Shown in pieces: positions 1-64,000 of a DNA stretch of 64,000 bases. A model generated the notes under the pieces. That model saw only the letters and a program-made list of their open reading frames with translations, was not told the DNA's origin and did not search any database. Both the position numbers and the translations under genes were made by a program. The stretch is from Octopus vulgaris (Eukaryota). The stretch lies in the NCBI GenBank assembly GCA_951406725.2, contig OX597837.1, forward strand, positions 3,596,001 through 3,660,000, in the 5' to 3' direction. Positions within the stretch are counted from its first letter, which is position 1; each line of letters starts with the position of its first letter.

Positions 1-118
1 GGCCTGCTCGCTTAGCCAGCGCGGTGGCGTCATTCGAAGGCTAAAACAATGCGAACGCATTGTGACCAGCGATGTGTAACGACATCTGATGGTCTGGTCG
101 GTCACGTGATCACGTGAG
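1..118. repeat. Terminal fragment of an interspersed repeat ending in tandem CACGTGAT before (TA)n
   Basis: GC-richer block ending GGTCACGTGATCACGTGA, cut by the window edge; family not determined. Confidence 0.35.
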
Positions 119-224
119 ATATATATATATATATATATATGATGTAACACACACAACACACGCACATATATCCTATATATAGGCGATACTCTGCCAGTTA
201 CAACGATATGTATTCCAGTTGCCC

Positions 225-507
225 TGGTCAATGAAAATCCTATTCGTGACATTAATGTGCAAGTGGCTGAGTCCTCCCAGAACACGCGTACCCTTAACGT
301 AGTTCTCTGGGTAATTCGGCATTACATAAAATGTGGCCAGAGTGGTGTTCAGAATTACGGGTAAAACCCATTTTTTGCCATCAGAGTGCATTGGAGCAAC
401 GCGAAATAACGTGTCTTACTCAAGGACAACACACGCAACCGAGAATGGAACTCACAACCTTACGATGGTGAGACGAATGTCCATACCATTCAGCCATGTG
501 CCTTCAC
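225..507 (-). mobile_element. Diverged tRNA-derived SINE (CORE-like), sharing its 3' module with the SINE at 10906
   Basis: The minus strand starts GTGAAGGCACATGGCTGAATGGTA (A-box-like) and has a CCTTGAGTAAGACAC CORE-like block. 238-320 is the reverse complement of about 11150-11236. Confidence 0.65.
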
Positions 508-521
508 TTTATATACATAAT

Positions 522-736
522 ACTCTCTTTTACTCTTTTACTTGTTTCAGTCATTTGACTGCGGCCATGCTGGAGCACCGCCTTTAGTCGAGCAATTCGA
601 CCCCGGGACTTACTCTTTTTGTAAGCCCAGTACTTCTTCTATCGGTCTCTTTTTGCCGAACCGCTAAGTGACGGGGACGTAAACACACCAGCATCGGTTG
701 TCAAGCAATGCTAGGGTAACAAAGACAGACACACAA

Positions 737-777
<41 letters not shown>

Positions 778-940
778 CGACAGGCTTCTTTCAGTTTCCG
801 TCTACCAAATCCACCCACAAGGCATTGGTAGGCCCGAGGCTATAGCAGAAGACACTTGCCCAAGATGCCACGCAGTGGGACTGAACCCGGAACCATGTGG
901 TTGGTTAGCAAGCTACTTACCACACAGCCACTCCTGCGCC
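522..940 (-). mobile_element. SINE family A, full length (tRNA-like head, internal TA/TG microsatellite, AAAAGAGT tail)
   Basis: Head GGCGCAGGAGTGGCTGTGTGGTAAG (A box), GGGTTCAGTCCC (B box), tail GGCGGTGCTCCAGCATGGCCGCAGTCAAATGACTGAAACAAGTAAAAGAG; about 20 copies in the window. Confidence 0.9.
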
Positions 941-1199
941 TATAATGCAACATAATACTACAGATTGGTGTTGCCTATGCATACAGTTACACAAAGCAAC
1001 CATGTGGTGCTTCCCACATACAGTCACATGTAGTGAGCCATGTGAAAGCTGAAATGTTATAACAAACTCGTAGTCTGGCACCTTATCGATACGATTATCA
1101 GTCACATGGCATCTTTTCTTTCCCATTCTCTCTTTCCCATATTTCTGTTTGTTTTATTTTCTTTCTTGTAAACGAAACGTTAGGCTTATCCTCATCTCT

Positions 1200-1216
1200 C
1201 TGTGTCTGTCTGCCTC

Positions 1217-1281
<65 letters not shown>

Positions 1282-1381
1282 ATGTATGTATGTATGTATG
1301 TATGTATGTATGTATGTATGTATGTCTGCCTGCCTATCTGTCTACTTACCTACCTACCTACCTAACTACCTACCTTCCTGC

Positions 1382-1448
<67 letters not shown>

Positions 1449-1483
1449 CCTACCTACCTATATGTATGTCTCTCTCTCTCCCC

Positions 1484-1556
<73 letters not shown>

Positions 1557-1576
1557 CCTATCTACCTATATGTAAG

Positions 1577-1675
<99 letters not shown>

Positions 1676-1676
1676 G
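1200..1676. repeat. Compound microsatellite (TCTG/TATG/TACC/TATC/TC)
   Basis: Directly visible tandem tetra- and dinucleotide arrays. Confidence 0.95.
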
Positions 1677-1885
1677 TTTCACTTCTTTCTCTCGTTCTGT
1701 TTCTATACATACATATATACATGCATATATACATACATATATGTAGGTACATAGATAGACGCATACACACTCCTTTATATGGTAGAGTTTAGAATATTCT
1801 GATGCTACTCAGAGCACAATCTAAAATACTACCATACAAGTAAATCTAGTAGCATGGAATAATCTCGATACCGACAACACAACAC

Positions 1886-1925
<40 letters not shown>

Positions 1926-2112
1926 GGTGGGTGGGGGGTACATGCGTGTGTGTGGGGGTGTACGTGCGTGTGTGTGTGTATGTATATGTCCACTTTTCCT
2001 CTTACTTTAAACTCAAGCGCATGTATTCATGTATATATATATATATATAAACATACATATATATATATATATATATATCTGTATGTATATACACATACAT
2101 ACATATATATAC

Positions 2113-2174
<62 letters not shown>

Positions 2175-2789
2175 GTATGTATATACACATACATACTTAC
2201 ATACAAAGAATTTCACAGAGTTGCATGCTTTATCTCATTATAGCATCGCCAGAGGTTGACCATTTGTCTGTGGTAGACATGTTCCAAGGCATTGGTCGTC
2301 TCACATATCACCAATTATGCTAATCTCAACTGGTTATCAAGTAAATCCTTCAGCGTAACAAGATCAATTCCACTCTAAATTATATGTTAGAAGTTATAAT
2401 AAAATTCCGGTTTTAACCTTGCAGCCATAGCTGTCACAAAATATCCATTATATTCACAATACAATGTTTCGTTGTTCTCTTGCTGGACTTCCTGCTCTCA
2501 TCCTACCCCGCCTGCTCACATGACTTCCTATCTATCTATCTGCTAGTTTGTCTGTCTGTCTATCTGTCTGTTTGCCTATCTGTCTGTTTGTCTGTACGTC
2601 GCTTCCTTTTGGCCATCCGCCTTTGTCTTTGTAAGTATTTATGTATTTCTCTTAGGGTATCTCTGACATTTTTCTTCTCTCTCTCTCTCTCTCTCTCTCT
2701 ACCTCTCTCTCAACCTCTCTCTCTTTCTCTTTCTCTTTCTCTCTCTCCAACATACCATTCATTATTTTTACGCTAGCATCCATTGTCAA

Positions 2790-3850
2790 ATACAACCGAC
2801 ATTATCACCACCTATAGGTAAAACTCGGAAATTTTCAGGTAGTCATTTGACTCGCGAGAAATAACCAGAAAATTTCCCTTAAATCATGCAGTTCCTTCTC
2901 CCAATAAAAGGAAGGAGATATTATCGCCACCTGTAGGCAAAATCCCGAACATGAACTCTATACCTCAACAGCGAAAGGCGACAACAGTCTATAGCATCTG
3001 CGTTATCCGATGCGCTGGCTCTCGCAGTGGGGCATCTGTTAAAATTGCAAGCTGGATTTGTGGGGCGCAGGCAGAAATCAACCTCGATTGCGGCCGACCG
3101 TCGGATGTGGTTTGTTTTGTTCCTTCTCGAGTCATGCCTGGCTCATAAGGGCCGGTTTCCCGGTTTCTTGGCGTATACGTTCCCCACCTGGACGAGACGC
3201 CGGTTCGTCGCAGGTGAGCTGCAAGATGCAGGAGGAAAGAGTGATAGAAAGTTGTGGAAAAAGAGTCAGCAGAAGTTCGCCATTACCTTCTGCCGGAGCC
3301 GCGTGGAACTTAGGTGTTTCGCTCATAAACACACACATCGCCTGGTCTGAGATTCGAACCGGCGATCCCTCGACCGCGAGTCTGCTGCTCTAACCATTAG
3401 GCCTTGTGCCTCCACTCGGATATGGTCAATATTCGTGAGAGATGTGGCGAACCCGTTGGTCGGAGCGAGGTCAACCCACTCCAGGTAAATTTCACCGCAA
3501 GCACAATAATGCAAGCAGGCAAAATCCAGGAACTTTCATGTAGTCATTTGGCTCCCGAGAGCTATAAAATCTTCCTCAAATTACGTATTACCGTCTTGCA
3601 AAAAAAAGAAAAGAAATATCGGGGACATTAAATAATGTTGTTGTTGCCAATGTCAATCGACATTATCACCACCTGTAGGGATAAATCGGAAACCGTCATG
3701 TGGCCATTTACCACGCGATAAAAGGTGCCAAATCTCAAACCAAACAATACATCTTACAAAAAGGAAGGAGCCATTAGACAATATAGTCTCGGGAAATGCT
3801 TTGACCTAAGATCTGCTCAGTCTATCCCGAACTGAGTCCAAGTTAATACA
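2790..3850 (+). repeat. Degenerate locally reiterated repeat remnant, interrupted by the SINE at 3112
   Basis: GACATTATCACCACCTRTAGG...GGAA...TCAtGTAGTCATTTG motif recurs at about 2798, 2921, 3536 and 3659. Confidence 0.45.
3112..3415 (-). mobile_element. SINE family C (tRNA-Arg-like head)
   Basis: The minus strand reads GTGGAGGCACAAGGCCTAATGGTTAGAGCAGCAGACTCGCGGTC...GGTTCGAATCTC. Flanked by an imperfect TSD TCGGATRTGGT (3101 and 3416). Confidence 0.8.
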
Positions 3851-3934
3851 ATTCACTACATATTAACCTCAAGAGTTAAAAGTCCCAATATTTTTCCCAC
3901 TCCAGTTAAAACTCCTTATACATACATACATACA

Positions 3935-3968
<34 letters not shown>

Positions 3969-4341
3969 CATACATACATACATACATACATGGTGGCTGC
4001 CCCCTCGTTATCGAGTATGGCCATTGCACGAAGCTTAATCGATGTTGTTATCGTGCAATGTCTGTGCAAGAACATTTTTTTTTAAAGTGAGGAAAGGCTG
4101 TGCACTGAGTCAATCCCACTCACTAAGAAACAGCAGCCATAATCCGAAAAGAAGAACAAGTCAACATCATCGGCAACCACTGAGCCGCAGGTTTTATGTC
4201 GGAGTTATCCCAGTTACCTGAGTTACCTTCTAGAAGGATGCCCTTACAAAGGCTAGGAGTCCATACATACATACATACATACATACATACATACATACAT
4301 ACATACACACACACACATACATACATACATACATACATACA

Positions 4342-4371
<30 letters not shown>

Positions 4372-4372
<1 letters not shown>

Positions 4373-4932
4373 CTCTTATTATAAAAGGCAGATTTTATCT
4401 GCCTCCCTTTGTCAGTTATAGAAATCTACAATATAGGATTTCTTCAATTACAATTTACCTAGCATTTTTAAGAGTAGAATGCATCGGGTTTTGCCAGGTC
4501 CGGTTTTTTAAATTTAAACTCCAATTAAGCAAAATTTACAGAAAACTCACATTCTGGTGTATATGTCAAATGCTTTTCTTAATGTGGTTTACACCACACG
4601 CAAACGCACACACACAGTGTGCAACGAATAAAATGAAAGTAATTGGAAGAGAGTAAATAGCGACAGAGTGATTTGAGGAAGACTAAACTGAAAGTATTTA
4701 AACCACTACTCAAAAAATAAAAAAACACAGCAAACAGAAACAAATAAATACATAACGATTTACTCCTCACACAATTTCTTCAATTAGAGTTTACCTAAGA
4801 TTCTTCAAAGTACTCCATTCGGTCATGCCATAATATATTTCTTTCAATTTCACCCCCAATTAAGACAAAATTCGAGAAAACTCAATATTTTAACATTTCA
4901 CTCCGAAAGCATTGATGTACATGTGTGCGTGC

Positions 4933-4985
<53 letters not shown>

Positions 4986-6076
4986 ATGGGTTGTGCGACA
5001 CAGAAAGTGTGGTGTGTAAGTGAAGTGCTTTTGTTAGTGTGTGTAAAGAGACAGACAGAGTGAAAGACAGAAATAATTGAACTTTTTTTATTCACTTTTT
5101 GTAGTGAGTGACTGAGAGAGAAAAGAGAGAGAGAGAGGTTATGTATGTATATATGTATGTATGGCTTCAGTGACACACACACACAAAAACACATACCTAC
5201 GTACACCTAAATCACGCACACACACACACACAAGCGGAGCGCGAACTTCAAAATTTTGGTAGTATTAATTTGCGAGCGTACTTCTAAGCGCGCGTAATTG
5301 AAAGTTTTCACTATGATATCATCACGTGCGAAAAAATTCGAAGGGTTTTGAACAATTGAGATACAGATGTCACGCCTGTATTGAAACCATTGCTAAGCTG
5401 CCGTAATTGCTTAATTAAGACTTTGTTTAAATTGAAAGGGGCAAATATGTGACGAGGTTGAAAAAAAATACCCCAGAAAAAAAAATGTACTGCTGGTATT
5501 TATATAATTCACTACTATTTTGCTACAATCTCATGAAAAAGAAAAAAATTTAAGTATGTAAATCGAATTCGCCACCCCCTTATCCCCGTTCGCGTTTGTG
5601 TAAAAAAAAAATATTATTTAAGTTTTTAAAATTATTTACTTTGTTCAAAAAATATTAATATTAATTAATTTTCAAGAATTATTTAATTTTATTCTGTAAA
5701 ATAGTAATTAATTCATTTATCTGTAAATCCGCGAGGTTGTTACTCAGGCACCTAGAATGGTAACCTTCAACTAACACTATCTCCTCCGAGACTCTGCGGC
5801 GCAAGTTGACCAAAATTGAGAGTATGATAGAAGAAGGGTTGCTCTTCCTTCCGTAGAACATAAAATTCAAATCGGACCATGTTAACACCAAAAATTATTT
5901 ACATCAAAAAGATGCTTTTTTCTATGAAAATCCCTATTTTTTACGATTTTTTCACTGCTGTGTCGCCACTTTTCGGTGTATTTCGACCAGAAAAATGTTC
6001 ACAAAATTTTTACTTTTCAAAATTACAATTCCAGCGGGTCGAAACAAACCCGAGCAACGCCGGGCGATACTGCTAG
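4372..6076 (+). mobile_element. Non-autonomous Helitron, apparently complete (about 1.7 kb)
   Basis: 5' TC start (TCTCTTATTATAAAAG), 3' GC hairpin CCCGAGCAACGCCGGG (6049-6064) then CTAG (6073-6076). Inserted between A and T with no TSD and no Rep/helicase ORF. Confidence 0.8.
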
Positions 6077-6129
6077 TAATATATAAAACATACATACATT
6101 TATACATACATGCTGACAGACAAACAGAC

Positions 6130-6680
6130 AGACATGTGCCTCTGCCAAATTAACTCTCAAGACATTGGCCGTCCAGAAGATTTAGTAGATTTAGTAGAAA
6201 GCACTTATCCAAGAGGCTGCACAGTTTAACTGAATCCGGAACCACGTGATTGAAGGGATAGTCTCTTAACAACATCCATCTTTGTGTTTGTTTTTCTTGT
6301 TTCGGGCATTAGATTGCGGTCATTCTGGGGCACCGCTTCGAGGAATTGTAATCGAACGATTCGACCCCAGTACAAATAAATTTTTTCTCTGAAACCTGGT
6401 ACTTGTTCTAGCAGTTTCTTTTGCCGCACCGCTAGGTTACGGGCCTGTAAACACGACAACAACAGATGTCAAGCGAGGCTGGTCAATAAACTCAAAGACA
6501 CACACTCACACACACACGAATATATGGAGGGCTTCTTTCAATTTCCATCTACCAAATCCACTCACAAGGCTTTGGTCAGGCCGTGGTTATAGTAGAAAGC
6601 ACTTGACCAAGGTCACACGCAATGGAACTGAACCCAGAACCATGTGGCTGGAAAACAAACTTCGTATCACTCAGCTACGT
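6130..6680 (-). mobile_element. Old diverged SINE family A-related copies (one partial, one near-full)
   Basis: CTTCTTTCA.TTTCC.TCTACCAAATCCACTCACAAGGCTTTGGTC and a degenerate tail are recognisable. Confidence 0.7.
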
Positions 6681-7157
6681 TTGCTCATCGCGATTGCTAT
6701 TCAATTCGTACATATTTTCTGAGTGAAGGTAATTCTTTTGAACTATTTATTTACTTAATAAATCTTCAACACAAATTGGATGTACAAGCGAATATTGGTT
6801 AAAATATCTTGTATTTATTTAATAACGCTCTCAATTTTTTCCACAATGCTTCATCTATCTTAATAGAAAAATCACAATATTCCAATAATTCTTTATCTAC
6901 TTATTTTATAATAATCACAGAATAAGATAATGATTAATCTGTGTGAGGCTTTTTATAATTTTTCTCTTTTCACAATTTCCAAGATTTTCTAAAAAATATA
7001 TATATATTGTGCAGAAGTTCTTTCTGTTAAAAACAATACAAAAACCAGTAACGGTGCTTCATATAATATAAAAAAAGGGTCTCAGACTAGTTATGAAACG
7101 TGAAAAGGTGGGGATGAGGATCCAAAAATTACTTCCGGATACCTAGATGTCTACTAG

Positions 7158-7253
<96 letters not shown>

Positions 7254-7530
7254 CTGGGGGAATATTATTCCTAACAGGGAAAAACTCAATTTAGAAATAC
7301 TAAATCAAATTTCACAAAATATAATATATATATATAGAAATTAGAAAAAAACACCTTTTATCAATTCAAAATGAACAATTAAATTACACCATCTAGAAAA
7401 TTACATATAATAGAAATATTAAATATAAAGTAACAATAATGTACCGATGATTAAAAAATGTGCAAAATAATAAGTAAAACATATATATTTGGTAGAATAA
7501 CGACACGTGTTTCGTGGCTATATTTAAGAA
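7254..7530 (-). mobile_element. Probable Penelope-like pLTR fragment with the 3' half of a hammerhead motif
   Basis: The minus strand reads GAAACACGTGTC (GAAA, palindromic stem III, GUC) at 7502-7513; the 5' CUGANGA half was not found. Confidence 0.35.
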
Positions 7531-7571
7531 ATGACTATAGTAAAAAAAATAATAGTAGTAGTAAAATCACT

Positions 7572-7611
<40 letters not shown>

Positions 7612-7758
7612 CACATACATACAACCCAAAAATTGTGATGCAAGAAACGTTTAACTTTGGAGCATCTTTTGTAACTTTAGTGCTAATTAAACTATACCTC
7701 ACCATGAATATATATATATTCTTTTTTTATACAGCACACAGAAACTCACATAAATGCA

Positions 7759-7832
<74 letters not shown>

Positions 7833-7897
7833 AATGTCTGTGTATCTGCCTATATATGATGGTCTAATTTTAATTGGCAGAAAAGTAACATATATAC

Positions 7898-7944
<47 letters not shown>

Positions 7945-8295
7945 TCTGCGTGCGCGTATGTCTATGTATGCATGTGCATATATAAATATCTGCATATGTG
8001 TATAATAAACAAAAACCGAAACAGTCTATATTCAAATGAGAGTTATCAAAGAGACAAGATTAAAATCTATCTTTAGAAAGTGAAGCTGTCAAAAGAATTT
8101 GCTTCAGATATACAGTCGTAGATAATTCTATTCCAGGAAGTAAGTCATACTTCGGGGATCTCATTGTGGATTACCAAACTTCAATGTTTTGTGAGAAGGC
8201 ATCATTAAATAAAGTTTCAATTCTTCACACAAAACTGTTCGTTGAGTTCCATTGACTAAGAGACCTAACATTCAATAGTCTCTCGATATATTCAA

Positions 8296-8541
8296 CTCTT
8301 TTACTCTTTACTCTTTTACTTGTTTTAGTCATTTGACTGCGGCCATGCTGGAGCACCGCCTTTAGTCGAGCAAATCGACCCCGGGATTTATTCTTTGTAA
8401 GTCCAGTACTTATTCTATCGGTCTCTTTTGCCCAACCGCTAAGTTACGGGGACGTAAACACACCAGCATCGGTTGTCAAGCAATGCTAGGGGGACAAACA
8501 CAGACACACAAACACACACACACATACACACACACACACAC

Positions 8542-8584
<43 letters not shown>

Positions 8585-8713
8585 TACGACAGGCTTCTTT
8601 CAGTTTCCGTCTACCAAATCCACTCACAAGGCATTGGTAGTCCCGGGGCTATAGCAGAAGACACTTGCCAAGGTTCGTTAGCAAGCTACTTACCACACAG
8701 CCACTCCTGCGCC
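8296..8713 (-). mobile_element. SINE family A with an internal deletion removing the B box
   Basis: Matches family A, but jumps from CACTTGCCAAG directly to GTTAGCAAGCTAC. Confidence 0.88.
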
Positions 8714-8876
8714 TGTTTATAAGTTTATTACAATTGCACCTGGACGTGCAATAATTTGGAATCACATATTCTAACATCGTAATTATGTACGAACGAGTAT
8801 CTTTGGAAGCCGTTAGCGCAGATTTATTTCAATTGTTAAAATATTAACTTCAAAGTGCTATCTGCTTTCCAATCTA

Positions 8877-9441
8877 TTGGGTTGTCTGGCAAGTTCGTGC
8901 TCATTTATAGTAGCTTATCTTTCGACTTATTTTAGAACATGGTTGAGTCCATAAAATAGGATTTTACTACACCTCCATTTAGAGCACAGTTTAAGTTATC
9001 TTTTCGTGGAAGAAGGCTTATGTTCCTATAACCTGTGTTAATTCTGTAACCCTTTAAAATGGAAGATAAGAAAATTCATTTTCGGTACTTGATGCTTTGG
9101 GAACCAGACACAAATTACTGCAGCTTAGCTGGGATGTGTTACCCCACCCTCCATATTCACCAGGTATTGCTCCTTCGGATTTCCACTTATTCGGGTCTCT
9201 GCAGAATAGTCTTAGTGGTAAAAATTTCAATTCCTTGGATGACGTAAAAAGATACCTTGATGAATTCTTTGCCATTAAACAACCTCAATTCTGGAAAGAG
9301 GGTATATCAGCTTAAAGGGAAGATGGAGACGCATTGTGTAACAGAATGGTTCATATTTGGTTGATTAAAAATGTAATGGCAAGTATTTATTGACCTTTTA
9401 CTTTCCTTTAAAAATCGGCAAGAACTTTCCGGACAATCCAA
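8877..9441 (+). mobile_element. Internally deleted mariner transposon (non-autonomous)
   Basis: TA-flanked TIRs TTGGGTTGTCTGGCAAGTTCGTGC / GGCAAGAACTTTCCGGACAATCCAA. The N-terminal MEDKKIHFRYLMLW is fused to the C-terminal HPPYSPGIAPSDFHLFGSLQN (mariner YSPDLAPSD motif). Confidence 0.9.
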
Positions 9442-9716
9442 TATTTGGCCTCTTCTTTTTGGAAGGTGTTAATTATCTTAATCCTTTAAGGTAGTGGGCT
9501 TGCAGAATCGTGAGCAAGCCGAACAAAATTCTTAACAACATCTCTGTCGGCTTTACGTTCTGAATTTTGATTCTGTCGAGGTTTGCTTTACTTTTCATAT
9601 TTTCGGGGACAAAAAAAAGTACGTATCAAATACTGGATTTGATATAATCACTTAGACTCCTCCCTCAAAATTCACATCTTGTGCCTATTGTAGAAAAGGT
9701 TGTTATCATTATTCAA

Positions 9717-10069
9717 AGCGGGAGCTAACAGAAACGTTAGCATGCCGGGCGAAATGCTGAGCGGCATTTCGTCTGCCGCTACGTTCTGAGTTCAAATTCC
9801 GCCGAGGTCCACTTTGCCTTTCATCCTTTCGGGGTCGATTAAATAAGGACCAGTTACGCACTGGGGTCGATATAATCGACTTGATCCATTAGTCTGTCCT
9901 TGTTTGTCCTCTCTATGTTTAGCCCCTTGTGGGCAATAAAGAAATAAGAATCGTTAGCACACCGGGCGAAATGCTTAGCGGTATTTCGTCTGCCGTTACG
10001 TTCTGAGTTCAAATTCCGCCGAGGTCGACTTTACCTTTCATCTTTTCGGGGTGGATAAATTGAGTACCA
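9717..10069 (+). mobile_element. SINE family B, tandem (full plus partial); an older copy lies at about 9490-9710
   Basis: GAGCT..CAGAAACGTTAGC...GAGTTCAAATTCC (B box), GACTTTGCCTTTCATCCTTTCGGGGTCGATAAA core, GTAAAGAAATA tail. Confidence 0.85.
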
Positions 10070-10171
10070 GAGATAATAGAATATGTACACTCATGTATCA
10101 AGTTCTATTTATCTTGTTTGTACAAGCAAATGAATGAATGAATGAATGAATCTATCTATCTATCTATGCAT

Positions 10172-10572
10172 TTATTTTTACTTGTTTCAGCCATTTGACT
10201 GTGGCCATGCTGGAGCACCGCCTATAGTCGAGCAAATCGACCCCGGGACTTATTCTTTGTAAGCCCAGTACTTATTTTATCGGTCTCTTTTTGCCGAACT
10301 GCTAAGTTACGGGGACGTTAACACACCAGCATCGGTTGTCACGCGATGTTGGGGGGATTAACACAGACACACAAATACGCACATACATATATATATATAT
10401 ACATATATACGACGGGCTTCTTTCAGTTTCCGTCTACCAAATCCACTCACAAGGCTTTGGTCGGCCCGAGGCTATAGTAGAAGACACTTGCCCAAGGTGC
10501 CACGCAGTGGGACTGAACCCGGTACCATGTGGTTGGTAAACAAGCTACTTACCACACAGCCACTCCTACGCC
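10172..10572 (-). mobile_element. SINE family A, full length
   Basis: Same head, body and tail as 522-940. Confidence 0.9.
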
Positions 10573-10905
10573 TATTTATAATATATTTTACAAACACATA
10601 ACACATACAGTACCACATGCGTGGTGTTATCCGATTTCCGTTCGGTAGCAAACACACGTGCTACCTTTTCGTCTGCTGTTGTGTGAATCCATTACAACAA
10701 TTGCGAAATAGCTTCAGCAATTCTGTAATGGCCTACTTGTGGTGGCATTCTACTGTTTTAAAAATAGCACTTGACGAAGAGGAGTGACCAACCATACCTG
10801 GAAAGCATATAGCACTTTAGGTTGCCATTCCAATCATTGAAATATATATTGCTACAAATGGTCTCCTTAAATCATGGCTTGCAGCTAACGTCGTTGTTAG
10901 AGGAA

Positions 10906-11302
10906 ATGTGGAGGCGCAATGGCCCAGTGGTTAGGGCAGCGGACTCGCGGTCATAGGATCGTGGTTTCGATTCCCAGACCGGGCGTTGTGAGTGTTTATT
11001 GAGCGAAAACACCTAAAAAAGCTCCACGAGGCTCCGGCAGGGGAAGGTGGTGATCCCTGCTGTACTCTTTCACCACAACTTTCTCTCACTCTTACTTCGT
11101 GTTTCTGTTGTACCTGTATTTCAAAGGGCCGGCCTTGTCACTCTCTGTGTCACGCTGAATATCCCCGAGAACTACGTTAAGGGTAAACATGTCTGTGGAG
11201 TGCTCAGCCACTTACACGTTAATTTCACGAGCAGGCTGTTCCGTTGATTTGATCGGATCAACCGGAACCCTCGTCGTCGTAACCGACGGAGTGCTTCCAA
11301 CA
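10906..11302 (+). mobile_element. SINE family C (tRNA-Arg-like head) with 11-bp TSD
   Basis: GTGGAGGCGCAATGGCCCAGTGGTTAGGGCAGCGGACTCGCGGTC...GGTTTCGATTCCC; TSD TGTTAGAGGAA at 10895-10905 and 11303-11313. Confidence 0.85.
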
Positions 11303-11809
11303 TGTTAGAGGAAGATTTGACTGCAGGCTATTGCATGTCCAGATAGAATCGCAATTAACTTTACACCTGGGTGTATGCAGACTATTGCACCTTACGTCTT
11401 TTTTGTCAATGGAACTCGACGAACAGTTTTATGTAAAGAATTGAAACTATCTTCAATTATTCCTTCTCACAAAACACAGAAGTTTGGTAATCCATTATGA
11501 GATCCCCAAAGAATGGTTTTCTTCTTGAAATAGAATTATCTATGTCTGTATATTTGAAGTAAACTCATTGAAATTCTTTTGCAATGCCACTTTCTAAAGA
11601 TAGATTTTATGTTTTCTCTTTTCTATCTGTTTCTTGAAAGCTTTCACCTTACGATTTTATTTGCTATTTGCTTCTTTTTGTACATACATACATACACACA
11701 CACATCCATCCATCCATCCATCCATCCATCCATACCTACATACATACATACATACATACATACATACATACATACATACATACATGCATAAGCATGCATA
11801 CATACATAG

Positions 11810-11893
<84 letters not shown>

Positions 11894-11939
11894 ATGTATG
11901 TATCCGACTGTCTCTCCATCTGTCTCTCAGTCTGTCTGC

Positions 11940-12001
<62 letters not shown>

Positions 12002-12610
12002 GCCAGTCTGTCTATATTTATATACGAATTCTTATTCTTCATATTGAACACAGAATAGCTTTTCATTAGAAAACAATAGCTTTTCATTAGATAAGTTTTG
12101 TTAGTTCGCTGGTTGGTCAGTCGGTGGTCGGTTGGTCGGTTGATCGGTTGGTCGGTTGGTGTAGTTGTGTGTCAAAGGGAGGTAAATCAATATCTTACGT
12201 AAGCATAAACGAATGATTGTACCAGTGTAAATTTAATTGTGTTATAGAATGTATGACAACAAAACAGCCGAACAATACGGAGAAAACGAGTTAGCCTTTC
12301 CCTGGCTACGAGAAATAACAGCTTAATCTGTTTGGCAGAATGGCCACTAACGAAGTCTCCCTTTACGATACCAGCCACCTTTGCACACATCTCTTCTACT
12401 TCGACTCAATCCCCTGGTCGCACACCTCACCCTCTCCCTGCTCTGTTTCTTACCTCTTGCACTTTTCCTGCTTCAACGCTCTCCTTCTGCTTGTTTACAC
12501 TCCCCTTCCCCGTGTCCCATTCTACCCTTTAATTTTCTAGCACAATGATGTGAACTTCTATTTGCCGATCTTATCACATTGATGAATAAAGCCGGTGTTA
12601 CGATAATATA

Positions 12611-12876
12611 TTTCTTTACTACCCATAAAGGGCTAAACACCGAGGGGACAAACAAGGACAGACAAAAGGATTAAGTCGATTACATCGACCCCAGTGCGTA
12701 ACAACCGATGCTGGTGTGTTTACGTCACCATAACTTAGCGGTTCGGCAAAAGAGACAGATAGTATAAGTACTAGGGTTACAAAGAATAAGTCCTGGGGTC
12801 GATTTGGTCGACTAAAGGCGGTGCTCCAGCATGGCCACAGTCAAATGACTGAAACAAGTAGAAGAGTAGAAGAGTA
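12611..12876. mobile_element. Fusion of a SINE B 3' half (minus strand) and a SINE A 3' half (plus strand)
   Basis: 12611-12701 is the reverse complement of the B tail; from 12702 ACAACCGATGCTGG runs to the family A tail. Confidence 0.8.
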
Positions 12877-13481
12877 TAGTTAAACAGACAGATAGATAGA
12901 TAGATAAATAGATAGACAGACAGATAGATGAGAAAAAGCGAGAGATGGGTCCTGTCACAACAGTGGAGTTTATCTTCTGTCCAAAATAATAGAGCTTCCA
13001 CCTGTGTCCCCACAAAGTTGCTTCGGCGTCAGTTATTGACGATCACGTTCTGGTTTTTCTCTCTCTCCTATTTTCTTTTTTTAATCTTTGCTAACTATCC
13101 TGTAGCATCATTTATCTTCGGCTGTTTCATTTAAAATATTGATTTGCATTGCCAGAGAAATCAACTTCTTGACATTTGAAACGCTATTATTCAGTCTTCT
13201 AAACATTTGACAACATAAAAGCAATTCTTGCTTAAACGTTAGCTTACAGCGTGGCCAACCCAACTATTGAACAAGCGAAAGTGAAAGTAAAATGAAAGGG
13301 GAAATGAAAAATACTAAAACGGAAACCACAAAATAGAGTTTCTGAGAACGGAATGTAAAAAAAATACATCGAGCTAAACAAAGACTGTGAAAACTGACTG
13401 GTATTCAGGCAGATGGGTAGCCATACACACACGCACACATTATAAATATATACATACTTATACACATACATAAATATATAT

Positions 13482-13712
13482 ATTTCTTTACTGCCCACAA
13501 GGGGTTAAACACAGAGGAGACAAACAAGGACAGACAAATGGATTAAGTCAATTATATCGAACCTAGTGCGTGACTGGTACTTAATTTATCGACCCCGAAA
13601 GGATGAAAGGCAAAGTCGACCTCGGCGGAATTTGAACTCAGAACGTAACAGCAGACGAAATACCGCTGAGCATTTCGCCCGGTGCGCTAACGTTTCTGCC
13701 AGCTCGCCGCCT
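13482..13712 (-). mobile_element. SINE family B, full length
   Basis: Reverse complement of GGCGGCGAGCTGGCAGAAACGTTAGC...GTAAAGAAATA. Confidence 0.9.
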
Positions 13713-13995
13713 TAATATACTTAAATATATATGCATACGCATGTATATATACGAGTCTTCTATTTGTTATTTCCATTGCAATGAATAATTTTTGCTCGCA
13801 CCATTTTTTGAAATAACAATATCACTAAAGAAAAATTCTCCTTCGTTGTACAGGAGTCGATTTGAACAGTAACTGGCTGAACTGACCAACCGTGTAAATG
13901 ACAGCACAACCCCCCCTACTCACACATTCACACACACACACGCACACACTCACACACACATTGATGTATAGAGCAGGTAATGATCTGTCTAAGGA

Positions 13996-14405
13996 AGGCA
14001 GCGAGCTGGCAGAAACGTTAGCACGCCGGGCGAAATGCTTAGCGGTATTTCGTCTGGCATTACGTTCCGAGTTCAAATTCCGCCGTGGTCGACTTTACCT
14101 TTCATCCTTTCGGGGTCGATAAATTAAGTACCAGTTACGCACTGGGGTCGATGTAATCGACTTAATCCGTTTGTCTGTCCTCGTTTGTCTGTCCTCGTTT
14201 GTCCCCTCTGTGTTTAGCCCCTTGTGGGTAGTAAAGAAATAGGTATTTCGACTGCCGTTACATTCTGAGTTCAAATTCCGCTCAGGTCGACTTTGCCTTT
14301 CATCTTTTCGGATCGATAAATTAAGTACCAGTTCGTACTGGATCGAACTAGTCGACTGGGCTCCTCCCCTCAAATTCTGTGTCGTGTTCCCAGAGTAGAA
14401 AAGAC
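13996..14405 (+). mobile_element. SINE family B, tandem dimer
   Basis: A full unit is followed by a 5'-truncated second unit starting GGTATTTCG. Confidence 0.85.
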
Positions 14406-14777
14406 TATTCTGTCTGATGACGTCAGGTAATAGCATAGAATTAGTGCTCAAGTTGACTTCACCACCTAAAATTCCGATTGAAACTGCTATTAAAAGAAAC
14501 AGCGGTGATGTTGCAGCTGCCTAGCAACAATTGGCTACCGTCGGTTTAACATTGAGCTGCTACATGTGGAACAGAATGAAAGTATAAACAAATATCTGTA
14601 CACTGTCTTACTTTCCCCTCAATTGTGTTTCAATACAGAAATGGTGTAATTTACACTCAGACCAGTCAATATATAGATATAGATAGACAGATGGAATTAT
14701 ATATATAGATATATACATATATGTGTGTGAGTGTATGTGTGTACATGTATATATTCCTATATATATGTATGTATACA

Positions 14778-14835
<58 letters not shown>

Positions 14836-14872
14836 CATATATACATATTTACATACACACACACGCACATAT

Positions 14873-14905
<33 letters not shown>

Positions 14906-14928
14906 AATATATAAGCACGCACATTTGC

Positions 14929-14976
<48 letters not shown>

Positions 14977-15274
14977 ATATTTATTGGGAACAGGTTAAAA
15001 ACTACTCTAACGCTTTCTCGATATTTAAATGAACTGTCATATTGTCATACTCTCTTTCTGCCAACGTGTCAGAATATTTTTTGCTGACAAATGATAAAAG
15101 AATTATTAATAAGCATGAAATAATGTGAAATTAAAGAAAAATGTCAGTTTGATTGATGCCATGTGTGTTAACCTTTGTTTCTCATATCTGTTTTAGTTAA
15201 CATAGAGAAAGGTAATTCGGAATGTAGTACGTGTAACGCAGCGCAGAATTTGTGAAGAATTTAATGATCTTTGA

Positions 15275-15997
15275 GGACACCGTATTTCGTTATGCAACCT
15301 TGATATACTTCAAATTATATTAAACGTTTTTATAAGTCAATACTTTGTTCTACTGTGTTAGCAGTGCTATTTCATCACTTATCAAGGTTATTTCTACAGA
15401 TTTTTCTATAGTAATTATAGACAGCACTAGTTTTGTTCCAATGTCTTGTATCCGAAACGCCTGATGTAAACAACAATGATATTGAAGATGAAAAATGGGT
15501 AATAGGCATATATGCCGTATTTCAGGGGATTTCGCTTCTTCATCAGCACCCATCCAGCCTGTTAATCATCCTGGAACTCATTGCTTAAATGGCAACTAAA
15601 TATAACGTTTGATATACCAATTTTACATATTAAACACATCCCTGGAAGCTGGTATGTAAGGATGAATAACCCGAAGGGACACCGTATTTCCTTATGCAAC
15701 CACAATATACATCAACGTTTTTACAATTTTTATAAATCAGATGTTTTTATAAGTCAATACTTTGTTCTACCGTGTTAGCAGTGCTATTACATCACTTATC
15801 AAGGTTATTTCTACAGATGTTTCTGTAGTAATTATAGACAGCACTGATTTTGTTCCACTGTCTTGTATCCGAAACGCCTGATGTAAACAATAATAAGATT
15901 AAAGATGAAAATGGGTAATAGGAATACATGCCGTACTTCAAGGGAGTTTGCTTCTCCATCAGCACTTATCCAACCCATTAATCATCCTGGTACTCAT
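15275..15997 (+). repeat. Local direct duplication, unit about 300-400 bp
   Basis: GGACACCGTATTTC..TATGCAACC and TTTTATAAGTCAATACTTTGTTCTAC...TTAATCATCCTGG.ACTCATT occur at about 15275-15582 and 15677-15998. Confidence 0.85.
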
Positions 15998-16002
15998 TAT
16001 AT

Positions 16003-16342
16003 TGACTCCAGTGCGTAACTGGTACTTATTTAATCGACCCCGAAAGGTTGAAAGGCAAAGTCAACCTCGGGGGAATTTGAACTCAGAACATAACGACAGA
16101 CGAAATACCTATTTCTTTATTACCCACAAGGGGCTAAAGACAGAGGGGACAAACAAGGACAGACATAGGTATTAAGTCGATTACATCGACCCAAGTGCGT
16201 AACTGGTACTTAGTTTATCGACCCTGAAAGCTTGAAAGGCAAAGTTGACCTCGGTGGAATTTGAACTCAGAACGTAGCGACAGACGAAATACCGCTAAGC
16301 ATTTCGCCCGGCGTGCTAACGATTCTGCCAGCTCATCACCTT
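16003..16342 (-). mobile_element. SINE family B, tandem dimer
   Basis: Two B cores on the minus strand. Confidence 0.85.
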
Positions 16343-16651
16343 ATTGAAAAAATATGGTGGACTGTTGTTCAACAAATCTTGTTGATAATCGGAAAGCTGT
16401 TTTACGAAGTGGTGGCCATGTAACATCAAACACTTTAAACACGTTATTAAAAAAAAAAGGTATTAAAATTATTCTATTGGTTTATGAAAACGAATAATAA
16501 TGTGCATAATCCGTGTTATAAACAACATTTTAATCCCTGTAATTATTCCTTTGTCATTTATTTTCTTATAAAAACAGTCTGAAAATAAATTGAAATTCAT
16601 TAAAACATTTTGTTATATTAAAATTACAATAAGTATGTTTTCTTTAAAAAA

Positions 16652-16689
<38 letters not shown>

Positions 16690-16717
16690 ACGTATATATA
16701 TAAATACATAAATACAT

Positions 16718-16777
<60 letters not shown>

Positions 16778-17156
16778 TTTATATATACATACATATACAC
16801 ATACATATACACATACGGTTATACATTCAATCATACACACGTTCCCCCCACAACATACAAACGCACAAACTTAAGACAACCGGAAAATAAATTGAAGCTA
16901 TATTTAATTTAAAATATAATTTGTTTATATTTAAAAACAAGATGTTTCTATGAAATTAGTAGGACATTACGGGCTTGCATGGCTGAATGGTTAAAGAGCT
17001 CATTTTGCAACCACGAGGTTTCAGTTTCAGTCTCACCCCACCGCACCTTTGTTTAATGTCTTCTACTATAACGCCGGGCTAAAGTGTATGTACGTGTGTC
17101 CGTGTGTATGTAAGTATGTATGAATGAGCTATTTATTGCCATTTTGTAAGTATGTA

Positions 17157-17319
17157 GGCGCAGGAGTGGCTGTGTGGTAAGTAGCTTGCTTACCAACCAC
17201 ATGGTTCCAGGTTCAGTCCCACTGCATGGCACCTTGGGCAAGTGTCTTCTACCATAGCCTCGGGCCGACCAAAGCCTTGTGAGTGGATTTGGTAGACGGA
17301 AACTGAAAGAAGCCCATCG

Positions 17320-17369
<50 letters not shown>

Positions 17370-17403
17370 TGTGTCCTTATCTGTCCCCCAACATCGGTTG
17401 ACA
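17157..17403 (+). mobile_element. SINE family A, 5' half
   Basis: Head and body run to CCCCAACATCGGTTGACAA, then join mariner sequence. Confidence 0.85.
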
Positions 17404-17558
17404 ATTCTGGGAAGAGTGTATTTTCAAGTTAAAGGAAAGATGGAGACGCATTGTGCAACAAAATGGTTCATATTTGGTTGATTAAAACTATAGTGGCAAG
17501 TATTTATTGACCTTTTTCTGTCCTTTAAAAATCGGCACGAACTTTCTGGACAACCCAA
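17402..17558 (+). mobile_element. 3' end of a mariner, same family as 8877-9441
   Basis: Nearly identical to 9286-9441 including the TIR GGCACGAACTTTCTGGACAACCCAA-TA. Confidence 0.85.
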
Positions 17559-17564
17559 TATTTT

Positions 17565-17980
17565 ATGGCCATGAACGCCAGGTAAAGATTGAAGGAATCC
17601 GATGGTAAGTACAAATAGTTAAAATCGGGTTTCTCAGAAGGGTCTCTCGAGTAACATTACTCGACAGGTTGCATAGCCCGGAAATCAGGGAATCTCTCCA
17701 AGTCGAACCTCTACCTCTCCGCATTAAGAGGGCACAGACCTGGTAATACGGATATGTGATTAGAATACTGGATGAAAGAACCTCAAGGCGGATGCTTTAA
17801 GCCGAGACCAAGAATGGGGGAGACTAAGAATGAGATGTTCGGACGATATCCGTTGTCTCAGTTGGTCATGTAAAGGAATCCTTCTGAAAAACGTAATAAC
17901 AGTTTCTTCTGAAAGGACCCTGTGGAGGAGATGCCTGAAGACTCTATCTAACATACCCCGCCCCTGACTAGTGGGGTGGG
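17565..17980 (+). mobile_element. Degraded RTE-like LINE ORF C-terminal fragment
   Basis: Translates as IGFLRRVSRVTLLDRLHSPEIRESLQVEPLPLRIKRAQTW*YGYVIR, resembling the RTE C-terminal FLRRI...D+I...EIR...W.GHV.R region. Confidence 0.6.
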
Positions 17981-18231
17981 GGATGGACAGAAGGGCGGAT
18001 ACTTTACTTTATTTTCATTGTTTTGATAAACTTCAAACAGTAAAGATTTTTATGAGGAATTCTTGTTCGGCACGTTTTTCCTACGCTTCAGAGGTTTGGT
18101 AAAATCTCAAATATTACCGGAATTAAGAAATATACTCGTATCAAAAAGTTAGAAATACTTCAAAATCAACGAATGAATTAATTCTAAGGATAATTGAAGT
18201 ATTAGAAGCAATACACACACACACACGCACA

Positions 18232-18310
<79 letters not shown>

Positions 18311-18700
18311 ACACATACACATGCATACTTACACACATATAAAACGAACATAAAGAAACACTTGCCGAAGAATTACATCTATCCATCTACTTCATAATTA
18401 AGTCGTGTGTTCTAAATTCGCCAACAAAGATCTATTCCTTGCGTTTTTCAAATTTGATATTTCAAAAGCCTTCAATGAGGGCCTGAAATCGCTTCAAAGA
18501 TTCTTTGAAAAATTTCCGAATACCCGAATATTCCTGAAGATTTTTATTTTTATTACACTTAACTTTTCTCTTCACTCATTCCTTTTAACATTTCGAGGTT
18601 TTCTCTCATCCTTTTTTTGTTGCTCTCCTCATATTTTGTTTTCAATTCATGTTTAACTGATTTTCTGTCTGTCTGTCTCTGTCTGTCTGTCTGTGTGTCA

Positions 18701-18800
<100 letters not shown>

Positions 18801-18854
18801 ATCTATCTATCCTTACCCCGTCTCATAATTTTAGTGTCTCCGTCAATGTATGTT

Positions 18855-18896
<42 letters not shown>

Positions 18897-18897
<1 letters not shown>

Positions 18898-19122
18898 CGA
18901 GCTGGCAGACACGTTAGCGCGCCGAGCGAAATGCATAGCGGTATTTCGTCTGTCGTTACGTTCTTAGTTCAAATTGCGCCGAGGTCAACTTTGCCTTTCA
19001 TCCTTTCGGGGTCGATAAATAAAGTACCAGTTTCGCACTGGGGGCGATATAATCTACTCAATCCCTTCGTCTGTCCTTGTTTGTCCCCTCTATGTTTAGC
19101 CCCTTGTGGGCAGTAAAGAAAT
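18897..19122 (+). mobile_element. SINE family B, full length
   Basis: Head GCGAGCTGGCAG to tail GTAAAGAAATA. Confidence 0.9.
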
Positions 19123-19129
19123 ATATATA

Positions 19130-19300
19130 GTTAAAATTTACAGGAAAACAAAAGACGAAGACAGGTGTATAAACAACAAGTAGGTGTATTAGTTTAACGC
19201 TCGGGAAAGACTTTTATATTTCGAGCCTACGCTCTTCAACAGGAAGGAACACGAGGAAATAAACAAAGGATAAAAATAAACTTGTGGATTTAGCGGTCTA
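19130..19300 (-). mobile_element. Penelope-like pLTR fragment with a degenerate hammerhead-like motif
   Basis: The minus strand at about 19210-19245 reads CTGTTGA A GAGC GTAG GCTC GAAA TA TA, with the same stem II as the motif at 60466. Confidence 0.5.
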
Positions 19301-19392
19301 TCATGAAGACTGGTTGGAAAAAGGTAGTTGGAGAGGAGAGCTAGGAAGTAGGGGAGATAATAAAGTACCTAAATCTTTATATTTATACCTGT

Positions 19393-19435
<43 letters not shown>

Positions 19436-19575
19436 TCTATTTGCATCGCTAAATTATCTACTTATGTAATAAAGCCTGAATATTTTCTGGTGGGTTCAGT
19501 GTAAAAAGGTATAAGTGCGATAAGACTGGCTGCTTGAATTTCAGACCAAATACAACATACTTTAGAGCGCAAATG

Positions 19576-19780
19576 GCTGACACTTGTACAGACTGAGACT
19601 TGTAGGGACTGACACTTGTAGGGACTGACACTTGTAGAGACTGACACTTGGAGAAACTGACACTTGTAGAGACTGACACTTGGAGAGACTGACACTTGGA
19701 GGGACTGAGACTTGGAGAGACTGACACTTGGAGAGACTGATGCTTGGAGAGACTGACTCTTGGTGAGACTGACACATGGA
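19576..19780 (+). repeat. 18-bp minisatellite (GACTGACACTTGKAGRGA), about 11 copies
   Basis: Directly visible tandem units with no spacers. Confidence 0.92.
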
Positions 19781-20722
19781 GAGACCCATAACGCAATTCT
19801 CAGATAGGCACAGCATGAAACAACGTCTGACTGAGCTGGATCTTTAGTATTCGTATAGATATCAGTCAACCAGGTCTCCAGTTTCGATGTACCCAATGTT
19901 ATTTACAAGGTTTAAAAACCTGACATTACTGAATATAACACCAGAAGAAGCTGTCATGGATGGAAGCAGGCATCCAAACCAAGAACCTCACGATTTTAAA
20001 ACCAAATATATTTACCATTGTGCTCCGTTGTATATGTATATGTGTGTGAATATTTGTAGTACACACAAATAAAAATACACAAGCAAGCCTAAGAATCTAC
20101 TGGAAAGCATAGCGTACCGGATTTAGTCCTTAGACCACCCTCATTTGTTTACCCCTCACTTAGATAAGCCCTCATTAATCTCTCACTTCATTGGTTAATA
20201 GAAAATGTATAGCAGAGAGTAGAGAGGTGTAGACAACATGGCGCATGATGTGAAGCAACGAATTGTTTGGAATCCCTACGGTTTCATCATGCAGTAAATT
20301 AAAATTGATATTTGCAAACAGCAGGTTTGTTACGAGGTGTTTTTAAAATAGATTCAGCAACGTCCGGTTTGACCGGAAAGAGAATATCATTATTAATTAT
20401 CGACGCATGAAATTGGTATGTTGAGCACAAGTACATATGTATGTATGTATGTATGCATGTATGTATGCATGTATGTATTATGTATGTATGTATACATGCA
20501 TATATGTATGTATGTACATTTATTTATTTATATATATACATATACATATGCATACAAACATACACATATACACATACATACAAACACGCATATATATATA
20601 TATATATTAGTATAGATATCTATAATTATAAATAGCTATCTATATATACACATATATAGATACTTATATACATATATACACATATAATCTTACCAACCAT
20701 GCCATATCGTCCAGTCGACTTG

Positions 20723-20754
<32 letters not shown>

Positions 20755-21512
20755 AATACACACACATACAATCTCACCATACACACACATACATACACAC
20801 ACTCTCACATTCACACATACACACACACATATACTTCATGTATACGTGCATAATTACATAAGGATATGCATACATACCATACACATAGGAATACATACAT
20901 TTTAAGATACATATAGCCTCGCGTCCACGCATAACAAGATACGACGATTGAGTTGGTCAATTCCATATTAAGACATGCATTTATAAGGGGGCGCTGAAAG
21001 GTTCGTGGCTTTATTTGTATTGCGAAAGCCCTGGCAAGAGGGCCAACCTTCCGAGTTCTTTTACAGGTCTTACAAAAACTGAAGGACTGATGCAATGTGT
21101 GTGAATATCAGAGGAGTATATGATTGATACTATCTTAATCGATTCCTCCTGTATTTTCTTTTACTCAAAGTTAGGAACTGTTCAACATTGCCTCGAATAG
21201 GCAGGCAACAGTCCGTATTATGGAAACGTAAAGCTACAAAACACAACAAACATTACACATAAATACTTCTGAGCATCTAAACACAATACACAGCAACACT
21301 TGAACAAATAAGACACTTGAACTATCACTAGATTTTGTGCTGTCATTAGGTTTGTTCACTCAGATACAGGTGTAGATTCAGAGCGATATAAAAGAAAAGA
21401 AAGATCTCAAGCTGTGAAAGAAATTGACAGCTAATGACCTCTAACATTTGTCAAACGTTTAAGGAAAACCTTTCCGTACATAGAATTAAACTTGGGTAAT
21501 TGGACGAAATTC

Positions 21513-21743
21513 CTCTTTTTACTCTTTTACTTGTTTCAGACATTTGACTGCGGCGGCTATGCTGGAGCACTGCCTTTAGTCGAGTACATCGACCCCAGGA
21601 CTTATTCTTTGTAAGCGTAGTACTTATTCTATCGGTTTGCTTTTGCCGAACCGCTAAGTTACGGGGAGGTAAACACACCAGCATCGGTTGTCAAGCGATG
21701 TTGGGGGGACAAACACAGACACACAAATATATATACACATACA

Positions 21744-21821
<78 letters not shown>

Positions 21822-21980
21822 TACGACGGGCTTCTTTCAATTTCAGTCTTCCAAATCCACTCACAAGGCTTTTGTCGGCCCGAGGCTACAGTAGAAGACA
21901 CTTTCCCAAGGTGCCATGCAGTGGGATTGAACCCACAACCATGTGTCTCATAAGCAAGCTACTTACCACACAGCCACTCC
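21513..21980 (-). mobile_element. SINE family A
   Basis: Family A head, body and tail. Confidence 0.88.
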
Positions 21981-21994
21981 TATATACATATATA

Positions 21995-22221
21995 GGCGGA
22001 GAGCTGGCAGAAACATTAGTGCGCCGGGCGAAATGCTTAGCAGTATTTCGTCTGTCGTTACGTTCTGAGTTCAAATTCCGACGAGGTAGACTTTGCCTTT
22101 CATCCTTTCGGGGTCGATAAATAAAGTACTAGTTTCGCACTGGGTCGATGTAATCGACTTAATCCCTTTGTCTGTCCTTGTTTGTCCCCTCTCTGTTTGG
22201 CCCCTTGTGGGTAGTAAAGAA

Positions 22222-22222
<1 letters not shown>
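21995..22222 (+). mobile_element. SINE family B, head-to-head with the preceding SINE A
   Basis: GGCGGAGAGCTGGCAGAAAC...GTAAAGAAAT. Confidence 0.9.
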
Positions 22223-22288
<66 letters not shown>

Positions 22289-22399
22289 TATAAAAATCCA
22301 TTTATGAATCCATTTATTAGACAAGAAGTATATACATAACAAATATATACATATATTTGATTAAACCGTAGAATATCCACGAAGTCGACTGGGAAATAT

Positions 22400-22449
<50 letters not shown>

Positions 22450-23706
22450 CGACAACAGCAACAACAACAAGAACAACAATAAATATAACAACGACAGCAA
22501 TGCTTTTCAAAATGGAGTAATTGTTAAAATGTCACTCGGCATTCCGGATCATCAAACATCCGCGACTCTATAAAGCGCCATCTTGTCCCATCCTCAGAAA
22601 GTGAACAAACAAAAAGCCTCAAGCCGCTGTAGCTGTTCTAGGAGATATTCCAACCTACACTCTTTTTTTAAATTTTATTTTTATACGCTGTACTCATATA
22701 AAATATATTCAATAATATAAAAAGAATTAATGTGTTTTCCCCATTTTTTTTAGAAATTGTTTACTTATTTTAAAAGAGTAAGTTATAATACTTAAAGAAC
22801 TTTTCAACAATTTTTATTTTCCCTTTACCTTTTCCTTTCTTTCGATATTTCTTCATTTCATTCTTCCTTTCTTTCTCTCTTTCTTCATTTCATTCTTCCT
22901 TCCTTTCTTTTTTTCTTCCTTCCTTCCTTCACTTCTGTCTGTCTGTCATTTATTACGTCCGCCTTTGCACTTAGATATGCCTTTGTTTAGCTCATAAATA
23001 TTTCATAATAAAGTTACTTATTCTAACTATTTATTTCGCATATACCTTTCAAGTTGGCTTGTTTTATACATACATACATATATACATACATACATGTTAG
23101 CACACATACATAGATACCCCCCCCCACACACACGCATACACATACACACATATATATATTTTATCTTTTCGTTATGAGCGACAGTATTATTCGTTCAAAA
23201 TAGCAATCTTTTCTTATACTTAATGCAAATACACCATTTACAGACTGCTAAACTCTGGTATTTAATTGACATACTATGTATTACCGACAAACAGTGTCAA
23301 AAAATACAGAAATATATCAGTAGGTGACAAAAATCTATATACTTTATCAGTAGCGTGTTTTTTTCTTAGCGTGCGGTTGGCATGCTAAGGATTTCCATAA
23401 ATACATCCAGAGACAGAAAAAGCACCAGAACGTGACAGCCTTCAGTAATCGATAACCGACCCCCCGCGAAAAAAAACAAAAAAACCCACACACGCATATA
23501 TATATTCAATATAATCTCAGTAATAAACTTATTACATGTCTTGAAAGCTGTTTTCTGGCGCAGAAACGAAATTTATAATTTGCAATTAAAGACAGCTATT
23601 TCCAATTTCGCGCTCTGCCTCTCTCTGTGTACACACACACAAACACACAGACAGACACACACATATATATCTATGTATATATATGTATATATACATATAT
23701 ATACAT

Positions 23707-23866
23707 GCGTCGGAGTTGCTGTGTGGTAAGTAGCTTGCTTACCAACCACATGGTTTCGGATTCAGTTCCACTGCGTGGTACCTTGGGCAAGTGTGTTCTA
23801 CTATAGCCTCGGGCCGACCAAAGCCTTGTGAGTGGATTTGGTAGACGGAAACTGAAAGAAGCCTGT

Positions 23867-23925
<59 letters not shown>

Positions 23926-24128
23926 GTGTGTATATGTTTGTGTGTCTGTGTTTGTCCCCCAACATCGCTTGACAACCGATGCTGGTGTGTTTACATCGAC
24001 GTAACATAGCGGTTAGGCAAAAAGAGATCGATACAAAGAATAAGTCCTGGAGTCGATTTGCTCGACTAAAGGTGGTGCTCCATCCAGCATGGCAACAGTC
24101 AAATGACTGAAATAAGTAAAAGAGTAAA
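23707..24128 (+). mobile_element. SINE family A
   Basis: Family A head, body and tail. Confidence 0.88.
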
Positions 24129-24139
24129 ACGAATATATG

Positions 24140-24171
<32 letters not shown>

Positions 24172-24951
24172 TGTATGTATGTATGTATGTATGTATGTAT
24201 GTATGTATGTATGTACATATATATATATATATATGCATGTATGTATGTACATATATATATATAAATATGCATAATTGATGTAATTGAAGTAATATGTATG
24301 TCAATAGCCTTCTTCAGCCGCGCACAATTACTACTCCAAGGACATGTATTACGTTATAAGTTTGAGAAACGAGGGTATTCCAAACAAGTCGTAACCAAAT
24401 TCCTTCACAAGTCAAGTCACTGGCCGAACTGGAGCCAAAGACACTTGTTAAGTGTACCATTCACTAGGACTGAACTCAAAAGAAAATGGTTGCAAAGCCA
24501 TCACGCAGCCATGCCTGTGTGTTGCTATATGTGTGTTGCTATAGATTTCATACATCTAATTCCCGTGGAATATGATAAATCTTAAGAATGAAAACAAAAA
24601 AAAAATAAATAAATAAATAAAAGACTTTACGAATGTTTCCAAATTTGTTGCGTTTGTTTTTACCAATGTTCGAATAAACAGTATCTCTCATATTTTTCAT
24701 AATTTTCTTCTTTTTTCCCACTCAATTTGATCGTTCTTCCTTTCTTTCCATCTTTGTATCTTCCCTGGAATTTTTTGCTTAGTTTTATGTTCTTTGCTTT
24801 GTTCATATATTTTGTTCTAGTTATTATCCGAGAATCCATATTTTATTTATTTCAAACACACACGCATACATACATGCATGCATACATACATACATACATA
24901 CATACATACATACATACATACCTACATACATACATACACACATACAGACAT

Positions 24952-25000
<49 letters not shown>

Positions 25001-25602
25001 AATTTGTACGCACACACGCACACACACACGCACACACTCACTCACTCACACACACACATACTCACTCACACACACACACACGTATGTGATGTCACGATTC
25101 AATACATTCTATTGAATATTTTTGTTTTCGAAATAAAGAAATATATATTGTGATTTTGTAAGTGCAATCAATATATATACACACATATATACACACATAC
25201 ATACACATATGAATATGTATACATACACACATACATACATACATATGTATGTATAGGTATACATATATATATATACATACACGTATCATATATATATATA
25301 TATATGTATCATATCACTGTTTTGATTATAGATCTGGGTCTACTTTTCCATTGTTTTTTGATCAAACCGTATATTTTATACATTTTAACTTAATATGGTT
25401 CAGTTTTTGCCATTTTATATTTTTTGCTATAGTTCAATAGTACGGTCCATTCTATTGTATATTCGACTCTGTTTAGGGTAAACAATATTTAATACCTAAT
25501 CTGTATGTACGTATACGTACACACAAAAACACACACATACATGTAGGTATGCATATATATCTATACTCATATATATATGTACACGCACATATATATAGAT
25601 TA

Positions 25603-25652
<50 letters not shown>

Positions 25653-25779
25653 TTAGATATATGTATATATATATATATATATCAATATACACATATGTAT
25701 GAGTGCATATATATATGTATATATATGCATATATATATATGTATATATAGGTATATATATGTATGTATATATATATATG

Positions 25780-25867
<88 letters not shown>

Positions 25868-25870
25868 TGT

Positions 25871-25928
<58 letters not shown>

Positions 25929-25937
<9 letters not shown>

Positions 25938-26586
25938 TAAAAGAATTCCAACCTTGTCTGATTTTCACGTTTTATTTACAATCTTATAATGATATATTAT
26001 AAGATAATATATTATAATTGAATAAAATAAAATGAAATAGTAGAATGTTAAATATTCATTCTGATTGAACTAGTACTTTCATGCATTGAATTCTGCAATC
26101 TTCGGGTTCATGTAGTAGTGTTGACAGTCATGCTTCACAATTTTTGACTGTAGCAAGATGAGTGATTCTGTGCTATAAATACAGCTGGGTAGGCTCCAGA
26201 GTGCTAGGTTTTGCAAACTGTATTCTGACCAATCAGTGTGTAGTATCACTCAATTACTTAAGCTATTGGTTGGTTGAGCTGATTGGTTAGAATACAGTTT
26301 GCAAAACCTAGCACTCTGGAGCCTACCCAGCTGTATTTATAGCACAGAATCACTCATCTTGCTACAGTCAAAAATTGTGAAGCATGACTGTCAACACTAC
26401 TACATGAACCCGAAGATTGCAGAATTCAATGCATGAAAGTACTAGTTCAATCAGAATGAATATTTAACATTCTACTATTTCATTTTATTTTATTCAATTA
26501 TAATATATTATCTTATAATATATCATTATAAGATTGTAAATAAAACGTGAAAATCAGACAAGGTTGGAATTCTTTTATTAATATAT
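25929..26586. repeat. Long inverted repeat (308-bp arms, 42-bp spacer), probably Penelope-like inverted pLTRs
   Basis: 25929-26236 is the reverse complement of 26279-26586; I saw one mismatch. Each arm has CCAAT, TATA-like, hammerhead-like and AATAAA motifs. Confidence 0.9.
26405..26449 (+). ncRNA. Candidate minimal type I hammerhead ribozyme (variant core); mirror copy at 26066-26110 on the minus strand
   Basis: TGAAC-CCGAAGA-T-TGCA-gaattcaa-TGCA-T-GAA-AGTACT-A-GTTCA: stem I, core, stem II, palindromic stem III, UH site. Confidence 0.55.
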
Positions 26587-26789
26587 TCTTCTATACACAA
26601 TCACACACACCCATATATATATATATCTATATATATATATATATATATATGACTCCTTTCTTGGCTCGGTGATGTTTCACTAACTTGCAGTGTATACTAA
26701 GTGCACTTTATTGGGCAGCTCAATCACGTCAGAGCAATACTAATTCTCACTGATGTCTCGTGACGTTCGGCAGCGCACCCATTCAGATC

Positions 26790-27085
26790 ACCTTGTATCT
26801 CGTGTGTGCCTATCAAATAAAGCCTAAGCTAGGCGTCTGATAAAGAAATGTTTGGAAACTGTTGTGCCCAAGCTTACTGAAGAACAGTGTTGCTACCGCT
26901 CCGGATGCATCTCAACCACTTGGAGATTCGCTCTTCAGCTGGTCTTTGAGAAATCGAAGAGATATTCTCAAAGGGAGTACGCTTGCTTTGCAGAGTTATG
27001 ACCGGGTGAGGCGAGATATGCTGTGGAGGGTTTTCTAGGAGTTTGCTTTCTGAGATATTTGTGTGCAGGTAAATGGTACGAAATC
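26790..27085 (+). mobile_element. Degraded non-LTR reverse transcriptase fragment (RTE-like)
   Basis: PKLTEEQCCYRSG...FALQLVFEKSKRY...YACF, then after a frameshift YDRVRRDMLWRV, matching the EEQ.GFR / AYD.V.R..LW motifs. Confidence 0.65.
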
Positions 27086-27130
27086 GAAACCTTTCATAAC
27101 TTTTTCATTATTCTTATGAACTGTATTTAA

Positions 27131-27727
27131 CCCATTCGTGCCAAAATTTTTCTAGTGAACGAAATTGCCTGAGAATTCACAGACACTAGTTTTTTTTACC
27201 TAAATAACTAGTGAAAAAAATTCATTGAAATCTGTTTGATACAGACTGCATACGCGTTAAGAACCTGTTTCATTCTTAGATACAGATCATACACAAATCA
27301 CAATTTGTATCAAATATTTGTTTTATAACCTTATAAATTAAGGAGATGTACTTGCATAGCAAGTGATTTGATCTGAGATTGTGTGCTGAAACGAAAACAA
27401 TTGCTGCGTGGAAGGTGTTTGTAAGCCATTTAAGAAACACACAAAAGCCGTTCGATTCACTTCAACATTTGAGTTTAATTTGTCAAAATATTTTCGTCTC
27501 TATAAGACCGCGACCTGTTCACTGACAAAAATCCGTGCTGCATCGGAGTTTTGTCAGTGAATAGGTCGCGGTCTTAAAGCGACGAAAATATTTTGACAAA
27601 TTAAACTTAAATGTTGAAGTGAATCGAACGGCTTTTGTGTGTTTCTTAAATGGCTTACAAACACCTTCCACGCTGCAATTGCTTATAAATTAAGTGTCAG
27701 TTTAAAAGGACGATCGGCATGAATGGT
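27131..27727. mobile_element. piggyBac-type MITE with TTAA target duplication, hosting the foldback insertion at 27343
   Basis: TTAA-CCCATTCGTGCC (27127-27142) ... GGCATGAATGGT-TTAA (27716-27731). Confidence 0.6.
27343..27681. mobile_element. Foldback insertion (55-bp tail plus about 138-bp inverted arms) with 13-bp TSD, Penelope-like
   Basis: TSD CTTATAAATTAAG at 27330-27342 and 27682-27694; arms 27398-27535 and 27544-27681; hammerhead-shaped motif at 27550-27600. Confidence 0.8.
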
Positions 27728-27809
27728 TTAATGTGCGCAGTCGTTGTGGAAGTGGTACCACAATCGATGGGTGTTGAATAGGTCCGCTAATATATTAATT
27801 TTATATTCT

Positions 27810-28252
27810 ATCAGGTCACCCCATACGTTCTGTCCGAATTTTGAATATAGAAAACAAGTGATCAAATGTTATATTTAATTGAAATTTAATCATCAATGTA
27901 CTTTCCCTGATTATCTATGACTTCCCTCCATCCATTCACAAGCTTTTTAATCCATCAATGTAAAACTCATTTGGTTTCAAAGTGAAGAACTCTGAAATGT
28001 CAGTTTCGATCTCCTCCTGGCTTGCGAAAATTATGTCCCCCAAATAATTCTGTAAACTACGAAACAAATGGTAGTCTGAAGGAGCAAGGTCGGGAGAATA
28101 AGGTGGATGAGAAATTTTTTTCCAACCAAGCTCTTCAATCTTCTGTGATGTGATCTTTGCAGTGTGGGGTCGCGCATATTGTCCTGATGAAACATCACTC
28201 CTTTTCGATTCACTAAAGCGGGTATTTTTTTTCTTCAAAGCTTGGTTCAAAT
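27810..28252 (-). mobile_element. Mariner transposase 3' remnant (second family) with one TIR
   Basis: RKGVMFHQDN then ARPHTAKITSQKIEELGWKKISHPPYSPDLAPSDYHLFRSLQNYL (frameshifted); TIR-like TA-TCAGGTCACCCCATACGTTCTGTCCG. Confidence 0.9.
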
Positions 28253-28258
28253 GCTCTC

Positions 28259-28317
<59 letters not shown>

Positions 28318-28471
28318 TGTATAAAAAATGTATAAAAAATATATATAAAAATACAAAATGGGACAAGAACGCGAAACACTCAAATAGACGACACAAAAAA
28401 CGGACGGGTCATTCGAAGCCTCTAATCTTCAGTCAAGAACCGGATCATCCTCGCTATTTTGGCTGATATAT

Positions 28472-28890
28472 ACTCTTTACTCTTTTTACTCTTTTTACTT
28501 GTTTCAGTCATTTGACTGCGGCCATGCTGGAGCACCGCCTTTAGTCGAGCAACTCGACCCCGGGACTTATTCTTTGTAAGCCCAGTACTTATTATATCGG
28601 TCTCTTTTGCCGAACCGCTAAGTGACGGGGACGTAAACACACCAGCATCGGTTGTCAAGCAATGCTAGGGGAACAAACACAGACACACAAACATATTCAC
28701 ACACACTTATATATATATATACATATATACGACAGGCTTCTTTCAGTTTCCGTCTACCAAATCCACTCACAAGGCATTGGTCGGCCCGGGGCTATAGCAG
28801 AAGACACTTGCCCAAGATGCCACGCAGTGGGACTGAACCCGGAACCATGTGGTTGGTTAGCAAGCTACTTACCAAACAGCCACTCCTGCG

Positions 28891-28892
<2 letters not shown>
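28472..28892 (-). mobile_element. SINE family A, full length
   Basis: Family A head, body and tail. Confidence 0.9.
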
Positions 28893-28982
<90 letters not shown>

Positions 28983-29398
28983 TAGATAAATATATATATA
29001 GCTCTACAACAGAGGTGGATATAAGAAACTCAGAGACAAAATAATTGAAGATATGATAAAAAAATAAGATGAAGCCGAAACAGAAAATGCTTAGTGACTT
29101 AAAGAACTCTTAGGAAGAATCAGAAATGAGCACCATCAGTTTTGACGGTTGCTATGTAAGTTATATCTCTAAGTGTTTTAAGAGATTCCTCATGGCTGAT
29201 GAATAACGGAAATAAGCAATACATCAAAGATTATTTGTATGTGTACATTTCTCTAATTTAAAAAAAAATTCGCAAATATTTGTGTTTATTTCTTTTCGTT
29301 TTATTAACAATTTTAAACAAATATTAACATAAATAAAGTAGGGATATATGTATGCGTTTAAGTGTGTGTGTTTGTGTATGTATGTATTTACACACAGA

Positions 29399-29438
<40 letters not shown>

Positions 29439-29562
29439 TATATAGTTATACATATGCGTGTGTGTGTGCGTGCGTGTGTCGTTTGTTCAAACCGGTCTAG
29501 TAGCCTGTTACGCCGGACTGGATTAAATGAATTCAATATTTCTAGTTATTCACACACGAATG

Positions 29563-29640
<78 letters not shown>

Positions 29641-29704
29641 CATACATACATACATATATATATATATATACATACATATATATATATATGTACATACATA
29701 CATA

Positions 29705-29754
<50 letters not shown>

Positions 29755-30197
29755 CATATACATACATATATGTATGTATGTGTGTGTCTCTGTGTGTGTG
29801 TGTGTGAATGTATGTATATATATATACAGAAGCATATAATAAATGCACAAACAGAAAATAAACACTGAAGGTTACCAACTCATCAGTCATCTGCCAGTGA
29901 GCCAAGCGCAATTTCACGTCTTTAATGATAATTTTGGTTCCCTTCTGGTGGCGCCAGAAACAAAGAGAAAAAGAAGCTGCTGGGAAATGGGGCCAAAACA
30001 TATCAACAGGAGCAAACAAACAGTAAATGGAAAGACATGCAACACAATAAATGTGATTCTAGACGGGACCGTTAGTGAACGGGACGAAATAAATAAACAG
30101 AATACAGCCTTGGGGCCGGACAGAGACGAAAGTGTGGATAACGGTCAAGGGAAAATCCTAAAGGATTAGAAACAGAAGCACAACAGACAGCGAAACA

Positions 30198-30574
30198 GGC
30201 GAGCTGGCAGAATCGTTAGCAAGCCAGGCGAAATGCTTGGCGGTATTTCGTCTGCCGCTACGTTCTGAGTTCAAATTCCGCCGAGGTCGACTTTGCCTTT
30301 CATCCATTCGGGGTCGATAAATTAAGTACCAGTTACGCACTGGGGTCGGATGTAATTGACTTAATCCGTTTGTCTGTCCTTGTTTGTCCTCTCTATGTTT
30401 AGCCTTTTGTGGGTAATAAAGAAATAGGTATTTCGTCTGCCAGTATCTGAGTTCAAATTCCGCCGATGTCGACTTAGCCTTTCATCCTTTCGGGGGTCGA
30501 TAAATTAAGTACCAGTTTGTCTGGCCTTGTTTGTCCCCTCTGTGTTTAGCCCCTTGTGGGCAATAAAGAAATAA
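30198..30574 (+). mobile_element. SINE family B, tandem dimer
   Basis: Two B cores; GACAGCGAAA flanks both sides (likely TSD). Confidence 0.88.
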
Positions 30575-31594
30575 GACAGCGAAAGATATTCAAATAGGAG
30601 ACTACAGAAATATAACCGGTTGCTTCAGCCATAAGCGTGAAATGGAGGGAGAAAGATAACAAGGAAAAACGGATGGCTACGGGTCACGTGTCAGTAGCAG
30701 GAAGGAGAAAAGTAGAAGGGAGAGAGAGAGAGAGAGACAGACAGACAGAGGGCAGAGAGAGAGGAAGAGACAGCAAGAGAAAAAAGGAGAAAGGAATTGA
30801 GATGAAGAGGGATAGTAAAAGACATCACACGAATATATAAGAAAACACTAAAAAAAAAAAAACCCATATAGGCGCAGGAGTGGCTGTGTGGTAAGTAGCT
30901 TGCTAACGGTTGCTTCTGCGCATGTGCGAGCCAGTGTTGTGTTTGGCACTGAAGCGGTGAAGACGTGCTATTGAAGCTGTCTTGAATTGAAAACTTTGGA
31001 AGCCCCATGTAAGGTAAGATTCTGTTTTCTGGGTCCAGTGGGAGTTTTTGCTGAGAATTGTTTTTTACAGGCAGGAAGTCCTACTGGATTCAGAATTCTG
31101 ATTCTGCCGACATGTGGCAAATATATTTTTCTCGCTGAGAAAAGTTTTGGGGGCGTATCTGTCTTCGATAAATTGAGTAAATAATTTTCTCACGTAATTG
31201 TGAGAATTGTATTGTGCTGTGAAGAACTTTTATGAATTGTGAAAACCACTACTTCGCAAGAAAATTATAAAAATAAGCCACTATTGGATTACCTTTCGGA
31301 CCCATTTTTGTGGAGGTTGTGTTGCAGTTGCGGCGTTTCAGGTTCAACCCAGGCCGGGAGTACCGCAAGGCCAGAATATTTTTGCTGTGTTTTTTCTGTT
31401 TATTAACTTTCTTTTGAACTTCATTTAACCCTCCCTTTTGTTTTTTTTCTTTATTGTGACTTTCCGTTGATTTCTTCCCTTCTGTTGTGCTTTCTCCTTT
31501 TTGTTTTTTCAAAAATCTATCAAATTTTATTTGGACTTTTGAACTTTTTTCTTCCTGCTTTTTGAGTTTAATTTGAACATATTTAAAAAAAAAC

Positions 31595-32838
31595 ATGGCA
31601 ATGAAAAATAACAAAATTTTGGAGTGGGAAATCATACCACCTAAAAAGTGGTTAAAAGACCGTGAAGATAGGACGGTGGTGTTGAGAACCTACTCCAAGG
31701 CACTAGACACCATCGCCCTATTCGAAAAGACGGCAATTGAAAAGGAGTTGGAAGAGTATTTGCCAACAATTAAATTCATTTCCAGGGGTGTCAAATATGC
31801 AACAGTGTGGTTGCTATTTGACACCCCTGAAGAGGCTTGCAAATTTGCTAGCAAACCCCTGGAGGGTAAGGAAATCTTATTCCTACCCACGTACAAAAAA
31901 AAGAAATTGATGAAAGCTTGGATCTGCGGATTGCCACCCGACATAGAACCCGAGTGGATAGAGGAGACTATCCGCCGGGGTCTGGGTGACAGCGAAACTA
32001 AGCTCCTCAATGTAAAAGTTCTTCCTGCGGCTGCTTGGGTTGGGTCAAAAGCAATTTTGACCCTGTGGACACAATCAGCCAATCTGGTTCTTCCAGATTT
32101 TTTGAAAATGGCCGGGTGCAGGTACCCGGTGATGCTTGAGGGTCGCCCCCTAAGTGTCATCGGTGCTTGGAGTCCGGCCACATAAAGAAGAACTGTCCTC
32201 GGGAACAAAATAGGATCCCGGAACAGTTAAGTAAAACCCCTCTAGAAGAGGGAACGATAACGGCCGAGAAAGCAGAGGACTCCTCAAACAGAGGCCGAAA
32301 GAGGAAGGTGAGCAACAATGGGTGCTCACCGAAGGATAATAGGGATGAGGAGAGGAAGGCGAATCTTCCAGCCACGGAGGAGACGCACCCTCCCTCAGTT
32401 GAAAAGGGGAAAAAAAAGAAAAAGAGGAAGAAAAACGGGACATTACCGGCTGTCAGTGTAGCACCGGAATGTCCCAGAACTACGTCGGTTGGGGTTGTGC
32501 CACCGACAAGAGAAGGAATACCGTTGGCGAGAACTGTGCCGCCAACGAAAGAACTGAACGTATTGGTCCTCTTCTATAGAGGAGGAGAAATTGAAAAAGT
32601 GATGGAAGAGCACTACAAGGGAGCACCTTTAGCCTTCACACAGGACCCCGAATGGCCTCCGCAGGTAGCTATGGAGGCCGTGGCGTTCGACGTGACGCGT
32701 GGGCTAAAGGAGCTCAATGAAGATTATAACTTGGTCCCGGGCGACGCGAACTCGGAACTTGATTACGTTCTGAGGGAGGCGTGGTTGATGGTGGAGGGCG
32801 CGGGCACAAGCTATTTCGAGGACGATATGTATTATTAG
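31595..32838 (+). pseudogene. L1/Tx1-type ORF1 nucleic-acid-binding protein (RRM-like region plus CCHC knuckle), about 414 aa with one frameshift
   Basis: ORFs 31595-32185 and 32167-32838 join if one C is added to the C5 run at 32146-32150. This gives LPDFLKMAGCRYPVMLEGRPPKCHRCLESGHIKKNCP (CX2CX4HX4C), followed by basic stretches RGRKRK and KKKKKRKK. Confidence 0.8.
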
Positions 32839-32960
32839 TAATGGACTTAAGTCCAAAAATTGAAAAATTGTAAGAGGATTAATACCTCGTTTTGTATTAA
32901 TAATGGACTGCTAAGTCCAAAAATTGGAAAAATTGTAAGAGGTTTAATACCTCGTTTTGT
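32833..32960 (+). repeat. Tandem duplication of about 63 bp at the start of the 3' UTR
   Basis: TAATGGACT..TAAGTCCAAAAATTG.AAAATTGTAAGAGG.TTAATACCTCGTTTTGT occurs twice. Confidence 0.9.
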
Positions 32961-33599
32961 GTTTATCCTTAAAAAGAACAATGTTTTAGAGAAGCGAAAG
33001 TCGGCGGGCGCTTTTTGTCTTCTCCCATCCTTATCATCCTTCTTTCATTATCATTCACCTCATTAATGTCCTCGTCCAGCCCGCAAAGCTAACTTAATCT
33101 GTGTACTGCCTTTATGGCAAATGTTTTGAAATAAAGTAGCTTGCTAACCAACTACATGGTTCCGGGTTCAGTCCCACTGCGTGGCATCTTGGGCAAGTGT
33201 CTTCTGCTATAGCCCCGGGCCGACCAAAGCCTTGTGAGTGGATTTGGTAGACGGAAACTGAAAGAAGCCTGTCGTATATATGTATATATATATATGTGTA
33301 TGTGTGTGTGTGTTTGTGTGTCTGTGTTTGTCCCCCTAGCATTGCTTAACAACCGATGCTGGTGTGTTTACGTCCCCGTGACTTAGCGGTTCTCAAAAGA
33401 GACCGATAGAATAAGTACTGGGCTTACAAAGAATAAGTCCCGGGGTCGATTTGCTCGACTAAACACGGTGCTCCAGCATGGCCGCAGTCAAATGACTGAA
33501 ACAAGTAAAAGAGTAAAAAAAACCCAATTCTCCGGAACGTTCCTGTAATTAATAAGCTAAAAAACATAATAAATGCAAAAACAACTGGAGAACAGATGT

Positions 33600-33790
33600 G
33601 TGTATGTCTATCTTTCTATCTGCACTGTTTGACAACCGGTTAGTGTATTTACGTCTCCGTAGCTTAACGGTTCGGCAAAAGAGAGCGATAGAATAAGTAC
33701 TAGGCTGGCTTAAGAAATAATTCTTAGGACCAATTTGTTCGACCCCTCAAGGCGCTGCTCCAGCTCGACCGCAGTCAAATAACTGAAAAG
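33600..33790 (+). mobile_element. Diverged SINE A-related 3' half
   Basis: GGTTCGGCAAAAGAGAGCGATAGAATAAGTACTAGG...GCAGTCAAATAACTGAAA. Confidence 0.7.
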
Positions 33791-33837
33791 AAGAAAACTA
33801 GAATATATGTATACAAATACACACATGCACAAACACA

Positions 33838-33879
<42 letters not shown>

Positions 33880-33930
33880 TGTGTGCGTGTATTTATACAC
33901 ACACATATATATATATATATATACATACTT

Positions 33931-33984
<54 letters not shown>

Positions 33985-34232
33985 ATGTGTGTGTATGTGT
34001 TTATATATATATAATATATATACACATATATACATATAAGTAAATATGTATATATGTGTATTTTTATGTCTTGTTATATTTATTTAGTTATATTTCACCA
34101 TATTGATTGTAATTATTGTACTGTATTAATGTATAATATCATTGCTATTGTGTAGTGTTTAATCAATTATATGATGCGGTATTATCTGATAGTTGATGAT
34201 TGATTTAGATATATTTCTCCATTTTCTCATTT

Positions 34233-34288
<56 letters not shown>

Positions 34289-34750
34289 CAAACACACACA
34301 CGCAACCAAACATTTATACATACGCGCAAACGCACAATCGTTCATTACATCTCTGAAAAGTTAAATCAGTGTCTGAATAAATCTCGCCATGCTAAGTTGT
34401 TCGTGATATAAAAAAGGGAAAAAATCAACAAAGAACACGTCTGATATAAACCCAAACACCAATAAAATATTACCGACTTATCTGGCAGCCAGATTCACTG
34501 TCTATAGTTATTTGTTAAATCATTTAATTTAGTGTAATTAACAATTATGTGAATCTGTCAGGTTGTTCAATCTGAGGATCTATCATTTTATTTATTGCAC
34601 TATTCTTTAGTTCCGCCATGTTATTCTATCCAGCCATGCAACCATTAATACCGTCACTTATCAAATCGATCTATCTTTCTGACGTTTCTATCTGTCACTT
34701 TTTATTTATATGTTTGTGTGTCTTTCTGTTTATCTAATACTGTCTGACTG

Positions 34751-34886
<136 letters not shown>

Positions 34887-35234
34887 ACTATCTATCTATC
34901 TATCTATCTGCCAGTCTGTCTATATATTTATAGTATCTCTCTCTCTATCTACTATCTCTCTCTCTCTCTAATAGCTCTTTCTCTCTCTCTCTCTATCTAT
35001 CTATCTAGTTATTTTCCTTCCACTGTTCTCTGTACAGTCAAGCATAAATACATAAACCAACAGCAAATCACCTATTGTTTGCAATAATAAATAGCTTCTT
35101 GTAATTCTGTCAAATAACTCCGACATTGCTGTAAGTATATATCGGCGCATTTCAATACCTACATTGTACCCACAATGTAAACAATAAAACCAAGGCTGAG
35201 TGGAATTTTCAGGGCATTTATAAAGAGGAAGTTA

Positions 35235-35282
35235 GTTTTACAGCTGTTTCTGTGATATTTGGGATATCCCTTCATCAGAGAC
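35235..35282 (-). ncRNA. Minimal hammerhead ribozyme motif in a Penelope-like pLTR fragment (about 35110-35415)
   Basis: The minus strand reads GTCT-CTGATGA-A-GGGATAT-cccaa-ATATCAC-A-GAA-ACAGCTGT-A-AAAC: canonical core and palindromic stem III. Confidence 0.65.
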
Positions 35283-35416
35283 GATGTAAGATATTAAATA
35301 GAGCAAAATATTGGAGCTCAATATAAGGACGTATTTTGGAAAAGGAAGGAAATAAGGAGTATAGATGGAAATAGGAGAATGAGTGTAGAAATAAAAATAA
35401 AAATATATAAAAATAT

Positions 35417-35886
35417 AGAGCGTAGGCAAGAAAGATATGCCATAATATACATCTGGAAGATCCTAGAAGCACTTGTCCCAAACTTTGGCATCGAGAGTTA
35501 CACAAATGCCAGAACTGGGCGCCACTGCACAGTGCCAAGGACTCCAAATTTGCCATCAAGATGTTGGACAAGATACTGTGGTAGCCTTGGCTTCAGAGGC
35601 CTACAGTTCTTCAATATCCTCCCGAAGAACCTATGAGACCTGCATGGGGTGGATGCAGATGTTTTTAAAATGAAACTGGATCTCTTCTTGTCAGGTGTCC
35701 CAGATGAACCAACTTCACGGCAGGGGGTGCAGATGAGGGCAGCTGCATCGAACTCTCTCATGCACAAAATGTCAATTGCTAAAAAGCATTCGTGAAGTAA
35801 AATCATGTAGCAACACCGAATGGCTGTGCCCCAGCATGGCCACAGCTTGTGAGCTGAAACTAAATAAAATAAAATAAAAAATAAAA
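35417..35886 (+). mobile_element. 3' end of a CR1/L2-group LINE (ORF2 C-terminus, 3' UTR, (TAAAA)n tail)
   Basis: ERRQERYAIIYIWKIL...RGLQFFNILPKNL*DL...FKMKLDLFLSGVPDEP; ends GTGCCCCAGCATGGCCACAGCTTGTGAGCTGAAAC(TAAAA)n. Confidence 0.8.
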
Positions 35887-36102
35887 AAGATGTTATAGTT
35901 GCAGTTACATTATCCAAGGAAAGTGATGTGTAGAAGTGGTAGAAATGCTTCTTATCCGTGTTATGTAAACTCCAATAGGAGATCATATTTTGTCATTAAA
36001 AATGGAAAGTGTAGAGACGTAGATTCCATGTGCTGTTCATTCAGAGGGGTTTTGCGGTGTAAATGAAAATTTGAGAATTTGATGATCTACGTTCATATAT
36101 TA

Positions 36103-36506
36103 GGCGCAGGAGTGGCTGTGTGGTAAGTAGCTTGTTTACCAGCCACATGGTTCCGGGTTCAGTCCCACTGCGTGGCACCTTGGGCAAGAGTCTTCTACTA
36201 TAGCCTCGGGCCGACCAAAGCCTTGTGAGTGGATTTGGTAGACGGAAACTGAACGAAGCCCGTCGTATATATGTATATATATATATGCGTGTGTGTGTTT
36301 TGTGTGTGTGTGTTTGTCCCCGTAGCATTGCTTGACAACCGATGCTGGTGTGTTTATGTCCCCGTTACTTAGCGGTTCGGCAATAGAGACCGATAGAATA
36401 AGTACTGGGCTTACTAAAGAACAAGTGCCGGGGTCGATTTGATCGATTAAAGGCGGTGCTCCAGCATGGCCGCAGTCAAATGACTGAAACAAGTAAAAGA
36501 GTAAAA
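36103..36506 (+). mobile_element. SINE family A, full length
   Basis: Family A head, body and tail. Confidence 0.9.
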
Positions 36507-36880
36507 GTGTAATGTGGTGGTAGTATTGTTTCACTCTGTTTTCTTATTTTCCCTTCTTCTTTTCTCACCTTTTCCTTTTGAACTCCCTCCTCATTTTAAC
36601 ATACACATCTCTTCTCCTCTCTCTATCCACTTAATACTACCACTATATTCTAAAATCTTCATTTGCACCGCACGACCCCGTTATATACAGTTATGTATAT
36701 ATATATATATAGAATGATTTTCGTCATTTCTTTCTCTTTTACCTGCGTGGTTTGTTCTTGAGTGCTTTGTTTTTACTGGGATCTTCTTTTAATGTAGAAA
36801 GAATAGCCAAGACTTTTTGACTGCTATTTCTAAATTCGGTGTGTGGTGAGACAAATCGTTGCTGAACCCTAATTACTTAG

Positions 36881-36909
<29 letters not shown>

Positions 36910-36911
<2 letters not shown>

Positions 36912-38148
36912 TCTTTTACTCTTCTACTTGTTTCAGTCATTTGACTGTGGCCATGCTGAAGCACCGCTTTTAGTCGAGCAAATCGACACCAGGACTTATT
37001 CTTTGTAAGCCTAGTACTTATTCTATCGGTCTCTTTTGCCGAACAGCTGAGTTACGCGGACGTAAACACACCACCATCGGTTCTGAAGCGAAGTTGGGGG
37101 GACAAACACAGAAACACAAACACACACACACACACACACACACATATGTATATACATATATATATATATTTATATTTATATATATATATAAACAGTACTG
37201 GGAGAATAAGAACGGAACGAAGCGAACGAATCGAATCGAACTCGACGCGAGGGCGCTGTCAAACAATAGTGTAATAAATAAAATATATGCATACATACAA
37301 ACATATATGTACGTACCTACATCTACATGTATATATACATGCATATATAAATATATATACGTGAGTACAGGACACCACAACTAGACGTAGAACTCAACGA
37401 GAAACGAAAACGGAAAAACCATTTTTTTACAACAGAAAAACAGAGACGTAGAATTCAACGAGAAACGAAAACGTTTCAGCCAGAAAAAAAGCTTTTTCGT
37501 TTGTTTTCTTGTTTGTTTTCTTGTTTATCTTTTTTTCTCGTATTGTATTTTCTTTTTATTTCTCGTATTGTATTTTCTTGTACATGTATTTTTATCTTGT
37601 ATTTTATTTTGTAGTTTTATTTGTATCGTTTTTACGTCCTGTTTGTGTTACATTTTTTTCTTACTTGTTTTTACCCCTCTGCGAGGTAATTTTATTTTAA
37701 TTCTCTCGCAGGAAGGATTAGTTTGACGAGTCGTGTTCTTGCTTGCCTTCGAAACACGCTGGAGTCGAACTAGTGACAGCTGATGAAGGGGATTTTTCTT
37801 TTGTAAAAAAATGGTTTTTCCGTTTTCGTTTCTCGTTGAGTTCTACGTCTAGTTGTGGTGTCCTGTACTCACGTATATATATTTATATATGCATGTATAT
37901 ATACATGTAGATGTAGGTACGTACATATATGTTTGTATGTATGCATATATATTATTTATTACACTATATATATATATACATATATACGACAGCCTTCTTT
38001 AGTTACCGTCTATCAAATCCACTCACAAGGTTTTGGTCGGCCCGAGGCTTTAGTAGAAGACACTTGCCCAAGGTGCCACGCGGTGGGACTGAACCCGGAA
38101 CCATGTGATTGGTAAGCAAGCTACTTACAACACAGCCACTCCTGCGCC
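36910..38148 (-). mobile_element. SINE family A split at its internal microsatellite by a foldback insertion
   Basis: Tail half at 36910-37140 and head half at 37985-38148. Confidence 0.85.
37192..37966. mobile_element. Foldback insertion (75-bp tail plus about 166-bp inverted arms), Penelope-like
   Basis: 37267-37432 is the reverse complement of 37801-37966. CTGATGAAGGGG (hammerhead 5' half) lies at about 37780, just before the right arm. Confidence 0.75.
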
Positions 38149-38162
38149 TGTACACATTGGAG

Positions 38163-38205
<43 letters not shown>

Positions 38206-38535
38206 GTATATATATATATAAACAAACTAGCACTTGTTTTCGAATAAGCGTCGCAATGTGTATTATACGATACAAATAAGATGGTATTTTTCGAACGCAG
38301 AATTGCCGTGTGTGTATGCGCGCGCGTGTGTGTGTCTATCTATATGTGTATGTGTGTATTTGTGTTTGTCATCACCATCGTTTGAAAACCGGTATTAGTT
38401 TATTTATGTCCTCGTAACTTAAGTACGGGAAACTTTCATTTTATCTCTATAAATATATATCATCTGTACAGGATATTCAACAGGAAATTGCAGAATGCTC
38501 ACACACACAGACACAGACACACAGACACACACACA

Positions 38536-38576
<41 letters not shown>

Positions 38577-38642
38577 ACAGACGCACACACACACGCACAC
38601 ACACACATATATATGTATGTATATAGATAGATATAGATATAT

Positions 38643-39040
38643 AGGAGCAGGAGTGGCTGTGTGGTAAGTAGCTTGCTAACCAACCACATGGTTCCGGGTT
38701 CAATCCCACTGCGTGGCATCTTGGGCAAGTGTCTTCTGCTATAGCCCCGGGCTGACCAATGCCTTGTGGATTTGGTAGACGGAAACTGAAAGAAGCCTGT
38801 CGTATATATGTATATATGTGTGTGTTTGTGTGTCTGTGTTTGTCCCCATAGCATTGTTTGGCAACCGATGCTGGTGTGTTTACGTGCCCGTCACTTAGCG
38901 GTTCGGCAAAGAGACCGATAGAATAAGTACTGGGCTTACAAAGAATAACTCCCGTCGTCGGTTTGCTCGACTAAACACGGTGCTCCAGCATGGCCGCAGT
39001 CAAATGACTGAAACAAGTAAAAGAGAAAGAGAGAAAGAGA
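38643..39040 (+). mobile_element. SINE family A
   Basis: Family A head, body and tail. Confidence 0.9.
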
Positions 39041-39647
39041 TATAGATATATATAGGGATGATTTCAGTGTGAATGGCTTTTTATACGGCGCCGTGTTTTA
39101 CAGTCCTGTAAATGAAAATAATGGTATTTTTATACAAGCTTAAAGCTTATGGCGATCATCGTGCAATGAATAAGGAAAACAGTCTAATAAAGCGGGAATA
39201 CAAGTCCTCGTCAGAAGAAAGAAGGCTTGACTTTTTGAAATCTTTAGAAATCAATAACCAGTACTCTACACAGAAGACTTCTTCATTTTCCATTCTTCAT
39301 TTTCCGTGTTACGAACAAGAACTGCCTCCAGGTCTCGGTTATTCTCCGCTCTCCAAGAAGGAAAATTATATTAATAAATTATATAGAAATAAAGGAACAT
39401 TAATGCGTTTGGCATTCAGAGCACATTGCATGCATATTTTATTAAACAAATTCATGCAACCAGTTCTTTGGAAAATTTTTCCCGTAATACGTTTTGTTTT
39501 AAAGAATATAAACACAGTCACTTTATATTCCTGGCCCGATTTCAAATTTGTGTAGCTTTAGCTCCTGATATAGCAGTCTGTGTGTGTTGTGTGTATGTGT
39601 GTGTGTGTGTGTGTGTGTTAGTGTGTATATGCATATATTTGTATATG

Positions 39648-39693
<46 letters not shown>

Positions 39694-39887
39694 CACACAT
39701 GTATATATACATACATGCACATATATGTATCTAAACCTATGTCGCGAAGTCTGTATATCACACATACACACACACATATACTTATATATATATACACACA
39801 TACACGCGCATGTACTCACTCACGTAAGTATATATATACGCAAAAATCCAGCAGAAAGGTACTAAAGTAATTCATAGATATTCGAGC

Positions 39888-39956
<69 letters not shown>

Positions 39957-40056
39957 GTGTGTGTGTGTGTATATATGTATATATATATATATACATATAT
40001 ATAAATGCATATGTTGTACATGTATGTGTATGTTCGTACGTATGTGTGTATTTATG

Positions 40057-40099
<43 letters not shown>

Positions 40100-40474
40100 G
40101 TACGATAAATGTATATCTATATACCCATAGATACCTAGATACATAAATATACATATATACGTAAGTGTATACGTATGAGTGTATATCTCTGCTTATGTGT
40201 GTTTATGCCTCTGAGGTGCATATATTCATATAAACTTTAGATATGAAATGTGCTATAAACGTAACGTCACCAAACGATGCACTCTAAGACCATATTCTAT
40301 ATCTATCTTCAGCTGTCTTCATCTCATTATTCGCTTCGTCATTAATCTTTATTCATGTAGTCTACATTTTAATATATGGTACATCTTATGATTATGCATC
40401 CTACTCAAACTCTCCTGCGTGTTAGAAGGAAATATAAGTATCTATGTATTTCAGTGTATTTATGTACGTGTGTA

Positions 40475-40508
<34 letters not shown>

Positions 40509-40618
40509 AGGACTTTTGTTCATTGCAGTATTGTAACATTATTTTGCAGTGTATAATATGTAAGAAATAATAATATAAGTACACACATACACACATATAT
40601 ACGTGTGTGTTTGTGTAC

Positions 40619-40681
<63 letters not shown>

Positions 40682-41182
40682 AATACAAACATATAGCAAT
40701 AAGAAAATGGAGGAAATCAACAGGTGTTTCATAAACTTTTAGACATTATATTATGTTAACTTATTTATTTATTTATTTATTTTTTAACCGATAATTACAA
40801 TAATATACATACATGTAACATATTATTCTTTACATATGAAATATAAGATATAAAATATAGTGATATACAAGGATACCAATAGTTATAAAAAAAACATTGG
40901 GAAAATAACTTGAAGCTGTTCCAGCGAATAGATAAAAATACCTCATTCTTCTATTATTACTCAAGTGGATTGAAGTAATAGATAGATGAACATGTGGTAC
41001 TTGTATATATCTCCAGGCTTCGTCAGAGATTATATAAGAAATTCGTCAAAAATCATATGAAAAATTTGTATGAGATTATATGAGAAGTTTCCTATTAGAA
41101 ATTCCTCAAATAGAGAAAGACTTAATACAAAATTTATATATATAACATATAATATATAATATATAATATATAATATACAATA

Positions 41183-41228
<46 letters not shown>

Positions 41229-41619
41229 CAACTATAAATAAGGGTATCTGAGAGACACCCCCATGCCGAAATAGCAGTCAAACCCTGACTCTAAAAACCA
41301 CCTAAAATGTTCATATCGCACCATGAGATAAGCCCGAGAGACAAAATAAACTAACAAAAAAGATATTACTGGATAATTCAAGATCCTGGATTTCTAGCTT
41401 TGCTTCAAATAAACTCTGCTTTCGTCAGTTTAATATACCACATTAGCACATAAATACAAACATATATATATACAGAACACACGTTATACTTACATATACG
41501 AACGTCCATACATACATATATATGCACGTATATACATCTGTTAATTTTGTCTATACGGTTTATTCTCGTGGCCACTAATATTATTATCTCTTATGAGCAA
41601 TAATATTCTTTCTCTGTTA

Positions 41620-41928
41620 CTCTGTTACTTGTTTCAGTCATTTGACTCTGGCCATGCTGGAGCACCGCCTTTTATCCGAGCAAATCGAACCCAGGGCTTT
41701 TTATTTGTAAGCCTAGTACTTATTCAATCGGTTTCTTTTGCCGAACCGCTAAATTACGGGGACGTAAACACACCAGCATCGGTTGTCAAGTGATGTTGGG
41801 GGGGGGGGACAAACACAGACACACAAACATATACACACACATATATACTTATATATACATATATACGACGGGCTTCTTTCAGTTTCCGTCTACCAAATCC
41901 ACTCACGAGGCTTTGGTCGGCACGAGAC
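41620..41928 (-). mobile_element. SINE family A, head missing
   Basis: Tail and body present, ending at GGCTTTGGTCGGCACGAG. Confidence 0.85.
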
Positions 41929-42323
41929 TATGTTTAATCATCTTGTATTATTTTTATTAAAATTGATAATCTTAGTGAAACATGTTTTGTAATACATTTT
42001 ATAAACATTCGTAATCTTAATGAGAAATATAAGGTTTTCTGTGGATTGTAGATCTTTAGGTAATGGCTGTTCTATTACATTAGTAGTGTCGTATATTAAT
42101 GTGAATTATTTTAAATGCAAGTAGTTTTAAATACATCGTTAGTTACTGCACAGAGGATGTCGTCGGTATTAAATTAAAGTCAGGCCTGGGTTCTGTACAA
42201 ATACTCCACAAGGTGTAAAGTTCGCTTTTTGTTACTGTTATATAAGACGACCCTCAATTTTGGTGCGATTTTTTGCGCTCTAACAGGTCATCCTATATAC
42301 CGAAATATACAGTAAATACTATA

Positions 42324-42470
<147 letters not shown>

Positions 42471-42662
42471 ATACAGATAAAGGGTGAAATATAATTAATT
42501 TAATAAAATCAATAAATTTCACCTAGTAGTATTTCGGTATGGAAAAGGACCATATTCGGTAAAAATTTATATAATTATAATAATAAGGGTTTTTTTTTTG
42601 CAACGAGTTGCTTAAACCATATACAGAAAATATTAGAAATAGCAGTCAAAGGATTTTGACTG

Positions 42663-42737
<75 letters not shown>

Positions 42738-43017
42738 CAAACATACACATAAATATTTAGTTATATACATACACTTATTTTGCATTTTCGCGTAAAAGAA
42801 AACATATATCTAAAGAAATTCTGAAAATTTCTATTATCATTGAAACTTTAACCCTTTTTTTTAAAGGAATTTATATTCTGTTGTATTATTCACGTTATGT
42901 TTGGTGGTGACAAGCGTTCGACTCGAAGTTTCCAATTCAATTCTGTAGATTTACATCACGCAAAGTATATATACGTACTCTATTCTTATACTGAAATCTA
43001 TATCTGCAGCTCGTAAA

Positions 43018-43057
<40 letters not shown>

Positions 43058-43109
43058 ATGTATATACATATATAATATACATAGATACATACATATATAC
43101 ATACATACA

Positions 43110-43161
<52 letters not shown>

Positions 43162-43230
43162 TATATTCGTACACACACATCTCTACAAGGTTATGTAGAT
43201 ATATGTACACTCAGCCATACACAGTCACTC

Positions 43231-43268
<38 letters not shown>

Positions 43269-43947
43269 ATATCTATCCCATACGTGTGTGTACATGTGAA
43301 TGTATTTAGATATATACACGTATAGATATCTATGTATATATATATATATATCTTCTCCATGTATATGTGTGTGCAAATATATATACATATATGCAAAGAC
43401 ATACATTTATATATATGCACATGTGTGTGTGTGTGCGCGGGTGGGTGTATGTATGTATATGCAAACATGCATACACACATATAAAACACCCCATTCTACA
43501 AACTGCAGCTTGGAAACAGGGAAACTAAGAAAAGAAAAATATAAATTGATATGTTATAAAATAAAAGCGGAAAACAATGATGTAAACAAAGGAAAGCCGA
43601 AAAAGAAACCCATGAAAAATCACACAAAACAACCAAATATACGCAATTCCTCTCTCAATGGGAGAACAATATATTCTTCGGATGTCGATTATTCTAACGG
43701 TTATCAATAAGTGCAATCGAAACTCTATTTAAGATTGGTTTCTTAACGCTATAATGTATAAGCATACAATACATCTAAAATCTAAATCAAAATACGAAAT
43801 ATAAATATACTATACTATAATATAATATAATAATATAATATATAATATAATATACATAATATATATATATATATACATACATATATATATATATATATTT
43901 TATATATATATATATATATATGAATATATATATATATATATATATTT

Positions 43948-45010
43948 CTACTTGAAGGCTCTGAATTTACCTTCAAACAAGGTACGAAGTTTAAAATTAA
44001 GACTAACTTCTCCTGTTCCTCCGAGAACCTTATCTACGTTCTCACATGCGCTGGTTGCCAACATAATTATGTGGGACAAACGAGTCTCCCGTTACGTAAA
44101 CGAGTAACGGTGCATAAAGAACAAATAAATCTCCCGGAATACCGACAAATTCCACTGAGTGACCACTTAGACTCATGTGCCAAAGACTTAAACCCCAAAT
44201 TCTATATATTCCCCTTCTACCAATGTAAAGACGGGATCACCACACAGGAGAGAATTAACAAGGAGAATCTCTTTATTGAAAAATTCCAAACACAACTTAA
44301 TATGCAAACTCCTCGTTGATCAAACTTCCTTTCTCTACCTCACTCTTCATGGATGGACTAACACAAATATATAAAGATACCATGCATTCACCACTTCAAG
44401 CTAAAACTTATATTCTTTAAATATCATTTTCACTATTGTTGTTGTTACTACTATCATTTTTATTATAAATGATATGACAATTTGAAATGCAATTGTCTAT
44501 GCAGTTTTATATTATTAGAAAATAATATAAATAAAGTGTTAAAATCTGAAAGTTAAGTTAACAAGCAATTATATATAAAAAAGATAATGCAAATGAAGCT
44601 AAAATGATAGTTTTATAATTTGGGTTTTATTGAAGAACTCAAAGAGTTTTCTCCCCTTACTCACAACACAGGAACTGAAGAACCAGGACCACAATTACTA
44701 CTACTTCCTGTCCTGCAACATGCTGTATTCAACAACACAACACATCACATGCTCTTAATCCCTTTGGATCTTAACACCTCAAGGTAACTTTTTGGTAAAC
44801 AACCATAAAACTCAAGATACACAACGAACTCACAATGTATCGGAGAACTTATTTTTTAATTTTTTTTTAATTTTTGTACATTTTTATCATTATTCTTTTA
44901 CAAAAAACATTGCAATTTTCTTTTTTCCCCTTTCTAATTTTCAAAAAAACTTCTTAAAACATAAATATTCTTGACAAGTCATACATTGACGAAAACCGGT
45001 TGAATAAATA
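43948..45010 (+). mobile_element. 5'-truncated Penelope-like retroelement: GIY-YIG endonuclease C-terminus plus 3' UTR/pLTR, within (TA)n
   Basis: The frame is open over 43948-44319: FSCSSENLIYVLTCAGCQHNYVGQTSLPLRKRVTVHKEQI...SDHLDSC...ERINKENLFIEKFQTQLN. A hammerhead-shaped motif at 44966-45006 is followed by AATAAA. Confidence 0.88.
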
Positions 45011-45147
45011 TATATATTTATATATTTTATCATTTTCTCATTTTATTAAAATTTTATTTCATTTGAGCATTCTGAATTTTTAAAAAAATTTTTTTCCTTA
45101 CTTATCATTTCTCCACGTGCGGTCAACACAACCCCACCATTTATTGA

Positions 45148-45186
<39 letters not shown>

Positions 45187-45216
45187 CATATATATATATA
45201 TATATGTATATATATG

Positions 45217-45250
<34 letters not shown>

Positions 45251-45252
<2 letters not shown>

Positions 45253-45412
45253 CGCAGGAATGGCTGTGTGGTAAGTAGCTTGTTTACCAACCACATGGTT
45301 CTGGGTTCAGTCCCACTGCGTGGCACCTTGGACAAGTGTCTTCTACTATAACCTCGGGCCGACCAAATCCTTGTGAGTGGATTTGGTAGACGGAAACTGA
45401 AAGAAGCCTGCC

Positions 45413-45448
<36 letters not shown>

Positions 45449-45679
45449 GTGTGTGTGTGTGTGTTGTGTGTCTGTGTTTGTCTCCCTAGCATTGCTTGAC
45501 AACCGATGCTGGTGTGTTTATGTCCCCGTTACTTAGCGGTTCGGCAAAAGTGACCGATAGAATAAGTACTGGGCTTACAAAAAGAATAAGTCCCGGGGTC
45601 GAGTTGCTGGATTAAAGGCGGTGCTGCAGCATGGCCGCAGTCAAATGACTGAAACAAGTAAAAGAGTAAAGAGTAAGAG
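45251..45679 (+). mobile_element. SINE family A, full length
   Basis: Family A head, body and tail. Confidence 0.9.
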
Positions 45680-45865
45680 TATATATATTTATAAATATAT
45701 GTAAAAGGACATTTTTTATAGATTCATTGATAATTATTATAAGCATGTCTACTTGATTGGTTAATATTTACATGTATGTGTGTGTATGTATCCTGAGTGA
45801 TGTGTGTAGAGATGTGTGCATGTGTATGTATATCATTATATCTTCGTATATATCTCTATATTTTC

Positions 45866-46165
45866 TTCTACTTGTTCCAGGCGGTTGACTGTGGCCATGC
45901 TCGAGCAGCGCATTTAGTCAAACAAATCGACTCCAGAACTTATTCTTTGTAAGCTTTGCACTTATTCTATCGATCGCTTTTACCGAACCGTTAAGTTACG
46001 GGGACACACCAACGCTGGTTGTCAAGCAGACACACACATACACACATAAACGCACGCACGCACACATACGACGGTCTTCTTTCAGTTTCTGCCTACCAAA
46101 TCGGCTTTGGTCTACCCGTGGCTCTAGTAGAAGATACTTACCCAAGGTGCCATGCAGTGGGCCTG
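45866..46165 (-). mobile_element. Diverged SINE family A
   Basis: Degenerate tail and body with deletions. Confidence 0.75.
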
Positions 46166-46174
46166 AAATCAGAT

Positions 46175-46212
<38 letters not shown>

Positions 46213-47033
46213 CGTAGGCTTTTCTTTCCAAGGATAAACCTAATCTGTTTTCCCTTTTTACATCGATATGTCTGTGATACCCGATACCTATTGATCGGCA
46301 TTTTTTCCACGATCCATTTTGATCGAAATTCGACCCACTTTTTCTTCTCTTCTTCTTCTTCTCAAAAAGAAAAGCTCTACTTTGTATGTTGTCCCCTCTG
46401 TGTTCAGCCCTGTGTGACCAATAAAGAATCATATATATGTATATTAGTAGCACAAATATCCATAGCCACAAAGCTAAGGCGAAAGTTCACACTTCCTGAT
46501 TTTCTTAAGCGATTTAGCAGGAGGGATCGAAATAGAGCGAGGTATCATGCAAAAATACAGTTTATGACCCCTATTTTCCCGTTTTGAGCGTGATTTCTTT
46601 TGTATTGATTGTTATGAGAAACTCTTATCGATTATGACTGCGAAAAACAGTTCAAATTAAGCAATAAGCTATTCAAGGATGATCTCAGATGAATAGATAG
46701 AGCAAATATCAAATAAATGAGTTATTGAGACACTATTCATAGATTCAGTTCATATTTATGTATGTGGTTGGATTTCGGGATATAAAATAGTGTCATCTCT
46801 TGATATTACGAAGAAGAAACGGTTTGACTGGGAAAAATACTCCAAACTCAGCCACTGCCTTTTTATGGATGATCATAAGATGTTTTGATGGAGAAGATAT
46901 CAAATCGATAGATGCATCAGTAAATAGCTGTTTATATATTCATCGTAGATATACAGGTGGATTTCGGTATATAAAAAATGGTTTGATGTCTTGATATTAC
47001 TAAGAGGAAACGTGTATCATTTTAGCGAATAAT

Positions 47034-47247
47034 GTTGCCAGATGGGCAGGTGATGAAAGACAGGGAACTACAAAAACAGAGAGAAGAGGAGAGAGAGAGA
47101 GAGAGAGAGAGAAAGAAAGAAAGAAAGAAAGAATGAGGAGAGAGAGAAAGGGCTAAATGAAAGAGAAACATTTTTGTCATTTTATGGTTTAATGTTACCA
47201 GGTGAGCAAGTGATGAAAGACAGGGTACTGCAAAAACAAAGTAAAAG

Positions 47248-47316
<69 letters not shown>

Positions 47317-47390
47317 AAGGGCTAAATGAAAAAGATAATTTTGTCATTTTATGGAATACTGTTACAGGTGAGCAGGTGATAAAAGATATC
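47034..47390 (+). repeat. Tandem repeat, unit about 165 bp with an embedded (GA)n, two full copies and one partial
   Basis: GAGCARGTGATGAAAGACAGGG...GGGCTAAATGAAAA...TTTTGTCATTTTATGG is repeated. Confidence 0.8.
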
Positions 47391-48151
47391 ATAGTGAATA
47401 CATATATTTGGAGTACATTGAGACAAGATAAAAGAAAACCAAATGAGAAGATCGTTTGGGAAAGATTTAGAAGGTTCAAGTTAGGGTTTAAAAGCGAATT
47501 GAAAGGAAAAAGAAAACAAGTTTATTGCGGTAAACACATGGGCTGTTTCGATAATGAGGAACAGAGCTGGGATTATTAAATAGAATAAAGGAGAGATTAA
47601 AAAGATCGATGTTAAAAAATGCAATACAGTGATCAAGAATGATCCATCCATCAATAAATCCATCCATCCATCCATCCATCCATCCATCTATCCAGCCAGC
47701 CATCCAGCCAGCCAGCCAACCATCCATCCTTCCATCAATCCATCCATCCATCCATCCATCCATACATCCATCCATCCATCCATCCATCCTTCCATCTATC
47801 CAGTCAGCCAGCCAGCTACAAGTTGAGAATGTTAGAATTTATTTTCACAGAACAAAAGGTTTTGGGTTCGATAAGCTGCGAAAACTTAATGAAAATGGCG
47901 GTAAAAAACGTTGGGTATTACGTAAAGAACGGTGTTAAAGACTGGCTGATGAAAGCAAAACAGCTTGATGATTTAAAATTAGAAAGTTGCCCCGGGGAAA
48001 AAAGAAACACCGATTATAAGAAACACTGTAAATAATTGCTCACAATACACAGGGATCGATATTGGAAATACAATAGTCATAGAAAATTTTATTTACATTT
48101 TTCTCGTTGCTTTCACCGTTGTATTCAAAAGCTAAACAATTTTGCTGTTAT

Positions 48152-48540
48152 ACGCAGGAGTGGCTGTGTGGTAAGTAGGTTCCGGGTTCCGGGTTCAGTC
48201 CCACTGCTGGTACCAAGTGTCTTCTACTATAACCTCGGGCCGACCAAAGCCTTGTGAGTGAATTTGGTAGACGGAAACTGAAAAAAAGCCCGTCGTATAT
48301 ATGTATATGTATATGTATATATATATGTGTGTGTGTGTGTTTGTGTGTCTGTGTTTGTCCCCCCAACATCGTTTGACAACCGATGCTGATGTGTTTACAT
48401 CCCTGTAACTTAGCGGTTCAGCAAAAGGGACCGATAGAATAAGTACTAGGCTTACAAAGAATGAGTCCTGGGGTCGATTTGCTCGACTAAAGGCGGTGCT
48501 CCAGCATGGCCGCAGTCAAATGACTGAAACAACTAAAAGA

Positions 48541-48548
<8 letters not shown>
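48152..48548 (+). mobile_element. SINE family A
   Basis: Family A with small deletions in the head. Confidence 0.88.
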
Positions 48549-48608
<60 letters not shown>

Positions 48609-48860
48609 ACTTGTACGATTTAAGAATATAACTTGGATGGATGAATGTCGGAGAACTACTTTAGTGTAATTGTATCAGGATTGTCTGGAGTACGATTGAT
48701 ACATGGTTCGAATCCTGCAGATAGATTTTTTCTTTTTGGCCAAGGGATTTTTAAGCCTCAGTATTATATGCTATTTTTTATAGTTGGTTAAGGCGCCGAG
48801 CCTGTAGAATCGTTACTGTGCCGGAAAAAATGTTTAGCTGTCTCCATAAAACATATAACT

Positions 48861-49150
48861 GTAGAGGCTCAATGGCCCAGTGATTAGGGCAGCGGACTCG
48901 CGGTTTCAATTCCCAGACCGGGCGTTGTGTCTGTTTATTGAGCGAAAACACCTAAAAGCTCCACGAGGCTCCGGTAGAGGGTGGTGGCGACCTCTGTTGT
49001 ACTCTTTCGCCCCAACTTTCTCTCACTCTCTCTTCCTGTTTCTTGAGTAACGCTGCGATGGACTGACGCCCCGTCCAGCTAGGGGGAACACATACGCCAC
49101 AGAAACCGGGAAACCGGGCGAATGAGCCTGGATAAGCTTGAAAAGGGCGA
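48861..49150 (+). mobile_element. SINE family C (same head as 10906, 3' module like 3112)
   Basis: GAGGCTCAATGGCCCAGTGATTAGGGCAGCGGACTCGCGG...GAAACCGGGAAACCGGG. Confidence 0.8.
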
Positions 49151-49229
49151 CGTTTTTATAAAACATATACCTACTGAATACTTCATCTTATCAACAAAAA
49201 AAAAAAAAAAAATTACAGCCCCTTCCTGT

Positions 49230-49430
49230 GTTTAACTCCAGAACCGTGGACCATATTTTCCACGACTTTGATTAAAATCTCTGGAACTTTAGCAAGTCAA
49301 AAAGCATCTAAAGTTGCTATTGATTGTCCCTATGCCATCGCACCTCTGACGTTACAGTTTTGTTGATTAGAAGCTGTTCGACACATCCCTAAACCTCTTT
49401 CTTCTCAGCCGAGTATTCATTATCATGATG
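49230..49430 (-). mobile_element. Degraded non-LTR reverse transcriptase fragment
   Basis: The minus strand reads GCVEQLLINKTVTSEVRWHR, a GC.EQL.I-type motif related to the fragment at 50760. Confidence 0.45.
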
Positions 49431-49860
49431 TTCTCACAATCGCAGTCATCTTCGAGTAATAGCTTCAGACACGTTCAATACATTTTACGCATTAAATTCA
49501 GGCATGTTATTGGCCTGCTGTTCATTGTCATGTGATTGGTATTTATCTCTAGTATCACATCTGTGCGTGTATATCCGTGCATGTATGAGCGTGTCTTTGC
49601 GTTTGGCTGTACAAGCGTAGGGCTTTCAACGCATGTGTCTATCCGTGTGTGACTGCGCGCGCCCGTCAAGCCGTTCACCCACTCATCCATTGGTCACCGT
49701 TTCACCTCTTTGGTTCGTATGTGTGTGTACATATACGCATTACAGTGTTACCTCGTATGCGTGTGTGCGTTTACATTCGTCCGTAGGCTAATGTCTGCAT
49801 TCTTGTTTATATGTGTGAATACACGCGTTTGTGTGTGTGTGTTTGTGCGTGTGTGTGTAT

Positions 49861-49894
<34 letters not shown>

Positions 49895-50261
49895 CTGTGA
49901 GTGTATGCGTATACGATCAAGAGTGTGCCTCCGAGTGCGTTCTCGTTTATGCGTGTATGTATGTGTGTATGTATGTGTGTATGTATGTGTGTGTGTGTGT
50001 ATGCGTTGTGTGTGTGTGCATGCGAGCGCCAGCGTGTATGCAAATGTCTGTGTGCCAGTGTGTTCATTCTGGTTTATGTGAGTGCGATTATCTACGTACA
50101 AACACAACCTTTTCCCCCCCTTTTCCGTAATACCACCGATAATTATACAATCACGGGACAAAAAGCCAGCGGCCAAGCAGTTTCCGAATCTTAAAATATA
50201 AACATATAAACTACACATACGGGCGCACACGCACGCACACATACACACACATAGGCGTGCG

Positions 50262-50338
<77 letters not shown>

Positions 50339-50364
50339 CTGCGTATATATATGTGTGTGTGTGT

Positions 50365-50640
50365 GTGTGTATATACTCTATACTTAATATATAAACTACA
50401 TACTATATGGACTTGCGTGTGTATGTATATATATATGTGCGCGTTTATATATATGTGTGTGTGTATATATACTCTATACTTAATATATAAACTACATGCT
50501 GTATGGACATGCGTGTGTATGTATATATATGTGTATATATATATATATGTTTGTGTGTATATACTCTATACTTTATATATAAACTACATACTGTATGGAC
50601 ATGCGTGTGTATGTATATATATATGTATATATATGTGTAC

Positions 50641-50686
<46 letters not shown>

Positions 50687-50730
50687 ATATATACTCTATA
50701 CTTAATATATAAGCCACATACTATATGGAT
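50365..50730 (+). repeat. Minisatellite, about 90-120-bp unit, four copies
   Basis: GTGTATATACTCTATACTTAATATATAAACTACATACTRTATGGA recurs four times, separated by TA/TG runs. Confidence 0.88.
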
Positions 50731-50759
50731 TTATGGTTAGCATGCAAACTATCCTGAAC

Positions 50760-50985
50760 CTGTCTGCACCTATTATTCTTGAATGGCTATGATTGTAATA
50801 ATATTATTGTTTTCGAACAGGCAGCTGAGAAGCAGGAAATTTGGCTTTTGAGTTAGCAACATATCATCAAGAAAACTGTGATGTCAGAGGCTTGGTGCCA
50901 TAGGAATAACTTGGTTACATTCTGGCTTGATTACAAGAAAGCTTTCGACTCTCTTCTTCATTCGTGGATGCTTGGAGGCCCTTTG
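50760..50985 (+). mobile_element. Degraded non-LTR reverse transcriptase fragment (R4/Dong/NeSL-like)
   Basis: QHIIKKTVMSEAWCHRNNLVTFWLDYKKAFDSLLHSWML matches the W.DY.KA.DS..HSW motif. Confidence 0.65.
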
Positions 50986-51179
50986 ACAATTCCATGAAAG
51001 ATGCTGCAAGGAAAATATCAGAAGGAAATTCGATTATTATCAGGGGAACCTGATAGCAGAATCTCAAACGAAACAAAATTAAGGCTAACTAGATGGGTAG
51101 ATAGATAGATAGGTAGATAGATAGATAGATATTTAGATAAATAAATAGAGATAGGGGAGAGAGAAAGATAATAATAATG

Positions 51180-51283
<104 letters not shown>

Positions 51284-51547
51284 AATAATATAGATAGCTA
51301 GATAAATAGATAGATAGATGGACAGAGAGATAGATAGAGGTAGGAAGAGAGAGAGAGAGAGAGAGAGAAAGAGAAAGAGAGAGAGAGAGAGTGAAAGAGA
51401 GAAAAGAAAAAGAAGGGGAAGTAGAAAACGATGTAAAATGATACTACTACTACTACTACTAACAATAATAATAATAATGATTTTAATATAGATAGCTAGA
51501 TAAATAGATAAATAGATGGACACAGAGATAGATAGATAGATGCAGGA

Positions 51548-51587
<40 letters not shown>

Positions 51588-51676
51588 AGTGAGAAAAGAA
51601 AAAGAAGAGGAAGTAGAGAACGAAGTAAAATAATAATAATAATAACAACAACAACAACAGCAACAATAACAACAAC

Positions 51677-51730
<54 letters not shown>

Positions 51731-52271
51731 TAATAATAATAATAATAATAATCAGAAGAAGAAGAAGAAGAAGAAGAAGAAGAAGAAGAAGAAGAAGAAG
51801 AAGAAGAAGAAGAAGGAGAAGAAGAAAAGAATGCGGGAGTGGTATGATAGTAGTAGGATGTTAAATGGTCAAGTGACCTGAAAGTGACCTGAAAGTAACG
51901 TTGAAATAAGGAATGGTTAACTAGGGTATATATGAGCTGAGAGGTCAACAGTAAAATCAGAATAAATTGGTCGGGTATTGAGTGATGAAGTATATTAGGA
52001 TTTGTTGTTTATAGTTTATGGCGAATATGTTTAGCAATATCGGAATATTATAGGTGGAAACGTGTGTAGATAAACAACGACATACATATACACACGTAGA
52101 GAGAAAAAAACGCATTCAGAAGCATACACGCATGCGCACAGACACGCACATGGGCACATATATTCAAATACAATATTCCACGCTAATCTGGGCACAAATA
52201 TGTATGTAATAATAATTACCTTCACGGGTGTATATTTCAGTGTGTGTAAATACATATGGATACATGTATGG

Positions 52272-52393
<122 letters not shown>

Positions 52394-52463
52394 TTATCTA
52401 TCTATCTGTCCGTCTGTCTCTCTTTCTATCATTCTGTCTGACTGTCTTCTTATATCAATGTGA

Positions 52464-52538
<75 letters not shown>

Positions 52539-52772
52539 CATATATATATATACATACATATATACATATATATATGTATATGTATAAATGTGTATTTTAT
52601 ACATATATGAGCGTGTGCCTGTGTGTCCATGTGTGTGCCACGCGCGTGCGTGTAAATTTGCGTGCGAATGCTGAGGGAGTACATTATAATCCATGAAGAT
52701 GTAAAAACATTAAAGAAAGTATATCAATTCCTTTGTGTAAAACGTAAAACAATTTATAAAGATTATGATATG

Positions 52773-52854
<82 letters not shown>

Positions 52855-52962
52855 AGTTATTCCTGTGAACTTAGCGGTTCGGAAAAAGAGACCGATAGAA
52901 TAAGTACTAGGCTTACAAAGAATGAGTGCTTTACAATAATGATAATAATGATAATAATGATG

Positions 52963-53045
<83 letters not shown>

Positions 53046-54009
53046 CCGAACCCTAACACAAACAAACATAATTTTCGTATGTTTAAAAAAAAATTTTTTA
53101 GACATTCACTAGTACAACACTAAATACAAAACCAAATGTATGGCACACTAGGCATAACAACAACACGAACTTCCAACCTGTTGTATCTTGAGATCTCTGG
53201 GTGAGACTTGGAGCCAACTTGTATAAATATAAAGCAAAAGTCAAACATAGAATGATAATAATAATAAATACTCTGATGCAGTACCAGGCAGTGGCTCTCG
53301 TGGCTTCTGATCTTACCTGATGCTCCAGCAGGGCACAGTCAAATGACTGAAACAAGTAAACGCGTAAAATAGTATATGCATCTTCGTATATATACACAAA
53401 CATGTACAGACAGTATACCGACAATACATATATACACACATACCAACATACATGCATCAATACATACCTACATATATCATATATGAATACAATGTAAATG
53501 TGTGCATGTGTATATATGTGTTTATATGTGTGTGTATGCGTGTTTTTGTGAATAGGCATATGTGTACGTGTGTGTATATATTTATGTCTGTGTATGCGTG
53601 TATATGGGAGTAGGCATATATGTGTGTGAGTGTATGCGTGTATGTGCGATTATGCATATAGGTACGTGTGTATTCGTGTGTGTGTGTGTATGCATGTAAA
53701 CAGTATTCAGATGTTGCTATACGTCTTTGCCGCAGGCTGAAGGTAACAACTTAAACTCCAGATAAGAAAAAAAACCCCACTCCCTACTCCTCCTCGTCGC
53801 TTTCCGCTTCATGCATATTTTATGTATCCACTTGATGCTTGTGTTTTGCACTATAGAATACATACATACATACAGAGATACATACACACCCGAACGTACG
53901 AACACAACACACATATATATATGTATATATGTATGTATCATTATTATCTGATTCAACACACGAATATTTTGCGTTTTCTTTTACCATCCTTTATATTTTC
54001 GCTGTTGTT

Positions 54010-54010
54010 G

Positions 54011-54081
<71 letters not shown>

Positions 54082-54083
54082 GC

Positions 54084-54171
<88 letters not shown>

Positions 54172-54583
54172 GTTATTATTATTATTAATAGTCGTTGTAT
54201 TACTGTTATATGATTCTCGACAATTTTTTCATGTTTCCTCCGATTATAATCTTGATTTTCTTGCAGATAATTTTTCTGAAAGCTTCTTTCATCGAATCGC
54301 TGTAAAACCCTGTATTTGTTAGAAATCGTTCTAGCAAATCTTGACGCTGAAACTGATACGATTCCTTCCAATTCCTAATTATCAAAATATGCTTAATCTC
54401 CAGTGTCAGCCAAAGCGAAAAAATCCCCCTCTGAACTGCGCGCTTTAAAATTAATTCATTGAAGTCTTAGAAAGACGTTTCATGCGTTTATCGTTTATCA
54501 GTTCTAGAAATCGTTGTTGCTGATGCTGATGTTGTTGTAGCTGTAGCTGTTATAGGTGTAGTTGTTGCTATCGTTATTCTTGC

Positions 54584-54640
<57 letters not shown>

Positions 54641-54714
54641 CATTATTATTATTATCATTATTATTATTATCATTATTATTATTATTATTATCATTATTAT
54701 TATTACTATTATTA

Positions 54715-54780
<66 letters not shown>

Positions 54781-54792
54781 GTATCATCATCA

Positions 54793-54859
<67 letters not shown>

Positions 54860-54874
54860 CATTATTATTCTTGC

Positions 54875-54935
<61 letters not shown>

Positions 54936-54950
54936 ATTATTATTATTATT
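54010..54950. repeat. Long (ATT)n arrays
   Basis: Directly visible at 54010-54190 and 54585-54950. Confidence 0.95.
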
Positions 54951-55654
54951 TTTGTTGTTGTTAATTTTATTGTAGTCATGCCCTTGTAGATTAGCAACTA
55001 ATTGAATCTTTAATTAGTAACCATCTCGTCATCGTTGTCGTTGTTGTAGCTGTTGTTGTTGTTGTTGTTTTAATTGCTATTCTACTTTTATTGCAATGCT
55101 TGGTATTTTCTTTCTTCCTTTTTTTCAAAAATGACTGTAATTAAAATCAGATTTGGCGTTAGTATCTTGAAGGAATATGGCGACGTCGAAATTCCTTTGT
55201 TAGTTAATATTATGGCGACTGTTGCTGTTTTTATTGTTGCCGCTTCTACCGTTGTCGTTGTCGTTGTTGTCGTTGTTGTTGTTGTTGTCGTTGTCGTAGT
55301 TGTTGTTGTCGTTGTTGTTGTCGTTGTTGTTGTTTTCGCTGTTGTATACGCAACTGTTGGCATTATTCTCCCTTTAAAAAGTCTTTGCAACTAAAATTAA
55401 ATTTGACTTCAGTTTCTTGCAGGGGACAAGGGTGACGTGGAGGGTACTTTGTTGGTTCGTGTTGTTGTTGTTGTTGTTCTTGTTCTTGTTGAAGATGATT
55501 GTGGCGATGGGAGGATCTTGCTATTATTGTATGTCGTTGTTGCTTTTTTGTTGTTACTGTTGTTGTAGATGGTTGTGGCGATATGGGTTTGCCATTATTG
55601 CACGGTGTTGCTATTTGCTATATTTAAATATATATATATGTATATATATATGTA

Positions 55655-55727
<73 letters not shown>

Positions 55728-55833
55728 ATGTAGGATAAAATTTTTTTCGGGAAAAATTTTTTATCAATGGCCAGCATATCAAAAAATACCTTTAAAGGTT
55801 AAATTTATAAATTTATAAATTTATCTTGTATAT

Positions 55834-55835
<2 letters not shown>

Positions 55836-55865
<30 letters not shown>

Positions 55866-56078
55866 TTAGCGTCCGTTTTCCATGCTAGCATGGGTTGGAC
55901 GGTTCAACTGGGGTCTGTGAAGCCAGAAGGCTGCATCAGGCCCAGTCTGATCTGGCAGTGTTTCTACGGCTGGATGCCCTTCCTAACGCCAACCACTCCG
56001 CGAGTGTAGTGGGTGCTTTTTACGTGCCACCCGCACAGGTGCCAGACGAGGCTGGCAAACGGCCACGAACGGATGGTG

Positions 56079-56080
<2 letters not shown>
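55836..56080 (-). mobile_element. 3' part of a fourth SINE/LINE-related family with a (GAT)n tail
   Basis: The minus strand reads GGTTGGCGTTAGGAAGGGCATCCAGCCGTAGAAA...CCAACCCATGCTAGCATGGAAAACGGACGCTAAAT(GAT)n, resembling RTE-type tails. Confidence 0.65.
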
Positions 56081-56139
<59 letters not shown>

Positions 56140-56141
<2 letters not shown>

Positions 56142-56399
56142 ATGGGTGTGTGTGTTTGTGTGTATGTTTGTGCGTGTATGTTTGTGTACGTATCTGTTTC
56201 TCCCCATCGACATTGTTTGACAAGCGATGTTGGTTTGTTTACGTCCCCGTAAAAGTAGCGGTTCGGCAAAAGAGACCGATAGAATAAGTACTAGGTTTAC
56301 AAAGAATCAATCCCGGGGTCGATTTGCTCGACTGAAGGCGGTGCTCCAGGATGGCCGCAGTCAAATGACTGAAACAAATAAAAGAACAAAAGAATAAAA
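56140..56399 (+). mobile_element. SINE family A, 3' half
   Basis: Body and tail following a microsatellite. Confidence 0.85.
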
Positions 56400-57297
56400 A
56401 TATACAAGTAATATAAAAGTACACATACGCACTCACATGCACCCGCCACACACACATGTATATATGTAGTAATGTTAGTGTAGAGTGTACTTATGCGCGT
56501 GAACAAATTATGCACATATTCATACTTGGACATTTGGCACACATCCGTATGCATGTATATGAAGATAAATAGCTATACATTTATCGGAAATGTATTTATA
56601 TATGTTCATATTTGCTTTAAGAGTATAATAGCTAGATATATTTCAGTACTAAACACTGATTTGGCTTCGGACATCTTCCAACTGCAATATTATTCGAATC
56701 GCAAAATGGATATGAATACTTATATGAATATATTAGAATTAAATTTCGTTGTCAGCTATTTTTGATTAAGACAAATGTATCATTTTAGTTTAAAACCTTA
56801 CCAATTTTATTTCTTTTCTGAAATGAGTATCAAAATATTGTAGCATAATAATTATTGAAATGCTGTGTTTTAATACTTGAATAGATATCGAGTTATATTG
56901 GAGTCAGACGGCGAATTTCTTGAGATTGTAGATTGTAATATTTTGATTTTATCTGTAGGTCTATAAAGTTACATGTGTATAAAGTTACATATATTTGTAT
57001 ATGCATACATGGGTGAACAGATAAGTCTGTCAGCTTGTCTTTTTGTTTATTTATCTATCTATCTATTTATCTATCTATCTATTTATCTATCTATCTATCA
57101 TATCCATATTCATATACATATGTAAGTTTATATATGTATAAATGTATATAAATATGTATATATATATATATACAATGAGACAGAAGAACTCCAAAATATT
57201 GGGGTGGCCTAATACTTTTGGTAGGTATACACACACACACACGCAAACACACACACACACACACGCACACACACATATATATATACATTTATATAAA

Positions 57298-57437
<140 letters not shown>

Positions 57438-57504
57438 GTATATAGACACATATGTATATATATTTCGCCGCTGAAAGAAGGTATTTTGAAAAAGCAATAA
57501 TCAG

Positions 57505-58385
57505 CCATGGCTAAAAGTATTAAGCAACTCCAATGTTTTGGGTTTCTGCTGTCTCAATGTTAATGAAACTCGTGCACATGGTGGATTATGGTATATTTCA
57601 CAATATACATTAATTTTAATATCTGGTTGACCCTCCTTTAGCATCAATTACCACTTTTATACGGTTAGGCACTGAATCAACTAGTTTCTTGCAGGTGCTA
57701 GGCGCAATTTTACTCCATTCTTCTCTCAACGTTTGGTACAATTGTTCTTTATTTTTAGTTGTTGTGTTCCTGATAGCTCCATCAAGAGTTCCCCATAGGT
57801 GTTGGATTGGATTTAGATCTGGATTTTGAGTTGGCCACTCGATGGGAATAATATCCTGTGTCTCAAACTATTGACGAGTATTCTTTGCTGTATGACATTG
57901 AGCGTTGTCCTGTTGAAAAATAACATTGTTTTTCGACACTTAGCAATTGATGGCTCTAAAACATCCGACAACATAGAACCACAGGTAGCTGAATTTATCT
58001 TTCCCTGATATGAAAACATATCACTGTGTCCTGTGGCATACATGCAGACCCACACCATGATAGAAACACCCTTCTGTTTTAAGGGTGGTACCAGACATTC
58101 AGCCTTAAATGCTTCCACAACTCTGCCCTGCACGAAAGTTGCACCAGATGTACGAAAAACCTGAGTAAAACATGAAAACTAATATTATCTTTATGTTGGA
58201 TACTTTTTGAAACATTTTGGGCAAGAAACTAGTTACACTAAGTTTATATGTTGATTGAATATATGTACTATCTTACCACATAGCTGCTTTCATCAGATCG
58301 TATGACTTTGGACCATTGCTCACTGGTCCAATTTGAGTGGTTTTGGGCCCCAGAAGACGTTTTTCCATATTCGGTTCAGAAATCC
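57505..58385 (-). mobile_element. Tc1-like transposase pseudogene with one TIR
   Basis: Minus-strand fragments WSKVIRSDES, MVWVCM, FQQDNAQCHTA, WPTQNPDLNPIQHLW and VIDAKGGSTRY* (stop at 57616-57618); TIR-like sequence at 57505-57562. Confidence 0.88.
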
Positions 58386-58389
58386 ATGT

Positions 58390-58526
58390 GTTGGATTAAC
58401 GGGCTTGAGTTAAAGGAAGCTAAATGTAATGGAAGTTAATTAGTCCGAAAATGATTTTCGAAGTTAACTTAAAAGTTAAATCGTTAATTAACGATTAATG
58501 GATTAACGGGCTTACGACCAATTCTG
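58390..58526. mobile_element. Possible terminal fragment of a DNA-transposon MITE with reiterated TTAAC subterminal motifs
   Basis: GGATTAACGGGCTT occurs twice, with many GTTAA motifs, ending CCAATTCTG. Confidence 0.4.
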
Positions 58527-58586
<60 letters not shown>

Positions 58587-58784
58587 ATATATAAATTAGA
58601 GAAATACCACTATTATGTAATTCAAACAATGATAAACATAAACAATGTCATATAGAATAAATAAAATATATTATAAAACATATGTCTAGATCACAAAAAG
58701 TACAAAATAATAAATAAACATTATACAATAAGTAAAAAGACCACAAAATTGAATTTTCCTCTGTAAGTTTGGAGTTATACTCTC

Positions 58785-58821
<37 letters not shown>

Positions 58822-59214
58822 ATGTATGTGTGTGCATATATCTATATTTGTATGAGCGTGTGTGTGTCCATATATGTGCGTGTAACAAGTATGTATCTAT
58901 ATTGTGGTAAAATATGAAAAAAATACAAATGCTCGTCATGTTGGCAGCTGCTTCGTTTAAGATTTGTAAAACGTCACATCACAATAAGAAACAAATGTAG
59001 GCCGAACCCTCAATTAGTTTGTATCACCGCTACTGCTATAGCTGCTGTCATCGACGCCGCTATCACCACCCCCACCACCAAAGCCACCACCACCACCACC
59101 AGCAACAACACTGCCACCACCACCACCACCACCACCACCACCAACACCATCACCAACACCAACATCACCACCGTTGCAACTGCTATTATTACTACTACTA
59201 CTGCTACTACTACA

Positions 59215-59268
<54 letters not shown>

Positions 59269-59296
59269 GTTGCTGCTGCCGCTGCTGCTGCTGCTG

Positions 59297-59339
<43 letters not shown>

Positions 59340-59497
59340 CATTTGCTAAGATGGGGGAGGTGTTACTATGAATGAAAACCTTTGAGTACGGACTGTGTGC
59401 TTATGTGCTGATGTGTGCGTATATGTGTGTGTGTGTGTCTGTGCAGCGGTTATGCGTCTGTTTCTGTGAATGTGTGTATGCCTAAATGTGTATATAT

Positions 59498-59548
<51 letters not shown>

Positions 59549-59551
<3 letters not shown>

Positions 59552-59766
59552 GAGTAAACACATAAATGTGAAACAAGGTGGAAAAAAGAGTACTCAAATA
59601 CCAGTGGTAGAGTAATATGCTTTATTTAAAGCAGCAGAAAATTCAACAAAACCTGTCACTCTGAGTTTCTCGTTGCAACGGGAAACTCTACTGCAACTGA
59701 GTTTCCCGTTGCAACGGGAAACTCAGAGTAACAGGTTTTGTTGAATTTTCTGCTGCTTTAAATAAA

Positions 59767-59770
<4 letters not shown>
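59549..59770. mobile_element. Foldback insertion in (TA)n with nested palindromes, Penelope-like
   Basis: About 66-bp tail, then arms starting at 59616 and ending at 59770. Internal 26-bp palindromes at 59663-59688 and 59699-59724. Confidence 0.75.
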
Positions 59771-59823
<53 letters not shown>

Positions 59824-60213
59824 TAAATATATGGCACAACGAAGTACCGATATTTACTGGAAATAGCGAACGTAATAATACGACGCTAATGTATAGCTTC
59901 ACCGCGTATGTACTAGCAAAAATGCGTGAGTGCAAAAATTGTTTTACCTCCAGGGAGAACATCTGAAAGATGAAATACCTAGAAAAGGATAATGTGGGAC
60001 CGGAGCCGGTTTCAGATTTTTCAAGATATGCCTGCACACATATACTTGATCTATCTTCATCAGCCAAACATATACCACGACAACATTTCAGATGTTACCA
60101 CATTAATGCCAATACACTCGACTGAAACGCCAAAACGCTAACAGAACGAGAACGGGGAAGAACGGGCTATTCTTTACTGGAAAGGCAATACTCTCGTATT
60201 GCATTACTAATTT

Positions 60214-60274
<61 letters not shown>

Positions 60275-60465
60275 GTGTGTGTGTGCATAGACATACACAC
60301 ACACGCGCATATATATGTATATGCATATAAATGTATGTGTATATATACATATATGTGCATGTATATCTGCATATGTAATCATGGATATATCTGTATGTGA
60401 CATCGTGTGTACCGTTGGCGAATATTTTTCCTGTCTTCCCTTCTCTGGATCTTTCCTACTCCTAT

Positions 60466-60500
60466 GTTTCCGACGAAGAGCTCCGCTCGAAACGTTAAAC
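60466..60500 (+). ncRNA. Minimal hammerhead-like motif (variant core) in a pLTR-like fragment at about 60380-60600
   Basis: GTTT-CCGACGA-A-GAGC-tcc-GCTC-GAA-ACGT-T-AAAC. Confidence 0.6.
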
Positions 60501-60597
60501 CCTCCTTCTTTCCTTCTTTCCTGAGTGTCCAATAATACTATATTTGTTCCACGTCCTCGCGTTGTTGTGTTTTTTTTGTGCTTTCTTGTTTGCATTA

Positions 60598-60646
<49 letters not shown>

Positions 60647-60874
60647 GTGTGTCTTTGTATGTATGTATGTATGCATGTACGTATATGCTTACTGCTCTCT
60701 CCGTCTCTCACATATACGTATATCGATTGAATTGAATTTTCATTTCTTAGCATTGTTTTCACTCCAACGCTCCCAGTCAACAGGAAAACCTAGGGACCGG
60801 ACTGTTACACTGTATTGTTCTTCCTTCTGTTGCCTTGCGGATGTATTCTGGCTAGAAAGTGTATTGATATCAAA

Positions 60875-61455
60875 GCACACGCACACACACACACAAACAC
60901 ACACACAAACACACACACACACACGCACACACACAAACACACACACAATCACGCACAAAGGCACGTATGCAGACAAACATATGTACGTATATATGCATGT
61001 ATATGTATACACACACATACACACGCCCACACACAGACACACACGCACGCACGCACACGCACACACGCACACACATACACAAGCACACACACACAAATAC
61101 GCTCAAAGACACGCATACAGACACACATATATACGTATATATATATATGTATATGTGTACACACACATACACACGGACACACACACACAGACACAAACAC
61201 ACACACGCAATCACGCACAAAGACACGCATGTAGACACACATATGTACGTATATATGTATGTATATGTGTACACACACATACACACGGACACACATACAC
61301 ACACACACACAGACACAAATACACACACACGCAAGCACGCACAAAGGCACGCATGCAGACACACATATATACGTATATATATATATATGTATATGTGTAC
61401 ACACACATACACACGCACAAACACAGGCACTCACTCACACATATATATGTACGTA
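60875..61455 (+). repeat. CA-rich higher-order tandem repeat (about 120-140-bp unit, four copies)
   Basis: CGC.CAAAG.CACG.AT..AGACA.ACATAT.TACGTATATA...GTATATGT.TACACACACATACACACG is repeated. Confidence 0.8.
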
Positions 61456-61597
61456 TGTTCTATAATACGCTCATACAAAGTCCAGCTTACTTAGACACAC
61501 ATGCGTAGACATATATATTTTACACATAGACACTCACATAAGCTCTCTCGCACGCACACATACAGACACACACACACAGACAATTACAGATATACAT

Positions 61598-61637
<40 letters not shown>

Positions 61638-61762
61638 TAAGAGGGAGAGTAAGGAATTTTATTTTCCTGTATATGAAACGAAAATACCAAAGAGTAAGAA
61701 GAGCTCCATTGTATTGCAGTAGAGCATTTTCTAACATTATTCATCAAAGTGCTTTCAGATTG

Positions 61763-61817
<55 letters not shown>

Positions 61818-62118
61818 AATACATGTATATATATGCATACATAGATAAATATATATATTTATATATACACCATATATATTTGTGTGTATATATATATATG
61901 TACAAACACACATATATTTATATAGGGACTCACACATATACAAACATAAATTTGTGTCCCTTACGTGGGAGTGCGTCCAACATTAAATGGAGGCTGTATA
62001 TATTTCATTTATATAAACGTACTGAAAGCAGTAAAAAAGGACCTTAAGGGAAGGAAAATGTGAGAAAATAGAATTCTATTTTCTCACAGTTTATTTGTTC
62101 GTGAAATGATACAATATG

Positions 62119-62203
<85 letters not shown>

Positions 62204-62325
62204 CAACCGCAAGTGAAGGAGAAGCTCAGATGTTTGTCATAATAGTTGTTTAGCTACCGTCAGGTAATTGAAGAAAGCTTTTGTATGCATTTAATAAATA
62301 ATTTCCAAATATTTACAAAAACTGA

Positions 62326-62392
<67 letters not shown>

Positions 62393-62529
62393 GCACGCAC
62401 GCACACATACTGTGAGATCCAGGATGTACTCAAGCCTTGGCTTGGATCTCGACATTATTGATAGCCCAATATTCGTCTTGAGCGCTGTTCTGGAAGGAAA
62501 TATCCCAACGTCACACCCGACAGACTTTA

Positions 62530-62567
<38 letters not shown>

Positions 62568-62798
62568 CCAAGTGTTAAGGCATGGAGTAGATAACATCCG
62601 GGTTACATATGTTTGATATCGAGCGGAACCTCGGAAGTAGTAAATATCCATGTGAGGCGTATGCTGCAGGTAACTCTTCAGACCAAGCCTATCTTGGTTA
62701 TGCGAAGTTTATATCGTCGTTATGTGGCTCATGCTTCATATCTTCTATGGACTGCTTGAATCCCACTGTCTACTTGCATATCAATCCTAAGATATTTC

Positions 62799-62855
<57 letters not shown>

Positions 62856-63383
62856 CACTCCTTTGTAGCTTAGATACAACCACCACACGCAGACATTCAG
62901 AAACATGCGGTAAGCATACATTACTGCCTACATTAATCTGGGAGTTAAATATACACTACCACATCAAATGTATTATCATTTCTACGTGAAGTAGGACAAC
63001 TGAAACAACCAGCCTGCGAATAGCGGAATCCAATTCACGAAAAAACAAAAACAAATCCCTTTTAGAGTAAAACTTTATGCAAATAGGACGAATGGCAATA
63101 ACATTAATACATAAATTAGCAGTAGAAATGTTTTACTAAATCTATTCCACTCTTAATCAATATCTTCTCTTTTTTTAAAGAAAATAACACTGACACCTAA
63201 AATAGGATTTCATGTAATGCTGTCATCATATCATCCTGAACAGACCCAATCATAATGATAACATCAATACGCAAACAATTTTGAGTGAAATTGATGATTA
63301 TGAACAAAAACAAAATCCATTCGATGTATACGTGTGAATGAGAAGTAAGCATATTTATGTATATGTATGGCTACACACATATA

Positions 63384-63546
<163 letters not shown>

Positions 63547-63820
63547 GCACACAGACAGACAGACACACACACACACACAGACACCGAAAAACACCCATAT
63601 ACATATGTAGTTAGAATGAGAAACTGTAACTGAAGATTAATTTTATGCGTTTTGATAGCAACCAATTTTTTTCACATTTTTGCGTAGCTTTTCATGTCAG
63701 CAGTAAAGGTTCTAGAGGGTTAACTTTGACAGTGTTAAGCAGTGGAGATGTTTGATGATTATGTGTGGTGGTTACTTTTGACTGTTTCTTCTCAATAAGG
63801 ATGATTGATAACAAATCTTA

Positions 63821-63881
<61 letters not shown>

Positions 63882-64000
63882 TTCAAGTAGAATTGTACGT
63901 CATAAGACAGACAGCATAGCAACAGTTTTGTCAGACTGTCATCCTGTACTCACCTTGTTGCTAACGAAATGGTATGTGCCGGCTGTCTGAGCAACTGGTT

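Follow-up and report, generated by a model that had tools for sequence, protein, structure and literature searches.

The window analysed here is a 64,000-nucleotide stretch of the Octopus vulgaris genome, in which a 2,226-bp insert lies between exact 15-bp direct repeats (30893-30907 and 33134-33148), as had been predicted from the sequence. The insert, read on the forward strand like all features given below, interrupts a SINE whose two halves rejoin into a unit of ~410 bp with many further copies within the window. The host SINE has its own 12-bp target duplication (left copy 30855-30866, right copy 33515-33526) and comprises the 5' part of its head with a degenerate A box (30870-30892), the left copy of the 15-bp target, in which the last six positions are mostly element-type letters across the family, and, beyond the insert, the right, host-derived copy of the target followed by the remaining SINE with a degenerate B box, body, and tail (33149-33514).

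The element begins with a leader of type A (30908-31248), one of three unrelated, swapped 5' ends of ~340 bp (A, B, and C), and continues with a 5' UTR part common to the family (31249-31594), the two making up the long 5' UTR that was expected ahead of the ATG at 31595. The first part of ORF1 (31595-32145) covers two predicted RRM folds, as judged from the intact copy L015, and the second (32151-32838, with the stop codon at 32836-32838) covers the CCHC knuckle, a basic, low-confidence linker, and an acidic C-terminal region; between them lies a C run (32146-32150), one base shorter than in intact copies, which is the sole frame break of the window copy. The 3' UTR starts with a short tandem duplication (32833-32966; ~65-bp unit, 90% alike) and also contains a motif complementary to the target (33083-33095), imperfect in the window's subfamily, and a 4-bp hairpin (33107-33119) common to the ORF1-only families and to the autonomous partner described below. 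The last bases of the element are an AATAAA (33130-33135) that overlaps the target, with no poly(A), and neither an endonuclease (EN) nor a reverse transcriptase (RT) was found in the window element, both in agreement with the original prediction.

Early in the leader, a splice-donor-like AGGTAAG (31012-31018) was observed, with similar motifs in leaders B and C and in the partner, as was a pyrimidine tract ending in AG (31560-31567) before the ATG; a 5' UTR intron or a U1 site is a possible explanation of these motifs. Separately, two partial copies of a second SINE family occupy 30204-30580, and the 3' terminal sequence of this family is that of an autonomous, non-targeting L1-type family, with which it likely forms a SINE-LINE pair.

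Reading frame, predicted folds, and lineage of ORF1

The single ORF of ~414 aa that had been proposed exists at other loci, with an unbroken 414-aa ORF in 9 of 80 aligned copies (9 of the 89 copies described below were skipped in this frame alignment as chimeric or partial), but not in the window copy, where ORF1 (31595 to 32838) is split into overlapping frames of 196 aa from the ATG and 232 aa because the C run lacks one base that intact copies have. The same C-run loss was shared by 24/80 aligned copies. Moreover, 1-bp losses in the longest base runs, which cover 9% of the ORF, were the commonest ORF1 breaks (75 of 193 frameshifts), and short-read contigs contained the longer C run in three of four runs, but most contigs stop there. 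An assembly error is the more likely, albeit unproven, cause of the break, and the window copy appears to be an ordinary, possibly mis-assembled member of its family. Programmed frameshifting at the C run was also considered and was rejected in view of the commonness of intact copies and the frequency of such 1-bp losses. Two runs presumed to be RNA cover the element in the form of contigs only, which carries no weight as to expression.

The RRM-like region noted originally could be refined to two predicted RRM folds at about residues 14-103 and 100-185. The AlphaFold model of the intact copy (16-sequence alignment) had a mean pLDDT of 62, with residues 11-200 mostly at 72-95; Foldseek matched the model to tandem-RRM proteins (E 4e-5, with low TM-scores) and VIA-align to single RRMs (best Z 9.2, rmsd 2.6, 80 residues). 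The anticipated CX2CX4HX4C knuckle is present, with a Pfam zf-CCHC match (E 0.007) below the cut-off, and of the anticipated basic tail a basic stretch was retained, namely the low-confidence linker past the knuckle, whereas the C-terminal region proved acidic. ORF1 is accordingly predicted to be an RNA-binding protein consisting of two RRMs followed by a CCHC knuckle.

ORF1 was 25-34% identical to the ORF1s of the genome's autonomous EN-RT elements, and one such element harbored an ORF2 with endonuclease, RT, and zf-RVT domains, for which human L1 ORF2p was the best PDB match (E 4e-66). The closest named protein was an uncharacterised protein of Octopus sinensis (63% identity). In a tree of 28 ORF1 stretches, which was midpoint-rooted and carries a long-branch warning, the window lineage comprised a clade of eight (support 100/100), which a stem of ~1.8 changes per site separated from every autonomous ORF1 sampled, that of the partner included. 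Of these eight, four lead directly to a target junction, a nested L1 interrupts another, and the remaining three have too little flank. The dN/dS analysis suggested at the outset yielded low ratios, namely 0.10-0.54 within the clade (25 of 28 pairs, three being saturated) and 0.10-0.21 for pairs with dS > 0.6, indicating purifying selection on ORF1. ORF1 has thus stayed functional for long without an RT of its own, and it is an old, separate lineage under purifying selection and not a recent deletion product. In addition, copies of a second ORF1-only lineage carry either the targeting 3' end or that of a non-targeting family, which suggests partner switching.

Dispersed copies at one base of a SINE head

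A DNA search of the 2.8-Gb genome identified at least 39 copies with 94-100% identity (39 scored of 3,324 candidates), and a 24-mer from the 3' end had 220 exact genome matches compared with 0 for the control; the copies were dispersed along all large contigs. After the first 30 of the 220 matches by position, the same SINE sequence followed in 30/30. Pooling 30 DNA-search loci with 60 regions from the first 69 places of the 3'-end matches, and merging duplicates, gave 89 distinct copies (of the 69 places, five were already among the copies and four short ones were left out, all four also at the target), and 89/89 ended on the same base of the SINE head. The SINE, originally seen as a chance landing place, is therefore the fixed target of the family. 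Upstream, the SINE head directly adjoined 78 of the copies, another unit adjoined 10, and neither adjoined one. The 78 head-flanked copies span 1,922-2,616 bp, leaving no room for ORF2, and together with the 220 matches they bear out the expectation of many ORF2-less copies with the same ends; the objection that the other copies might carry ORF2, making the window copy a one-off deletion, failed on the same spans. The further objection that the sequence might be a processed pseudogene failed as well, as the genome protein search gave continuous, unspliced repeat copies; no exon-split parent was found among the best 101 of 17,020 protein-search candidates, all of which were repeat copies.

The genome contained 75,549 exact empty target sites, so that a random insertion would hit one with a chance of ~1.3e-5; for the wider group, 638 exact occupied junctions were counted. 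Within the SINE head, the A-box region ends at the target site, where the retrieved tRNA genes differ in letters. Uninterrupted, the head aligned to tRNA-Lys(TTT)-type genes of the genome with z 5-6 over shuffles (25 distinct tRNAs retrieved), and an Rfam search gave no tRNA match to it. The three leaders are mutually unrelated and are joined to one shared body, with 15 copies of type A, 42 of type B, and 20 of type C, 2 unassigned, and 11 without a head among 90. A chimeric subfamily (L050, L055, L056, and L062) combines a different ORF1 first half with the family's last ~610 bp, and an internally deleted copy of ~100 bp (L036, the same place as L253), consisting of the leader start and the 3' end only, also lies at the target.

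Host variants at target positions 10-15 made the origin of the left target copy readable in 37 full-length copies, of which 35 were element-type: the left copy keeps element letters in 17/18 copies with leader A or B, and type C has its own variant in 18/19. The partner's left copies showed the same variants. The predicted target site duplication is a real 15-bp repeat in the window, but in many members of the family the left copy does not reproduce the host sequence. Ten leaderless copies (relatives and partner), scored by eye, comprised six with a 14-16-bp host-type duplication and four with 0-7 bp. These junctions suggest a true stagger near 15 nt that would be overwritten in full-length events by a target-led RNA, and target sequence probably forms the start of the element RNA, a situation known from some R2 elements.

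Units also stack head-to-tail, with another unit directly upstream in 10/89 copies, far above the ~1% occupancy derived from the exact-pattern site counts, and ORF1-only and partner-lineage units stack on one another (L164 and L336). On contig C7 (~13.45-13.50 Mb), an array in which varied ORF1-only units follow a single SINE head, with nested autonomous L1s, extends over >45 kb, and its right end lies beyond the fetched sequence (L094, L095, L204, L205, L244, and L246). Other ORF1-only units with non-targeting L1 3' ends were observed in tandem with autonomous copies (L096 5760-9900; L206; L244).

The probable autonomous partner and the proposed route of insertion

An ORF2 C-terminus was detected upstream of 5/30 sampled target junctions, and the likely partner corresponding to it is a 5.46-kb element with ORFs of 467 and 1,133 aa located between the same SINE head and target. 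Its 3' end had 107 exact matches, the first 30 of which were all at the target (30/30); the 30 best partner copies, a set overlapping with these, were likewise all at the target and mostly ~99% identical. Among 20 fetched copies, 16 spanned the unit end to end at ~99% identity and 8 had an intact ORF2 (1,133 aa), and this near-identity indicates that the partner family is young. The partner ORF2 was 58-67% identical to ORF2s with PF03372, PF00078, and PF13966, and the partner's homologues carry the same domains, which identifies it as a two-ORF element of the L1/Tx1 group with an APE endonuclease, RT, and C-terminal zinc motif. The RT tree with the partner contained octopus and unnamed sequences only, as the homologue search gave no named Tx1 reference.

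The proposed search for an autonomous partner sharing the 3' UTR thus succeeded as to a partner at the same site, but partner and ORF1-only element share only the last ~37 bp (78% identity, E 0.04), made up of the 4-bp hairpin plus an AT-rich stretch that terminates in AATAAA; the pairing of the two therefore rests on their common site and hairpin. Across 21 distinct ends, 95% of 84 hairpin cells were paired, two-sided changes occurred at 2/4 pairs, and the score exceeded all 500 shuffles, a result that concerns 4 base pairs only and shuffles that related sequences can beat. Among 30 of the 196 other junctions, L132 had an ORF2, and its 3' end clustered with partner-like ends. The idea that RT is borrowed in trans, already part of the original prediction, gains support from this autonomous element at the same target with the same 3' hairpin.

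Other partner candidates were rejected. A zf-RVT-based search (30 loci and 40 regions) gave several autonomous families, but with varied flanks; a chimera of the ORF1-only leader with one autonomous family was a single copy; and an ORF2 ahead of a targeting 3' end in the large array was a nested insertion. Concerning the partner lineage itself, the partner leader in L277 (2734-2780) contains another target-like stretch in degenerate form, which may be left over from an older junction, and tandem full-length autonomous elements with a ~5.4-kb period, including three partner 3' ends, were seen in L098 and on contig C9 (2.66-2.68 Mb).

Considering these observations, it is very probable that the ORF1-only 2.2-kb family, inserted at one base of the SINE head, is copied by the endonuclease and RT of the 5.46-kb partner. 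The RNA would start with a short SINE target segment carried over from a previous insertion and would be coated by the element's own ORF1, while the partner ORF2 would bind the 3' hairpin region, nick the bottom strand at the 23/24 boundary of the SINE, and reverse-transcribe from the AATAAA end, with a top-strand nick following ~15 nt downstream. In full-length events the cDNA end may pair with the overhang, usually imposing the element letters, whereas truncated cDNAs would result in either a genuine duplication of host sequence or a short one. Every insertion would then rebuild the target on its left, allowing later units to stack head-to-tail.

The same partner might instead act with a loosely specific endonuclease while the RNA steers the site through its SINE-derived leader, read-through 3' tail, and complementary motif, which would base-pair with the target or among themselves, a reading that we regard as unlikely. 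A target-complementary run of at least 7 bases occurred in 18/34 targeting 3'-end clusters compared with 7% of shuffles and 0/24 non-targeting L1 ends, and the motif is present both in the partner (at -81) and in ORF1-only units (at -43 to -50), which are otherwise unlike in sequence, but it is imperfect in the window's young subfamily and missing from several clusters. Leader type was also associated with host variant (C on non-A hosts in 13/19, A/B in 16/54; Fisher p 0.006), an association that may reflect age alone. RNA-target pairing has been proposed for R2 5' ends (PMC3774820) and for SART1 and R1 3' ends (PMC7265360), whereas the endonuclease is seen as the main determinant of Tx1-type targeting (PMC4494074). 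Furthermore, leaderless truncated copies reach the same base, indicating that the leader is unneeded for the first nick. The target-complementary motif and the read-through tail can fold into a closing stem. On a speculative note, for which we would claim a rather low probability, partner and ORF1-only passengers could form a self-guiding system in which the 5' target sequence and the complementary 3' UTR motif, and not the endonuclease alone, set and track the single-base target in the SINE promoter, with old ORF1-only lineages joining or leaving by swapping 3' ends.

Copying by the targeting partner also has to be weighed against a supply of RT by a non-targeting family of the L1/Tx1 group, with the ORF1 protein directing the particle to SINE heads, which seems improbable. 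The best autonomous match of ORF1 is indeed non-targeting (32-34% identity vs 28-30% for the partner), and one non-targeting L1-type copy ends 2 nt from the target junction, but the 3' flanks of those families are varied and their 3' ends different. Moreover, the partner lands at this site despite its very different ORF1, and the second ORF1-only lineage exists with and without the targeting 3' end, so that the site follows the 3' end and not ORF1.

There is even less reason to believe that SINE and insert travel as one composite whose common site was inherited from one old insertion. Element and host distances did correlate, though weakly (Mantel r 0.18, p 0.009), and some copies are without an upstream head (L039, L052, L053, and L197). 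Against this, several SINE subfamilies serve as hosts, with about double the divergence of the elements (mean divergence 8.1% for host SINE bodies and 3.5% for elements, n = 86), variants in the head's first 15 bases agree, by eye, with the host subfamily right of the insert, and truncated copies stand behind an intact head with their own duplication. These three observations argue that the composite usually does not move as a unit. The presence of unrelated ORF1 lineages and an autonomous element at the same site, as well as the stacking of units, also speaks against this explanation, which the truncated copies with host-type duplications largely refute. Finally, an origin as a host gene's processed pseudogene or by a single internal deletion has a negligible probability, since hundreds of dispersed, unspliced copies have identical ends and ORF1 is homologous to LINE ORF1s, even though Octopus sinensis has a relative annotated as an uncharacterised protein.

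Significance and comparison with known systems

ORF1-only LINEs and transposon-targeting Tx1 elements are each already known; what matters here is the invariable SINE site, together with the partner and a left junction that is probably carried by the RNA. A SINE-targeting pair of LINE and passenger, or a cephalopod ORF1-only family, was not found in the literature searched, and Repbase and the supplements of PMC13282606 may hold them; in its available part, this octopus repeat annotation reports 13 recently active L1-Tx1 families with no targets given (PMC13282606).

The elements form a three-tier set of parasites, with a SINE as landing pad, a LINE specific for one of its bases, and passengers with a long-selected ORF1 of their own. 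Each insertion parts the A and B boxes of the SINE by kilobases and would silence that copy. Since the hosts are variable, the junctions record which bases are derived from RNA and which from DNA, something hard to see in R2 with its uniform target, and second-strand joining thereby becomes testable from genomes. In addition, a young, intact APE LINE with single-base specificity and tens of thousands of dispensable targets might serve as an insertion tool in octopus genetics.

HAL1 is by definition an internal deletion of an identifiable autonomous parent, with which it shares its 5' and 3' regions; mammalian L1 has a poly(A) tail and inserts without a specific target, and the mammalian ORF1 is of the coiled-coil type. 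The octopus family resembles HAL1 in encoding ORF1 only, in many copies, with an ORF1 that is related, at the identities given above, to those of autonomous elements of the L1 group, and to this extent the original comparison with HAL1 stands. It does not stand as regards origin, in that the octopus element is no deletion copy of the present partner, as shown by the 37 bp shared and the long ORF1 branch, and its parent may conceivably be unsampled or extinct. The octopus family also differs in lacking poly(A), in using one fixed site, and in having an RRM-RRM-CCHC type of ORF1, so that the name HAL1 fits only loosely. The HAL1 (half-L1) elements of mammals are likewise described as non-autonomous, ORF1-only elements that arose more than once (PMC5753468).

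Among target-specific Tx1 LINEs, Tx1 inserts in Tx1D, Tx1-Mar in Mariner-N4_AMi with SINEU passengers, and Keno in U2, target specificity being defined there as >20% of flanks in one repeat (PMC4494074); the corresponding values were 89/89 for the ORF1-only copies and 30/30 for the partner. The octopus partner resembles these elements as an APE-type LINE that targets another repeat and has non-autonomous passengers at the same target, a likeness judged by domains and targeting, with a partner tree that is without named Tx1, Keno, and Kibi/Koshi references. It differs in that the target is a SINE head, hit with single-base precision, and in that its passengers code for an ORF1 of their own.

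In Drosophila, HeT-A and further telomeric Jockey elements with ORF1 only depend on the ORF2 of another family (PMC13534243), and the octopus system is similar in its long-lived ORF1-only lineages, head-to-tail arrays, and foreign ORF2. The two differ in clade and in target, the latter being in octopus a dispersed SINE sequence rebuilt per insertion, where HeT-A uses chromosome ends. Those R2 elements that keep 28S sequence at the 5' end of their RNA have uniform 5' junctions and propagate altered target duplications, and the earwig R2 carries a fixed duplication of downstream target with substitutions (PMC3774820); similarly, the left junctions of full-length octopus copies are propagated, slightly altered target. 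Unlike the octopus element, R2 possesses a ribozyme, a single ORF, and an endonuclease of the restriction-like type, and an Rfam search found no ribozyme in the octopus element. In summary, as far as its sequence tells, the octopus element would work like a HAL1- or HeT-A-type passenger of a Tx1-type targeted LINE.
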